The notes under the pieces: generated by a model
Seen by the model: the letters and a program-made list of their open reading frames with translations, nothing else
Told to the model about the DNA's origin: nothing
Database searches by the model: none
In this document: piece after piece, positions 1 to 64,000 of the stretch
Layout of the letters: the number at the start of each line of letters is the position of its first letter
Numbering within the stretch: position 1 is the first letter of the stretch
Translations under genes and position numbers: made by a program
Source of the DNA: an uncultured archaeon
GTDB lineage: Archaea; Asgardarchaeota; Lokiarchaeia; Sigyniarchaeales; SOKP01
Assembly (NCBI GenBank): GCA_964632315.1
Contig: CAZWEM010000005.1
Coordinates: forward strand, 32,001 to 96,000
DNA: 64,000 nt
Direction of reading: 5' to 3'

Positions 1-218
1 GGAATTTCTGGAACTTCTTCTATTGATTTATAGGCTTTGAAACCCATTACCGAATCCAATTTTAAATGGATTGGATAAACATTTCCTTTATAGCCAGATT
101 TAATCAAGTTCATGATCTGAATCGAGGCTAAAGAACCTCCCTTATTATTTGCTCCGTAAAAAGCAATAGAATTAGGATTTAAAAATCCATGAAGGAAGTG
201 GGGATCATTCATGAGCAT
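1..218 (-). CDS. 5' part of CoA-binding domain protein (ADP-forming acyl-CoA synthetase alpha-type), truncated by window edge
   Basis: Manual translation MLMNDPHFLHGFLNPNSIAFYGANNKGGSLASIQIMNLIKSGYKGNVYPIHLKLDSVMGFKAYKSIEEVPEI fits the AcdA N-terminal pattern (PxSIAxxGA...GYxGxVYPI...G.KAY.S). Confidence 0.8.
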   Translation of the reverse strand, partial: MLMNDPHFLHGFLNPNSIAFYGANNKGGSLASIQIMNLIKSGYKGNVYPIHLKLDSVMGFKAYKSIEEVPEI

Positions 219-572
219 TCACTTACACTTTAAAACATGTGATCATTTTAAAACCTAAATGCTAAATTCTGCATTATTGTCTATTCCTATATTAGAAAAA
301 TATCACGAATGATTTGGAGAATCAATAAGAAGTGGTAGAACTACTTTATTTTTTGAGCTAAGGGCTTGATTTTATGGTAAACTAAGGGAATGTTATGTAT
401 CAGTGGATCTTGCTTTTTATCAATTTAATGTTCAATATATGAATGAAAATCTAGCTAAAGAATAAAATTACAAACAATTTAATTGAAGACTTAATTTTAT
501 TTTTTAGGTGCACCTAAATTTAAATATATGTTTTCCTTAATTTATAATAAGCATATTTGAAATCCATATATC

Positions 573-1508
573 GTGAAATTTATGAGAGTCCTTGTTTATG
601 GTGCTGGAGTGATTGGTAGTATCTTTGCTTACAAACTAAAGAATGGAGGCATCGATACTTCAATCCTTGCTAGGGGTAAACGTTTAGAGGATTTAAAGAA
701 ATTTGGTCTTATTGTTCAAGATGATATCTTTAATAAAGTTTACATTACAAAGATAAATGTTGTAGATAAGTTGAATGAGGAAGACTATTATGATATAATT
801 TTAGTCATTATGCAACGACAACAAGTAACTCAAATCCTCCCCATACTTAAAAAGAATATAAGTCCTACTATAATCTTCGTGGGAAACAATCCCTCTGGAG
901 CTTCAGAATATTTGCAATTCGTCGAAAAAGAGAGAATATTACTTGGGTTTGGAGGGCCGGGAGGTTATAGAAAAAATACTAAAATAATTGCGGCTTACGT
1001 TGATAATGCTATTCTTTACGTTGGTGAAATAGATGGAAAAGTTAGTGAAAGATTAAAATTAATTGAGACAGAGTTTACGAGAATTGGTATTAAGGTTGAC
1101 TTAAGCCAAAATATAGATGCATGGCTTAAAACTCATTTGGCGCTCATTAGTCCGTTGGCAATGGGTAGTTTTTCGATTAGGCATCAAGAGTCAACACTTG
1201 GAAATGAAAAAGAAATTATGACCATCGCAATTAAGGCTTTTAAAGAGAACATAAAAGCTCTAAAGGAACTCAATATTTCAATTCTTCCTAAGAAGTATAA
1301 ATTAACATATTGGATTCCACTCTCATTTTTAAGGAATAAGCTACTTAAACTTATTAATTCTGATTTTGGGAAAATTGCATTATCTGGACATGCAAATCAT
1401 GCTGAACAGGAAATGAAACAGCTTACAATAGAGTTTTTTAAGTTAGTGGAAAACGTTAAATCTAAAAGGGACGCAAATCGAGAACTTTTTAAATTAAGCT
1501 TTGCATAA
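573..1508 (+). CDS. Ketopantoate reductase (PanE/ApbA) family protein
   Basis: N-terminal VYGAGVIG Rossmann motif, ARGxR, WLKTH region, about 310 aa. Confidence 0.75.
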   Translation: MKFMRVLVYGAGVIGSIFAYKLKNGGIDTSILARGKRLEDLKKFGLIVQDDIFNKVYITKINVVDKLNEEDYYDIILVIMQRQQVTQILPILKKNISPTIIFVGNNPSGASEYLQFVEKERILLGFGGPGGYRKNTKIIAAYVDNAILYVGEIDGKVSERLKLIETEFTRIGIKVDLSQNIDAWLKTHLALISPLAMGSFSIRHQESTLGNEKEIMTIAIKAFKENIKALKELNISILPKKYKLTYWIPLSFLRNKLLKLINSDFGKIALSGHANHAEQEMKQLTIEFFKLVENVKSKRDANRELFKLSFA

Positions 1509-1673
1509 ATAAAAGAAATTTAACGTGTAATTTTTTTAATCCATTTTTTTTGTTAAATTATAAATAATTCTTTATTCCAACTTTTTATTATGCTAAGTTT
1601 TAAAAAGATCAATAGAATTTTCCAAATTTCTCTTCTAATACTCTTCTTATGGAATCCTACTCTTTATTTATAC

Positions 1674-1814
1674 TCTCAGACGATAAAATTATCAAATGCG
1701 AAAATCAAGTATTTTTCGAAAAAATTTGGCGAATAGAATGAAGAAATATATTGTGAACTTTTAGGATATTCTAAAGAAACGTTAAAAGAATTGAAGTAAA
1801 AAAGGGTAATATAG
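1674..1814 (+). pseudogene. Remnant of class III CoA-transferase (CaiB/BaiF) C-terminus
   Basis: Frame reads SQTIKLSNAKIKYFSKKFGE*NEEIYCELLGYSKETLKELK*KRVI*, matching the family's terminal pattern PxLGEHNEEIxxELLGYSxEEIxxLxxxGVI; two internal stops. Confidence 0.6.
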
Positions 1815-1901
1815 AAAAGAACATTAGAAGTATCAAAAACTTATAATAAGTAAAACGATTAAAATACTTATAAATCAATCATAGAATATGGGAAGAAAGA
1901 A

Positions 1902-2189
1902 ATGGCAGAAGAAGAAAAAAGAGAAAATTTTATCGATAATTTAAATAAAACGTTTCTCGATTTTGTTGGAAATGCTTTTGGAGAATCTGGTCGAGACTTC
2001 ATGGAAGAAACTCAAGAAAAGTTAAAGGATTTTTCTTCAAGTTCTATTAAAAAGTTCATGGAATTCTCAGATTCCGTCTTAGAAAACTTGAACCTTACTG
2101 AAAACGAACAAGTCATGAAAGCTCGAGATTCCGTAGAAGATATGCTCAAGCAAGCAGGTCTATTAGAAGAAGATGAAGATGAATTTTAA
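1902..2189 (+). CDS. Small acidic helical hypothetical protein
   Basis: Clean 95-aa ORF, purine-rich leader, upstream TTATAAA box. Confidence 0.7.
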   Translation: MAEEEKRENFIDNLNKTFLDFVGNAFGESGRDFMEETQEKLKDFSSSSIKKFMEFSDSVLENLNLTENEQVMKARDSVEDMLKQAGLLEEDEDEF

Positions 2190-2256
2190 TCTGTAATTTT
2201 AATAGTATTTATTTTATCATTCTATTTTTATTTGAAACTTTAATTAAAATAGGCTT

Positions 2257-2502
2257 TCACAGGGCTTTAGCATTTTTTAGGAACGATTGAATCTCTTCTT
2301 GAGTCGCATTAAATAGTTCTGAAATGACTTGAATAGAGATTTCTTGATTCATTCCAGCAGCTTTATAATCTTTATAAAGTTTTACCCATGTCTCTTTTTG
2401 AGCATATTTTTCAGCGTGAGCTTTTTGAACATGTTGCCAATAAGGATGCTTCAATTCGACTCCACAATAGGGACAAAATCGACTTTCGGTTTCATCGGAC
2501 AT
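2257..2502 (-). CDS. Small C2H2-type zinc-finger protein
   Basis: CPYC-x9-H-x4-H followed by a helical region. Confidence 0.65.
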   Translation of the reverse strand: MSDETESRFCPYCGVELKHPYWQHVQKAHAEKYAQKETWVKLYKDYKAAGMNQEISIQVISELFNATQEEIQSFLKNAKAL

Positions 2503-2610
2503 AATTATAACAACTTAAGTTGTAAATGATAATAAAAATTTACAGAATAATAGTATTAAGAAATTTATACTTTAAAAATTTTTAATTTCGAAAAAAAATG
2601 AGTAATAATT

Positions 2611-4122
2611 ATGAATAAGAAAGAAGGTGTAAATCTATTAGCTTTTGATATTGGAGCAAGTTCTGGAAGAGGAATTTTAGGAAATTTAAAAAACGAACAA
2701 TTGGAAATAGAAATTATTCACAGATTCCCTAATGACGCTATAAAAATCGACGATTCAGATTATTGGAATATTTTTAACATATATAATGAATTAAAGAAAG
2801 GTATTAAAAAATGCGTCGATAAAAATATAGTTAATTTGAAGGGAATTGGAATAGATACATGGGGGGTTGATTTTGTTTTATTGGACAGTAATAATGAATT
2901 AATTGGTATCCCTCATACTTATAGGGACAAGCGTACAAAAAATAGTTTAAATAAAATGTTTTTAGAAATTTCTAAAGAAGAAATATTTAATCAAACAGGA
3001 ATTCAATTCATGGAATTAAATACTTTAAATCAACTCTATTCAATGCTCAAACAAGAATCACCTCAATTATTGAGAACAAGTAAGGTATTAATGATTCCAG
3101 ATTTTCTAAATTACCTGTTATGTGGAGAAATCTCAACCGAATACTCAATTGCAACAACAACTCAATTATTTAACCCCAATACAAAGGAATGGGCTTTTGA
3201 TCTAGTAGAAAAATTTGGTTTGAAGAGAAATTGGTTTGCTGAAATTATTCCTCCAGGTTCAATTTTGGGCAAGCTAAATGAAACTATAAATTCAGAGATA
3301 GGGTTAAACCCACCACCAAATATTATTGCACCTCTTTGTCATGATACGGGATCTGCGGTTGCAGCTACTCCTGTCGAGATGGAGAAGTATAAAAGCGGGG
3401 AATGGGCATATTTAAGTTCAGGAACTTGGTCATTGCTGGGTGTTGAGTTGAATGCTCCTATAATCAATAAGAAAAGTTTAAAGTATAATTTTACTAATGA
3501 AGGAGGAATCGCCGGAACAATTCGATTTTTAAAAAATATTATGGGTTTATGGATCATTCAGGAATGTAAAAAAATATGGGATATTGAAGATCATCAATTT
3601 ACATGGGAAATATTAATACAAGAAGCTAATACGTCTGAACCTTTTAATTGTTATTTCAATATTGATGATCCACAGTTCCTTAATCCAGATAATATGATAA
3701 AGGCGATAATTAATTATTGCAAATCTACTAACCAATCCATAGTTAATTCGCCAGGACAAATTACTCGAGCTATTTTCGAAAATTTGGCATTTCGTTACAA
3801 ATTTGTACTTGAAAAGTTAGAGGAACTAATCGAAAGTAAGATTAAAATCCTTCATATAATTGGTGGAGGAAGTAATAATAATCTACTCAATCAATTCACT
3901 GCAAATTCAACTGAGCTTCCAGTAAAAACCGGTCCTTCAGAAGCAACAGCAATTGGGAATATTTTGGTGCAAGCATTAGCTCTTGGAGATATTAATAATG
4001 TTTCAGAATTAAGGAAAATAGTAGTTAATTCATTCGAAATAGAGGATTTTACACCAAATGAGACAAAAAAGTGGAGAAATGCATATAACGAGTATTTAGA
4101 AATAATTGATCTACCACTTTGA
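2611..4122 (+). CDS. FGGY carbohydrate kinase, rhamnulokinase-like
   Basis: DIGASSGR, GIDTWGVD, HDTGSA, SSGTWSL, FTNEGG, EATAIGN motifs. Confidence 0.88.
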   Translation: MNKKEGVNLLAFDIGASSGRGILGNLKNEQLEIEIIHRFPNDAIKIDDSDYWNIFNIYNELKKGIKKCVDKNIVNLKGIGIDTWGVDFVLLDSNNELIGIPHTYRDKRTKNSLNKMFLEISKEEIFNQTGIQFMELNTLNQLYSMLKQESPQLLRTSKVLMIPDFLNYLLCGEISTEYSIATTTQLFNPNTKEWAFDLVEKFGLKRNWFAEIIPPGSILGKLNETINSEIGLNPPPNIIAPLCHDTGSAVAATPVEMEKYKSGEWAYLSSGTWSLLGVELNAPIINKKSLKYNFTNEGGIAGTIRFLKNIMGLWIIQECKKIWDIEDHQFTWEILIQEANTSEPFNCYFNIDDPQFLNPDNMIKAIINYCKSTNQSIVNSPGQITRAIFENLAFRYKFVLEKLEELIESKIKILHIIGGGSNNNLLNQFTANSTELPVKTGPSEATAIGNILVQALALGDINNVSELRKIVVNSFEIEDFTPNETKKWRNAYNEYLEIIDLPL

Positions 4123-4623
4123 CTTTAAATCCTTTCTAGTTAGCTTACTAACGTGATTGACAGCCCAAATTACATATTTATTACATTTATTTTGCCAAGT
4201 TCCACTTTTTCTATATTCTGAAAATCCCTCAGGTTTACTAAAATCATATCCACAAAGCTCAGCGCAAACTACCGACCCAAATTCTTCTTCGAAATCAGAA
4301 CAATATTTTGCTGCTTTTAAATACGCCATTGCCATTTCTGACTCGTTCATCTTTTCTTTTCCTCCCATTATTATCCCAATAGCAGCGCAAGCACCAGCAA
4401 CAGCTCCACAAGCTCCTTGCCATCCGTCTTTTGCTTTGTATCCTCCAAAACCTCCAGCTAATGGCATTGCTAAATTATGAAAGAGGTAAGAATCAATTCC
4501 CAAAACATCCAAAATGTTTGTAAAAGTTAACTCCGCACAATTTACTCCTTCGGTCATTTTGGGAAGTTCTGACTCCATTTTGCCGATTTTCTCGGTAAAA
4601 AGCTTTTTCCAATCTTTTTCCAT
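4111..4623 (-). CDS. C_GCAxxG_C_C family putative redox protein
   Basis: NCAE, GACGAVAGA, VCAEL, KC pattern. Confidence 0.85.
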   Translation of the reverse strand: MEKDWKKLFTEKIGKMESELPKMTEGVNCAELTFTNILDVLGIDSYLFHNLAMPLAGGFGGYKAKDGWQGACGAVAGACAAIGIIMGGKEKMNESEMAMAYLKAAKYCSDFEEEFGSVVCAELCGYDFSKPEGFSEYRKSGTWQNKCNKYVIWAVNHVSKLTRKDLKSKW

Positions 4624-4629
4624 TTCAAT

Positions 4630-5151
4630 TCACTCCTGAAATTGGTTAATCTTATACCCACTATTTAAAATAATCTTAGTTGTTAATCTTGCAACATTTC
4701 CTACAAGATCTGAACAGTGTTCCATCATTCCTGATTTAAAAGCAGCTTCTAATTCGTCAGCATTCCATAAATTATAAGTTCGACCCATTAATTTATCTTG
4801 AACGTCATAACAACGACAAGATCCATATTTTTTGACGTATTGATCATGAAGCTTCTTCACAAGTGCATAAGATTTCATTGGTTTATTCATATCTTCAAAA
4901 TTATCCTTGCCACGACCAAAAAGATACCCAATGACCATAGAACCACCGACTAAAGCACCACATGTACCATCACCTGTTAAGCCTAATCCATCTGCCAATC
5001 CACTTGCAGCCCTAAATACATCTTCATTCCATATTCCTAATGATTCAAATATGGCAGCTATGCTGGTTTGTGCACACCCCGTACACTTTTTCTCATATTT
5101 TTTTCCAAGTAAATATGCTTTTTCTAAAATTTCATCTTTTGAATTTTTCAT
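4630..5151 (-). CDS. C_GCAxxG_C_C family putative redox protein
   Basis: GCAQ, GTCGALVG, CRC, HC pattern. Confidence 0.85.
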   Translation of the reverse strand: MKNSKDEILEKAYLLGKKYEKKCTGCAQTSIAAIFESLGIWNEDVFRAASGLADGLGLTGDGTCGALVGGSMVIGYLFGRGKDNFEDMNKPMKSYALVKKLHDQYVKKYGSCRCYDVQDKLMGRTYNLWNADELEAAFKSGMMEHCSDLVGNVARLTTKIILNSGYKINQFQE

Positions 5152-5265
5152 AATAAGTATATATAAGGCGATTCAAAAAAAATTTTGATTTTTATTTTAG
5201 ATTGAAGATGATAATACTATCATAAAAAAAATCAAAAATGAAAAAAAAGTATTTATTTAGATGTT

Positions 5266-8200
5266 TTAAGATGGTCGTTTTGTCATGATTTTTCCTTTCT
5301 TTTTCAAGAAGAATAAAACTGCTACCGCAGCTCCAACACTAGCGGGTATGACAATAGCTAATATTATTACTAAAGGATCTAATGGAGGTATATGAGAAGC
5401 TACCGGAACTTTCGTTGTTAACATTGTAGTATCGTACTGACTTAGTGATATCATAAATTGTGATATTCCATTTCCAGTGTCGTAGAATTCAAAGATTAGG
5501 TAAAAATGATCGGTGAATGTACCAAATTCTACAGTCGTATTTGCTACTTGATCGTTAAGAAGTAGCTGAATCTCACCATTAGGATTTGAACTATCTTGCC
5601 ATTTAAGGTCCTGCATTACATACAAATCATAATCCGAAACATTTTCTGTAGCTACTACTAATTGATTCCACTGATATGCAGATCCTTCATTTACTTCGAC
5701 AACAAAGTATGCTTGGTTAGAGGTTACTGTTGGTGTAATTTCTGTACTATTCATTGTGGCTATTAATCCGTAATTATAGTGTGGTGCTGAGTAATTACCA
5801 TAGGTAGTAGAAGTATAATTATTTATTTGGTATTTAAATAGGTTTGGAATAGGTGTTGTAGAGATATTATAACTTACTTGATGTCTATAAGTCCAGAAGT
5901 TTTCTATCGCAAATCTAATATTAATTCCACCAGTATGATCCCAATCATCTGGGATTATTAATAATTTGTACGTCCCAGGTTCGATTGCTTGCATATAAGG
6001 AGAACTAGAAGAAAAGAGCCATTGTTCATATGAAAAAGAATCATGCGCAGCTTCTTGATTCAAATATGGTACGTTTACATCGGAAGGTTGTTGAGTTAAT
6101 AGCCAGTAATCAGCATAATCATAACCATTTTCACCTATTAAGGCAAAATTCACGCTACCCGAAGTAGTTACATTTGATAATTGAATAAGATCGATATAGG
6201 GAATAGTTTCTCCAGCACCATCATAATCATCATCTACGTCAAATCTAAGCCAATAATAATCACTTTCATTTATATTAGGCAGATCAAAATTGCAACCCCG
6301 CTCCCACCAAGTAAAATCTGCATCACCATATATATTGCAAACCCACATTCCATTGCTTGAAAATTCACCAGTGGTATCGCTTGTTCTTGACAAGGCATAC
6401 CAATTATTATCATGCCAAACATCAACATTATTGTCGACACCTCCAGCTACACCGTATTGAGAAAGGGTAAAATGCATATCATGCCACTTATTTGGAAATG
6501 CTATATAGAGAAAATCTGAGTTAGATGTAAATGCGGGGAATGATTGAGACTCTACTGTCGCAATCGATGAATAATCGTAGTATTGCGAACCTAGTGGTTC
6601 TGAAGCATTATAATACACCACCGCTGCTGGATCAACGAGAGTTGGTAGTGTAGCTAAATTATCAGAGGCTAAAACGGTCGTATTCAATATATACTGTCCA
6701 GGTTCAGTAATCTCAAAATCTATAGCAAGAGCGTGTTTTAGACTATCATAATAATCATCGGGGTTAAAACTCAATTTAACATCTTGGGAAGGATAACGAG
6801 TAGGATAAGTTAAATCATTAATTGGTATCGTGCCATTTGCATTTTCTACAAACTTTGAACTAAGTTGAAATAATCCATCTTTTGTTTCGTCTGTATTTTT
6901 AATTATGGCTTTATATGTTCCAGCAGGCATATAATAATAGTAGAACCATTCAGATCCTACTTGTTTTGCTTTTATATATTCGTTAATATCATAACTTGCT
7001 AATCCTTTTGAATTCACGTAGATAAAAGCATTTGTGTTACCTAGAGCGTCTAGATAAGGATGACCAGGCGGATCACTCAAAGTTGTGAAATTAAATCTTA
7101 CAAATGAATCCTCTGGGACTGAAAATCGTATTGCCTTACTTTGATCCCTTGAAATTCTAATTGTAGTCAATGAGTCTCCAATGTTATATTTTACAGTGCT
7201 ATATTTACTCACATATAAAGAATATCTATACCAATCAGCGTAATCGGCATCCGTAAAAGAGATATATGCATTACCGCTAGAAGGAAGGTAGATCTCATGT
7301 GTTCCCATTCCAATCGAAGAACTTCGAAAATATCCATTGTTGGTTTTAGTCCAAATATATATTAGTGGTTCATACCCTGTAGCATAATCCCTACTAAGTT
7401 CTAATCTGAATAAATCTCCTCTTTTCCCATTGATAGCAAACCATTTTGACTGCCAATTAGCATGTTCTGAGTCACCAGTGCTTAAGAGATCATCACTATT
7501 ACCTCCAAAAACTAATTTATTTGATGATAATGAAGAGACAGATACGCCTAAGAACTCTAAATTAAGATAAGCAGGATGACCTAAAGTATGAGCAGCATAG
7601 ACCAATAAACGGTATGTTCCCGTTTCATAAGCCACAAATGAATAATAGTCAAAAACATCTACTGCAGGAGATACTGCATGAGATGTTGCAGTATTGAAGT
7701 CTAAATCTATCATTTTTCCAGAAGGAGAAAATAGATATTTTACATCTGGATTAATGTTAGCGGGATTATCAGTTAACCAATCAGCTTTTAATACTTTGGG
7801 TCCAGTTTTTCCAACGACTATATCAATCTGCATTGGAATAGAATGATTTAACGGAACTTTTAAGTTATCTCCCTCATCCATGACATAGTAATCAAAAACC
7901 GTATTTAATTTAAAGGGTGATAATGTATCCGCTTCAGCATTAAATGCAGAGACATTTAACCAATTTATGCTAGTCCAAGGATCAATATAGTCATTATTCG
8001 TAATGCTACCAACACCCCAATTGTCAAAATACCAGGGATAAACGATGGAAATATCATCTCCTGGAGCATCTACGGTTTCTGATTCTAATGGAGTTCCCAT
8101 CCAATCAGTCAATAGGAATTCTCCTTGATTTGATCCATCTATTGAGATTGTAGCAAGCATATTTGGCGATGGTAAAATAACACCATAGCCTAACGGATTC

Positions 8201-8340
8201 TCTTTTTCAAGGTTAAACGTTGCTCCATTTCCTCGTTTATGTGTTGCATAAGCAGGACTTAGACTTATTATATTGAAGAAAATAAATGTAACTAATCCCA
8301 TTCCTACTATAAATTTTCTTTTATTATTTGATGATTTCAT
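5266..8340 (-). CDS. Large membrane-anchored cell-surface glycoprotein (beta-sandwich/PPC-like repeats)
   Basis: Signal-peptide-like N-terminus, many NxS/T sequons, D/Y/N/S-rich, C-terminal TM helix plus KKK tail. Confidence 0.75.
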   Translation of the reverse strand: MKSSNNKRKFIVGMGLVTFIFFNIISLSPAYATHKRGNGATFNLEKENPLGYGVILPSPNMLATISIDGSNQGEFLLTDWMGTPLESETVDAPGDDISIVYPWYFDNWGVGSITNNDYIDPWTSINWLNVSAFNAEADTLSPFKLNTVFDYYVMDEGDNLKVPLNHSIPMQIDIVVGKTGPKVLKADWLTDNPANINPDVKYLFSPSGKMIDLDFNTATSHAVSPAVDVFDYYSFVAYETGTYRLLVYAAHTLGHPAYLNLEFLGVSVSSLSSNKLVFGGNSDDLLSTGDSEHANWQSKWFAINGKRGDLFRLELSRDYATGYEPLIYIWTKTNNGYFRSSSIGMGTHEIYLPSSGNAYISFTDADYADWYRYSLYVSKYSTVKYNIGDSLTTIRISRDQSKAIRFSVPEDSFVRFNFTTLSDPPGHPYLDALGNTNAFIYVNSKGLASYDINEYIKAKQVGSEWFYYYYMPAGTYKAIIKNTDETKDGLFQLSSKFVENANGTIPINDLTYPTRYPSQDVKLSFNPDDYYDSLKHALAIDFEITEPGQYILNTTVLASDNLATLPTLVDPAAVVYYNASEPLGSQYYDYSSIATVESQSFPAFTSNSDFLYIAFPNKWHDMHFTLSQYGVAGGVDNNVDVWHDNNWYALSRTSDTTGEFSSNGMWVCNIYGDADFTWWERGCNFDLPNINESDYYWLRFDVDDDYDGAGETIPYIDLIQLSNVTTSGSVNFALIGENGYDYADYWLLTQQPSDVNVPYLNQEAAHDSFSYEQWLFSSSSPYMQAIEPGTYKLLIIPDDWDHTGGINIRFAIENFWTYRHQVSYNISTTPIPNLFKYQINNYTSTTYGNYSAPHYNYGLIATMNSTEITPTVTSNQAYFVVEVNEGSAYQWNQLVVATENVSDYDLYVMQDLKWQDSSNPNGEIQLLLNDQVANTTVEFGTFTDHFYLIFEFYDTGNGISQFMISLSQYDTTMLTTKVPVASHIPPLDPLVIILAIVIPASVGAAVAVLFFLKKKGKIMTKRPS

Positions 8341-8608
8341 GTTATTTCGCTTGAATTTATAATTTCTAAATGAAATTTGTTTTTTGTAACCTATTACATA
8401 CCAATATTATTATTTAAATTCGTGTTATTTTATGACAAGTTAAATTCCTATTTTTTAACAAATTTTAGAAACTGATACAATTAAATAACCATATCTTTAA
8501 CTTTCTAATTATCAAGATTTGGATCTGTCTAATATTAAATAATGGTAATTTTACTAATGTTATAACGATAGCTGGATCTATAAAATGTTTTAGGGTTAAG
8601 ATGTTTAA

Positions 8609-9040
8609 ATGAAAGAATTAGTTGAAGTTGGAATAGTTTTTCGAGGATTTATTTTAGTGAAACACCTATTTAAAAATGGGTTTGGTCATCAAGAGATCGA
8701 TCCTTGTAAGGATTTAAGAGGACCTTTTATCACAGCAATAAACTCATTTGCTCAGAATGCATTTAATAATTTATCTTTAGAATATTTAGAATCAAGTAAC
8801 AATCTATTCATATTTAAAGTTCATGAAATAAAAGCTCAAGATAGCGATTATCCTGAGCTTGTCATTTTGTACGGATTGACGGAACGAAAAAAAAAAGACC
8901 CCGAAAAAACAGTAAAAAAATTTCTTGAAAAATCAGAACCAATCATACAGCTTTTTATAACTAGGTATAATAATAAGGATTTAACGGAGTTAAGCCAATT
9001 TGAGCCATTTCAGGATGAAATAAAGGATTTTTTTGACTAA
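8609..9040 (+). CDS. Longin-like domain protein
   Basis: Strand-strand-helix start (GIVFRGFILV...DLRGPFITAINSFA), strands, terminal helices ending FEPFQDEIKDFFD, typical of Asgard longins. Confidence 0.65.
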   Translation: MKELVEVGIVFRGFILVKHLFKNGFGHQEIDPCKDLRGPFITAINSFAQNAFNNLSLEYLESSNNLFIFKVHEIKAQDSDYPELVILYGLTERKKKDPEKTVKKFLEKSEPIIQLFITRYNNKDLTELSQFEPFQDEIKDFFD

Positions 9041-10696
9041 TCATTTATTGACAAGACGCCAACCTTTAGGCTCAGAACGAGAGTATTCAATAATTCCTTG
9101 TTCTTTTAAAATATCTACCTGTTCCTCAACATCAGCTTCACTATAACCTAAAATGGCAATTTCTTGAACTATCTTAGTTCTAGTGGGCACTAGGTTATTA
9201 TTTTCGAGATAATGGATAATAATATAGCGTAGATTTTCATCAATTGTTAGCTGTTCTTCCGTTTTCCCCTCTTCTTTATGTAAAGCTCGGAAAAGATCTT
9301 CTCCTTTTGCTTTATTCTCTTCAATTGTAGCGGATTCGGTTTTCGGTTCGATTCCCTTGATGGCCCCTCCTTCTCCAATTTCTTCTTCTGAAAGGGTCCA
9401 CAGAGAATATGTGAGTTTTTCATACGATGAGGGTTTTTGATTTTTCATAAATTCAAATTCTTTAATGATATTCTCTTTTACATATCCCATCTTTTGAAGC
9501 TCTCTTATGACATCATCAAGAACCTTCTTATCTTCCAGGATCTTAAAAATATATTCACGGAGATTTGTTGGAACTATTTTTTGTGATGATTCTGTTTTTT
9601 CTTCATCAGCTTCAGGGGATTCTGGTTCTTTAATAGGGGATGGTGTATCTACCATATTGTTTATTATTTCTAGTTTTTCTTTTTCCCCCCATTCATAGTC
9701 CGAAATACAGCGGAGACTTCGATCATAACCACCATAAATAATATTTATCAAACCCTGCTCTGAATCAAAAACAGGAGAAACTATTTTTATAGATGTAGAA
9801 GTAGAAGTTTTCCATTTTAACTCTAAATCACTTGAATTTAATTGGGGATTGTGGTAGATTCTCAATGAGCCATCTGCACAACCTACTATTATCTCATTAG
9901 CGTTATCCCCATCAATGTCAGCAACTTTCAGTGAGATTGGTCTTCCTTCTTCGATTTTAATCGTACTCAACTCCTCTCCATTCGCGTTTAGAATCATTAT
10001 TATTGATTCATCTGTTCCAACAACCACATCATTATATCCATTGTTTGTAACATCTCCGATGTCAATTGCATTGATTTGAGAACTGAGATGTTTTTCCCAT
10101 AAAATGTCTGGTTTCGAGTCTTTAATGTGAATTAATTGTACTGTCCCATTTTTAGTCCCAATAACCAATCCATTTAGAGAATTTTCTTGTTCGGATAACA
10201 TTAAACAGCCTAAAGTACAGGAAGTAACCCATGAATCATAATATAATTCATAAAGAGGTTTTTTTGAACCAATATCTTTAAAAATTTTAAGGGTTTTATC
10301 TTCACCACCTAACATCAATTCAATATTCTCGTCATTAGTAAAATCTCCAGCAGTTACACATAAAACTTTTCCAGAACATCTGTAATTCATAATTGTAGCT
10401 AACTTGTTGATACCTTTAACAAATTTCAAAACAAGAAAATTACCATCACCGGCTCCGACCAAAATTTCATCGCAATTGTCTCCTGTAATATCTGCTGTAT
10501 AGGAACACCTACACCAACCATCAAAAGAAACACTATCTAGAATTTGCATATCCGTGTCCATTAGATAGAGTGTTTTATCGTGGCCTCCAAATACTAAAAA
10601 TGAATTACTTCCACATTTTAAGACTGAACAAGTCAAGACTGCTTCTGGAGCCTCAAAGATCCAGTTAAGATTGAAGCGCTTTCTTATAGTTGTCAT
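9041..10696 (-). CDS. FG-GAP/WD40 beta-propeller (BBS2/ITFG2-like) with C-terminal winged-helix domain(s)
   Basis: Repeats DITGDNCDEILVG, DFTNDENIELMLGGEDKTLKIF, DVTNNGYNDVVVG, DIDGDNANEIIVG; C-terminus PTRTKIVQEI...LKEQGIIEYSRSEPKGWRL; no signal peptide. Confidence 0.7.
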   Translation of the reverse strand: MTTIRKRFNLNWIFEAPEAVLTCSVLKCGSNSFLVFGGHDKTLYLMDTDMQILDSVSFDGWCRCSYTADITGDNCDEILVGAGDGNFLVLKFVKGINKLATIMNYRCSGKVLCVTAGDFTNDENIELMLGGEDKTLKIFKDIGSKKPLYELYYDSWVTSCTLGCLMLSEQENSLNGLVIGTKNGTVQLIHIKDSKPDILWEKHLSSQINAIDIGDVTNNGYNDVVVGTDESIIMILNANGEELSTIKIEEGRPISLKVADIDGDNANEIIVGCADGSLRIYHNPQLNSSDLELKWKTSTSTSIKIVSPVFDSEQGLINIIYGGYDRSLRCISDYEWGEKEKLEIINNMVDTPSPIKEPESPEADEEKTESSQKIVPTNLREYIFKILEDKKVLDDVIRELQKMGYVKENIIKEFEFMKNQKPSSYEKLTYSLWTLSEEEIGEGGAIKGIEPKTESATIEENKAKGEDLFRALHKEEGKTEEQLTIDENLRYIIIHYLENNNLVPTRTKIVQEIAILGYSEADVEEQVDILKEQGIIEYSRSEPKGWRLVNK

Positions 10697-10858
10697 GGTA
10701 TAGTGAAACTTTATATAGATTAGTATTATGAAACATAAAATTTAACTAATTAGTAATTTCATATAGAATTTATTCTTAATTTATTTAACAGTTTTGAAAA
10801 AATTATTTAAAATAATAAGAAGATAAAAAAAAGTAAATTAAATTTTTATAGAAGAGAA

Positions 10859-13051
10859 TTACAAACCTAATTGAGCATCACTAGGACTATATTTTCCAGT
10901 ACCATTAATTTCATACGTAATTTCTTTTCGATCTTCTGCTTCTAATTTATCAATAACCCATTTTAAAGTGTCGCTTCCAACTTCATCGGTTATTTCTGGT
11001 GTTTCTGAATAACTTCCATATTCAAAGCTGTCGGGTACTTTATCCATTAGAACTAAATTCTGAAGTGGCGCAGTACCGATATTTTCAACGATTAATGTTA
11101 TTCTGTAAGTTCCTAAATCTCCAACCGGTTGTACTTCTTTGCCTATTCTGAATCTTCTCCTTAAATGCAATGCTTCGATAACAGGTACTTCAGGACTGAA
11201 TTCTAGTTCCTGAGATACAGGATAGGTATTCGCCCTATAAATTATTTCGGATTCAAATCTAGCATCTTGTACAGGATTCATGCAGTGGATAGGATATTCA
11301 AATTGTAAGGTCGATTCAGGTTCAAACATCCCAGTACTCGAATTTCTCAAGTCTTTCAGTGATAAAGTGAATACACTACCATCAAATGACACAGCATCTG
11401 AACTTAATTCTAATTCATTCCTGTCCCATAAGAGTTTTATCTCATCTGCTTTCGGAGGCTGGAATTCATCATTGAAAAATTGTTGAGTTATTCTTACTTC
11501 ATTCAAAGGTGCAGATCCATTGTTGATAATTTTAAGAGTAGCAATGACATCCTTTTCCTTGTAAGTGGGCACTTGTTCTATGTCATAACTCATATCTCCA
11601 GTCATACTAGCAATTTCTAAGATAACATCAGAAATTGCAACAGAACCTTTGACCTGAGTTTGAAAATCAGGCATTACTCTAAACTCTAATTTCTTCCTGA
11701 AAGCAGGATAATCTTCAGATTCATACATCCATTTCTTAGAATGCCATTGTGCACCAGCAGGGAGCAACGGTACTTCATTAGGATCAATATCAACATATTT
11801 TGCGCTTTCATCTTCAGGAGAGTAAACATCTGCATTGAAGAGCTGGATAATAAACTCGGAAGCATTTTCAAAAACGAGCTTGCAATCCCAAATTTCCGGC
11901 TCCTCATCCCGTTCTACAGTATCGACAAAAAATCTATTTCGAGTGTATGCATCATATTTTTCGATATTCAATCCACCAGCGAACGAAGAAGATCCTTCAA
12001 ATGTAATCGCCACAGCACCTGTCTTTCTTGCAGTAATATCCGAAACTTTGATATTACTAGTAAATTTTAATACCGCAGTACGCTCTGGTTCCAATCTTTC
12101 TATCGTCCACACAACTTCATCTCCTTGAACATCAGCACTTCCTACGGATGTATTTCGAACCATAATATCAGTAAATTCATTAGGCAACTTCTTTACTACT
12201 TTTACATTAGTGATGGCTTTTTCAAACATTGATCTGAGTCCAATCGCAAACCATACCACATTTTCTTTATCAATTGAGATTCCAAACGATTCAAGCGAAT
12301 AGTCACTCGTACCTCCATCGCTATATGATTCATCATCCTCATCTTCTTCTTCCTCATCATCCTCATCTTCTTCTTCCTCATCATCCTCATCTTCTTCTTC
12401 CTCGTCATCCTCATCTTCTTCTTCTTCGACTTTTTTAACTTCAGACCCCGCTTTACTTGTCTTTGTTTTTAATTTAAGTAGATCATTTTCTATATCTCGA
12501 TTATTTAATACATCATCAGCATTAGGTAATGTGTTTACATATTCTTTTACTAATAAAAGATTAGGTACTTCATCCTTAATTAAAAATTCGTGAGTTTCAA
12601 CATTCGTATCCTCGTCAGTACCTAATTCTTGAATCTTTATGTTTTTTGATTTTAGATCTGTTTTTTCAATATTTTTCAGTTCAATATCAATATCCCATAA
12701 TCTATCTTCTTTGGAGGGATTTTCTACGTTTAATTTTCCTTGGAAGTTCATCGATTCGATATTAGATTCATGATCAAGTTCCACATCGACATCTTCGACA
12801 ATTTTTACTATCCCTAAAAGACCTTCCCGATTACCATCCTTTAAAAGTATAGAGCCTTCTAATGCTCCTGTATCCTTGTCATATGTTTCGATAACAGGAG
12901 TAGATAAATCTCGATCAACTAATGTTACCTTACCTTCATCCAATTGTGATCTCTTTAATCCTTCAGCTACTTTCGATTCCTCTGCTTCTGACGAGTCCCA
13001 TCCATACTTACGATCTGGTTCTTTTGACTTACTTCTTTTTCTGCGTCCCAT
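10859..13051 (-). CDS. Cytoplasmic multi-beta-sandwich protein with mu-homology-like domain, acidic repeat and DUF11/Ig-like domains
   Basis: No signal peptide; VKIVEDVDVEL...MNFQGKLNV and TSVGSA...VVWTIERL resemble adaptor mu/delta-COP C-terminal domain; C-terminal DUF11-like LxVENIG...DKVP...LKWVIDKL. Confidence 0.55.
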   Translation of the reverse strand: MGRRKRSKSKEPDRKYGWDSSEAEESKVAEGLKRSQLDEGKVTLVDRDLSTPVIETYDKDTGALEGSILLKDGNREGLLGIVKIVEDVDVELDHESNIESMNFQGKLNVENPSKEDRLWDIDIELKNIEKTDLKSKNIKIQELGTDEDTNVETHEFLIKDEVPNLLLVKEYVNTLPNADDVLNNRDIENDLLKLKTKTSKAGSEVKKVEEEEDEDDEEEEDEDDEEEEDEDDEEEEDEDDESYSDGGTSDYSLESFGISIDKENVVWFAIGLRSMFEKAITNVKVVKKLPNEFTDIMVRNTSVGSADVQGDEVVWTIERLEPERTAVLKFTSNIKVSDITARKTGAVAITFEGSSSFAGGLNIEKYDAYTRNRFFVDTVERDEEPEIWDCKLVFENASEFIIQLFNADVYSPEDESAKYVDIDPNEVPLLPAGAQWHSKKWMYESEDYPAFRKKLEFRVMPDFQTQVKGSVAISDVILEIASMTGDMSYDIEQVPTYKEKDVIATLKIINNGSAPLNEVRITQQFFNDEFQPPKADEIKLLWDRNELELSSDAVSFDGSVFTLSLKDLRNSSTGMFEPESTLQFEYPIHCMNPVQDARFESEIIYRANTYPVSQELEFSPEVPVIEALHLRRRFRIGKEVQPVGDLGTYRITLIVENIGTAPLQNLVLMDKVPDSFEYGSYSETPEITDEVGSDTLKWVIDKLEAEDRKEITYEINGTGKYSPSDAQLGL
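12330..12427 (-). repeat. 24-bp in-frame tandem repeat (about 4 copies) encoding EEEEDEDD
   Basis: Plus-strand unit TCATCCTCATCTTCTTCTTCCTCA repeated, near-perfect. Confidence 0.9.
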
Positions 13052-13230
13052 AATTTATTACCAATTTTATTTTAGGATTAATAAATAAACTTCGGTGTAA
13101 TTAATATACCTTGTATGGTTAAAAAACCTTTTTTTCATATACTATTTATTTTTATAAAAGACCAATTGAAGATAAATTAGTCGGGAAATTTGATTTAATT
13201 TGTAGAGAAGTAATTGAAATAATATGATCT

Positions 13231-13425
13231 TTAAATTATTCGTTTCTTAAAGTCATTATGCTTGTGTGGATTCATATCGGGCTCAATAAATTTATGCCCA
13301 CACATCGGGCACACATTAATCTTTTTTTTTGATTTCGGTTTAAAAGGTTTAAAGCTATAACCACAGACTGGACAAGTTTTAATTAATCTATTATCAATTC
13401 CTTCAATTTTTATTTTTTTTGCCAT
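13231..13425 (-). CDS. Small zinc-ribbon protein
   Basis: CPVCG and CPMCG pairs. Confidence 0.7.
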   Translation of the reverse strand: MAKKIKIEGIDNRLIKTCPVCGYSFKPFKPKSKKKINVCPMCGHKFIEPDMNPHKHNDFKKRII

Positions 13426-13464
13426 AGGAAGGTTACGTGGTGTATTAATTTTGTATGCTTTTAA

Positions 13465-14883
13465 TTATTTCTGAGTGAATATTAAAATAATATCATTTAC
13501 ATTCACGCCAGTAGGACCAGTAATTATTTGTGTTTTAATCTTTTGAAAAAAAGAACTAGAATTATTCTCAACTAAATAGGATTCTAAATTTAGATGATTT
13601 TGAATCATATCGCGATATACTTGGTTATCAATAAGTGCTCCCATTGCTTTACTATTACCTTCTATTCCATCCAAATTTACACCGAGAACTAAAAATTGAT
13701 GTTTAATTTTTTCATTTAAGAGAGAGTTTAATAGAGCAAGAAGCATTTCTTGATTCCTTCCTCCCTTTCCTTGTCCAGTGATGGTGACAGTAAGTTCTCC
13801 AGAACCAATTAACGCATTGGACTTTACTAGTGTATCTTCTTCTAATTTTCGCATTAAATAACATGCTAAGAATGATCCATAGTTCCTTGCTTCTCCCTGA
13901 AAGGAGTATTTTAATTTATATACTTCAAAATCAGATGAGATTAAGTAATTTGTAACCGCTTCTAGAGCTAATTCAACACTTCCAATTAAAAGGTTTAAGA
14001 CATTTTTGAAGCAAGGGTGGTCTTCTTTTGGGTTTTCCATTTTAGGATTAGTTTTATTCTCTTCAATTGCTTTGATAATGGAAATAGGAAATTTATCATA
14101 AAGTTCATATTTTTCTATAACTTCAATCACGTCTTTATAACTAGTAGAATCTGGCACAGTTGGTCCTGACGCGATCATATCAAGTTCATTTCCAATTACA
14201 TCAGAAATAATTAAAGATATTACATGGGCACTACTAGTTTCATAGATTTTTCTAGCTAAATTTCCTCCCTTAAAATCAGAAATATGTTTTCTTATTGTAT
14301 TAATCTCATGAATAGAAGCACCTGATTTTAGAAGTACCTTATTCACTTGCTTTATGTCTTCCAAAGATATCCCATTTTTAGGTAATGTAAGCAACGCTGA
14401 CCCTCCTCCAGAAATTAAAATTATGAATAAATCTTTATTAGTGCTTTTACTTATTAGATCAATCATATTTCTGGTACCTAACAATCCCATCTCATCAGGA
14501 ATCGGGTGATTTGCTTCATTGAATACAATTTTATTTGAAAATTTAAGATTTTTATGAGGAGTACCGATCGGAACATTTATTATTCCTTTATAGGAAAGAT
14601 TCTTAAAACTTTTCAGCATACTTTCTATTGTAGAGGCCATCTCTTCAGAAGCTTTTCCACCTCCAATGATATAAATTGAATCATAATTCTTTAAATCGTA
14701 GTGATGTCCCCCTACTAAGAGGATATTACCATCTATTGATATTGTTTTTTTAATTAGCTTTTCTGGAAGTACAGATGAAATGGCTATTTCCAAGCAGTCC
14801 AACGCAAGTTTCCTTAGAGTGCGAATCGAATCATTTAGACTTGAATTTAAGATCTCATCAGAGTTTTTTACAAATTTATACAA
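13465..14883 (-). CDS. Glycerate 2-kinase (MOFRL family)
   Basis: GGGKA, HPIPD, ISGGGSAL, KGG, IASGPT, GGRNQE, TGVNVND. Confidence 0.9.
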   Translation of the reverse strand: MYKFVKNSDEILNSSLNDSIRTLRKLALDCLEIAISSVLPEKLIKKTISIDGNILLVGGHHYDLKNYDSIYIIGGGKASEEMASTIESMLKSFKNLSYKGIINVPIGTPHKNLKFSNKIVFNEANHPIPDEMGLLGTRNMIDLISKSTNKDLFIILISGGGSALLTLPKNGISLEDIKQVNKVLLKSGASIHEINTIRKHISDFKGGNLARKIYETSSAHVISLIISDVIGNELDMIASGPTVPDSTSYKDVIEVIEKYELYDKFPISIIKAIEENKTNPKMENPKEDHPCFKNVLNLLIGSVELALEAVTNYLISSDFEVYKLKYSFQGEARNYGSFLACYLMRKLEEDTLVKSNALIGSGELTVTITGQGKGGRNQEMLLALLNSLLNEKIKHQFLVLGVNLDGIEGNSKAMGALIDNQVYRDMIQNHLNLESYLVENNSSSFFQKIKTQIITGPTGVNVNDIILIFTQK

Positions 14884-15019
14884 TCAACTTCACACCTTTG
14901 TAGAGAAAACTCTACTACTGCTTTCATTTAATTAAACTTATTATTAATTGTACTATTTTATTCCATATAAATATCTAATAAGTTTAGAAAACATAAAAAT
15001 AAGAATAGTTGAGTGTAAG

Positions 15020-16504
15020 ATGACAGAAATGTATGATCTGACCGTAATTGGTGCAGGTCCTGGGGGATATCATGCAGCAGTTAGAGCGGCTCAGTATGGA
15101 GCAAAGGTAGCCCTAATAGAAAAGAGTAAATTAGGAGGGACGTGCCTTAATTGGGGATGCATTCCAACAAAAGCTCTCTATGCTTCTGCAGAATTAATTC
15201 AAAATTTAAAAGAACATGGAGATGATTTTGGTGTCTTTTGTGAGCCCAAAGTAAATTTTGCCAAAGCGGTTGAGCGAAAAAATAAAGTTGTGGAAGAACT
15301 TGTGGATGGAATTGGAAAACTCGAAACTGCTTGGAAAAATGATATATTTTATGGTTATGGGAAAATTCTCGGAGGCAATCTTGATGATGGATTTGATATC
15401 TCTATTGAAGGGGATACTAGTCAAAAGATTAAAACAAAGAGAGTAATTATCGCTACAGGATCATCTCCCGCTTTAATTCCAGCATTCAATATAGATCATG
15501 AACGAATTCTCACTAGTGATGATATTTTAAGTCCAAATTTCAAGGTGGTTCCTAAAAGCTTATTAATTATCGGAGCTGGAGTGATAGGATGTGAGTTTGC
15601 CAATATCTTCTCAACTTTTGGAGCGAAAGTTACAATGCTCGAATACTTGTCTACACCAATAGCAACTGAAGAAAGAATGGTCATAAAGGAATTAGAAAAT
15701 AAACTAAAAAGTATGGGGATTGAGATCCACGTTTCGCAAAATGTATTATCGGTCGACAATACTGGTTCAGGTGTTAAAGCAACTACTTGTTCTGCAGACA
15801 CACCAAGAGATCAAGTTGAGAGTGCAGAAAAGTCATATTTTGAAGCAGAGTTTTGTTTAGTATCTATTGGAAGGGCTAGAGAGTCAAAGGGATTAGGTTT
15901 AGAAGAATTAGGGATTGAAACTAATAGAGGAGCCATTAAGATTGACCAAAAGACCTGTGAAACTGCTGTTAAAGGTATATTTGCAATAGGAGATGTCGCT
16001 TTATCAGGAGCGCCCATGTTAGCACATGTTGCTAGCTATATGGGAGATGTTGCAGTTGCAAATGCATTAACGACTATAGGGGAATTTCCCATAAAAGAGA
16101 GAACCACAGATTATCATGTTGTTCCAGCAACAATATTTACCAGCCCAAATATTGGTTCTGTAGGATTAAGAAGAAATCAAGCAAAAGATCTTGGAATTGA
16201 TGTTGCTATGGGACGATTCGCTTATGAATCTCTTGGAAAGGCGAAATGTGCAGGTCATGAAGAAGGGTTTATTATGATTTTAGCTGATAAAAACACGCAT
16301 AAAATTGTTGGAGCATCATGCATAGGAGCAGAAGCACCAGAATTAATTGCAGAAATAGCTCTAGCAATGCAACATGGATTAACAGTGCATGATGTATCTG
16401 AAACCGTCCATAGTCACCCTACTATTTCAGAAATGGTTCTTGAGGGTGCAGAGGATGTTTTTGGATTTGCTATTCATAAAAAAGGGCGCCCAGTACTTCA
16501 TTAA
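15020..16504 (+). CDS. lpdA: Dihydrolipoyl dehydrogenase
   Basis: GAGPGG, GGTCLNWGCIP, GAGVIG, HPTISE; start moved to ATG 15020 (MTEMYD). Confidence 0.92.
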   Translation: MTEMYDLTVIGAGPGGYHAAVRAAQYGAKVALIEKSKLGGTCLNWGCIPTKALYASAELIQNLKEHGDDFGVFCEPKVNFAKAVERKNKVVEELVDGIGKLETAWKNDIFYGYGKILGGNLDDGFDISIEGDTSQKIKTKRVIIATGSSPALIPAFNIDHERILTSDDILSPNFKVVPKSLLIIGAGVIGCEFANIFSTFGAKVTMLEYLSTPIATEERMVIKELENKLKSMGIEIHVSQNVLSVDNTGSGVKATTCSADTPRDQVESAEKSYFEAEFCLVSIGRARESKGLGLEELGIETNRGAIKIDQKTCETAVKGIFAIGDVALSGAPMLAHVASYMGDVAVANALTTIGEFPIKERTTDYHVVPATIFTSPNIGSVGLRRNQAKDLGIDVAMGRFAYESLGKAKCAGHEEGFIMILADKNTHKIVGASCIGAEAPELIAEIALAMQHGLTVHDVSETVHSHPTISEMVLEGAEDVFGFAIHKKGRPVLH

Positions 16505-16622
16505 AATCTACATCTTTAAATTTTTCCTTTTTCTTCTTTTTAGAAAACACATTTTATTACTTCTATCTATTCGCTAGTAAATCTTAGTAAGTTTTAATAA
16601 GAATAAAAAGTAATCTTCATTC

Positions 16623-17930
16623 ATGAGAGAGTCACATAACAAATACATTGGTACTTTACCTCAAGATAAGCTATTAAAGCTCTATGCAAAACACGTAAAT
16701 GCTCCAAAAGTTCGAACCTTTAAAGGATTTGGTTTTGGTGTCATTCCTGGAGAACGAGAGGGTATTAAATTTAAAACATTAGCCGGGAAAAACCCAAATG
16801 AACCACCTTTAGAGATTTTTAATTGTCGTTCAAGTGGAGGGGTATTTAATTTAGGTCATAGTAATCCTCAGATTGTACATGTGCTTAAAGAAGCATTAGA
16901 TGCTGGCTTAGATGTTGGGGATCACATGTTATTATCAGAATGGAGAGCAATTTTAGGTAAACAATTAGCTGATCTAATGCCCCCAGGAATAACTAAAACA
17001 ACATTTGGTGTCAGTGGTGGAGAAGCAATTGATACCGCGATTAAATTTTCACGAGCGTACACTAGAAGGAAAGGATGTGTCTCTGCTATAGGTGGATATC
17101 ACGGTCATACCGGATTTGCCTTGTTAACTGGCGATCCTAATTTTCGAGAGACTTTTTTATGGCACAATCCCGATTTCAAACAGGTTCCATTTGGAGATAT
17201 AGAGGCTATGAGGAACACCGTTAGTGAAAATGATGCTTGTGTTATTTTAGAAACCATACCTGCTACTGGTGGCGTTTTAATCGCCCCTGAAGGATATTTT
17301 ACTGAAGTTCGAAAAATTTGCGATGAAAAAGGAGTAATGCTAATAATAGATGAAGTCCAAGCTGGACTTGGAAGAACGGGAGAATTTTGGGCAATTTATG
17401 GCGGAATGTATCCAGATGAAAAAGTGGTTCCCGATTTCATTGTATGTGGAAAAGGCATGAGTTCGGGAGTCTACCCATTATCAACATGTAGCTATAAAGC
17501 AGCTATAGAAAAGAGTATCTTTAATGAAGATGCTTTTATTCATATTTCTACAACGGGAGGATCGGATTTGGGATGCGCTGTAGCATCAGCTATGCTAAAA
17601 ATTCAATCAGATCCAGCTTTTCTCCAACACATAAGGGAAGTAGGTAAAATTTTTGGAGATGGATTGAAAAAAATAGCTTCAGATTATCCAAATTTAATTA
17701 AAGAGCTACGAGGGAGAGGGCTGATGTGGGGAGTCGAATTTTTCAATGAAGATAATTGCCTTAAAAGCATGATTTTATCCATCCAAGAAGGTGTTTTATT
17801 AAATTATTGTGGAAATAAGAAAGACACCCTTATAATAATGCCTCCATTGATATCCACAAAAGAAGAAATCAATGAAGTTTTATTAAGAATTTCTAAAGCT
17901 ATTCAAAAACTAAAAGAGATGTCAAAATAG
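16623..17930 (+). CDS. Class III PLP aminotransferase (putrescine/acetylornithine-type)
   Basis: SGGEAID, YHGHT, DEVQAGLGRTG, GKG lysine. Confidence 0.88.
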   Translation: MRESHNKYIGTLPQDKLLKLYAKHVNAPKVRTFKGFGFGVIPGEREGIKFKTLAGKNPNEPPLEIFNCRSSGGVFNLGHSNPQIVHVLKEALDAGLDVGDHMLLSEWRAILGKQLADLMPPGITKTTFGVSGGEAIDTAIKFSRAYTRRKGCVSAIGGYHGHTGFALLTGDPNFRETFLWHNPDFKQVPFGDIEAMRNTVSENDACVILETIPATGGVLIAPEGYFTEVRKICDEKGVMLIIDEVQAGLGRTGEFWAIYGGMYPDEKVVPDFIVCGKGMSSGVYPLSTCSYKAAIEKSIFNEDAFIHISTTGGSDLGCAVASAMLKIQSDPAFLQHIREVGKIFGDGLKKIASDYPNLIKELRGRGLMWGVEFFNEDNCLKSMILSIQEGVLLNYCGNKKDTLIIMPPLISTKEEINEVLLRISKAIQKLKEMSK

Positions 17931-17939
17931 GGGATAATC

Positions 17940-19157
17940 ACGTGTGATACATATATAGTCATGAGTAAGGCAACCAAAAGTGGAAATGTTATTTTTGGAA
18001 AGAATAGTGATAGATTAGGTTCTGAAGCACAATTAATAACTCATGCTCCAAGGCTACATCATTCTAAAGGAGAGGGTCTTAAGTGTACACACATTACTAT
18101 TCCACAAGTAACTGAAACCTATGAGGTGATTCTTAGCCAGCCTTACTGGATGTGGGGTGCAGAAATGGGGGCAAACGAATATGGTGTAGTCATTGGAAAT
18201 GAGGCAATTGCAACTAAAGAACCACTAAACGATATGGGTCTGTTAGGAATGGATCTATTACGATTAGGCCTCGAAAGAGGAAATACAGCGAAAAAGACGT
18301 TGGAGGTTATAATTAATTTATTAGAAACCCATGGACAAGGGGGGAGTCATAATAAGAAAGGTTTGAATTATCACAATTCATATATTATCGCTGACAATAA
18401 AGAAGCTTGCGTGTTAGAAACTGCTGGTGAGTGGTGGATAGTAGAATTTGTGAAGAATTTCCGATCCATATCAAATAACATCTCTATCAGAGGAAAAGGA
18501 GATATGAGAAGAGAAGGAATTATTGAACACGCGATTGAACAAGATTATTGTAAAGATGATGATGATTTTGATTTCAAGATGATTTTTTCACCATCTCCAT
18601 TACCAGAGAAATTTCCTATCGAAAGCAGAGACGGATGTTCATTGAATCAATTGAGATCCTATAGTGGTGAGATTTCCACCGAGCTGATGATGAAATTCTT
18701 AAGAACTCATGAACCTGCTGGAATATGCATACATCAACGAAATAATCAATCTACGGGATCTCAAGTCTCTGAAATATTTGAAGATCCCTCACTATCGATC
18801 CATTGGTTTACTGGAAGTACCATTCCTTGTTTAAGTATCTTTAAACCATATGTATTCCCAATTAAAAATCAAAAAGTAAATGAAGCTAAAATCTATGAAA
18901 ATATTGAACCCGACTGGTTTTGGAGTCGTCATAGCGAATTCGTAAAAAAATACAAGAAAAAACCTACAGCTGAGAACCCAGAAAGACAAGACTATTATCA
19001 ACGACTCAGATCTGAAGAAAAGATCTTAATTGATGAAATCAATGCAATCAAGTCTAAATTAAGCAAGATTTCCTCTGATGATTATAAGTCAAAAATTGAG
19101 ATTGTTAATCAAAAAGCGTGGAATGCATCAGAGTCCTTAATAAACCTTGAAGAGTGA
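17940..19157 (+). CDS. Secernin/C69 family dipeptidase (Ntn hydrolase), probable ACG start
   Basis: In-frame ACG-TGT-GAT-ACA (x-C-D-T) upstream of called ATG; GKNSDR, WMWGAEMGANEYGVVIGNEA, LLGMDLLRLGLER. Confidence 0.85.
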   Translation, partial: TCDTYIVMSKATKSGNVIFGKNSDRLGSEAQLITHAPRLHHSKGEGLKCTHITIPQVTETYEVILSQPYWMWGAEMGANEYGVVIGNEAIATKEPLNDMGLLGMDLLRLGLERGNTAKKTLEVIINLLETHGQGGSHNKKGLNYHNSYIIADNKEACVLETAGEWWIVEFVKNFRSISNNISIRGKGDMRREGIIEHAIEQDYCKDDDDFDFKMIFSPSPLPEKFPIESRDGCSLNQLRSYSGEISTELMMKFLRTHEPAGICIHQRNNQSTGSQVSEIFEDPSLSIHWFTGSTIPCLSIFKPYVFPIKNQKVNEAKIYENIEPDWFWSRHSEFVKKYKKKPTAENPERQDYYQRLRSEEKILIDEINAIKSKLSKISSDDYKSKIEIVNQKAWNASESLINLEE

Positions 19158-19163
19158 TAACCA

Positions 19164-19778
19164 CTGGGAAATGTCTTCAATATTTTAATCACGGGTTATA
19201 CTCATCAAAGTGTTTCAATGCTTGCAAATATTCTCAGAGACTATGGAATGCAATATCCGTTAATACAAAAATCAGTTGGTACTAACTTTACAAAGAAATT
19301 GAAAGATGAGGATATCATTCAGTCAACGATTCGTTATTATATCGAAAATAAGGTATATAAACTTGATAAAGAATATAAAATAAGTGAGCCTTTATCTCCG
19401 TTGATTCCAAAAAAAAATGCTCATTTAGTTATCGGGTTTGATCCGATTCCTGTCTTAGCAAATTTAGATTTTATTTCCGAAAAATCATTTATTATTTTAA
19501 ATGCTAATCTAAAAGGGAAAAAAAATAATAAATCTGTAGGAGAAATTGTTGATCTGCTTGATCAATTAGCAAGAATTACAATTTCGATGGATTTCAATAA
19601 ATTAGCTAATGAAGTATTTGGTAATTTAAATGCGGTGATTTTCATTCTTTTAGGGCTGATTACAAGGGAATTCAAGGAATTAATTAGAAAAAAGTATCTA
19701 CTAAATCTCTTAAGTTCATTTGAAAATGATTTCAAACAGCCTATTGAAGCTTTTGATCTAGGATATTCTTTAGTTTAA
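19164..19778 (+). CDS. Degenerate IorB/2-oxoacid oxidoreductase gamma-like protein, probable CTG start
   Basis: In-frame upstream FNILITGYTHQSV (compare NILIxGVGGQG), STIRY, SPLIPKKNAHLVIGFDP, AFDLGY. Confidence 0.6.
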   Translation: MGNVFNILITGYTHQSVSMLANILRDYGMQYPLIQKSVGTNFTKKLKDEDIIQSTIRYYIENKVYKLDKEYKISEPLSPLIPKKNAHLVIGFDPIPVLANLDFISEKSFIILNANLKGKKNNKSVGEIVDLLDQLARITISMDFNKLANEVFGNLNAVIFILLGLITREFKELIRKKYLLNLLSSFENDFKQPIEAFDLGYSLV

Positions 19779-19792
19779 TTATAATATGAAAA

Positions 19793-21748
19793 TCATTTAT
19801 TTATGAAAAATACTTTAAATGAGGCTAGTTTCCCTTTTTCAATCTTAATTTCTCTATAAGCTCCCGCTAACTTAGGATTATGATAACCTCCTAATCCCAA
19901 AGCAGGAGTTTGAAGGATGTATGGAGAATTATTTTGGATGGTCCTGAAATCTGTATTAATTTCAGAATAGACATCATAAAATACTGCAGCGGGATTCTCA
20001 ATTTTTCTTAAAACGAACGGTGGAGCGTCTAAAACTTTTGTTTTAGATTTTTCTGGATTTTCTAATCTAAACTCCTTAAATTCATGTGTATGACCTGAAA
20101 AGGTGACAAAGCAGTGATCTTTACAAAAATTAATCAATTTTTCCCAATTGGAGGAGATAGTACCATATTTCAGGTTAAATCGTGAATCGATTCTAGATTT
20201 ATGCTTCGTTAATCCAAGAGATTCTTTAAAATACTTAAAATCTCTTGAAAGGCCTCCTGAGACTTTAGCCAAGATAAAACGATCAAAAATACTAATTTTT
20301 TTTTGAGGATTTATAGGAGGACAATGTAAAAACAAGAAAGTATGTTCATTGTCATTAAAAACATTATTAATTAAATATTCTAAGTAGTGAATTTGCTTGT
20401 TGGTTAATCCAGTAGCAGAAGGATGACCACTGATAAAGTCTCTCAGATTTTTAAACGAATCTGGACCACTATTTAAAAGAACAAAATTATACTTTCCCAA
20501 TTTAAAGGTGTAATTTAATTTGAAATTAAATTCTAATAGATATCCATTTAGTGCTAAAAAATTTCTAGTAATAGATCCAATTGGATTTGCTGCGAGTTTA
20601 TCATTTAGAGCAATTGCCTCGTTTAAATTCAGACCTATTTTTTTATAGAGGTTTCCCCATCGAATATCATAATGATATGGACGAAAATCATGATTTCCCG
20701 GGATTGTATAAATCGGACATAATATTTCCTCCCCTCTAATTATCCCCCTTCTTACTTTTTGATGTTTGTTGAGAAGTATGTCCTTTAAAACTTTCCAATT
20801 TGAATTATTATAGTGAAAGTTTGAAAATTCATTAAAATCTGCTGGTAAATTAGATAATGTAGAATAGTCTATCAAATCGCCCGTTAAAACGATGAAATCT
20901 AATTCATTTCGAAGAACTTTTTTATTCATAATTCGTATGAATTTCCTTAAATTATTGTTCGGGTTAATCAAACGCTTACGAAGGGGTTCCATCCTTTCAG
21001 CTTCAGTTTTAGTATCATCTTGATTAAAAAATTTTAATAGTGATTTCTTAATGAATGAAAAACTATCAAGAGAAAATTTTGCAAAGTCTGCAAATGCTTT
21101 CGTTTTAAATCCAGAAAGCCAATTCTTAATGATTTCATATATATTATCATTTCGATCAGCTACATGAAGATCACTTGCTTGTACAAATGAAAAATTTTCC
21201 CATTTATTTTTAGATACCACTACAGAATGAAAATTTATTCTCTCCTTTTCAATTTTTGATTGATGAACTAGATCAAACATCAGAAAATTGTAATCTTTAA
21301 GATACTTTTTAATCTCTTTATTTACGGAAAATTCTAGGAGAAATTGAAAGCAATTACCCGTGAATATTCCTTTTTTTCTATAATGATCTAATTCTATAAA
21401 TTCATCAAAACTAGGATTGAAGTTCTCTATATGAATAACCTTTACCGCAATTGGATCTCCTCTTACAATATTAGTGTGAATTGGAGGATTCATCATTTTT
21501 GGACTTTTCCAGAACTTGAATCTAAACTTTCTTCTTTCTCTTCGTTGTTTCCATTTGCTTTCAAATAGGGGAATTAATTTAATTGAATCTACAAGCAATT
21601 TATTTAGATTATCTAAATTTTCCAAATGACTACACGCAAGTGAAGTAAATCGGAACTCTTCCTTCTTTCTCTCCGAAAAATTTAGAAGAATTGGGCATCC
21701 TAAATTAGGAGCTAAGAAAAATGCTTCTGAATTAAAATCTTCATCCAC
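19793..21748 (-). CDS. Calcineurin-like metallophosphoesterase with large insertions
   Basis: SDLH, TGDLID, PGNHD, LHCPP, SGHTH. Confidence 0.85.
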   Translation of the reverse strand: MDEDFNSEAFFLAPNLGCPILLNFSERKKEEFRFTSLACSHLENLDNLNKLLVDSIKLIPLFESKWKQRRERRKFRFKFWKSPKMMNPPIHTNIVRGDPIAVKVIHIENFNPSFDEFIELDHYRKKGIFTGNCFQFLLEFSVNKEIKKYLKDYNFLMFDLVHQSKIEKERINFHSVVVSKNKWENFSFVQASDLHVADRNDNIYEIIKNWLSGFKTKAFADFAKFSLDSFSFIKKSLLKFFNQDDTKTEAERMEPLRKRLINPNNNLRKFIRIMNKKVLRNELDFIVLTGDLIDYSTLSNLPADFNEFSNFHYNNSNWKVLKDILLNKHQKVRRGIIRGEEILCPIYTIPGNHDFRPYHYDIRWGNLYKKIGLNLNEAIALNDKLAANPIGSITRNFLALNGYLLEFNFKLNYTFKLGKYNFVLLNSGPDSFKNLRDFISGHPSATGLTNKQIHYLEYLINNVFNDNEHTFLFLHCPPINPQKKISIFDRFILAKVSGGLSRDFKYFKESLGLTKHKSRIDSRFNLKYGTISSNWEKLINFCKDHCFVTFSGHTHEFKEFRLENPEKSKTKVLDAPPFVLRKIENPAAVFYDVYSEINTDFRTIQNNSPYILQTPALGLGGYHNPKLAGAYREIKIEKGKLASFKVFFINK

Positions 21749-21919
21749 TTTTAATTCTCAAATTAATGATTTGTCTTTAAATTACAATAATTCGACTTTA
21801 CCTAAATTATGAATGGATTGTTATTAAAAAACGTTAGCTTTTAGATTTCTAGCCAGTTTAAATTTCTAGCCACTAGCTAGTGATTACGAAAATAACGTTG
21901 TCGCCTTTATAGATTTTTA

Positions 21920-22201
21920 CTATTCTTCATTCGCTAGGTTGACGAAAATCACGTTATCACCACGTACAACGATTGATCCGAGATCTTCGTGTTCCTCTCG
22001 AATGTTGCCATCCTCATCTTGATACTCAAATATCTGACTAGTACCTTCTAAGTATAAATTTAAATGTTCATCAAACCCACTAAGGCGTCCTCTAAAAAGT
22101 CTATTCCTCTTAACCTTTATCAAAATAATTCTATTTATGGAATTTTTCAGATAATCTATTGGTCGTTGAGGTCTATTTTGATTCCTTCTCTCCATTTTCA
22201 A
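21920..22201 (-). CDS. Sm/LSm archaeal protein
   Basis: RP..L, GRLSGFDEHLNLYL (Sm1), LGSIVVRGDNV (Sm2). Confidence 0.93.
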   Translation of the reverse strand: MKMERRNQNRPQRPIDYLKNSINRIILIKVKRNRLFRGRLSGFDEHLNLYLEGTSQIFEYQDEDGNIREEHEDLGSIVVRGDNVIFVNLANEE

Positions 22202-22390
22202 TACACAAAAACAATGTCAAAAAAATATAATTATAATATTAAGAATTAAAAGTGAGAATTAAAACCTTTTGTTTTATTGGATTTAGGAAGTTATTAAAGA
22301 ATTTTTTTAAAAAACTAGATATTCCTTTAAATTTTTATGTCATACTAACTTTTAAAGCATATCGTTTATTAGTTTTTAAAAAGAAAAGAA

Positions 22391-22514
22391 AGGCCCGTAG
22401 CGAAGCTTGGATATCGCAGCAGCCTCCTATGCATCTAATCTTAGAGAAAGCTGAAGATCGGGGGTTCAATAAAACATAAAACTCTTATTTTTAGAACACA
22501 TCCCCCCGGGCCTG
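22391..22514 (+). tRNA. tRNA-Arg(CCT) with two introns (37/38: 22430-22448; 58/59: 22470-22499)
   Basis: Spliced sequence AGGCCCGTAGCGAAGCTTGGATATCGCAGCAGCCTCCTA|AGCTGAAGATCGGGGGTTCAA|ATCCCCCCGGGCCTG folds: acceptor AGGCCCG/CGGGCCT, D stem GCGA/TCGC, T stem GGGGG/CCCCC, anticodon CCT at 22426-22428. Confidence 0.9.
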
Positions 22515-22631
22515 CTATTCTTATATACAAGGTGTATCTATTCTAAAAAATCCAATATGTTCACGCATACATGACGAGAACTTATATTCTTGACTACACA
22601 ACTCTATCATAACAATAGTAAGGTGAAAAAG

Positions 22632-24368
22632 ATGCCAAAAAGAATTTTACGAGTAGATATGACAAATCTTGAAGCAAAATTTGAAGATTTTCCGGAAAAA
22701 TATGCTGCGTTTGGAGGGAGAGCTCTTACTTCGAATGTTGTAGTGGATGAAGTAGAGCCTCTTTGTCATCCATTAGGACCGAACAATAAACTAATATTTG
22801 CCCCTGGATTAGTGACTGGCACAAGAGCTCCTTCTTCGGGAAGGATCTCAGTTGGAGCTAAATCACCCCTCACTGGTGGAATAAAGGAGGCAAATGCAGG
22901 TACACCTTTTCCTCAGAAGTTGGCTAGAATGAGAATAGCTGCTATAATTGTCGAGGGAAAGCATTCTGGTGATGACTGGTATTTATTAAAGATTACAATG
23001 GATGGAGCTGAGTTCATGAAGGCAAATAAATGGGCGAACAAGGGACTTTATGATACCTACAAGGAATTATTTAAAGAATTTGGAAATAAAGTAGCTATTA
23101 GTGGAGTAGGAATTGCTGCTGAAATGTTGGGTGCTGCCACAGGTATTTGTTTTAGTGATCCAGAAGGATTACCTAGTCGTTATGCCGGAAGAGGAGGTCT
23201 TGGAGCAGTAATGGCTTCAAAAGGGTTGAAGTTTATTGTAGTAGATGAAACAGGGGCTCCCGGAGTTGAGATTGCAAATGAGGAAGTCTTTAATCAAGGT
23301 ATTAGGAAGCTAAGAGAAGCTTTGACCACTCACGACGTTACGAAGCCTGGAGGAGCTTTGAACTCCTATGGTACGAGTGTGTTGGTTAATATTATAAACG
23401 AGGCAGGAGGTCTACCCCAGCGTAACTTCTCTTCTGGTCAAGATGATAGATCAGAAAAAGTGTCTGGAGAAGTAAAAGCAGACATGATCAAACAACGAGG
23501 TGGTCAACGTCCTCACTTCTGCAATCCTGGGTGTATAATCCAATGTTCAGAAGTATGGTGCAAGCCAGGGGGGAAAGATCCGGTCGGAGTTCTAGAATAC
23601 GAAAGCGTATGGAGTTTGGGACCCAACTGTGGAATCTATAATTTGGATGACATTGGTGAACTAAACCGCCAATGCAATGATTTAGGTCTTGATACAATTG
23701 AGGCTGGTGGATTTTTAGGTGTTGCAATGGAAGGTGGATTAACTGAATTTGGAAATGCGAAAGGTGCAATGAAACTCATGGATGAAATTCGAAAGAAAAC
23801 GCCAACAGGCCGTATTTTGGCTAATGGTACAGCTTTCGTGGGTCAGGCTTTTGGTGTAACTCGAGTTCCAGTTGTTAAGGGACAAAGTATGCCAGCTTAT
23901 GACCCAAGAGCAATTAAAGGAATTGGTGTGACCTATGCCACAACACCTATGGGGGCAGATCACACCGCGGGATATGCTATTGCTACTGAAATTATGGGTG
24001 TAGGCGGAACAGCCGATCCTAGAGATCCAAATAAAGCGGATCTTTCACGGAACCTACAAATTGCCACCGCAGCTGTTGATTCCACGGGATATTGTTTATT
24101 CATTGCCTTCGCAATTTTAGATATCCCATCAGGTCTTGAGGGAGTCGTTGAAAGCCTAAATGGCATTCTAGGAGCAAATTTAACTGTGGATGATGTACCA
24201 GAATATGGAATATCTGTAATCAAGAAAGAACGAGAATTCAACAAAGCTGCTGGTTTAACTAAGGAACACGATCGCATACCCGAATTCATGAGGATTGAAC
24301 AACTTCCACCAACACAAGAAGTTTTTAATGTATCCGAGGAAGATTTAGATAAAGTATGGGGTTCCTAA
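22632..24368 (+). CDS. aor: Tungsten aldehyde:ferredoxin oxidoreductase
   Basis: ILRVDM, KSPLTGGIKEANAG, AGRGGLGAVMASK, CxxGCxxxC, EYE, GLDTI, YDPR; AGGTGA SD before ATG 22632. Confidence 0.92.
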   Translation: MPKRILRVDMTNLEAKFEDFPEKYAAFGGRALTSNVVVDEVEPLCHPLGPNNKLIFAPGLVTGTRAPSSGRISVGAKSPLTGGIKEANAGTPFPQKLARMRIAAIIVEGKHSGDDWYLLKITMDGAEFMKANKWANKGLYDTYKELFKEFGNKVAISGVGIAAEMLGAATGICFSDPEGLPSRYAGRGGLGAVMASKGLKFIVVDETGAPGVEIANEEVFNQGIRKLREALTTHDVTKPGGALNSYGTSVLVNIINEAGGLPQRNFSSGQDDRSEKVSGEVKADMIKQRGGQRPHFCNPGCIIQCSEVWCKPGGKDPVGVLEYESVWSLGPNCGIYNLDDIGELNRQCNDLGLDTIEAGGFLGVAMEGGLTEFGNAKGAMKLMDEIRKKTPTGRILANGTAFVGQAFGVTRVPVVKGQSMPAYDPRAIKGIGVTYATTPMGADHTAGYAIATEIMGVGGTADPRDPNKADLSRNLQIATAAVDSTGYCLFIAFAILDIPSGLEGVVESLNGILGANLTVDDVPEYGISVIKKEREFNKAAGLTKEHDRIPEFMRIEQLPPTQEVFNVSEEDLDKVWGS

Positions 24369-24377
24369 TCTAGAAAC

Positions 24378-24665
24378 ATGACTATTCTGGTTAAATTTTT
24401 CGGAGATTTACGATATCAAATTAAGGATCATGAAGCTGAAGGAATGCTTCCTTTAAACATTAAATTAGAGAGTGATGGAATAGAAACTATTTCAGACATC
24501 CTTGAGAGATTTTCAATTGAGAAAGAAACTACAGGACATATATTCGTGAACGCCAGTTATGCTGGATTTAAGAAAAAAGTTAAGGATGGAGATCGTGTTG
24601 GAATTTTTCCAAGATCTAACATGTCTTTGCTCTATAAATGGTATTTTACAAGAGAAGAAGAATAA
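24378..24665 (+). CDS. MoaD/ThiS-like beta-grasp protein lacking terminal GG
   Basis: VKFFGDLR, IFVN, KDGDRVGIFP; ends RSNMSLLYKWYFTREEE; directly downstream of aor. Confidence 0.8.
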   Translation: MTILVKFFGDLRYQIKDHEAEGMLPLNIKLESDGIETISDILERFSIEKETTGHIFVNASYAGFKKKVKDGDRVGIFPRSNMSLLYKWYFTREEE

Positions 24666-24726
24666 AAATTTTCAAAATTCTTTTTTTAATTTTTTTTACT
24701 TGTATCACGAGATCTAAGATATTTAA

Positions 24727-25305
24727 TTATTTTTCTGATTGTTCCCACTGGTTTTTATTAATTGAATAAATTAAGGTATCCTTATATTCTCCGTCAATGA
24801 ATATATCTCCTTTTAACGTAGCTTCGAGTTTAAATCCATTTTTTTCTGCACATTTTTTCGATCCCATATTAGGAGTAAATATTGTAGCATAGAGTTTGTT
24901 AAGATTAAGTTCCCCAAAAGCAAAGTTCATGACTAATCGAGTACACTCGGTTCCTAAATTTTGATTCCAATATTCAGATTCTCCAATCATCATACCAATA
25001 TATGCTTTTCGATTATACCAATCAATCGAAAATATTCCCGTGTCCCCTATAGGTTTATTATCATTTTTATGCCAAATTTCGAAATCAACGGATGTTGGAA
25101 CACTCCAATCAACAGGAGGTTCTAATTGTTTCTTGATTTGTTCTTCCGTAGCGGGAATAACACCCCTACCATAAACTCGCACGATAGGATTATTTCTCCA
25201 TTTAGTATATAATTTAGCATGATCCTTCTTTAGGGGTGTGAGAAGTACATTTTCACCCTCAATAAAAGTATAAGGTATATCTATTTTTTCTTCATTTTCT
25301 GTCAT
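24727..25305 (-). CDS. RimJ/RimL-type GNAT acetyltransferase
   Basis: FIEGENV.L, YWNQNLGTE, F.ELNL.K, N..S...AEK.GF. Confidence 0.9.
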   Translation of the reverse strand: MTENEEKIDIPYTFIEGENVLLTPLKKDHAKLYTKWRNNPIVRVYGRGVIPATEEQIKKQLEPPVDWSVPTSVDFEIWHKNDNKPIGDTGIFSIDWYNRKAYIGMMIGESEYWNQNLGTECTRLVMNFAFGELNLNKLYATIFTPNMGSKKCAEKNGFKLEATLKGDIFIDGEYKDTLIYSINKNQWEQSEK

Positions 25306-25332
25306 TTAACACCACTTAAACTCTTAAAATGT

Positions 25333-25914
25333 CTACTTTAAATCTTTCGAGAACCAATCTTCTCTCAAAATTCGATATTTTCTTGCATCCACATATCTTC
25401 CATCAACATACATAGATTTTTTTTGTATCCCTTCTAAAATAAATCCGTCTTTTTCTGCGACAGACCAAGAACCTACATTTGGTTCGAAAATACCCGCATA
25501 AATCTTAACGAAATTTAATTCTTTAAATCCATAATTAATTAGAAGATTTGATGCCTCGGTTGCAATTCCCTTATTCCAGTATTTTGGCACCCCAATTGCT
25601 AGAAAAATATTTGCATTTCTATCTATCCATTGTATCCTCCCAAATCCACACGTTCCAATCGGTACGTTGTCTTTTTTATGCCAGATCTCAAAAGTGACCC
25701 AATCGGGAAGGCGATGGTGATCATTTGGTTCATACCATTTCTTTATTTCTTCAGGGGAATGCGGAAGCATGTTACGAGAATACCTTCTGACTTTTGGATC
25801 GTTTATCCATTTAACATATAGATTTAAGTGTTCTAGATTAGTCGGGACTAAATCAACATTCTCACCAATAATAAATGGACAAGGAATTTCTTCTTTCTTA
25901 ACCGGTTCACTCAC
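25333..25914 (-). CDS. RimJ/RimL-type GNAT acetyltransferase
   Basis: YWNKGIATEA, NVGSWSVAEK.GF..EG. Confidence 0.9.
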   Translation of the reverse strand: MSEPVKKEEIPCPFIIGENVDLVPTNLEHLNLYVKWINDPKVRRYSRNMLPHSPEEIKKWYEPNDHHRLPDWVTFEIWHKKDNVPIGTCGFGRIQWIDRNANIFLAIGVPKYWNKGIATEASNLLINYGFKELNFVKIYAGIFEPNVGSWSVAEKDGFILEGIQKKSMYVDGRYVDARKYRILREDWFSKDLK

Positions 25915-26524
25915 TTATTTTCACCTCATCATTTGATAAGAGAAATTTAAATTGCTTTCTTTTTTGTTGCCATTCATCTTTAAACATGGAATATTGGTAT
26001 TCATCAACGTATTCTCCTCTCACGTAAGCTTGTTTCTTTAAAACAATTTCACGTGTCATTCCAACCTTCTCGGCAACGCGCCAAGATCCAACGTTGACAT
26101 GAAACATTGATCCTGTAATTTTAAAAAAACTCAATTCATTAAATCCATAATCTAAAAACAATGCAACAGCTTCAGTCCCGACATCCTTACCCCAATATTC
26201 TTTTTCTCCTATTACTAATCCTATACCAGCAATGGCATTAGCCCATTGTATATGATTAAACGCTATATACCCGATTAGCTTTTGATCTTTTTTATGCCAT
26301 ATATTTAAAAAGATCTCATTAGGAGGATTCGGTTGTTTCTTTTCAAAGAATTTTTTAAATGCTTCTGGGGAGATTGGAATGAAATTACGGCTTACGTGAC
26401 GGAAAGCGGGGTCATTATCCCATTTAGCATATAAATCGATAAACTTGAGATTTGAAGCAACCAAGGAAATATTTTTTCCCTCAATAAAGGGAGCAATCTC
26501 TTTCTCTTCAATCATCTGAATCAT
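25907..26524 (-). CDS. RimJ/RimL-type GNAT acetyltransferase
   Basis: YWGKDVGTEA, NVGSWRVAEKVG. Confidence 0.9.
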   Translation of the reverse strand: MIQMIEEKEIAPFIEGKNISLVASNLKFIDLYAKWDNDPAFRHVSRNFIPISPEAFKKFFEKKQPNPPNEIFLNIWHKKDQKLIGYIAFNHIQWANAIAGIGLVIGEKEYWGKDVGTEAVALFLDYGFNELSFFKITGSMFHVNVGSWRVAEKVGMTREIVLKKQAYVRGEYVDEYQYSMFKDEWQQKRKQFKFLLSNDEVKISE

Positions 26525-26530
26525 CTAATT

Positions 26531-27094
26531 TTATTTATTTAGCCAATCATACTTAAAAAGAGCAAATTTTTCTCGATCGACGAATTTTCCATTTACAAAA
26601 ATCTCTTCTTTAAGCGTGCACTCATAAACGAAGCCTATTTTTTTAGCCACTCTTAATGACCTTTCATTTGGAGTAAATATACTGGTAAATATTTTATGAA
26701 AGTTGAGTTCTTCAAAGCCATACTGTATTACCAATTTTGCTACTTCTTCAGCCAAACCACGACCCCAATATTCAACTTCTCCAATATTTATGAAAAGATT
26801 AGCATTCCTATTGAGCCAGTTGATATGAAGGAAGCCAGTTAATCCTATTGGCTTTTTATCTTTTTTGTGATATATCTCAAATGAAATTTCTTCAGGCATC
26901 CCTTCTCCTGGAGGACCATATTTTTTTTTAATTTCTTCAATTGAACTTGGAAGGGGATTTCTGGCATATAATCGCCCTTCTGGATTATTAATCCAAAGAG
27001 CATATCTTTCAGCATTTTCAACATTAGTAGGGCATAGATCTACTCGTTCTCCTTTAAGGAATGGAGTTATTATTTTTTTATTCTTTTCTTCCAC
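26531..27094 (-). CDS. RimJ/RimL-type GNAT acetyltransferase
   Basis: YWGRGLAEE, NERSLRVAKKIGF. Confidence 0.9.
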   Translation of the reverse strand: MEEKNKKIITPFLKGERVDLCPTNVENAERYALWINNPEGRLYARNPLPSSIEEIKKKYGPPGEGMPEEISFEIYHKKDKKPIGLTGFLHINWLNRNANLFINIGEVEYWGRGLAEEVAKLVIQYGFEELNFHKIFTSIFTPNERSLRVAKKIGFVYECTLKEEIFVNGKFVDREKFALFKYDWLNK

Positions 27095-27106
27095 TATATA
27101 GCACCT

Positions 27107-27688
27107 TTAATTTTTCTCATTTTTGCGAATTAACCAATCTTTTTGAAGGTAACAATAATGCTTGACATCAAGGTATTCTCCATCTCTAAATGAATCTTCC
27201 TTTGAGCTACCTTCAAATCTAAAATTAAGTTTTTCTGCTACAGACCAAGATCCTTTATTTGGGAGTGCTACTGAACCACTTATTTTATTAAGATTAAGTT
27301 CTTCGAAAGCATATTTAAGCAAAAGTTCAACTGCTTCAGTAGCATAATTTTGATTCCAATAGTCCGTTTCTCCAATATTTGCATAAGCATTAGCCCAACC
27401 AGTAAACCAATTAATTCTACTCAGCCCTACTTCTCCAATTGGTTTATTATCAGTTTTGTGATAAACTACAAAACCGACCCATTCACCTAAACCTCCTTCA
27501 CGCACTCTTTCGAATCGTTGCTTCATGTTATCTTTAGTAGCTGGAAAAGGACCCCTTAGATATGTCCTTATTTTTGGATTATTTACCCAACGGACTCGTA
27601 TATCCACCCATTCCAATCGAGGAACTACTAAATCTACTCTTTCTCCTCTTAAGAAAGGTATAGGTTTTACTTGTTCTGTTTCAGCCAA
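27107..27688 (-). CDS. RimJ/RimL-type GNAT acetyltransferase
   Basis: YWNQNYATEA, NKGSWSVAEKLNF.FEG. Confidence 0.9.
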   Translation of the reverse strand: MAETEQVKPIPFLRGERVDLVVPRLEWVDIRVRWVNNPKIRTYLRGPFPATKDNMKQRFERVREGGLGEWVGFVVYHKTDNKPIGEVGLSRINWFTGWANAYANIGETDYWNQNYATEAVELLLKYAFEELNLNKISGSVALPNKGSWSVAEKLNFRFEGSSKEDSFRDGEYLDVKHYCYLQKDWLIRKNEKN

Positions 27689-27805
27689 ATTAATTCACTT
27701 AACTTTATTAATATATAACTAATTTAAACTCAATAAATAAATTGAAAAATTTCATTAAAATTTTTGTATTTCTGATTTCTGAAAGATTAAAATCAGACAT
27801 TATCA

Positions 27806-28996
27806 TCATAGGTAATCATTTTTCATTCGAGTAAATAACGTAAAAGCGATAATTGCACCTCCAACAAAAAGAAAGACATAAGAAATGTTTACAGTTCCAA
27901 TCACTCCTATGAGGAGATTAATTATTGCCATAAAAAAGCTTCCAAACATGTTTAATGTACTTAAAACTGTAGCACGTTCATCTGCTTCAATCTGTCTATT
28001 AATCCCATTTATATAAATTAAAGCGCGGGAATATCCAAATGCCACAATGAATAGAATAAGAAAGATCCCGATATATGGATTAATGTTGAAACTCATTAAG
28101 AGAAACGTAATTCCGTTAATCAAATCAATTATTATTAAAAAATAAAGCTTATTCTTGACTCTGGTCAAAATTCTAGGAATAATAAAACTAAATATTGCAT
28201 TTGTGATATTCATTCCAGCAGTGATAAAACCCCACCATAGTAATGGAACTCCGAGTGCTTGAAGATAAGGCTGATAAGTCCAAAAAAGCAGAAAAATAAG
28301 CGTGTTAATGAATAACCTATCAAAACATAGCGTCATCAAGATTTTATTTTTTCTTAATTCAATAAAACCTTGTTTTATTATGCTGAAATAGCTTTTATTC
28401 TCCTTTTCTTTTTTCTTATAGGGAGCCTCTTTAAAAGTAAATGCTACAATCAAACCGCCTATATATATTAAAGCTAAGCATGTCATTGTAAATTGGAGTG
28501 ATATATATTGAGCAATAACAGAACCAAGTGGAGCAGATAGAGTTAAAGCAATTAAATTGAATGTTTGGGTGTTCCCTAGAACCCTAGGAAGTTTCTCTTC
28601 GGCATTAAAGCTCTTCAGTGAACTATAGAGAAGTGCTTCATTTGTACCGGAGGATAGCGCGATACTTAAAGCCCATAAAGTCTCAGCAAGTACAAAGAGC
28701 AAGATATTAGCATAAGTACTATAAGCGAAAGCTGCTCCTATAACGCAAACAGATGAAAAGATTAAAGCCATTTTTCTCCCTATTAAATCTGCTATAGCCC
28801 CTGAAGGTATTTCAAATAAGAAGATGATAAACATAAAGTAACTTTGAAGTGCCATTATTTCAAAGAAGTTTAAACCCCCCCATTCGGTCATATACGCAAA
28901 ATAGACCCCTCTAACTGTGTGGACACCCATTATGAAACTATAAACATAATATTTATAGATATTCGATTTGTAATTTTCTTGATACATGGAGTTCAT
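27806..28996 (-). CDS. MFS transporter
   Basis: EIPSGAIADLIGRK motif A, about 12 TM segments. Confidence 0.88.
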   Translation of the reverse strand: MNSMYQENYKSNIYKYYVYSFIMGVHTVRGVYFAYMTEWGGLNFFEIMALQSYFMFIIFLFEIPSGAIADLIGRKMALIFSSVCVIGAAFAYSTYANILLFVLAETLWALSIALSSGTNEALLYSSLKSFNAEEKLPRVLGNTQTFNLIALTLSAPLGSVIAQYISLQFTMTCLALIYIGGLIVAFTFKEAPYKKKEKENKSYFSIIKQGFIELRKNKILMTLCFDRLFINTLIFLLFWTYQPYLQALGVPLLWWGFITAGMNITNAIFSFIIPRILTRVKNKLYFLIIIDLINGITFLLMSFNINPYIGIFLILFIVAFGYSRALIYINGINRQIEADERATVLSTLNMFGSFFMAIINLLIGVIGTVNISYVFLFVGGAIIAFTLFTRMKNDYL

Positions 28997-29128
28997 AATT
29001 ATTTTTTCAAAAACTCTTTGCTTTTTAATGATCGATTATTTAAATAGAAGTCTTTTTGAAGTCTTTCTAAAATAACTGAAGTAGGATTAAAGTGAATTAA
29101 GTTAATAGAGATTACTTCTGTTCCTTTT

Positions 29129-30340
29129 TTAATCTTCTTTACTTATATCTTTCATTAGTTGATTAATTACCTCATAACGAGTCAAAAATACCTCAATTAA
29201 ACTATTTTCAAACACCAATTTTGGTCCTTTTTTTAAATCATTTTTGAGAAAAAGAGCATCAATTTTTTCAGAACTAAGCCAATCAGCTATCAGGATCCCT
29301 TTTCTTTTCTCAGTATTTTTAAACTTATTAGGATAAACTTCAAATTTAATTAATTTCTTGTCTTCAAACAATAAAAATGCAAAAAATGGGGATTCGCCGA
29401 AATGATCACTAATTCTTGAATTGACACCATCATTATTTAATAAGGGAACAGCTACTTTTTCTTGCGTTTTTTCTTGATGCTGTGCAATTATCAGAACTCG
29501 GAAGATATTTGGATATTGATCTAAAATTTTTGCACTAAGTTTATCTTTTAATTCTTTTATTTGATAAAGTGGCATCTCTCTTTTTAACAATACTTCAATC
29601 TCTAAAAATGTATATTTCCCGTAACCCCTCACTGCCAATGACAATACATTTTTAACATGTGGAAAACTTTCAATTAGATTGTAAAGTTCATTTCTTTTAT
29701 CAAAATCAATTACAGCATCTAGAAGTGTCTTGGTAGAATAAATGAAAATATCATACCCTCCTTTAATCATAAAAACAACAATTATCAAGGCAAAGATAGA
29801 ATCTAAAAGATACAACTTGAAAATAGCTCCAATAAATCCTAATAGGACAGTAAAGGATACAAAACTATCATAAAACTTTTCCTTTGCTTCTGAATTTAGA
29901 ATTGGTGATTTTTCTTTTTTAGAGATAATTTTTAAGAAAATTGCAATTCCGATTGCGGTTATTTGTGATATTACAAGAAAAATAAGTACTTCAGAAGAAA
30001 CAAATATTTTTTTCTCAGTTCCAGTAAAAAATTTAAAAATATCAATAGAAGACTCTTGAATTATATTAAATGCCGTAAAAAAAATAAAAATTGAAATCAC
30101 CAAACTGATTATATTTTCTAACCTGTAGTATCCAAGAGGAAATCTCTCATTTGGCTTTTTATTTGCAAATATAACACCTACTAACGATGCAATTATCATT
30201 ACCAAGTCAGTCACATTATCAATCGCATCTGCTTGAAGAGCAATGCTCCTAGTTATTAAAGAGAAGAAGACTTTGAAAATAATAAGTATTAGCGTAATTA
30301 TAAACAAAAATACGTTGATTAAAACTGACTTCTCTTTCAT
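29129..30340 (-). CDS. Cation diffusion facilitator fused to NifB/NifX-like domain
   Basis: SIALQADAIDNVTD, FPLGYYRLE, dimerization domain, C-terminal ISDHFGESPFF. Confidence 0.85.
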   Translation of the reverse strand: MKEKSVLINVFLFIITLILIIFKVFFSLITRSIALQADAIDNVTDLVMIIASLVGVIFANKKPNERFPLGYYRLENIISLVISIFIFFTAFNIIQESSIDIFKFFTGTEKKIFVSSEVLIFLVISQITAIGIAIFLKIISKKEKSPILNSEAKEKFYDSFVSFTVLLGFIGAIFKLYLLDSIFALIIVVFMIKGGYDIFIYSTKTLLDAVIDFDKRNELYNLIESFPHVKNVLSLAVRGYGKYTFLEIEVLLKREMPLYQIKELKDKLSAKILDQYPNIFRVLIIAQHQEKTQEKVAVPLLNNDGVNSRISDHFGESPFFAFLLFEDKKLIKFEVYPNKFKNTEKRKGILIADWLSSEKIDALFLKNDLKKGPKLVFENSLIEVFLTRYEVINQLMKDISKED

Positions 30341-30443
30341 TTTGACTCCTTATAATTCGCTATTGTATCTAGTAAATTTATATTATAGTTGTAAGAAAAG
30401 TTAAAAAAAAATATATTTCTATAATTTTAATTTAGTGATTGCT

Positions 30444-30656
30444 TTACATTAATTTCATTGCTAAGTCCATATCTTCGAGGGTTAATTTCTTTCTCCCAGC
30501 ATGACGGGTCATTTCTAACGCTTTATTAGTCGCGCCTTTAGCTACTTTTTCTAAATAATCAATTAAGGCATCTACAGCTTCTCTTGCGACCATATCTGCG
30601 CCATTATCTTTCATTAACTTTCGAACAGGACTCCATGCAAAAACTTTTTTAGCCAT
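30444..30656 (-). CDS. Archaeal histone
   Basis: P.RKLMK..GA..V...A...HAGRKKL..ED histone-fold pattern, 70 aa. Confidence 0.93.
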   Translation of the reverse strand: MAKKVFAWSPVRKLMKDNGADMVAREAVDALIDYLEKVAKGATNKALEMTRHAGRKKLTLEDMDLAMKLM

Positions 30657-31496
30657 TTTTTTTATTCCTCCACTATTTAATTTTAAATCAAAATACGTTT
30701 TATTTTTAACAAAAAACGTCTTTAAATAATATTACTTTATTCAAATATATAAATATTACGGCAAATTACCGAAATTGTATGTTGGGGTTAATGAATTTTC
30801 CAAGATCATCAATTCGACAAAATAGCGATGTCTTAGAAGAAAGGCGGTAGATGTGGTTCTGAGCCATTAGATCTGAGATAATTTTTTAATCTCAATCTAA
30901 TCCAAGTATTGGTCAATATCTCATTACTTTCAATTCAGTTTAGTGAAATAATATTTCTAGTTTTCCAGTTTATATGTCAGCATTATAAAGATTAATTTCT
31001 ATGCATTACATGTTTCACTATAATATTGATGGGATTTGCATATATTTTTAAATTTAAATGGACATTGTTTAATACATTGACTTGCATTACTGTGTACTGT
31101 TTAATCAATATCATAGTTGGTTTTTCTTTTGTAGTTATTGATATCTTTAGTTTGATTTCTGGACACTTGTTAAATAGATTTATAACTGGTTTTCAATTAT
31201 GTATTGTATTTCATCCCAAAATATACATTCAAAGAGGATGTTTAATGTAGGGTCTAGTGTTCGATTTTATCTTCATATAAGTTATGATAGTTTCCATAGA
31301 TGGAACCTCATTGCTGGATTCGAGAATGTAATACCTAACAGATTCACAAAAGCCTATTCATTGTATACTTTATGGATTTCTTGATTAGTAATTTATATCC
31401 ACAACAATCGACACGACTTGGTCATAAAAGATTAATCTAATATTTTGTAGTAAATTCTCTAAAATATTATCATCCCCTATAATAAGGTTATTTTTG

Positions 31497-31823
31497 ATGG
31501 AAGAATCAGAAAAGAACAGAATTCTCGATATGCTGTTGGTATCGAAAATAGGCCAAAAAGCATTAAATAAGGTAAGTACATACAATCCAAATCTCATTGC
31601 TAATCTTTCTAAACAAGCCTATGATTTGTATATGATAAGGAAAAATATTTGTGAGGAAATATTTCCTGTAGTTACCACACCAAAAATAACTTTGAGTAAG
31701 GTTAAAGAATATATTCAGAATATGATAAATGAAAGTAATATTTTATTAGAGAAAGCAGAATCAGTAGAAGATAAAGAATTATTAAGTCTGAGAGTAGAAG
31801 AATTAAAAGATTTAATAAAATAA
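31497..31823 (+). CDS. Hypothetical helical protein
   Basis: Open frame with protein-like composition. Confidence 0.6.
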   Translation: MEESEKNRILDMLLVSKIGQKALNKVSTYNPNLIANLSKQAYDLYMIRKNICEEIFPVVTTPKITLSKVKEYIQNMINESNILLEKAESVEDKELLSLRVEELKDLIK

Positions 31824-31977
31824 CTTTTTACAAAGTAATTCTAAATTTATTTGTTTATGATATGAATTTGATAATTTGCAATTTTTGATTTCACGATATA
31901 GGAATTTAAACAGAAATTGATATATTTTATGGCTTACTGAATTACTCATCCTAAATCTATAAATTTCGTGGTTTCTC

Positions 31978-33045
31978 ATGAAAAAGGTTATTGCCATTAC
32001 TAAAGGAGATGGTGTAGGTCCCGAAGTCGTGAATGAAGGAATTAAGATTCTCAACATAATTTCAAAATATTCTGATTTTGAGTTCGAATTCAAAGATGCT
32101 CCTGCGGGAGGAGCTGTCTGGAAACATTTTGGGACAAATCTTCCAAAAAAATCATTTGAATTTATAAAAAGCGCTGATGCAGTATTATTTGGTGCGGTTG
32201 GACTGCCTGATCTGCCTCCTGGTACAGCAGAATCAGCGATATTAAAATTAAGGCAGGAACTAGATTTATACGTCAATTTGAGACCAGTTAAATTATTTGA
32301 AAGTATGAAAAATCGATGTCCACTTAAAGATGAATTTATTGGATCTGGGATAGATATAACCTTTGTGCGAGAAAATACTGAAGGTTTGTATGCAAATAAA
32401 GGAGCACTTCTTTCTGATGAAAAGGCTGAAAATTTAATGATCTACACCAGAACTGGATGCGAAAGAGTCATTAAATTTGCATTTGAACATGCAAAAACAC
32501 GTAGGCATAAAAAAATTACCTCTGTTGATAAAGCAAATTTATTATATCCAAGTAAACTTTGGAGAAAAATATTTCATGAAATTGCTGAATCTTATCCTAT
32601 GTTAGATTGTGAAGATATTTATATAGATGCCTTTTGTCAATGGTTAATTCGTACACCTTACAAATTCGAGACTGTAGTTACTGGAAACCTGTTTGGAGAC
32701 ATAATTAGCGATGAAGGGGCTTTTCTCATTGGAAGTTTAGGTATGGCATCAAGTGGAAATATCAATCCTGGAAATGTATCTGTATATGAACCCATACACG
32801 GTTCTGCCCCGGATATAGCAGGAAAAAATATTGCAAATCCAATTGGAACAATTTTAAGCGTAAAGCTAATGGTACAAGAATCGTTTGAAAATCAAGAATT
32901 AGCATCTGAGATAGAAAATGCGGTTGAAAAATCCCTATTTCTTGGAAGAACAAAAGATATTCAAGAAGAGGGATTTAAAACCTTAACTACTATCCAGATG
33001 GGAGACATAATAGCGCAAGAACTTAAAATGATACTCAAAGCTTAA
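31978..33045 (+). CDS. leuB: 3-isopropylmalate dehydrogenase family (isocitrate/isopropylmalate dehydrogenase)
   Basis: GDGVGPEV, NLRP, RENTEGLY, DKAN, NLFGDIISD, EPIHGSAPDIAG. Confidence 0.82.
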   Translation: MKKVIAITKGDGVGPEVVNEGIKILNIISKYSDFEFEFKDAPAGGAVWKHFGTNLPKKSFEFIKSADAVLFGAVGLPDLPPGTAESAILKLRQELDLYVNLRPVKLFESMKNRCPLKDEFIGSGIDITFVRENTEGLYANKGALLSDEKAENLMIYTRTGCERVIKFAFEHAKTRRHKKITSVDKANLLYPSKLWRKIFHEIAESYPMLDCEDIYIDAFCQWLIRTPYKFETVVTGNLFGDIISDEGAFLIGSLGMASSGNINPGNVSVYEPIHGSAPDIAGKNIANPIGTILSVKLMVQESFENQELASEIENAVEKSLFLGRTKDIQEEGFKTLTTIQMGDIIAQELKMILKA

Positions 33046-33056
33046 AAAAAATGTTT

Positions 33057-34607
33057 CTATAGGGCTCGAGTAGTAATAATCGCATTTAACATTACTTTAA
33101 TATCATCATAAATCTTTTCTCGATAATTAGATCCAATTTTAACAAATAACACTGAAATAAGTTTTTCTTCCAGATTTTCTTCAATGTTAAGTTCTTCCAT
33201 TAGAGTTGACCAATTTGTATTATCTGAGATTCTCATACCCACTATGACAACTCTCTTCTTCCTCATTTTCCGAATAATGTCAAGTAATATTTCTTTCCAA
33301 CTAAGATCAATATGATTCTTCTCTCGAACGTCAAAAATTATGAAAGCGCCATCTGTATTGGCCAAATTATAATTATCATAAGTAAAATTATTTAAAATTA
33401 GACCATTCTTATAAGCGTATAAACGTTCAACTGGACTATCTTTAATTATTGAATAACTTCCCAATTCCTCAATTTCTGTAATTGCCTGGAAACCAGGACT
33501 CCAACTCAAATTTTCAGTAATAAACGATAATTCTAATATGATCAAATCCTTTAATGTAGAAGTAATTTCTTCTGAAAGACTATTTTTAATGACATTTTTC
33601 TCTCTCTGTTTAGCTCTCAACAGATAATGATACGCAATAAGTTTAAAAGCATCTTCAACATTTTCTCCACTTAAAGCAGAAGTTTCAATATAAGAGACTC
33701 CCTCAGGAGACAATGAATTAGATAACTCTAATCCCTCCTCTCTAGAAATTTGTCTATTAGGAAGATCAAGCTTATTTGCTACTAAAACCACTGGTAAGTT
33801 CTCCTCTTCTGTAAAATCTAGTAGTTCTTGATACCAATTATTTATGTTTTCAAACGATTGACGGTTTGTTAAGTCATAAACGATAAATGCTGCTTCTGCT
33901 CCAGCATAATAGATTTTTCTAAAACGTTTAAAGAAAGTTTGTGCTCCAACATCCCATAAAGAAAGAGTAATCTCATTTCCTTGAAAAGTAAAAGAATGAC
34001 TCAATACGTTAAGACCAATTGTTGCTCGATAATCTCTAGCAAACTTTTTTTCGACAAACTGTCTAATTAATGACGTTTTCCCGACCTCATGGTCGCCTAC
34101 AATGATAAATTTGAAGGTGTAGATCCCTTTTTCTTCTCTTGTACTTACTTGATAAATTTGATCCTGTAATTTTTTATGTCGATCCTTTTGTTCTTCAAAA
34201 TCAGGAATTTCAAGCTGGATCACATCACCAAAATTAGCATGTAAAATCTGAGCTACTTTTTCAGCAAGGAAATAAGCATAAGGGGATATAATATCAACAG
34301 AAGACATACTTTTTAAAATTAAACTTAGTATCCTCTCTTTATCTATCGATATAAATAACAAACGATATTCATCCGTATCAAAGGATGACGTACCAAACGT
34401 ATGGAATGAATATTCTGTTCGAATTCTTGATAATATGGGATTAACCATAGTAGTAAGCACAGAAACTAATTCAAGATTGACCTCTTCCCTTTTCTCTCCA
34501 GCAATTATAAGCCCTTCAAAATCTGATACAATCAAGGCCTCCACATTTGTAAATCGTTCTAAAAAAGTGCTGAATAACTGAGAAAATAACTTGTTTCGAT
34601 TTAACAT
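33057..34607 (-). CDS. Roadblock + Rab-like small GTPase + degenerate GTPase-like domain
   Basis: N-terminal ALIVSDFEGLIIAG; GDHEVGKTS, YRATIG, WDVGAQ, NKLD, ETSAL; C-terminal DGAFIIFD. Confidence 0.85.
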   Translation of the reverse strand: MLNRNKLFSQLFSTFLERFTNVEALIVSDFEGLIIAGEKREEVNLELVSVLTTMVNPILSRIRTEYSFHTFGTSSFDTDEYRLLFISIDKERILSLILKSMSSVDIISPYAYFLAEKVAQILHANFGDVIQLEIPDFEEQKDRHKKLQDQIYQVSTREEKGIYTFKFIIVGDHEVGKTSLIRQFVEKKFARDYRATIGLNVLSHSFTFQGNEITLSLWDVGAQTFFKRFRKIYYAGAEAAFIVYDLTNRQSFENINNWYQELLDFTEEENLPVVLVANKLDLPNRQISREEGLELSNSLSPEGVSYIETSALSGENVEDAFKLIAYHYLLRAKQREKNVIKNSLSEEITSTLKDLIILELSFITENLSWSPGFQAITEIEELGSYSIIKDSPVERLYAYKNGLILNNFTYDNYNLANTDGAFIIFDVREKNHIDLSWKEILLDIIRKMRKKRVVIVGMRISDNTNWSTLMEELNIEENLEEKLISVLFVKIGSNYREKIYDDIKVMLNAIITTRAL

Positions 34608-34690
34608 AATTAAAGAATAGTAAGTTTGAATGTAAGTATCTTTGATTAATTAGTTAATAATACCCCACATTTTTAAAAATAGTTACATCA

Positions 34691-36256
34691 TCAACTATTG
34701 AGAATAGAGTTTAGCATAATTTGGAGTTGATCATATATCTCCAAGCGATATTCTGATCCAAGTTTAAAAAAGAGTACTGAGACTAATTTTTTCTCTAGAT
34801 AATCATTAATGTCTAAATCTTCCATAAATTTTGACCAATCAGTTTCTTTTGCAATCCTAACTCCTATCAAGGCGAATTTATTCTGTTCTAATTGAGCAAT
34901 AATATTTAGTATAATATTTCTCCATTCAGATTCTATTCCATTTTTATTTCTCCCATCAAATATGATAAAAACACAATCAGAATCTGAGACATCGAACTTA
35001 TCATACAAGAAGTTTTTTATCACCAATCCATTTGAATATTCATAGACGCGCTCTTCTTTAGCATCTTTAGTTTTCTCACATTCACACAATTCATTTACTT
35101 CATTTAGAATCTGAAACCCTGGACTCCAAAGGGCATTTTCAGTAATAAAAGTAATGGTGAGATTCTTGTTTTTTTCTAAAATTGAATTTAACTGTTTCAT
35201 AATATCTGATTTTAAAATATGCTCTTCTTTCTCCTTACTCTTCGTTATATAATGGTAAGAAATCAAACTAAAAGCATCCTCTACATTATCACCTGTTAGA
35301 GCACTCGTCTCAATGTAGGAGAGTCCTCCTTTGAGTGTTTTTTGAGATAAATCATCAATTTTGTTTATAGCTGATTGATAATCAACAATTCTTTCATTCT
35401 CAAGATCTAATTTATTTCCAACAATTACTATGGGTATTTGTTTCTCTCCAATGAATTTTTTCAACTCAAAGAACCATTTTTCAATATTTATAAATGAGTC
35501 TTTATTAGTTAAGTCATAAACAATAAAAGCTGCTTGTGCGCCTTGATAATATGTTTTTCTAAATCGCTTAAAATATTCTTGAGCTCCCACGTCCCATAGT
35601 GAAAAATGTATTTCATTTCCATAAAATTCAATGGTATGAGTGAGTATATTCAATCCAATCGTGGCACGATAATCTTCTGAAAACTTGTTTTCTACAAATC
35701 TTCGAACGATGCTTGTTTTTCCCACTTTATGATCTCCAAGAACTACGAATTTAAACCGATATTTCCCTCCAGAGTCTAACCTCATCTGATAAATTTGATC
35801 TTTTATTCTTGAGGACCTTTCATCAATTTCAGATTCTACTTCAAAATTTGGAAATGTTAACTGAATTAAATCTCCTTCACTTAGAGTTAGTACTTGTGCG
35901 ACTTTTTCAGCTAAAAAATACGCATAAGGGGATATAATGTCTATTGAACCTAAATTATTTAAAACAACACTGAGCGTAGTATCTTCATCAATTGAAATGA
36001 AGAGAAGCCGATAATCGTCAGTATCGAAGCTTGCTGTTCCAAATCTTTTAAAAGCAAACTCATTTCTGATTCTTTCCAATATTGGGTTAATTAAAGTGGT
36101 AAGTACTGAAATTAATTCCATATCCACACTTTTCTTTTTCTCTCCAGCAATAACAAAACCTTCATGATCCGATACAATCACAGCCTCTAACTGAGAATTG
36201 ATCTTTAGAAAACTTTTCAACAAATCCTTAAATAATTTATCTTGAGCGAGTGACAT
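34691..36256 (-). CDS. Roadblock + Rab-like small GTPase + degenerate GTPase-like domain (paralog)
   Basis: AVIVSDHEGFVIAG; GDHKVGKTS, YRATIG, WDVGAQ, NKLD, ETSAL; C-terminal SDCVFIIFD. Confidence 0.85.
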   Translation of the reverse strand: MSLAQDKLFKDLLKSFLKINSQLEAVIVSDHEGFVIAGEKKKSVDMELISVLTTLINPILERIRNEFAFKRFGTASFDTDDYRLLFISIDEDTTLSVVLNNLGSIDIISPYAYFLAEKVAQVLTLSEGDLIQLTFPNFEVESEIDERSSRIKDQIYQMRLDSGGKYRFKFVVLGDHKVGKTSIVRRFVENKFSEDYRATIGLNILTHTIEFYGNEIHFSLWDVGAQEYFKRFRKTYYQGAQAAFIVYDLTNKDSFINIEKWFFELKKFIGEKQIPIVIVGNKLDLENERIVDYQSAINKIDDLSQKTLKGGLSYIETSALTGDNVEDAFSLISYHYITKSKEKEEHILKSDIMKQLNSILEKNKNLTITFITENALWSPGFQILNEVNELCECEKTKDAKEERVYEYSNGLVIKNFLYDKFDVSDSDCVFIIFDGRNKNGIESEWRNIILNIIAQLEQNKFALIGVRIAKETDWSKFMEDLDINDYLEKKLVSVLFFKLGSEYRLEIYDQLQIMLNSILNS

Positions 36257-36359
36257 GATGAATTTTCGATTAAAATAGATATATTAACGTGTATTCACAA
36301 TATTTTTTTAGTTTTGCGATTAGTATTGCTAAATTTAATTATTAATTTTACTGATTATC

Positions 36360-36935
36360 ATGGTAAATTGCATAATCTGCCATTTAGAAATCAAAGATAT
36401 AGAACCTTTTTTATATTCATGTCCAAATGGGCATCAAGTTCATCAAGATTGTCTAAAAAGCTGGCTTTTACATTCAAATAATTGTCCCTTATGTCGAGAG
36501 CCTTATTCACCCAAAATAATTGCAAAATTTCAGAAATTTCTTGAAGAAGAACAAAAAAAAGAGCAAATGGAACTTGAAGCTAAAATAAGAAAAGAAAAGA
36601 AAATCGAAATTGAAAAGACAGCAAAAAGAATAACACTTTTAAAAATAAAAGAAAAGGTTGAGAATGATATAGTCCAAAAAGAATTTGAACAAGCTTTGGT
36701 TTATTTAGATTCTTTTGGAGATCTAACAATTACTACCAGTAAAGGACAAACAATACTTTTTTTAAAAGGAAAAGTTAATTATCATCGCGGGAGATACGAT
36801 CTCGCAATTAATCAACTTTTTAGACTTGTTAAGGAAAATTTTGATTTTCCTGAAGCTTTTTTATTTCTTGGAAAATCTTATGAGACTCTTGGTCTCTTGG
36901 ATAAGGCAAAATGGGCTTTTGAAAGAGTTAAATAA
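36360..36935 (+). CDS. RING-H2 finger + TPR protein (putative E3 ligase)
   Basis: CIIC...CPNGH..H..C...W......CPLCR; coiled coil; C-terminal TPR helices. Confidence 0.82.
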   Translation: MVNCIICHLEIKDIEPFLYSCPNGHQVHQDCLKSWLLHSNNCPLCREPYSPKIIAKFQKFLEEEQKKEQMELEAKIRKEKKIEIEKTAKRITLLKIKEKVENDIVQKEFEQALVYLDSFGDLTITTSKGQTILFLKGKVNYHRGRYDLAINQLFRLVKENFDFPEAFLFLGKSYETLGLLDKAKWAFERVK

Positions 36936-36955
36936 TTTAGATCCTTACTTAATTT

Positions 36956-38344
36956 ATGAAACCTATTTGTTTAACGATTGCTGGTTCTGATCCTAGTTCA
37001 GGTGCGGGTATTCAAGCGGATATTAGAACTTTTGATCGCTGTGGAGTTCATCCTTTTTCAGTTATAACCGCACTCACTTTTCAAACCACTAATTCATTTG
37101 GGGGATACATATCTTTATCAAAATACTTGGAAAAACAATTAAAAGTATTATTTGATACGTATCCAATAAAAGTAGTAAAAATAGGAATGATTCCTGACAG
37201 AAAATCCTTAGAAATCATCAAAGGTTACATTATTGAATATAATTTAAATGTAGTTCTTGATCCTGTCTCAATTGCTAGTGCTGGAGGAAGATTATCAACT
37301 GAGGGTATAGAGCATGAAATCGAAAGAAATTTATTTCCCATAGTTTCAATAATTACACCTAATTTTGCAGAAGCATTACTCTATGCCAATAGTGAAAGAG
37401 AATCAATAAAAAATTTAGATACTGTTAAAAAACTTGGTTCCATTCTTCTTGATAAGCTAGTTTTACCAGATAAAAAACATGAGAAGGCAGTTGTTATTAA
37501 GAGTGTAATGATTCCAAATAATGATGAGATTTATGATCTCGCTATCTTGCAAGGATCTAAAAAAGATGAAAAAATGTATCGCCTCTTTAAAAAGAGAAAG
37601 GAAAAATTAAGGAGTAATGTTCATGGCACTGGTTGCATTTTTTCTTCTTCAATTGCGGCTTTTTTAGCAAAAGATTATTCATTATTGGAAGCTATCGAAA
37701 AAGCTGAAATCTTTTTTGATGAGAAATTCCAGAGGATTATAGATTTTCCAAGTTCTGGCTTAACCATAGATTTGACATATTCCGAGGAAAAAATTAGAGT
37801 AATCAATCAGATAAAACAAATATATAACTTTATATCACAAGATAAGAAATTTTCCAATTTAATTCCTGAAGTAAGGATGAATATATCAGGAAGCCTTCCT
37901 TCAGCAAAAAGTAAAGAAGATGTAGCAGGAATTGAAGGACGAATAACTATTATCAATGAATATCCTAAAGCAATTGGAGAAATAAAGTTTGGTGTATCGG
38001 ATCATACTGCTAGATTAATTCTTACAGCAAAAGAATTCGATGATTCGATAAATTATGTGATAAATCTCAAATATGAAAAAAAGTGGATTGAAAAACTTAT
38101 CCAGAGTAATAAGTTAATGTTGCAGGAAATCAAAAGAGAAGAGCAACCAAAAACTATAGCTCAGAGAGAATATTCAACCATGCAATGGCTAATTCAGAAT
38201 AGTATTAAAAGTACTGGGAAAATGGTAGACATTGTATGGGATAAAGGTTCTTTCGGAAAAGAACCCATGATACGTCTGTTCAGTAAAGATGCTAATGATA
38301 TGATTGTAAAACTTCGTCTTATAAAACAAATTTTATTTTCATAA
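36956..38344 (+). CDS. thiDN: Bifunctional HMP(-P) kinase / thiamine-phosphate synthase ThiD-ThiN
   Basis: AGSDPSSGAGIQAD, HGTGC, ThiN IPEVRMNI...GKEPM. Confidence 0.9.
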   Translation: MKPICLTIAGSDPSSGAGIQADIRTFDRCGVHPFSVITALTFQTTNSFGGYISLSKYLEKQLKVLFDTYPIKVVKIGMIPDRKSLEIIKGYIIEYNLNVVLDPVSIASAGGRLSTEGIEHEIERNLFPIVSIITPNFAEALLYANSERESIKNLDTVKKLGSILLDKLVLPDKKHEKAVVIKSVMIPNNDEIYDLAILQGSKKDEKMYRLFKKRKEKLRSNVHGTGCIFSSSIAAFLAKDYSLLEAIEKAEIFFDEKFQRIIDFPSSGLTIDLTYSEEKIRVINQIKQIYNFISQDKKFSNLIPEVRMNISGSLPSAKSKEDVAGIEGRITIINEYPKAIGEIKFGVSDHTARLILTAKEFDDSINYVINLKYEKKWIEKLIQSNKLMLQEIKREEQPKTIAQREYSTMQWLIQNSIKSTGKMVDIVWDKGSFGKEPMIRLFSKDANDMIVKLRLIKQILFS

Positions 38345-38884
38345 ACCAGATGCAATCTTGTGCGCTAATAGTAATTGTTCTGGAAGCCTAGATCTTTTAG
38401 CAAATTTCTTTAAGAATTGATGTACGCTTTTTAGTTCTAAGCCCTTATATTGAAAAAATACAGCATTTTTCCCAGCAGGAGTAACATAAGAATGTTGTTT
38501 TCCAGCCCTTTCAATAATTAACCTTCGTAATTCATAATCAGGCAAATTGCGGGCTGCTTCGTCAAATTGTCCTTTAGGAGTATTCTCTGTCACGGAGATA
38601 ATTGGTTTATTTAATTCCATAAAAATTCTTTCAATGTCTATAAGATTGAAGCCAGCAGTAGTAATTCCATGTGTCAATATTATTTGAAACTGATCAATAA
38701 TAGGGTTTAACACTTTTAAAATCATTTCAGTAGAATTTAATCCATCGACATCTATACTGGTATGAGTAAAATGCTCCATGTAAACTCCTCGACAAATAAT
38801 AAAAACTAACTCCGTAGTCAAATAATCTCTTTCATGAGGAGCATCATCAATTGCTACAGTGAAAACTCCATTCTTGATGAACAT
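38339..38884 (-). CDS. DUF99 family (endonuclease V-like) protein
   Basis: IDD, VDG.DST-like, GFNLID, LPE.L.LAH.IASG. Confidence 0.8.
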   Translation of the reverse strand: MFIKNGVFTVAIDDAPHERDYLTTELVFIICRGVYMEHFTHTSIDVDGLNSTEMILKVLNPIIDQFQIILTHGITTAGFNLIDIERIFMELNKPIISVTENTPKGQFDEAARNLPDYELRRLIIERAGKQHSYVTPAGKNAVFFQYKGLELKSVHQFLKKFAKRSRLPEQLLLAHKIASGL

Positions 38885-38992
38885 TTTGAGTATTTATAAT
38901 ATTTTTCTATTTATTGCTATCTTATCAACCATAAATATCATTTGATTGATATTTATTTTAATCAAAAAAGATTCAAAAACTTGGTTTGTTCT

Positions 38993-40306
38993 TTATATTA
39001 TTTTTTTTGAGGCTTTTTTAGCAAGAGCATCTTTCAATATTTTAATTGCACAAAATTCTCCGCACATTGAACATACATCATCATCAATATTACCGTTACG
39101 ATAGTGAATCTCTTTTGAAAGTTCGGGATCAATAGATTGTTTAATCATTTCTTCCCAATCAAGATTTTTACGAGCTAAATCCATTTTATAGTCCCATCTC
39201 GATGCCCTCTTTCCATATTTTGCTATATTTACAGCATGAGCAGCAATCTTTGATGCTATAACGCCCCTTTTCACTTCATCTAAATTTGGAAGGGCTAAAT
39301 GTTCCGAAGGAGTAACATAACATAAGTAATCTGCACCAGCCATCCCAGCCATTACTCCACCTATAGCACTAGTAATATGATCATATCCGGGCGCAATATC
39401 CGTAACGAGTGGTCCTAGAACGTAGAAAGGAGCATGATCACATAATGACTTCATGATCTTTATGTTTCTTTCAATTTCATTAGCAGGTATGTGACCAGGG
39501 CCTTCAACCATCACCTGAATATTTTGTTTCCATGCTCGCTTGACCAATTTAGAGATTTCAATTAACTCTTGAATTTGAGATTGATCTGTTGCATCGAAAA
39601 TACTACCAGGCCTCATTCCATCTCCTAGAGATAAGGTAAAATCATATTCCTTGGCCAATTCTAGTAGATAGTCAAATTGATTATTAAAAGGGTTCTCTTT
39701 TTCATTTTCAAGTATCCATGCAGCAAGAAAGGTACCTCCCCTTGATACCACCCCCATCATTCTTGGATGATCTTTCAAATACTCGACGATTTGTTTTGTA
39801 ACTCCTACATGTATGGTAAAAAAGTCAACTCCTTCTTTTGCTTGTTCTTCAACTACACTGAATAAATCATCTTCATCAAAGTTAATGATTGCCCCCTTTT
39901 TCTCGAGTGCTCGTAATGCTGATTGGTATATCGGAACCGTCCCGATTGGAACTTTAACCTCCTTTAAAATATTCTTACGAATGGCTATAACATCTTGTTC
40001 AGTGACCCCAGTACTAAGATCCATTATAGTATCGGCTCCAAATTTAGCTGCAATTTTAGCTTTTTCAAGCTCTTCTTTAATATTACAGACTCGTTTACTA
40101 GAACCTATATTCGCATTGATTTTAACAAGTAAACCTTCGCCAATCCCTATTGGATTTGTATCCCTTCTGTTTGATTTTGGAATGATAATTCGACCATGAG
40201 CGATTCCTTTCCTAATAAATTCCAGATCCAGTTCTTCCTTTTGAGCTATCACTTCCATTTCTTTTGTTGTTTTTCCATCCTTGGCAATCTTCATTAATAG
40301 GGACAA
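38993..40306 (-). CDS. thiC: Phosphomethylpyrimidine synthase
   Basis: KINANIG, MDLSTG, SRGG, SLGDGMRPG, EGPGH, CSMCGEFCA. Confidence 0.95.
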   Translation of the reverse strand: MSLLMKIAKDGKTTKEMEVIAQKEELDLEFIRKGIAHGRIIIPKSNRRDTNPIGIGEGLLVKINANIGSSKRVCNIKEELEKAKIAAKFGADTIMDLSTGVTEQDVIAIRKNILKEVKVPIGTVPIYQSALRALEKKGAIINFDEDDLFSVVEEQAKEGVDFFTIHVGVTKQIVEYLKDHPRMMGVVSRGGTFLAAWILENEKENPFNNQFDYLLELAKEYDFTLSLGDGMRPGSIFDATDQSQIQELIEISKLVKRAWKQNIQVMVEGPGHIPANEIERNIKIMKSLCDHAPFYVLGPLVTDIAPGYDHITSAIGGVMAGMAGADYLCYVTPSEHLALPNLDEVKRGVIASKIAAHAVNIAKYGKRASRWDYKMDLARKNLDWEEMIKQSIDPELSKEIHYRNGNIDDDVCSMCGEFCAIKILKDALAKKASKKII

Positions 40307-40458
40307 ATCTTTGAACCTTCGCTAATTTTATTCTTAAAAGTTATTATTCTATTGCTAAATAATGCTAATTGAATTAAATTCTTTTGTTTATAAAGAATTA
40401 ATTGTTTTTTTTAGAAGGGAGAAAATAAATTATGAAAATAAAATAAAAAAAATTTAAT

Positions 40459-40788
40459 TTATACTTGGGGGGCTGTCAAATTTAATATCTTATAAGCTTC
40501 CGTGAAGTCAAGAATAACTTCAGCCTTATATTTTAGACCAGCGACCTTGGTTGCCATAAAGAGATTTTCTTTTGTTGTATACTCTAAAGCTTCTTTTTCT
40601 TTACCTTTCATGATGTTATCAAAACCATATGTTAGAATATTACCATCTTCACTTGAAGATACTCCAATACCTAGCATTTTCATAATGGATTTGTCTTGGG
40701 GATTATCTTTGAGCCAATCAACATATGCTTTACCTACTTTACTTCCTTCACTTGCGGGAAACCAAAGTCTATTTAGTAAGATTGTCAA
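40459..40788 (-). CDS. Hypothetical protein
   Basis: AGGTGA SD upstream of TTG start, protein-like composition. Confidence 0.65.
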   Translation of the reverse strand: MTILLNRLWFPASEGSKVGKAYVDWLKDNPQDKSIMKMLGIGVSSSEDGNILTYGFDNIMKGKEKEALEYTTKENLFMATKVAGLKYKAEVILDFTEAYKILNLTAPQV

Positions 40789-40916
40789 TTTTTTTCACCT
40801 TAAAATTTTTAGTTAATGAAGTTAAGATTTATGATATTAGATTTCGTGGTAGGTTGAGATTATACGATATTTTTTATAAATTTTTACATTTTTGTAAGAC
40901 ATCAAAAACCCAATAA

Positions 40917-41384
40917 TCAATAACCGATTTTAAGGTCTTTAAGTAATTCAATTAGAGATTCTGATAGTTTATAATCTTTCAATTCATTAAAATTTACAAA
41001 CTTAGCTTCTAATGCATCCGAATCGGGAACAGGCGGCTGATTCTTATTTTCATCTATTTGTTCTACGAAATAATTAATTAGAATGTAATGGTATATTATC
41101 TTTCCTCCATTATCATACATTATTTTATCGATAATACCCGCTAATTTCACGACTTTAACCCTAAACCCAGTTTCTTCAAATCCTTCTCGTACAGCTGCTC
41201 TTTTAGTCTTCTCCCCGAGCTCAACATGACCACCGGGAATTGACCAATATCCCGCATCAGGATCGTATTTTCGCTTAACTAATAACAACTTTCTCTTTCG
41301 AATGAGTAAAATCCCAACTCCAACATGAGGTCTAACTGGATATCTTCTAGTATCAAAAGCTGTAAGTTCTTTAGGGTCAACCAT
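40917..41384 (-). CDS. NUDIX hydrolase
   Basis: Nudix box GGHVELGE.....AVREGFEETG. Confidence 0.92.
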   Translation of the reverse strand: MVDPKELTAFDTRRYPVRPHVGVGILLIRKRKLLLVKRKYDPDAGYWSIPGGHVELGEKTKRAAVREGFEETGFRVKVVKLAGIIDKIMYDNGGKIIYHYILINYFVEQIDENKNQPPVPDSDALEAKFVNFNELKDYKLSESLIELLKDLKIGY

Positions 41385-41553
41385 AATTGTACCTACTTAA
41401 AACGTTTAAAAAATGAAAAACATACCTAAAATAAAGAATATACTGATCTTCAAAAAACTTCTGGTAATCATGCGTAATTCAATTGATATGAGGAGGGCAG
41501 TTTATGTTACCATAAAAGATAAGTTTTTTAAAAAATAATTAAAACTACTGATT

Positions 41554-42045
41554 ATGGTAAGACCATGGTATTGGCCAAGTGAAGGACAACCTCATAGGAC
41601 TGAAGAATTTACATGGATAGTAAAAAACAAATTAGCTGTCAGTTGGTGGCCAGATCCTCCAGTATTCAAACGCTATGAAAAGGAAGGGATAAAAGTAATA
41701 ATTAATTGTTCAGAGTTCAATAATGAAAAGGATGTTCCTCAGAGGTTCATATATCACCATATAAACGTTCCAGATTATGGGTTACCGACTGAAAAACAAA
41801 TAAAATATTTTCTTGAACTATGTAAACATCATGGTCAGCAAAATGAAGCGATAGTAGTGCATTGTGTTGCTGGATGTGGAAGAACAGGACAATTCGCAGT
41901 CCTCTGGGCAGCTTATAATGGGTATATACCAAAAGGGATGGATCCCGTAAAATGGATACGAAAGTTACGCCCTTGCAGTTTGGAAACGAGGGAACAGCAA
42001 GAAAGTGCTAGAAATTTAGCTCGAAAGTATCAATTTAAGCATTAA
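41554..42045 (+). CDS. Dual-specificity protein phosphatase family
   Basis: VPDY acid loop, HCVAGCGRTG (CX5R), R..RP...ET..Q. Confidence 0.9.
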   Translation: MVRPWYWPSEGQPHRTEEFTWIVKNKLAVSWWPDPPVFKRYEKEGIKVIINCSEFNNEKDVPQRFIYHHINVPDYGLPTEKQIKYFLELCKHHGQQNEAIVVHCVAGCGRTGQFAVLWAAYNGYIPKGMDPVKWIRKLRPCSLETREQQESARNLARKYQFKH

Positions 42046-42146
42046 TGCAAAATATAAATGTAATTAATTTTATTAGATTATTTGTACTTGGATGCATTTT
42101 AAGCTTTAAAATGTATTATTAAATAAATGTTGCTATAAATTAAGGG

Positions 42147-43322
42147 ATGCACATGGACAAGTCAGATTATTTATACATGATATTAGACAATATAATGGCA
42201 TTTAGCATTCAATTATCTCCAGAGTACCACGGAAATGATGTAAATTCACATCTTGAAAAATTTGATGAAGAAGCATTAAAGATTATTGCCGGATTCAATA
42301 AAAGCTTTCTTAAATACTTCTTAGATCTTTCAAAAGGTAAAACACAAAGAGATATCCAAGATACTTTAAAAAAGATGGAATTGATTTCTTACATGATCGG
42401 ACCTATAGGAAATTTACATTACCTTGGAGAGGATCAAGTTCAATTCGTTCTAACTAAATTAAATTCTTTAAAGATTGATGACATAAATGAAGAAAAAATT
42501 AGTTTACTAGCTGACGATCGCTTGCGACAACAATTTGGATCGAATTCGGGAGATTATAATGCTACTGACGCTCTTGAAAATCAGTTGGCGAGTGCGGCGT
42601 TTTATCTCATGAATATGGGTTATTCAAGACAAGAGATCCAACAAAAATTCAATGAAGTAAGGCAAAACCCATCAAAGTTAGGTGACTTATTTAACCTCCC
42701 AGAGAAAGAAATATACAATATGCCGGATGAAATTCATTATACCTCAAATAACAATTCTAGTTCTATTTCATCTTCTGAACAACAAGTTTTAGAAGAACAA
42801 ACTCCCACCTTACAAGAAGCTATTGCGCATCATGTAAAGTCCATTCACGAAGACATTACTGAAGAACGAGCTCAAAAAGTTGAGGAGATCTTGAATTTAA
42901 TCAAGAATCATGTGAGAGAAGCAATTTCAGAATTGCAAGAAAAAGTATTCAAGCAAATGCATCCAGATCGATTGAATAGAGCATATAAAATGCTAAAAGA
43001 TACAAAAAGGAAATCAAAACGCATGGATTTACTTCTTGAATGGTTCACTGCAAGCCTACTCTTGTCCAAAATCGAATTAAAGGTTGAGCATTGGCAAGTA
43101 TCGTCTACTGCAACGCATGGAAGCGCGGGAGTATATACCGCAGGAATGGATTTTTCGAGATATGATCCAATAATAAAGGAATTTTCCGATAATAAGTTGG
43201 AGAAAGTTCTTAATATTGCGAGAAAAATCTTACAAAAACCTTCTAAGAAAGCCATTCAGAAACTAGGGCAAGATTTAATAGCTGAAACTGGTTTTGATGA
43301 ACATCTCTATTTTACAGATTGA
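42147..43322 (+). CDS. Hypothetical helical protein (possible internal UBA-like motif)
   Basis: Long ORF; LMNMGYSRQEI segment; S/N-rich linker. Confidence 0.65.
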   Translation: MHMDKSDYLYMILDNIMAFSIQLSPEYHGNDVNSHLEKFDEEALKIIAGFNKSFLKYFLDLSKGKTQRDIQDTLKKMELISYMIGPIGNLHYLGEDQVQFVLTKLNSLKIDDINEEKISLLADDRLRQQFGSNSGDYNATDALENQLASAAFYLMNMGYSRQEIQQKFNEVRQNPSKLGDLFNLPEKEIYNMPDEIHYTSNNNSSSISSSEQQVLEEQTPTLQEAIAHHVKSIHEDITEERAQKVEEILNLIKNHVREAISELQEKVFKQMHPDRLNRAYKMLKDTKRKSKRMDLLLEWFTASLLLSKIELKVEHWQVSSTATHGSAGVYTAGMDFSRYDPIIKEFSDNKLEKVLNIARKILQKPSKKAIQKLGQDLIAETGFDEHLYFTD

Positions 43323-43458
43323 GTTTAGTGCACCCTTTTTATTTATGATTTTGTTTTTATTATAGCTGCGGAAGTATTAAGCGTGGTTATATATCCTAAA
43401 AAACATATTAATAAAAATATAACTTAATTTATTCATGATTATTATAGGATGATGATTT

Positions 43459-44172
43459 GTGACACAAGGAATAGAATATGAGTTTGAAGTGAGGAAAAAG
43501 CCCACTTTCTCTTATATTGAAGTTGCTTTAAAGAAAGGGCAAGTAATTCAATGTGAAGGAGGGACTATGATCTTTTTTGATCCAACATTAGAGATTTCCA
43601 CGAAAAAAGCGAGTAAGGGTTTTTTTAAGTCTTTAAAAAGAGTGCTTGCTGGCGAAACTTTTTTTATGAATACTTTTAATGCTTTAGATGATGGTAGTTT
43701 AGGTTTAGCTCCAGCTTTTCCTGGTGATTTAATGCATATTCCCTTACAGAAAAATGATAGTTGGGTCCTATTTAGTGGTTGTTTTGTTGCAAGTTCAGTT
43801 CATTTTGAAACCGAAACGAGCTTCTTGGGGTTAAAAAGATCGCTGTTCGGAGGGGAAAGAGCATTTTATCTACAAATAGATGCATTAAATGGCGCAGGTG
43901 ATTTATTTGTTGGAGCAATGGGTGCATTTCTTGAAGTTCCTTTAGCAGATGGTCAATTGTTTAATTGTGATAATGGTCATCTCGTTGCTATGGAATCGAG
44001 TGTATCATTTGACATTAAAAAAGTAGGGGGCTTAAAGTCAACATTTCTTTCAGGAGAAGGACTTGTTGCCCAATTAACAGGTCCAGGTAGAGTAATAATG
44101 CAATCAAGAAATCCAAGGGAATTTGCGTTGTGGTTATATAACTTTATGCCAAAACCATCCCGTTCTCCTTAG
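43459..44172 (+). CDS. AIM24/TIGR00266 family protein
   Basis: GETFFMN, PGD, FGGE, DNGHLVA, SGEGLV...TGPG.V.MQSR. Confidence 0.9.
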   Translation: MTQGIEYEFEVRKKPTFSYIEVALKKGQVIQCEGGTMIFFDPTLEISTKKASKGFFKSLKRVLAGETFFMNTFNALDDGSLGLAPAFPGDLMHIPLQKNDSWVLFSGCFVASSVHFETETSFLGLKRSLFGGERAFYLQIDALNGAGDLFVGAMGAFLEVPLADGQLFNCDNGHLVAMESSVSFDIKKVGGLKSTFLSGEGLVAQLTGPGRVIMQSRNPREFALWLYNFMPKPSRSP

Positions 44173-44243
44173 GTTTCAATTTTTTTTACTTTCATAGATA
44201 TCAAAAATTAAATTAAAATTTAATAATAATTTTAGAATTAACT

Positions 44244-45044
44244 ATGCCTTACTTTAAATATAATAATATAGAGCTTTTTTACATCAAAGAGGGAAAAGGT
44301 GAGCCTCTTGTTTTAATCAGTGGATTAGGTAGCAAGAATTCTTGGGGTCTTCAAATTCCATTCTTTAAAGAAAAAATGATGGTAGTTTCTTTACATAATA
44401 GGGGGACAGGGAAGAGTTCACGGCCAAACTACCCATATTCGATGGATATGTATGTTGAAGATATCAATAAGTTACTCAATCATTTGGAAATAAAAAATAA
44501 GGTCTATCTATGCGGAATTTCGATGGGAGGAATGATTGTACAGCATTTTACTTTAAAATATCCAGAAAAAGTGAAAGCCTTAATTCTCTGTGCCACATCA
44601 GCATATTATGAAGAAGGATTAAATGTCATAGAATCTCAGAAATTAATGGAAGACAGCACTTATGAACAAAAATTTAAAGTTCGACTTGCTGCTTTATATT
44701 CTCGACCTTTTAGGAAAAGATTAAAAAATGATTCTGAAAATTATGAAATTATAAGGAAAGCCTTTATTGAGGATCCTACCGAACTCAAGGATTACATCAA
44801 TCAAGGAGCAGCAGTAGAAGATCACGATACTCGTGAAAGATTACACAAGATAGCGCAACCAACACTCATATTAGTAGGAAATGAAGATCGAATTATTCTT
44901 GGACTTCATCATTCAGAACTATTACACGATAAAATTCCAAATTCAACTCTTAAGATAATAGAAAATACAGGACATGGATTTGTCGTGGAACAATCAAAAA
45001 AAGTGAATGAGATAATTTATGAATTTATAAAAAAAAATTCATAG
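44244..45044 (+). CDS. Alpha/beta hydrolase
   Basis: GISMGG nucleophile elbow, G..D, GH. Confidence 0.9.
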   Translation: MPYFKYNNIELFYIKEGKGEPLVLISGLGSKNSWGLQIPFFKEKMMVVSLHNRGTGKSSRPNYPYSMDMYVEDINKLLNHLEIKNKVYLCGISMGGMIVQHFTLKYPEKVKALILCATSAYYEEGLNVIESQKLMEDSTYEQKFKVRLAALYSRPFRKRLKNDSENYEIIRKAFIEDPTELKDYINQGAAVEDHDTRERLHKIAQPTLILVGNEDRIILGLHHSELLHDKIPNSTLKIIENTGHGFVVEQSKKVNEIIYEFIKKNS

Positions 45045-45110
45045 TTAAATGGTTTTATTTAGTAATTTCAAATTCTTAATAAAATACCAATAGGAGATAA
45101 AAATCATTGT

Positions 45111-46730
45111 TTAGGAAGTTTTTTTATAAACACTCTTCCCTCTAATTATAGTTTCTAAAACTTGAAGGTTTTTAACTTCTTCTTTTGGAACCTTAAATGG
45201 GTTTTTATCCAATATCACTATATCTGCTAATTTCCCTTGTTCAAGAGTTCCTTTGACGTCTTCTTCAAAAGCAGCATAAGCGGCATTCGTGGTATAAGTT
45301 TTTATTGCTTCTTCAATAGAAATACACTGGTCAGGGATAAAATTATTTCGCGTAATTAGTGCATGAAGGCCTAAAATAGGATTTGGGTCTTCTATGGGGC
45401 AATCTGAGCCGGATATTAAAAGTACTCCATTATCGATAATAGATCTCATTGGATAAGTATACTTACAACGTTCAATGCCAAGTCTTTTTGGAAGCCATTT
45501 ATATTCAGAATTGATAAAGGGTGGTTGACAAGAAGCAATGATTTCGTATTCTGCCATATCTTTCAATACGTCATCTGTTAGCATAGAAGCATGTTCAATC
45601 CGATGACGATGATTATCTCTAGGAAATTCATCTAAAAGTTGTTTATAGAGGTTCATTGCAATTCTGTTTCCTTTATCACCAATGACATGGATCGCGATCT
45701 GAAATCCTTCATTGTGTGCTTCTTTCATTTTCTCGTATATTTCATCCTCTTCGATAACGCAATACCCAACCTTATCAGGTGTGTCTGAAAATGGTTCAAA
45801 CATACATGCAGTTTTAGCCCCAAAAGTTCCGTCCAAGTACAATTTAAGGCATCCAACCTTAAATTTACCATCTATCTTCCCGTCATCTAAAGGAGGTTTC
45901 TTAAATTTATGCAATTTTTTTGGTTTTTCCGTATTAATTAAAGCATACCAGTTTTGCAAGATATATTCATGAAATGATTTTCTTAAAGGTATTTCAACTG
46001 CTCCGGCGCTTCCGAATTCAGAACTTGTCCCAGCACTAAGAATTCCGTGAAGTGATGTTATCCCCTTTTCTGCCAATTCGTTAAAAGCTCGTTTAGCCGC
46101 TTCATTTAATATTTCAACCTCAGGAAAGGACATTTCCGAAAGAATTAGGTTTACTGCTTTCTCTGAGATAATTCCATTGATTCTGCCTTCTTTATCTCTT
46201 CCTATCTCTCCACCCTCTATATTCGGCATACTTTCATTGATATTTGCTAATTTCAAAGCTTTGGAATTTGCAATTCCTATGTGAGAGTCATATCGCATGA
46301 CAAAAATGGGTATATCTGGAGAAACCTCATCCAAATCCCACCGTGTTGGCAATTGGGGTATACTAAAATTCTCTTCCTTTAAGTTAAAACAGATCAATAA
46401 CTCATCTTTCTTTTTATTTTTACTGACTTCTTGTAAAAAAGATTTTAGCTCGGAAAGACTTGAAATTTGTGATAGATCAGGACTTAATTTATAGTATGCA
46501 AAAATTATTGGGTGAAGATGGCAATCAATAAATCCTGGCAGAATAGTTTTTCCTCCCAAGTCTATAGATAGATATCTTTCTCCCAGCTTTTTCCTTACCT
46601 CATCAATATCTCCAGTTGCAATTATTTTATCATCAAGAATGCCTATTGCTTCTACAGAAGGTTCTTTCTCATTCATGGTGATTATATCACCATTAAAATA
46701 TAACTTCGCAATACTCTTTTCTGAATTCAT
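45111..46730 (-). CDS. Amidohydrolase 3 (YtcJ-like)
   Basis: PGFIDCHLH, K.YLDG, IHVIGD, RHRIEH, GSDCP, GKLAD. Confidence 0.9.
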   Translation of the reverse strand: MNSEKSIAKLYFNGDIITMNEKEPSVEAIGILDDKIIATGDIDEVRKKLGERYLSIDLGGKTILPGFIDCHLHPIIFAYYKLSPDLSQISSLSELKSFLQEVSKNKKKDELLICFNLKEENFSIPQLPTRWDLDEVSPDIPIFVMRYDSHIGIANSKALKLANINESMPNIEGGEIGRDKEGRINGIISEKAVNLILSEMSFPEVEILNEAAKRAFNELAEKGITSLHGILSAGTSSEFGSAGAVEIPLRKSFHEYILQNWYALINTEKPKKLHKFKKPPLDDGKIDGKFKVGCLKLYLDGTFGAKTACMFEPFSDTPDKVGYCVIEEDEIYEKMKEAHNEGFQIAIHVIGDKGNRIAMNLYKQLLDEFPRDNHRHRIEHASMLTDDVLKDMAEYEIIASCQPPFINSEYKWLPKRLGIERCKYTYPMRSIIDNGVLLISGSDCPIEDPNPILGLHALITRNNFIPDQCISIEEAIKTYTTNAAYAAFEEDVKGTLEQGKLADIVILDKNPFKVPKEEVKNLQVLETIIRGKSVYKKTS

Positions 46731-46903
46731 CTATTACTATTCCTATAAATCTGTGATGTGAAAAAAAATCTGTAATGATACATAAATCTTGATGAAATTT
46801 AAATGAAAAGATTTAGATATACATGTGAAAAAGTTTAAAAAATTTCAATCAATTCTTTGGAATATAATTAAATAAATCTGGGAAATCTTCTTAGGCGACA
46901 AAT

Positions 46904-49267
46904 ATGGTAAAAAAATCGGATTTGAAGAAGTTAAATTCAATCATGCAAGAAGGAAATGATTTTAAAAATGAAAAGAAGTATAATAAGGCAATAGAAAAGT
47001 ATTTTGAAGCTTCAAATTTTGTGGAATCTCGCGTTAAGGATCCTATTGAGAAACAAGATGAACTTTCTAGCATTAAGTCCCAAATAGATCAAGTTTACTC
47101 AATAGAAATAATTGACATAGTTGATACAGCTCGGGAAAGCATAGAAAAAGGAGATTTCAAACAATCATTCAAGTTACTCGACGAAGGAATGAGAATAGCT
47201 GATAAGATTGAGGATGTCGATCTAAAAAATTATGAGATAGAAGAAATCTCCTACTTGAGCGCTAGGTTCAAGATAGATATGTCACTTGATAAAGCTCTTA
47301 AGCTAAGGGAGGAGGGTAAATTGGAGGAAGCTTTACAATCAATGAAAGAATTGTTAGTCAATGCAGAGGAATTTCATCAAGATGATCTCGAGAACGACCA
47401 TCTTAGGCAAATTAAAACAACAATAAATGAAACTTATTCATTATTAATAAAAGATCATTTAAAAAAAGCGAATCAATTTGAAACAAAAAATCAATTAGAA
47501 AATGCTTTCGAGGTATATGAGAATGCTTTAAAGATAGCAGATGATATGCTTGAATCAGATTTTAAGTTGAGTGAAATTAGCAATTTGAAAGATAATATAA
47601 ATAAAGTATATTTAGACATGATCAAACCTTTGGTCGAGGAAGGAAATTCATTAGTTAAAGAAAATAAGTTTGAAGCTTCATCGCAGAAATTTGAAAAAGC
47701 TTTAGAAATCGCCAATAAAATGTATCAATCACCTCAAAAAGAGGCTGAGATCAAAAATATCAATAATTTAGCTTCTCAAGCATTAAATCCTGTATATTTG
47801 GAAAGAATGAAACCAATATTAGATAAAGGAAAAGAACTAATCATTAAGGAGTTCTATGAAGATGATATCAATATAGTTAATGAAGCAATAAGTAAATTTC
47901 GTAAAGCTCTTGAGTTAGCTGAAAATATGGCATCATCTGAAGAAAAAACGGTAAAAGTTGATGAGATTAAACAGCTTATAAATAAAACTTGTAGAGCAAG
48001 AATAAATCTACTTAAGGATCGATCCTTGCAAAAAATCGCTAAGAGGGAGTTTGATAAAGCAGTTAATGAACTCTATGCTGCGATGAGTGTTGCAAAGAAA
48101 ATACCTGTTCCAGAAGAGGAAAACGAAGATTTTAATGATCTAAAACAAGCAGTAAATGATGTCTATAATTCTCAGGTTGATGAAATATTAAAAAAAGGAA
48201 ATTCGGAATTAGCGAAGAAAAATTTTGATGAAGCAATAGAAATTTTTAACGATGCCTTGAAATTGACTGATAAAATGTATCTCACAGAAGAAATGGAAAA
48301 TGTGGTTAACAAAATTAAAGGATTAATATATCAAGCCGAATTGAAGCATTTAGTAGGTAAAGGTGATTTAACAGAAGAACAAAAGAAATTTGAAAGAGAG
48401 CTTGAACGATTAAATAAGAAAATGGAATATGCTAAAACCATTGATGATTCAGGGCGTAAATTTGCTGAAATGGAAGAAATCAAAACTTCGATTGATGAAG
48501 TTCATAATTCAGAAATCGAACTGCTTGTAGAGCAGGGTAGACAGTCGGCAGATAGTAAAGAATTTACTGAAAGTTTTGATTATTTTGAAAGGGCTTTGAA
48601 AGTACATAAGCGTATTGAAAGTCCAGAATTCAAAAACAAAATACCAATAAAATATCATTATAAAACGGAATTGGTAAATAAAGCAAAATTAGAAATTTCT
48701 AATAGAAACTATGAAGAAGCAATTAAAGACTGTGAAAAAGCCATCGATTTGGATTCCACATTTATAGATGCATATTATTATATAGGGATAGCAAACATTC
48801 ATAAAGAAAATTATAGTGAAGCAATTTCCTTTTTCAATAAAAGTATCGGACTTAAAAATGACCATGCTGAATCTTGGAATCAACTAGGATATGCTAATGA
48901 ATTAAAAAATGATTTTGAAGAAGCCAAAAAAGCATATAATCGTGCGATCGAAATTAACCCGAATTTTGCTGATGCTCATTATAATTTAGGAAATGTTTTA
49001 AAACTCACAAATCATCATCATGAAGCAATAAATTATTATCAAAAAGCAATAGAATTGGATCCAAATTTTACACTAACTTGGTTATTCTTAGCATCTGAAT
49101 ACATAGGAGAAAAAAATTATGAAGGTGCTATTAATAGCCTTGAAAGCGCTCTGAACTTAGATTCAAGTTTAATTGATATGTATAAGCCCGAAATAGAACA
49201 AGTTAAAAGCGTTATAAAAAATTTGAATGGTAAATTACACGAAAAATTCATACACCGAAATGATTAA
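46904..49267 (+). CDS. TPR / alpha-solenoid protein
   Basis: Long helical repeats, canonical C-terminal TPRs (AIEINPNFADAHYNLG). Confidence 0.88.
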   Translation: MVKKSDLKKLNSIMQEGNDFKNEKKYNKAIEKYFEASNFVESRVKDPIEKQDELSSIKSQIDQVYSIEIIDIVDTARESIEKGDFKQSFKLLDEGMRIADKIEDVDLKNYEIEEISYLSARFKIDMSLDKALKLREEGKLEEALQSMKELLVNAEEFHQDDLENDHLRQIKTTINETYSLLIKDHLKKANQFETKNQLENAFEVYENALKIADDMLESDFKLSEISNLKDNINKVYLDMIKPLVEEGNSLVKENKFEASSQKFEKALEIANKMYQSPQKEAEIKNINNLASQALNPVYLERMKPILDKGKELIIKEFYEDDINIVNEAISKFRKALELAENMASSEEKTVKVDEIKQLINKTCRARINLLKDRSLQKIAKREFDKAVNELYAAMSVAKKIPVPEEENEDFNDLKQAVNDVYNSQVDEILKKGNSELAKKNFDEAIEIFNDALKLTDKMYLTEEMENVVNKIKGLIYQAELKHLVGKGDLTEEQKKFERELERLNKKMEYAKTIDDSGRKFAEMEEIKTSIDEVHNSEIELLVEQGRQSADSKEFTESFDYFERALKVHKRIESPEFKNKIPIKYHYKTELVNKAKLEISNRNYEEAIKDCEKAIDLDSTFIDAYYYIGIANIHKENYSEAISFFNKSIGLKNDHAESWNQLGYANELKNDFEEAKKAYNRAIEINPNFADAHYNLGNVLKLTNHHHEAINYYQKAIELDPNFTLTWLFLASEYIGEKNYEGAINSLESALNLDSSLIDMYKPEIEQVKSVIKNLNGKLHEKFIHRND

Positions 49268-49331
49268 ACTTTGTAAAACTCATTAAAATAACTAAAATCA
49301 AAAAAAAGAAAAGTAAGATTATCTCTTTGAT

Positions 49332-49706
49332 TTAAAGGAGATTTGATGCATATTGATTGACTAAATATTCTATCTTTTCTCGTTCTAAATTATCCTTTTC
49401 CAATTCAGGACACATGTGCTCAAGATGGCATAGTAATTCGTCTAATCATTGTTCAGCTTCTTATTGGTCAATACCTTCTTGATCAGTCAGGACAATTGAG
49501 CCGAGTAAATTCTTTGATCGCTTAAATAGGATTGTATGTCCTCCCATCTTCAGCTGATTTAATTCGGAATTAAAGGATTCTTTGACGAAACCGTGAATAG
49601 CCGCAAATAATCCCCCTTGTAATATGTCTTGATGAGACTCAGAGGTTAATGGATTTGAACCAACAAACCCAGCTAACCTCATTAAAACAGCATATTCGCT
49701 CGTCAT
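49332..49706 (-). pseudogene. Longin-domain pseudogene (two in-frame stops)
   Basis: MTSEYAVLMRLAG...LQGGLFAAIHGFVKESF...IDQ*EAEQ*LDELLCHLEHMCPELEKDNLEREKIEYLVNQYASNLL*; stops TAA 49461-49463 and TGA 49446-49448. Confidence 0.7.
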
Positions 49707-49907
49707 ATTGTTGTCACATCTTTTAATTTTTCCATAATTTAAAGTTGCCTTTTGGCAGAAATAGCAAATAGCATCAAAATTATTATAAAAAAAATGTAAA
49801 ATTTCAACCATAAAAATTAAGTTCATTTTTTTGTATTTTGCTACAACAACAATAATAAAAAAACACACGAATTTAGTTTTTTACCACAAATTGTACCCTT
49901 GACTCGT

Positions 49908-50747
49908 TTATGATAATCCTACTAATTTCATACTAATGGCCCACAGTTTTTTCGCAAGCTCAGTATCATAAGTTTCTTCCGATGATTTTTGTTCTTGTTT
50001 TTTAATGAAATATTTTCCGTTTATTGCTTCAACATCTGGTGAAGATGCCAAATATATTGAGGTTTCGGCTCCCTTTTCAGGACTTTTAAAAAATCTTCTC
50101 GCAATTCCTCTTCTTGGTTTGTCCCTGTCTACACCTAAATTTGAATTGACCATTCCGGGATGAACAGTATTCAGAGTTACTCCAGTTCCTTCTAATCGCC
50201 TACTAAACTCATATGATGTAAGCATTAAAGCTAACTTTGAATCAGCATACAATCCCATGAATCGACTTTTTTTGTTTTCTCCTTGTAGATCTTCTAGATC
50301 TATTGTTCCAAATTTATGTGCTGCTGACGCAACATTTATTATACGACTGGGAGCACTTTTTTTTAAAACATCAAGCAATAAATGGGTTAATAAGAAAGGT
50401 GCTAAATGATTGACAGCAAAATTCATTTCAAATCCATCATCTGATAACTCCCGCTTCGACAGCATTACCCCAGCGTTATTGATCAATATATGTAAGTATT
50501 GATATTTTTTTTTAAATTCAGATATTAAATTTCGGATTGATTGAAAGGATGCCAAATTGCAAAGAAGTAAATCAACTTTATGGTTTCCAGTTTTCTCAAT
50601 AATTTCTTTTTGAGCATTTTCTCCACGAGTTTTATCACGACAAACCATAATAATAGTAGCACCCATACTTGCCAACCCTATAGCAGTTGCTTTTCCAATT
50701 CCAGAGTTAGCTCCTGTAATCATAATAATTTTACCATCTATACTCAT
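49908..50747 (-). CDS. SDR oxidoreductase (retinol dehydrogenase-like)
   Basis: TGANSGIG, NNAG, YADSK, HPG. Confidence 0.92.
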   Translation of the reverse strand: MSIDGKIIMITGANSGIGKATAIGLASMGATIIMVCRDKTRGENAQKEIIEKTGNHKVDLLLCNLASFQSIRNLISEFKKKYQYLHILINNAGVMLSKRELSDDGFEMNFAVNHLAPFLLTHLLLDVLKKSAPSRIINVASAAHKFGTIDLEDLQGENKKSRFMGLYADSKLALMLTSYEFSRRLEGTGVTLNTVHPGMVNSNLGVDRDKPRRGIARRFFKSPEKGAETSIYLASSPDVEAINGKYFIKKQEQKSSEETYDTELAKKLWAISMKLVGLS

Positions 50748-50848
50748 TTACCACAACTCGACAAATCATTTATTAATTACTATTCTATATTCTTCCATTT
50801 ATTTGAATTTTACAATTATATTTTACTATTTCAGAATTCATTTCTTCT

Positions 50849-52117
50849 TTAAAAACTCATAGCTTTCAAAAATTTAGGCCACAATGTTGCTTTTGAGAAA
50901 AAAGGAAGCTGAGCAAACAGTCTCTCTCCAACCAAGCGGTCATTTTCAGTTTTATATTCAAGAAGATTTTCAAGCATCAGTACTTCATAGACGAATTTTC
51001 TAACAGTTTTGTTGGTTACTAGCATTTCAGTATAAGCATTCCATATGGATTTCAGAGAAGAAAGATTTTCATAAAATAAGTATTCACATGCGTTTCCATT
51101 CCTGAAATACCCATCTAAGAGCTGTTTTTTAATTTCTCTATCATATTTACTTAAGCTACTTGAGGTTAAGGGTTCATTGCTAATTAAAAGTGGTTTGAGT
51201 ATTTTTGAAGCTATATGAGCACTAGCTAAAGCGGGAAGCATTCCCTCGTAAAAGAACGCTGTTACAAGCCCTGCAGCTTCTCCTAAAATCAGAATACGAT
51301 CACTAGACATCTTACTTATTGGATGTTTAGAAATATTTCCGACCACTACGCGTGAAAGATCCCAACTTATTCCTTTCAGGTATGGTTGAATTTTTTGATA
51401 ATTGTTTAGAATCCTCTTTAGCTTATTTTTTAACTGATCTGGTGATTCTTTATTCCCCATAAATCCCGTGTAAAGTCTCCCTTTTCCAACATTGAAGAAA
51501 AAGGGACCATTAGGACTAATATTTGGATTAAGATGGAACATGTATTGAAAGGGGAAATTTTCGTCCAATAAATCTTCATTTACTTCAGTATTCAGAGAAA
51601 TCCCCATATATGAATCTGGTGTTTCGAAGCCTAAAGATTTTTGTAATTCAAAACCTCTTGAACCCGTTGCTAAGGCTAAGAGCTTACAAGAATAGCTCTC
51701 TCCTTTATTACTGACAAGCTCAAGATGATCTGAATGACGATTTACTTTTGAAATTCTCTCATTAAATCTTGTCTCACTACCATTATCAACGCTTTTTTGA
51801 ATCATTTTTTCAAGAAAAATTTCCGTACTTGCGATATTTCCTATGGGTGTGCTACCAAACTCACTTGCATTAATTAATCCATCATATTTTTCACTTTTAT
51901 AATTAAGTTGGGTAAATAATCTCGGAAAAACAACCTTATCGTTCCAAAAGATATCATCAATATAGGGTTTATCGTGGTGAGCAAATATATTAGTCCTAAC
52001 TGGAATTTGTGAATCATAATCTTGACCTTCAATTAAAAGAACTTTAGCATACTTAGAAGATTTATAAGCGAAAGATGCTCCAGATATTCCAGCGCCGATA
52101 ATAGCAATGTCGTACAT
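50849..52117 (-). CDS. FAD-dependent oxidoreductase, geranylgeranyl reductase-like
   Basis: YDIAIIGAGISG, ATG, LGEAAG.V....EG. Confidence 0.75.
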   Translation of the reverse strand: MYDIAIIGAGISGASFAYKSSKYAKVLLIEGQDYDSQIPVRTNIFAHHDKPYIDDIFWNDKVVFPRLFTQLNYKSEKYDGLINASEFGSTPIGNIASTEIFLEKMIQKSVDNGSETRFNERISKVNRHSDHLELVSNKGESYSCKLLALATGSRGFELQKSLGFETPDSYMGISLNTEVNEDLLDENFPFQYMFHLNPNISPNGPFFFNVGKGRLYTGFMGNKESPDQLKNKLKRILNNYQKIQPYLKGISWDLSRVVVGNISKHPISKMSSDRILILGEAAGLVTAFFYEGMLPALASAHIASKILKPLLISNEPLTSSSLSKYDREIKKQLLDGYFRNGNACEYLFYENLSSLKSIWNAYTEMLVTNKTVRKFVYEVLMLENLLEYKTENDRLVGERLFAQLPFFSKATLWPKFLKAMSF

Positions 52118-52219
52118 AATTAATATAAAAAAAATGCAATTATAAAAAAAGGTTGTTTTACTTTTCAGATTCTTAATAATCTGGAAAATTAAGGGATCAT
52201 TTAATTTTATTACTTTTAA

Positions 52220-53230
52220 TTAAAGAATTTGCACGATTTCAAGACCATCTTCTTCATCAGCTACGTAGGCTATATTTTCCTCGATGTACACGTCATGAGC
52301 ATGCCCGCCATCAAAAAATTGAGCCACCTTCAGAGGATTACTGGTATCAGAAATATCCAACACGATTAACCCTTTTTCATAATCTGCCAAGAATGCTCTC
52401 TCATTTTCAATGAAAACAGCAAATATCGAACCTCCTCCGTGATAAAAGCCAACCTGAGAGATATCTAATGGGTTATTCATGTCAAGAATATGTAATCCTC
52501 CTCCATTTAATGCATGATTACCTACATAAATAAGATTTTCCACTATAAATGGATTCCAATAATCAACATTTGGTAAATAATAGCTTCCAATTTCTAATGG
52601 ATGTGAAGGATTACTGATATCTAATATTACTAATCCCGTGTAAGAACCATAGTGATCTAAAACACAAGCAATATCATTATAAACATGGAATTGAACACAA
52701 GATCCAGACATCTCATATCTAGATATGACTTCTATATTTGTAGGATTGCTTATATTTAAAATCACAAATCCCCTTGACCAATCTGCCACATATGCTAATG
52801 TCCCATCTACTTGAACATCAGTACAGCATCTACTTCCCAGATATTGATCAATTTTGAAGGGATTTGAAGGGTCTGTTACATTGATAACTTCTAAACCCTC
52901 AAAATAATTGGCAACATATGCAATATTTCCTGCTACATCAACTGCCCAAGGGACTCCAGCACCTAAATAGGACCCTAAAATATGTGGATTGGTATTTTGA
53001 CTGACATTAATTATCACTAAACCTCCTGGAGATTGATCAGCTTCGTCTATCACATAAGCAATTTCATTTGATACCACCACATCAGTTGCCATTCCTCCCG
53101 TATAAATTTGTGACAATTTAAGTGTTCCAAATGAGAAGGGTACAAAAATGAAAATTAAAGGAGTTATAATGCTAACACTGACGATAAGAGCGATAATAAT
53201 AATTAAAATATTTCTTTTCCTTTTTTCCAT
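52220..53230 (-). CDS. Membrane-anchored LVIVD-repeat protein
   Basis: N-terminal TM helix; repeats AYVA....GL.I.DIS.P.NP. Confidence 0.88.
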   Translation of the reverse strand: MEKRKRNILIIIIALIVSVSIITPLIFIFVPFSFGTLKLSQIYTGGMATDVVVSNEIAYVIDEADQSPGGLVIINVSQNTNPHILGSYLGAGVPWAVDVAGNIAYVANYFEGLEVINVTDPSNPFKIDQYLGSRCCTDVQVDGTLAYVADWSRGFVILNISNPTNIEVISRYEMSGSCVQFHVYNDIACVLDHYGSYTGLVILDISNPSHPLEIGSYYLPNVDYWNPFIVENLIYVGNHALNGGGLHILDMNNPLDISQVGFYHGGGSIFAVFIENERAFLADYEKGLIVLDISDTSNPLKVAQFFDGGHAHDVYIEENIAYVADEEDGLEIVQIL

Positions 53231-53309
53231 TGGAATCTCAGTTTAAATTGATGGTAATATACATAAAATTCAATAATAAACTTATAAATTTTTTCGCAGT
53301 GAACTAGTA

Positions 53310-54062
53310 TTAAATTATGTTTTGGATAGTTTTTGAAATCTTATCCAAATTGACCTCTGCCATTCCAGTAGGAACTGTAGAATCAAATAAAATAACCATA
53401 ATCAACGGATCCAACTTCCATGGAATTTTAATTATTTTAGAAAAAATCTTTTGATTATTCTCTAAACTATAAAAAGTCGTGCTAAATTCATTTGCTATTG
53501 CATACCGAATTTCTAATTCTTTTAAAGAGGATAAAAGGATCTCTTGTGGAAGAGAAGAATAAATCACATTTCCATTACTAGAAAACAAGGCTGCTCCCAG
53601 AATTTCATTTTCGAATACTAAACTTTTAATCAGTTCAACAATCTTACGGTATAATGGTTCACTTTCAAGAACCTCTTCTTGCCCAGCTATTATTTGATTA
53701 ATTTGATCATCAAAATCAGGATTCTGGATTTCTTCATAATCATCAAATTCATTGGAATGAATATACTTCTCAAAAACTTCTACAATAGTTAACAAACGTG
53801 ATTTTATAAAAAGCAAACTAACACTAGAATCAGATAAAATTGTGAAAATGTATTCATTATGGATTTTAAATACAAATCTAAAAACGCCCATCTCTAATAT
53901 TTCAGGAGTTTTTTTTGAAATCACATTTTCTGAGAAAGAAAAAATCGCTGAAAAGAAAGGAGTAATTAAATTGGGTTCAATATTTTTGAAATTGTCCGTA
54001 AAATTGCGAGAATAAATACATGCTCCAGTTTTTTTCAGTATAAAAAGGGAATGAATCCGCAT
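53310..54062 (-). CDS. Longin-roadblock fusion protein
   Basis: N-terminal SLFILKKTGACIYSR...LITPFFSAIFSFS (longin); C-terminal ILGAALFSSNGNVIYSSL (roadblock). Confidence 0.75.
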   Translation of the reverse strand: MRIHSLFILKKTGACIYSRNFTDNFKNIEPNLITPFFSAIFSFSENVISKKTPEILEMGVFRFVFKIHNEYIFTILSDSSVSLLFIKSRLLTIVEVFEKYIHSNEFDDYEEIQNPDFDDQINQIIAGQEEVLESEPLYRKIVELIKSLVFENEILGAALFSSNGNVIYSSLPQEILLSSLKELEIRYAIANEFSTTFYSLENNQKIFSKIIKIPWKLDPLIMVILFDSTVPTGMAEVNLDKISKTIQNII

Positions 54063-54215
54063 TGTTTTAAAAGCTAGATTATATAGAGAATGAAAAAATA
54101 CGTTCTTTTAAGTATTACTTCTATTTTTCATTTGACTTTCTCATAAATTCCAAAAAACTATGAGTTTCATTGAGTTTATATTAATAAAAAATGGAATAGA
54201 TCAATAATCTATATA

Positions 54216-54971
54216 TTACTTCTTGAAAAATTTAGGAAAAAATGTTCTAAGATTATTTATCTTCCAGTTAAAATCATATATATTCACGATATTTAGTTCT
54301 TCGCTTAAATAGTCAATAAATGCGGTTAAATATCTCATGGTTCTAATTGGTTTACTTATTACGTCATAGTGTTTTTCAGTTTCATTATAGTATTGATTAG
54401 CTAATTCTAAATATTTCTCTTCTGGATCATTACTATATTTTAAAGTAATAAAATACATTTCTAAGTATAAATTTCCGATAATATCGTATCGTACATATTT
54501 TACTTTTGTGAATTTTTCATCTTTACTTATTAGATCTATCGCTTTTTGAATATGAGTCAGTAATAATTCTATTGAAAATTCATGGGTTTTTTCCTTCTCT
54601 TGTATCCAGATCTCGATAAATGGATCAGGAGGAATGTTATATTTATATTCAAAGAAAAACTCATGAACATACTCTACAAAATTAAGATGATCATGTGGAT
54701 ATATCTTGTTGTTAGTTAAATTTAAATATCTATCAAAATAGTAAATCAAGTCAAAAAGTACACTACGACGACCTTCATCATACCAATTCTTCGGAATTAC
54801 TGTAAAATCTTTAAATATGTCTAATAGATTTTTAGATCTTTCCATTATCATAAACGCTAATTCAGCATCAATTCTTTCAGAAAACCTGGCTTTTAATTGA
54901 TTAATTTCTTTGATTTGTTCCTTGAATTCCTTGACGAGTTCAAGATCATTTTTTTCTGTCTGCAATGTCAT
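54216..54971 (-). CDS. Hypothetical helical protein
   Basis: 251-aa ORF, no recognised motif. Confidence 0.6.
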   Translation of the reverse strand: MTLQTEKNDLELVKEFKEQIKEINQLKARFSERIDAELAFMIMERSKNLLDIFKDFTVIPKNWYDEGRRSVLFDLIYYFDRYLNLTNNKIYPHDHLNFVEYVHEFFFEYKYNIPPDPFIEIWIQEKEKTHEFSIELLLTHIQKAIDLISKDEKFTKVKYVRYDIIGNLYLEMYFITLKYSNDPEEKYLELANQYYNETEKHYDVISKPIRTMRYLTAFIDYLSEELNIVNIYDFNWKINNLRTFFPKFFKK

Positions 54972-55309
54972 TTTAATAATGTAAAAATAAGTTTATTAAA
55001 TCTGGTGCTCATGTTTTATTAAAATTATCGATCATTTTCATAAGAAATTTAACCAATATTAGTTAATAATTAAAAAATAAAAAACAATCAGAGGAAAATT
55101 TAGTAAAGAATTAAATGAGCATAGAGTTTTCTAATGTTGGTGATCTAGAACGTTATTCAAGATTAGTAGGAAAGAAATGGATTTTTCATTGAATTTAATA
55201 TTTTATTAATTTAAACACCTTTTGCATTATTTATCATAAGAACACAAAGTTTTCGTTTTTTATTATTAGAGCCTCCTAGATAGGCTTATTTATCAGTTAA
55301 GATAGTAAG

Positions 55310-55391
55310 TTGTGTTTTTTATGGCACTATAAAGAGGTTTATATGTGTAGCTCAATTTTTTTAATTAAGATTGTGCTTTGATTATGCACTA
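55310..55391 (+). promoter_or_regulatory. BRE/TATA promoter flanked by two imperfect inverted repeats
   Basis: AAAGAGG-TTTATAT at 55331-55344; TTGTGT-N8-GCACTA (55310-55329) and TTGTGC-N9-GCACTA (55371-55391). Confidence 0.45.
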
Positions 55392-55405
55392 CTTAAAACG
55401 AAAAA

Positions 55406-55828
55406 ATGATGAAAACAATGTCTGATAATGAATTGGAAAGAATAAAAATGAAAAAAGCAGAAACGTTATTAAAAGAAAGTAAAATGCCGAAAGAGATTAT
55501 AAAGATTCATTCAATGGAAGAATTTAATAACCTCGCAAAAGAATATCCCGAAAAGATCGTTGTAGTCGACTTTTGGGCAGTTTGGTGTGGACCATGTATG
55601 ACATTTGCCCCTGTATTTGAGAGGTTACAAACGGAATTTCCAACAGATTTTATATTTGTAAAGGTTAACGTGGATGAAGTAGGATCGATTGCACAAAGAT
55701 ATCGAATAAGCGGTATACCGACAACACTTTTCCTTAAAGGAGGCAGTGTAATCCATAAGATTGTTGGAGCATATCCATACGAACATGTGAAAAAAACATT
55801 GAATGAATTAAAATCTCTCGATAATTAG
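55406..55828 (+). CDS. trxA: Thioredoxin
   Basis: DFWAVWCGPC, KVNVD, IPT. Confidence 0.93.
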   Translation: MMKTMSDNELERIKMKKAETLLKESKMPKEIIKIHSMEEFNNLAKEYPEKIVVVDFWAVWCGPCMTFAPVFERLQTEFPTDFIFVKVNVDEVGSIAQRYRISGIPTTLFLKGGSVIHKIVGAYPYEHVKKTLNELKSLDN

Positions 55829-55880
55829 AATTTTTTTATTTTTTAATTTCATAAATTATGATTAAAAGAGGAGAAAAAAT

Positions 55881-56327
55881 GTGGAAAGTATATCAAACCA
55901 ATTAAAACAGATGGCTGAGGAGAAAGATCTTTTTAGGAGTAGTAATCTTTTTAGATGTATTCTTGGTTTAAATGAGTTAGAATCACATGTCTTCTCCTAT
56001 TTATTAAAGAATGATTATGTCACCACTTTAGAACTTGCTAATGTTTTTGATAAAGATAGAAGCTCAATTCAGAGAGCTCTACAAAACCTAAGCGAGATGA
56101 AGGTTATACTAAGGGATTCAATGTCATTAAAGGATTATAATGACATTAAAGGAACAGAGGACAATGGAAGCAGGGGATATGTGTATGTTTATTCTGCAAG
56201 GGATTTGGAATATATTAAACTTCAATTTCAAGAGTTACTCGATAAGTGGTACGATTCCATGAAAAATTATATTAAATCATTAGATTCCCTTTTTGACTGC
56301 TATGAAGAAGAAGGAAGGATCTGCTAA
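55881..56327 (+). CDS. HTH transcriptional regulator (archaeal TrmB/MarR-like wHTH)
   Basis: CILGLNELE..VF..L, ELA..FDKDRSSIQRALQNL, GYVYVY. Confidence 0.8.
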   Translation: MESISNQLKQMAEEKDLFRSSNLFRCILGLNELESHVFSYLLKNDYVTTLELANVFDKDRSSIQRALQNLSEMKVILRDSMSLKDYNDIKGTEDNGSRGYVYVYSARDLEYIKLQFQELLDKWYDSMKNYIKSLDSLFDCYEEEGRIC

Positions 56328-56366
56328 TCGATCATCCTTTTATAAGTTCGGAACCTAATTTATTTT

Positions 56367-57677
56367 ATGACTAATAAGAACCTACCAAAAATATCTCTTT
56401 TACTTTTTATTGTAATCATTGCTCTTATTTCATCAATTTCTAATATGATTCCACCAAATTTAAGGACAATTTCTATATATTTTGGTTTTGGTGGAGATAC
56501 TTTTCCATTAGGGTTTTTAACCGCAATTTTCACGATTATATCTGGTTTTGCCATGCTAATTTTTGGTTATCTAGCAGATAAGTTTGTGAGAAAATGGATC
56601 ATAATTATCGGATCATCGTTATTCGCAATATTTTCCACACTAACTATTATTATTATGCCAGGATTTGGCGGATACTTAACATTTTTCATATTTGCGGTGA
56701 TGATGGGAGTAGGATATGGAGCTTTGATTCCAAGTTCATTTTCTTTAATAGCAGACATAGTATCAGAGAAAGATCGCTCAAAAGGATTTTCATTTTTCTC
56801 AATTGCTTCATTATTTGGAATTGTTTTAGGAAATGGGTTAGCAGCCTTTACATCAGACTGGAGAACCTCGTTTTGGATCATAGGTATAGCTGGATTAATA
56901 ACTACTTTCTTCTTAACATCTGTTAAAGAACCTTCAAGAATAGGCTTTGATCGATCTAACTTAAGTAACACAGAAAATCAAATAACATATCCATATCGGA
57001 TAAAACCTTCAGATCTACCTGCTATATTCAAAAAGAAGAGTAATTTTTGGCTAATCATCAATTTTATTGATACAATACCCACGGGGATCATTTTATTTTT
57101 ATTATATGAATACATGCTAAGTTATCACGGGATTGTTTCGGAAACCACGATATTTTTGTTGTTATTCATTTTATTAGCCACTCTTGTCGGAACCATCGTA
57201 TTTGGGTATTTAGGAGACAAATGGTTTAGCAAAGGAAATCAAAAAGCACGAGTTAAGTTAGCCTTATATGGAAATATTCTTCCAATCCCATTCGTTTTCA
57301 TAGCATTAATAATTCCCTTTCGAGCACCCAACATTTTTCCAGGAATTGTTATATGGGTTGTTTTAATGATGATTGGCATATTTCTGAATGGCGCGGTTAA
57401 TGGAAACTGGTACGCTACGGTTGTGGACGTTAATTTGCCCGAACATAGAGGTACGGTATTGGCTACCTCCAACTTCTTCGACATTATCGGCAGATCAATT
57501 GGACCCGTAGTTGGGGCTGTAATTGCGGATACGTTGGGATTTGTATATGGAATGATGATTTCTATCTTCTTCTGGGCTTTGATCCCCTTCTTTTGGATAG
57601 GTGTACTTAAAAATATAGTTCCAGAAATGGAACAAACCACAAGAATTTTTGATGAAAGGTTACAAAAAATCTCTTAA
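56367..57677 (+). CDS. MFS transporter
   Basis: FGYLADKFVRK motif A, about 12 TM segments. Confidence 0.88.
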   Translation: MTNKNLPKISLLLFIVIIALISSISNMIPPNLRTISIYFGFGGDTFPLGFLTAIFTIISGFAMLIFGYLADKFVRKWIIIIGSSLFAIFSTLTIIIMPGFGGYLTFFIFAVMMGVGYGALIPSSFSLIADIVSEKDRSKGFSFFSIASLFGIVLGNGLAAFTSDWRTSFWIIGIAGLITTFFLTSVKEPSRIGFDRSNLSNTENQITYPYRIKPSDLPAIFKKKSNFWLIINFIDTIPTGIILFLLYEYMLSYHGIVSETTIFLLLFILLATLVGTIVFGYLGDKWFSKGNQKARVKLALYGNILPIPFVFIALIIPFRAPNIFPGIVIWVVLMMIGIFLNGAVNGNWYATVVDVNLPEHRGTVLATSNFFDIIGRSIGPVVGAVIADTLGFVYGMMISIFFWALIPFFWIGVLKNIVPEMEQTTRIFDERLQKIS

Positions 57678-57749
57678 GCTTGGAAATGCAAAAAGATTTA
57701 ATATTAGCATTTTCAATTATTTAAGTACCATTAATTAGGTGAAAAATTA

Positions 57750-57908
57750 ATGATCATGAAAATGGACCTTATAAAATCGAAAAAACCAGAATCTACTATG
57801 GAAGACTTAGCATTATGGCTCCAATCTCACCCAAACGTGCAACTAAAAATAGTTTCTCAATATATAGCTGGGGGTTCTATTTGGACGTCATTGTTTTATG
57901 AGGAATAA
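57750..57908 (+). CDS. Unannotated 52-aa small protein
   Basis: AGGTGA SD at 57737-57742; MIMKMDLIKSKKPESTMEDLALWLQSHPNVQLKIVSQYIAGGSIWTSLFYEE. Confidence 0.65.
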   Translation: MIMKMDLIKSKKPESTMEDLALWLQSHPNVQLKIVSQYIAGGSIWTSLFYEE

Positions 57909-58063
57909 CAATTCTTTTATTTATCATTGATTCTTAGATTAATAGGAAGAGAACTATGTGTAAAAGAGATTCATTTACTCTCTCGAAATGATTAATTCCA
58001 TAAACTTAATTAGTATTTCGTTATTTTAGGATATATTTTAGCAATTACATTTATATATCAACC

Positions 58064-59287
58064 ATGTCTCAAAAAAGGGTTTACAACCTTCTACAACGTA
58101 AATCTTTTTTATTTTTATTGATTGGAAATCTTTTTTATAGTTTAGGTAATGCCATCTTTACCCTTTGCCTTAATTGGTGGGTTTTAGTCACAACAAAATC
58201 AGAATTTCAATTAGGTATCGTTGGAACGATTAATTTTGTAGCAATGATGGCTTTTGGTATTATATCAGGCATTCTTGTGGATACTTTTCATCGTAAAAAA
58301 ATCATTTTTATATCAATTATGTTTAGAGGATTGTTCATTATGATTTTTCCATTATTAGGAATGAGTGGAATACTTCAATTATGGATGGTATATCTAATTG
58401 CTTTTGCTCAATATACGACCTTTCCCTTTTTGGTGAATGGAGTTACTGCTATTATGCCCCAATTTATTGAAGAAGAATACATGATGCCTGCGAATGCATT
58501 AATAGATACATCTTTCTGGTTCTCAAATACCATTGGATTCCTTTCAAGTGGTATCTTAATCAATTTTTTTGGCATATATCCATTAATTTTCGTTAGTAGC
58601 TTTATGTTCTTTATTAGCCCTTTCTTTTTTCTAAAGATCCCTTACTCATTTGAGAAAAGCATTATTCCCACATCAATACCTAACTTTTTCATTGATATCA
58701 AGGACGGTTTTCGCTCAATGTTTAATGATAAAGTCTTGCTTATTGTAATAACCACTTGGACAGGATTAATCACGCTTTTTTCAATGGGACCAACTAATAT
58801 TGGATGGCCCGTGTTTTCCGAAGAAATTTTACATGCTGGTGAAATAGGATATGGTTTGCTAGTCGCTGTTTCATCCCTTAGTGCAATGATTGGAAGTATA
58901 ATTATGAGTATTTGGGGTCAGAAGTTTAAAATGGGTAAAATATACCTAATGGGATTAATCCTTGGAGGATCTGGAATGATTTTATTTAGTTTCACTTCCA
59001 TATTATCACTTTCACTTTTAGTGCTATTCATCACGTATTTTTTTTATCCAATGCTAAATGTTCCATATTGGACAGCTCTCCAAAATAGAGTGCCAGAAAA
59101 AGAATTAGGAAAGGTTTCAGGAGCATCATTTACAATTAATATGGGATTGAGCCCTATATCAACTTTCTTCACTGGACTTTTAATGCAAAATGTATCTATA
59201 ATATTACCATTTGTCCTAAGTGGTTTTTCATTTTACATTAGTTTCCTAATTGCTTTCTCTAATAAAGATTTAAGAAATTTGTATTAA
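58064..59287 (+). CDS. MFS transporter (macrolide-efflux/DHA3-like)
   Basis: SGILVDTFHRKK, LQNRVPEKELGKV, about 12 TM segments. Confidence 0.88.
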   Translation: MSQKRVYNLLQRKSFLFLLIGNLFYSLGNAIFTLCLNWWVLVTTKSEFQLGIVGTINFVAMMAFGIISGILVDTFHRKKIIFISIMFRGLFIMIFPLLGMSGILQLWMVYLIAFAQYTTFPFLVNGVTAIMPQFIEEEYMMPANALIDTSFWFSNTIGFLSSGILINFFGIYPLIFVSSFMFFISPFFFLKIPYSFEKSIIPTSIPNFFIDIKDGFRSMFNDKVLLIVITTWTGLITLFSMGPTNIGWPVFSEEILHAGEIGYGLLVAVSSLSAMIGSIIMSIWGQKFKMGKIYLMGLILGGSGMILFSFTSILSLSLLVLFITYFFYPMLNVPYWTALQNRVPEKELGKVSGASFTINMGLSPISTFFTGLLMQNVSIILPFVLSGFSFYISFLIAFSNKDLRNLY

Positions 59288-59331
59288 TTTTTCTTAAGAA
59301 ATTTTGAAACATTAAGAAAGAACAAAATTTG

Positions 59332-60549
59332 TTATCTAAGTAGAGCGAGCGAAATTAATTCTATTAAATCTACCATTTTGATTTGAGAGTTTGAAGATTC
59401 GATGCCATCATCGAGGTTTCTAAAACAAAATGGACACATACTAACCAAGTATTCTGCACCGGTTTCTTCTGCCTCCTTAACTCTAGTTTTAGCAATTTCT
59501 AATGCCAACTCAGGAAATCCTTTTTTTACTCCGCCTCCAGCCCCACAGCATTTGGCATTTTCCTTTATAGTTTTCATCTCCACAAAATTCGATATTTGAG
59601 AAAGTAGTCGTCGGGGTTGTTCATAAAGTGGAGGGGATCCCCCATTCCTCCCAGTATGACAAGGATCATGGTAAGTGGTTTTAATTCCTAAATTTTTAAG
59701 CTCTATTCCTTTTTCCTTTAGATATTTATCTAAAAATTCAATTGTATGCAATACTTCGATGTTTAAATCCTCCAAATAGTCTTTATAATCAACTTTTAAT
59801 GTCCTATAACAACCTGCACAGCTAGTAATGATCTTTTGAATACCACTCCTCTTAAATAACCCGTAGTTTTTCGTAGCAACTGTATCAAATGCTTTCAGAT
59901 TGCCAGTTCGTTTACTCACGCTTCCACAACAGATTTCTTGCTTTCCAAATAAGGAAAAATCAATGTTTAATTGATGTAGTACATTTGCAGTCTGAATGGC
60001 AACTGACTTTATTTCAGGAGTTAATGCCGCTGTACAACCTACGAAATACAAAATATCTGCTTTCTCTTCAGCAGCATCTTTTACATGAAAATCCAGCTCT
60101 TCAATCCAATTTTGTTTTTGTGCATTGTCTCTTTGGTATGGATTTAACAAATCAATGACAGCTTGATTCATTGGAATATGAGTCTCAAGACCATAACCAG
60201 CATCTATCAATTCTGCTCTTAAAGCTTCGTAAATGAGAGCATTATCAATATCATAGGCACAAACTTCAGAGCAAGAATTGCACGTGGGACATTGGAATAT
60301 TACATCTGCCATTTCCTTTGAAAATGTTAATTTATTTTGAATTACTGAACGAATAATTTGCATCTTACCTCTTCCAAAATAAGGTTCAAAACCAGGAGTA
60401 TGATCTTTGACAACACAGACTCCCCATCTTTGAGGATCAGAAGAATAATCGGTTGCATCACGACAATCACCACAGTTAATGCATTGTAATAAACTTGGAC
60501 CAATCTTTTTAAGATGCCTATATCTTTCCTGCATATCAGGACTTTGCAT
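59332..60549 (-). CDS. HdrD/GlcF-like Fe-S oxidoreductase subunit
   Basis: CINCGDC, CPTCNSC...C, two CCG domains (CCGS, CAGC, HDPC, CCGAGGG, CPFC). Confidence 0.9.
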   Translation of the reverse strand: MQSPDMQERYRHLKKIGPSLLQCINCGDCRDATDYSSDPQRWGVCVVKDHTPGFEPYFGRGKMQIIRSVIQNKLTFSKEMADVIFQCPTCNSCSEVCAYDIDNALIYEALRAELIDAGYGLETHIPMNQAVIDLLNPYQRDNAQKQNWIEELDFHVKDAAEEKADILYFVGCTAALTPEIKSVAIQTANVLHQLNIDFSLFGKQEICCGSVSKRTGNLKAFDTVATKNYGLFKRSGIQKIITSCAGCYRTLKVDYKDYLEDLNIEVLHTIEFLDKYLKEKGIELKNLGIKTTYHDPCHTGRNGGSPPLYEQPRRLLSQISNFVEMKTIKENAKCCGAGGGVKKGFPELALEIAKTRVKEAEETGAEYLVSMCPFCFRNLDDGIESSNSQIKMVDLIELISLALLR

Positions 60550-62081
60550 TATTCTTCCTCCTCGTTTATTATATGATCTGCCATATCATCATCAAATGAA
60601 TACATGTGGAATTTTTTTGGGCTCAATAGAAAATTTGGATCAACAGATTTCTTTACATTCTTAAAGAATCTTATAAAATCAGGAGTGTAAGCATCCGCTT
60701 CAACAATCGATTGTGAAATAGCTTCTCCAAGCCAATAATGCACCCCACCATATTTTACTTGCATTCTCAATTTTTTATGCCACATTTTCATTGATGCTTC
60801 ACGCTGTTCGTCAACATTGTCAGCATTAAATCCACCTACAATCACACAATTTCCATTAGGAAGTAGGAATATGACAGTTGCGAATAAGGAAATGCTTCCT
60901 TTTGGGAATCCATCTTTATTTATGATATCAAAATTGCTACTTATCTCCGCAACTTGTTGGATCTTATTAATCGGCACCTTATGGCACGTCGTGCAAGAAA
61001 TTTTAGGTGGAGCAATAGAGATGTACTTATTGAAATAATTATAGGCATATTTAAGATTGAATCTCCAATCTTTTGAAAGGGTTGCATCAAGGTCTATTTC
61101 TTGCCATTCAAAGACTCTTGCATCATCCTTCATTATGTCATCAACTCTTTCTACATATTTCTTTAAAATATCTTTATCAACTGCTTCTAATAAAATTGAG
61201 AAGATTGGTCCTTTAAGTCGTATTCTTTTTTTAGGCTTGTTTTCCACCATTGAAGCTAATAATTGTGCTGTAATAAGAGGTACAACTAATACGTCGTGCA
61301 ATCCATCACGAACTTCCTTTCTTAAGCGATACATCAATTCAGATACTTTATTATAATCATTTTTATGCAGGACGAAATATTTCTGAGCTTTAAATGGTGT
61401 TTCAGGGAAGAGTTTCAGATAAGCTTTTGTTTTAATACCCATAGTCCCTACATCCCCCATAAAAAGTCCCGTAAAATCGGGAGCTACTCCATATCGACAA
61501 AATGGTTCTGCGTATTTGTTAGCAGCAGCACCAGTTCTAATAATTGTACCTTGAGGGTCTGGAAGTACTACCTCTACACCTAAACAGATATCTGGAACTA
61601 CTCCGTACTTCGTTGAACCAAAACCAGCGGTACTATTTGATAGCCCCCCTCCAATTGTAGCGGAGAAACCACTACCTGGTCCTAATACTCCTGTGGTGAG
61701 TCCTTTTTCGTGTAAATTGGAAACAAGCGCACCCCACGTTATCCCACATTCCACTACACAATAGAAATCTTGATCGTTAATTTCTAAGATATGATTCATG
61801 CGGGTTAAGTCAATTAAAATTCCTCCTTCAGAAACTGATCCACCAACGAGATCTGCTCCACCACCACGTGGCACAATTGGAATTTTATATTTATTAGCAG
61901 TTTTTATTATTTGAGATACTTCCTCAGTGGTAGATGGTCTAACTATTAAGTCTGCCCATCTATCTGGAAATGCGGGATCAACATTTCTTGAATATGCTGC
62001 CTTCATGAAATCCTTATCTGTAATATAATCTGGTCCGATTATAGCTTCGATTTCTTTATATAGTTGTTTAATAGTAGACAT
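60549..62081 (-). CDS. FAD-linked oxidase (GlcD/D-lactate dehydrogenase family)
   Basis: PRGGG, ATIGG, KYG, GTMGI.T, DP...L.P; 1-bp overlap with Fe-S partner. Confidence 0.88.
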   Translation of the reverse strand: MSTIKQLYKEIEAIIGPDYITDKDFMKAAYSRNVDPAFPDRWADLIVRPSTTEEVSQIIKTANKYKIPIVPRGGGADLVGGSVSEGGILIDLTRMNHILEINDQDFYCVVECGITWGALVSNLHEKGLTTGVLGPGSGFSATIGGGLSNSTAGFGSTKYGVVPDICLGVEVVLPDPQGTIIRTGAAANKYAEPFCRYGVAPDFTGLFMGDVGTMGIKTKAYLKLFPETPFKAQKYFVLHKNDYNKVSELMYRLRKEVRDGLHDVLVVPLITAQLLASMVENKPKKRIRLKGPIFSILLEAVDKDILKKYVERVDDIMKDDARVFEWQEIDLDATLSKDWRFNLKYAYNYFNKYISIAPPKISCTTCHKVPINKIQQVAEISSNFDIINKDGFPKGSISLFATVIFLLPNGNCVIVGGFNADNVDEQREASMKMWHKKLRMQVKYGGVHYWLGEAISQSIVEADAYTPDFIRFFKNVKKSVDPNFLLSPKKFHMYSFDDDMADHIINEEEE

Positions 62082-62196
62082 TCTCTATTCACGTTTTATT
62101 TGATAGTAATATGTAAACCATGTGAATTAATAAAGCTTAATAAGAGGAAAAAAAGCATATTATATTATTACAATCTCAAAATAAAGTCGTGATTTT

Positions 62197-62994
62197 ATGG
62201 GTTTTTTTAAAACACCAGAAGAATTATTAAAGTTAAAGCGAGAGTCTTTTGACTTTTACGATGCTGAATTTTTATCCACTTATTGGGAAACTAAACCAGA
62301 AATTGTCAAAAAACTTCTGCCTCCGCCACTTAAACCAGCAAGACATCCAGTAGCTTGTGCTTTTATTGCAAAATATCCTAAGACGAATTTTGGAATAAGG
62401 TATCATGAGGGAGCCTTATTCTTATTTGCAGAATATGGAGGAATTACGGGAATGTTTTGTCTTGCGATGCCAGTAGATAATGATATGGCCATGATTGGTG
62501 GTCGTGAAGTATTTGGTTATCCAAAAAAAATGTCTAATATTCAGTTTGAAAAAAAAGACAAGAGTTTTAAGGGTTCAGTGGAGCGCCTTGGAATTAAATA
62601 TGTCGAGGTTCAAGCAGAACTGAACAATAAACCAAATGCGAAAGATTTTCTCAAGATAGGGATGGATTTAGGATTGAATCCTACTAAACCTGGGAGCATC
62701 ACTTATAATTACAAGTACTTTCCATCTCCAAAATATGAGGGTTTCGATTATAATCCTCGCTTGATCAGGGAGGAGATAACAATGCAATCAAGTGAATTAG
62801 CATTGGGAGAAGTTAATATCAAGCTAAATCCTTCTGAAGATGACCCTTGGTATGAAATTGAAATCGAAAGGTTATTAGGCTGTCTCTATATAAAAACAAA
62901 CAGTCAAATGCAACCAGGGGACGTTGTAGCAGAGATTGATTCTAAACAATTTGAACCCTATACGTATATGAAATTAGACAGATATGAAAAGTAG
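62197..62994 (+). CDS. Acetoacetate decarboxylase family protein
   Basis: LLPPPL, Y.E, GREVFGYPKK. Confidence 0.88.
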   Translation: MGFFKTPEELLKLKRESFDFYDAEFLSTYWETKPEIVKKLLPPPLKPARHPVACAFIAKYPKTNFGIRYHEGALFLFAEYGGITGMFCLAMPVDNDMAMIGGREVFGYPKKMSNIQFEKKDKSFKGSVERLGIKYVEVQAELNNKPNAKDFLKIGMDLGLNPTKPGSITYNYKYFPSPKYEGFDYNPRLIREEITMQSSELALGEVNIKLNPSEDDPWYEIEIERLLGCLYIKTNSQMQPGDVVAEIDSKQFEPYTYMKLDRYEK

Positions 62995-63125
62995 AATGGA
63001 CTTTAAACTAAAAGTAAATGGGGGGTTATTTTCACTTTTTTTTCAATCTTTTTTTTTATAAAAAAAATTAATTGGAGGATAATCTTATTGTTTAAGAATA
63101 AAACTCAATTTCAATATGTCTTCAA

Positions 63126-63467
63126 TTATAACCATGAAGCAATGATCGGATTATCTACTAATAAATCAACCAATTGATCATAATCGATAAGAACTATTCT
63201 TTCAAAAACGTCATTGGGATCTAACCCTCGAGCAAGAAGATCTGGTTTTAGGGCAAAAAAGCTAACTGGTAATTCAATAAGCTGTAGTAAAAAATCAGGT
63301 GTGTTTTCATTCTTAGATATACCAATAACCCCATCATGGAGAAGCACTAAATTTAACTCAGCACCTAAATCGAGTTCTTTTTTTATTAAGTTTAAGACTA
63401 AATTTGACTTAATAGGATTTCTCGTATTAAAACCATACAAATATAATATTTTCTTCATCATAATCAC
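63126..63467 (-). CDS. DsrH/TusB-like sulfur relay protein
   Basis: LLHDGV, DLLARGL, IDYDQLVDL. Confidence 0.82.
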   Translation of the reverse strand: MIMMKKILYLYGFNTRNPIKSNLVLNLIKKELDLGAELNLVLLHDGVIGISKNENTPDFLLQLIELPVSFFALKPDLLARGLDPNDVFERIVLIDYDQLVDLLVDNPIIASWL

Positions 63468-63471
63468 CTAA

Positions 63472-63840
63472 TTAATAGTTGTAAATAGTATCAGCTTCAA
63501 GGATAATTTCAGCTAATTCCTTGACATTGATCACATGAATATTGTCATAATCAAGTAAATCTGCTTTTGCTATTGCTAGATTTTTCATTGCGTTATCTAA
63601 GGCATAGACCTCTATGTCAGCTAACTCTAACATCCTGAATATGTTGGAATTTTCATCCATATTTACTGCTTTTGGATTATAATTTTTACTCAATAAAAGA
63701 ACAGAATCGCCAATTAGCACGATTTTCACACTATTAAGATCACCAACAGCACTTATTCCAGCTCCCATTCTTATTGATTCTAAAGCAGAATTCTTCCCGA
63801 TCGGTGAATTTTCACAAATTATAATTATATTCTTCACCAA
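63472..63840 (-). CDS. DsrF/TusC-like sulfur relay protein
   Basis: SPIG....ESIRMG, VLIGDSV, EADTIYNY; start likely TTG 63840 or GTG 63837 after GGGGTG SD. Confidence 0.75.
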   Translation of the reverse strand: MVKNIIIICENSPIGKNSALESIRMGAGISAVGDLNSVKIVLIGDSVLLLSKNYNPKAVNMDENSNIFRMLELADIEVYALDNAMKNLAIAKADLLDYDNIHVINVKELAEIILEADTIYNY

Positions 63841-63844
63841 GATC

Positions 63845-64000
63845 TTACACCCCCGAACCAAATACTACTACTCTATCGGATTGAGCCATGTAATAAGATA
63901 ATCTTCCTAAACCTTCTTGATTCAATCCTTCAACAAATTCATCTTGTTTAATTCCGGTAATACTTATCCACGTACTACAAGCAGTTAGGTTGATTTTATT
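63845..64000 (-). CDS. 3' part of DsrE/TusD-like protein (truncated by window edge)
   Basis: Manual translation NKINLTACSTWISITGIKQDEFVEGLNQEGLGRLSYYMAQSDRVVVFGSGV*; GLG.L.....SDRVV.F is typical of DsrE/TusD. Confidence 0.78.
   Translation of the reverse strand, partial: NKINLTACSTWISITGIKQDEFVEGLNQEGLGRLSYYMAQSDRVVVFGSGV

Follow-up and report, generated by a model that had tools for sequence, protein, structure and literature searches.

A mu-homology-domain protein and a BBS/ITFG2-like propeller protein as a candidate two-protein adaptor or scaffold of Lokiarchaeia

Are three neighbouring archaeal genes, for a longin domain, a beta-propeller and a mu-homology domain (MHD) protein, the still separate parts of an adaptor? 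The question is raised by a stretch of 64,000 nucleotides from an uncultured archaeon of the Lokiarchaeia, phylum Promethearchaeota (hereafter the window), in which a sequence-only reading had proposed a three-gene, pre-fusion adaptor module. The folds and the conservation of the neighbourhood agree with that proposal, but the single three-gene module is not supported, since the longin gene differs in strand, in the affinities of its fold and in its independent gain and loss. What stays together is the pair formed by the MHD and propeller genes.

Three genes and their predicted folds

All three claimed open reading frames are present and encode a stand-alone longin-domain protein of 143 aa (8609..9040, plus strand), a propeller protein of 551 aa (9041..10696, minus strand) and an MHD protein of 730 aa (10859..13051, minus strand). 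The first two do abut without a gap at 9040/9041, where stop codon faces stop codon. That the longin gene lies on the strand opposite to the other two had gone unmentioned before. Relatives share the convergent junction, with gaps of 0-22 nt, and the longin gene is thus outside any shared operon. The 162-nt spacer between the propeller and MHD genes (10697..10858, minus strand) contains a T8 run after the MHD stop and a TATA-like box ~25 nt ahead of the propeller start, which suggests that these two genes are transcribed separately; T runs of 7-14 occur in 28/28 scored orthologous spacers, a signal weakened by the AT-rich background. A sigma-70 promoter scan, with a model unsuited to archaea, stayed at chance level. 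Upstream of the MHD gene lies a zinc-ribbon ORF of 64 aa (13231..13425, minus strand), and a 1024-aa surface protein at 5266-8340 was unmatched in the four genus loci examined. None of the three proteins has a hydrophobic segment above 1.4 (Kyte-Doolittle, 19-residue window).

The prominent feature of the 730-aa protein is its MHD, the absence of which had been named as one of three findings that would refute the original proposal. The structure model (pLDDT 74.5) contains the complete fold: residues 76-475 (11627..12826, minus strand) are predicted to form a pair of beta-sandwich subdomains, the one nested within the other, with the first and last strands paired. In a comparison with 48,161 chains the nine best matches are all mu-homology domains; overall the MHD matches span Z 14.5-18.9. 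Residues 76-475 align with residues 169-435 of mu2 (Z 18.9, rmsd 3.5 Å, 225 residues aligned), and further matches are mu4 (Z 17.4), mu3 (16.8), delta-COP (16.2), mu1 (15.7) and SGIP1 (15.1). The nested two-sandwich arrangement is shared with the mu subunits of AP-1 to AP-4, delta-COP, the muniscins (SGIP1, Syp1) and Adap_comp_sub (PF00928) at Z 13-19 and rmsd ~3 Å over 210-230 residues; the sequence signal towards these proteins is weak and lies in the first strands and subdomain B. PF00928 does not match the protein itself; its cut-off of 31.6 bits is exceeded by two orthologues, P0116 with 34.5 bits and L064 with 47.4 bits, in both cases over subdomain B alone. A family profile run against the PDB up to E 1 returned 31 matches, 29 of them adaptor mu chains, gamma-ear chains or their chimeras and one an Ig-repeat protein; a PDB search with the single sequence gave acidic-stretch matches only. 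Foldseek on the whole model placed multi-Ig proteins on top at rmsd 17-54 Å, which we judged to be artefacts of strung-together sandwiches.

Unlike mu subunits, the protein is very acidic, lacks an N-terminal longin and linked trunk subunits, has a pair of insertions in its MHD, and is extended at the C terminus by two Ig sandwiches. The N-terminus is basic and aromatic; residues 1-75 are mostly of low confidence in the model and are not a longin. The first insertion (residues 207-250; 12302..12433, minus strand) is acidic and disordered (pLDDT <50; 36 D/E within residues 200-250), is confined to family f1 and is missing from f2 orthologues. The second (~residues 372-460; 11672..11938, minus strand) is conserved, with six predicted strands (pLDDT 53-66) and many invariant residues, and probably forms an extra small sandwich. 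The Ig-like sandwich that follows (residues 481-629; 11165..11611, minus strand) resembles pilin, adhesin and cohesin domains (Z 11-14), and the C-terminal one (residues 632-725; 10877..11158, minus strand) is of the DUF11 type. The likeness of this last sandwich to the gamma-adaptin ear is weak and shows at family-profile level, where the gamma1-adaptin appendage is the best PDB match (E 0.0012); Alpha_adaptinC2 matches in three relatives are weak (E 0.03-0.05), and gamma-ear structures are not among the best 50 structural matches, a list filled by other domains.

The residues of the YxxPhi pocket of mu2, Asp176 and Trp421, appear not to be kept. Lys83 stands at the register of mu2 Asp176 and mu4 Asp190, and Pro461 at that of Trp421, as read from the alignment end points (76=169, 475=435) assuming ungapped strands. 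In 11 of 16 Asgard-wide paralogues the Lys83 column holds Asp, and delta-COP departs at the pocket positions too, so other motifs would be compatible with the 730-aa protein.

Members of this family have been noticed before: its orthologues are listed as Asgard PF00928 candidates (Eme et al. 2023, PMC10307638, Suppl. Table 3), two of which, Lokiarchaeote_ABR13_03420 and TEKIR_5S, share N-terminal and core motifs with the 730-aa protein in a by-eye comparison. That source, where it deals with the candidates, reports Asgard adaptor domains as unfused and gives no structure, domain layout or propeller linkage (PMC10307638). A literature search, thin on subscription papers, returned nothing on MHD/propeller linkage or on Asgards together with 'mu homology domain'.

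The 551-aa protein had been called a BBS2-like FG-GAP propeller, and profile searches agree (Beta-prop_BBS7 8e-23, BBS2_Mid 3e-12, Itfg2 6e-12, FG-GAP_3 2e-11 in Pfam, with the BBS2/BBS7 type above cut-off; BBS2 6e-14, ITFG2 5.5e-13, BBS7 2e-8 as best PDB matches of the family profile). These scores may stem from FG-GAP loops, which are widespread in prokaryotes. The putative propeller (residues 1-340; 9677..10696, minus strand) has four loops resembling Dx[DN]xDG (residues 69, 118, 215 and 260), as in BBS2 (PMC7018513); Asp69, Asp118 and Asp260 are invariant across 20 orthologues. The loops may bind calcium. A BBS7/ITFG2 cluster from Asgards has been catalogued before (bioRxiv 10.64898/2026.10.28.762692). 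In BBS2, BBS7 and BBS9 the propeller is followed by a helix, GAE, platform and coiled coil; here, a BBS2/BBS7-type propeller is predicted at the N terminus, but in place of those parts come two winged-helix-like repeats (residues 369-436, degenerate, and 478-550, with the wing motif YSRSxPxGW; 9047..9592, minus strand). Orthologues have one to four such repeats, and one (G044) has none.

The longin call was also correct (model pLDDT 81; best structural matches longin domains, Z up to 12.5): the model has a five-stranded sheet flanked by a single helix on one face and a pair of helices on the opposite face. It went unrecognised in sequence searches of Pfam, NCBIfam and the PDB, and Foldseek gave matches at E >0.001 only. 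Structural matches at Z 10-12.5 come from TRAPP, CPLANE, VAMP7, Mon1-Ccz1 and a Loki roadblock-longin protein (Z 11.4), and AP/COPI longins (Z 9-10.4) rank below those of TRAPP, Fuzzy and VAMP7 (Z 11.6-12.5). The domain is not specifically of the sigma/zeta type of AP, COPI and TSET small subunits. Longin/roadblock families are numerous in Asgards (bioRxiv 10.1101/2020.10.19.343400), and this genome has three further longin paralogues.

Linkage, joint loss and independence of the longin gene

Of the 37 genomes in the genus, 30 carry the trio on a single contig, and several sister genera keep it as well, so the neighbourhood is conserved, as a check on the proposal had asked. Beyond the genus the components part. 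In family f1 the MHD and propeller genes are adjacent. Even across inversions and at 23-38% identity, the two stay within 6 kb of each other in 11 of the 12 f2 and f3 genomes that could be decided. The pair is the sole part of the window's neighbourhood present in these f2/f3 loci, and none of the 11 genomes has a longin orthologue beside it; the longin orthologous group was detected, with the profile used, in f1 alone. For comparison, among neighbouring gene pairs taken from those f2/f3 genomes, 9 of 161 non-operon pairs and 9 of 23 operon-like pairs are still no more than 6 kb apart in this genome; two of the nine are the MHD/propeller pair itself.

Profile searches detect neither gene in genera g19 and g20 or in genome G174 (completeness 89-100%). 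In G079, G090, G100, G160, G177, G206 and G174 the flanks of the site have closed together and the longin gene is still present there. Conversely, G001 and G003 have the pair intact and the longin gene missing from the site. A flanking-protein tree places g19 beside a pair-bearing genome (bootstrap 99) and G174 beside a propeller-bearing genome (100), which implies at least two separate losses of the pair. The longin gene thus dissociates from the pair in both directions, and the unit is MHD plus propeller. Among other members of the MHD family, the Asgard-wide paralogue has neither a longin nor a propeller neighbour in 16 loci, further members likewise occur without such a propeller, and another paralogue lies in a chemotaxis cluster. 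No solenoid gene was recognised in the pair loci.

What the pair may do

We tentatively favour, at somewhat less than even confidence, a candidate two-protein adaptor or scaffold unit of the order Promethearchaeales, in which both proteins are cytoplasmic and the MHD protein is a paralogue, specific to this lineage, within an MHD-Ig-Ig family found across Asgards. The two would cooperate in soluble form: the MHD and ear-like sandwiches would bind short motifs of partner proteins, the basic-aromatic N-terminus might tether the complex to anionic membrane, and the propeller, perhaps with calcium bound, would supply a second docking surface. The pair does not match known vesicle coats, because no recognised solenoid trunk or GTPase accompanies it in the loci and the YxxPhi pocket residue appears not to be kept. 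[quoted passage not shown]

The most serious competitor, though itself somewhat unlikely, is that the two genes have long been neighbours but serve different functions, their linkage reflecting gene-order inertia and short local inversions and their joint losses being single deletions. A single deletion can remove adjacent genes without a common function, which counts against the scaffold reading. In most f2 genomes the two genes converge, and the propeller gene keeps TFB and gelsolin genes beside it just as stably, which points to inertia in that family; the signs of separate transcription, the ~4-6% of non-operon neighbour pairs that survive as background, and two exceptions (in G047 the propeller is present and the MHD gene missing for ~5 kb downstream; in G169 the propeller is intact and the MHD gene in pieces only) fit as well. 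Against this stand the retention of the pair alone in the f2/f3 loci and the independent losses, two or more, in which the MHD and propeller genes disappear and the longin gene survives; in G174 the zinc-ribbon gene that flanks the pair on its far side survives as well. A role in signalling or nucleic-acid-linked regulation, with the pair as a KICSTOR-like scaffold or the propeller anchored to DNA or RNA through its winged helices, is unlikely. ITFG2 scores equal to BBS2, the basic wing, the tail's weak Pfam matches to LexA, CggR and MCM winged helices (E 0.004-0.1), the TFB gene that adjoins the propeller in f2, and the chemotaxis-cluster paralogue would suit such a role; yet those Pfam matches fall below cut-off, winged helices double as protein-binding modules in archaeal ESCRT loci (PMC10936438), and GATOR-like or kinase genes are not linked.

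The three-part adaptor that prompted this work, with longin and MHD protein as a split mu subunit, is very unlikely. Its folds were all correct and the trio is widely kept within the genus, but the longin gene is on the opposite strand, is gained and lost independently of the other two genes, and encodes a domain no closer to AP mu or sigma than to other longins. Moreover, neither a longin nor a propeller was found fused to any of 150 MHD-family representatives (A3/A4 profiles, A3 being narrow), 18 long relatives have HEAT, NACHT, coiled-coil or proline-rich additions and neither propeller nor longin, and in g20, where the pair is gone, the longin gene stands head to head with a Ras-like GTPase gene.

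Archaeal parts of adaptors and coats

These results bear on the question of how archaeal parts came to form adaptor and coat complexes. A near-universal Asgard family is predicted to combine a full MHD fold and an ear-like domain in a single chain, and one paralogue of this family is linked with a BBS/ITFG2-like propeller. Members are present in Poseidoniales too, and the family is not restricted to Asgards. It is conceivable, if unlikely, that in Lokiarchaeia the pair binds cargo as a membrane-associated complex and is an archaeal sister to the modules that later came together in adaptors, COPI and the BBSome, and that both eukaryotic domains derive from the archaeal MHD-ear family found in Asgards and Poseidoniales. 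A caution follows for similar loci, as a longin gene adjoining an MHD gene is not necessarily half of a split mu subunit. In a genome taken as that of the cultured 'Ca. Lokiarchaeum ossiferum' the two genes of the pair are adjacent, which makes the binding and localisation of the candidate adaptor or scaffold testable.

MHD protein and its relatives

Open reading frames for a 143-aa longin protein (window 8609-9040, + strand), a 551-aa propeller protein (9041-10696, - strand) and a 730-aa mu-homology domain (MHD) protein (10859-13051, - strand) confirm the three adjacent genes of the sequence-only reading. The zero gap it described at 9040/9041 is real, but there stop codon meets stop codon, and the gap is 0-22 nt in relatives. 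No hydrophobic segment was found in the three proteins, in agreement with the claimed lack of signal peptides. Homologues that carry names are Promethearchaeota. Upstream of the MHD gene lies a 64-aa zinc-ribbon ORF (13231-13425, - strand), present in 27 of 28 genus loci. A 1024-aa protein (5266-8340, - strand) with a signal-like N-terminus and a C-terminal membrane anchor has no Pfam/NCBIfam match and is absent from four other genus loci.

The proposed mu-homology-like fold is borne out by an AlphaFold2 model (pLDDT 74.5): among 48,161 solved chains aligned structurally to it, the best nine are MHDs (mu2, mu4, mu3, delta-COP, mu1, SGIP1; Z 14.5-17.8). The top mu2 chain aligns over 225 residues (Z 18.9, rmsd 3.5 A; model 76-475, mu2 169-435), and since both nested MHD subdomains are covered, the match exceeds generic Ig resemblance. 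In Pfam the protein itself matches only DUF11, and many close homologues carry PF00928. The MHD contains an acidic loop at residues 207-250 and, at about 372-460, a beta-rich insertion that is conserved. For residues 481-629 the structural matches are pilin and cohesin sandwiches (Z 11-14). With a family-wide profile against the PDB, the last domain best matches the gamma1-adaptin ear (E 0.0012), and for subdomain B mu3, mu2 and mu1 come next after that ear. If strands are ungapped, Lys83 lies at the register of mu2 Asp176/mu4 Asp190, which we take to be a YxxPhi pocket residue, and Asp occupies this column in 11 of 16 Asgard-wide paralogues.

The MHD family occurs in 163 of 201 Asgard genomes, and members of it are among the PF00928 candidates of Eme et al. 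2023 (PMC10307638), which describes adaptor domains as unfused in Asgards. The window's protein belongs to the long-form clade (support 1.0). Its genome also encodes, on contig C13, the widespread form (~600-700 aa), whose commonest neighbour is a metallo-beta-lactamase-fold gene and which has no adjacent propeller or longin gene at the loci examined; the metallo-beta-lactamase-fold gene adjoins it at L085:7763-9541 and six more loci from several families. Poseidoniales have proline-rich members amid housekeeping genes (L116-L119, L121-L147), with the proline-rich region N-terminal, a zinc ribbon C-terminal, and GPN-loop GTPase (ATP_bind_1) and EMC3/TMCO1 genes alongside. Another paralogue (G234:C3, L095:7920-9941) belongs to a chemotaxis cluster, where its two neighbours are CheA and a CheW-CheC fusion gene, and several 'MGFK' representatives resemble it. 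HEAT repeats are fused N-terminally to the family core in P0402 and L093:7804-10008, a trunk-plus-MHD layout, and a NACHT-like NTPase region is fused to it in P0381. Our literature search found no paper on the MHD and propeller pair, the MHD-plus-ear layout or the Poseidoniales members.

Linkage and joint loss of the MHD and propeller genes

The noted co-location of the three genes holds insofar as the trio lies on one contig in 30 of 37 genus genomes (five others are broken by contig ends), but the longin dissociates from the pair both ways. Two genomes (G001, G003) retain the pair at a site without the longin; profile searches of genera g19 and g20, and of genome G174, found neither pair gene, and there the longin occupies the same site beside flanking metabolic genes. 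A flanking-protein tree (15 rows, midpoint root; G053 omitted for too little sequence) indicates at least two separate losses of the pair. In families f2 and f3, where no longin orthologue was found, the pair is <=6 kb apart in 11 genomes, unlinked in one (G047) and undecidable in three. The longin fold itself is confirmed, with TRAPP, CPLANE, VAMP7 and Loki roadblock-longin ranking structurally above AP/COPI longins. The window's genome has three further longin paralogues, and longins are numerous in Asgards (bioRxiv 10.1101/2020.10.19.343400). That the trio is a three-part split mu adaptor is very improbable. In g20 the longin gene has a Ras-like GTPase gene as its head-to-head neighbour (L103-L105, L107). 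In G038, a gapped assembly, less than 10 kb of sequence (L070:4754-14063) contains the propeller gene, a second and divergent gene of the MHD family, a gene for 279 aa whose start looks longin-like by eye, and the long-form MHD gene.

The MHD and propeller genes might also be unrelated neighbours, which we regard as rather unlikely. Among non-operon neighbour pairs from f2/f3 genomes, 9 of 161 are still close in the window's genome, two of them this pair, against 9 of 23 operon-like pairs; this rough control is suggestive only, as best hits stand for orthologues and related genomes are non-independent. The usual f2/f3 neighbours are TFB and gelsolin genes, the latter adjoining the propeller gene, mostly with TFB, at f2 loci L064, L066, L067, L069, L072, L075 and L112.

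Propeller and a possible adaptor role

The suggested BBS2-like propeller agrees with Pfam and a 20-sequence profile, both of which point to BBS7, BBS2 and ITFG2 likeness; an Asgard BBS7/ITFG2 cluster is already catalogued (bioRxiv 10.64898/2026.10.28.762692). The window's propeller has four Dx[DN]xDG-like loops, and BBS2 binds calcium through such loops (PMC7018513). The tail comprises two winged-helix-like repeats (as many as four in other families) with only weak matches to known families, and no propeller with such a tail turned up outside the order to which the window's genome belongs. The propeller of G044 lacks the tail, and a separate 235-aa protein elsewhere in G044 (L158:7425-8132) has the same winged-helix-like repeat. 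A signalling or nucleic-acid-linked unit, a reading to which such a tail is relevant, seems improbable.

We tentatively favour reading the pair, with its folds, linkage and joint loss, as a two-protein cytoplasmic adaptor or scaffold. It is a member of neither the AP/COPI medium subunits nor the BBSome, and its likeness to adaptor modules is at the level of fold. Judging from the eukaryotic domains, the MHD and propeller proteins would bind each other, and the resulting adaptor or scaffold may recognise motifs in other proteins and contact membrane, with the propeller possibly using calcium.
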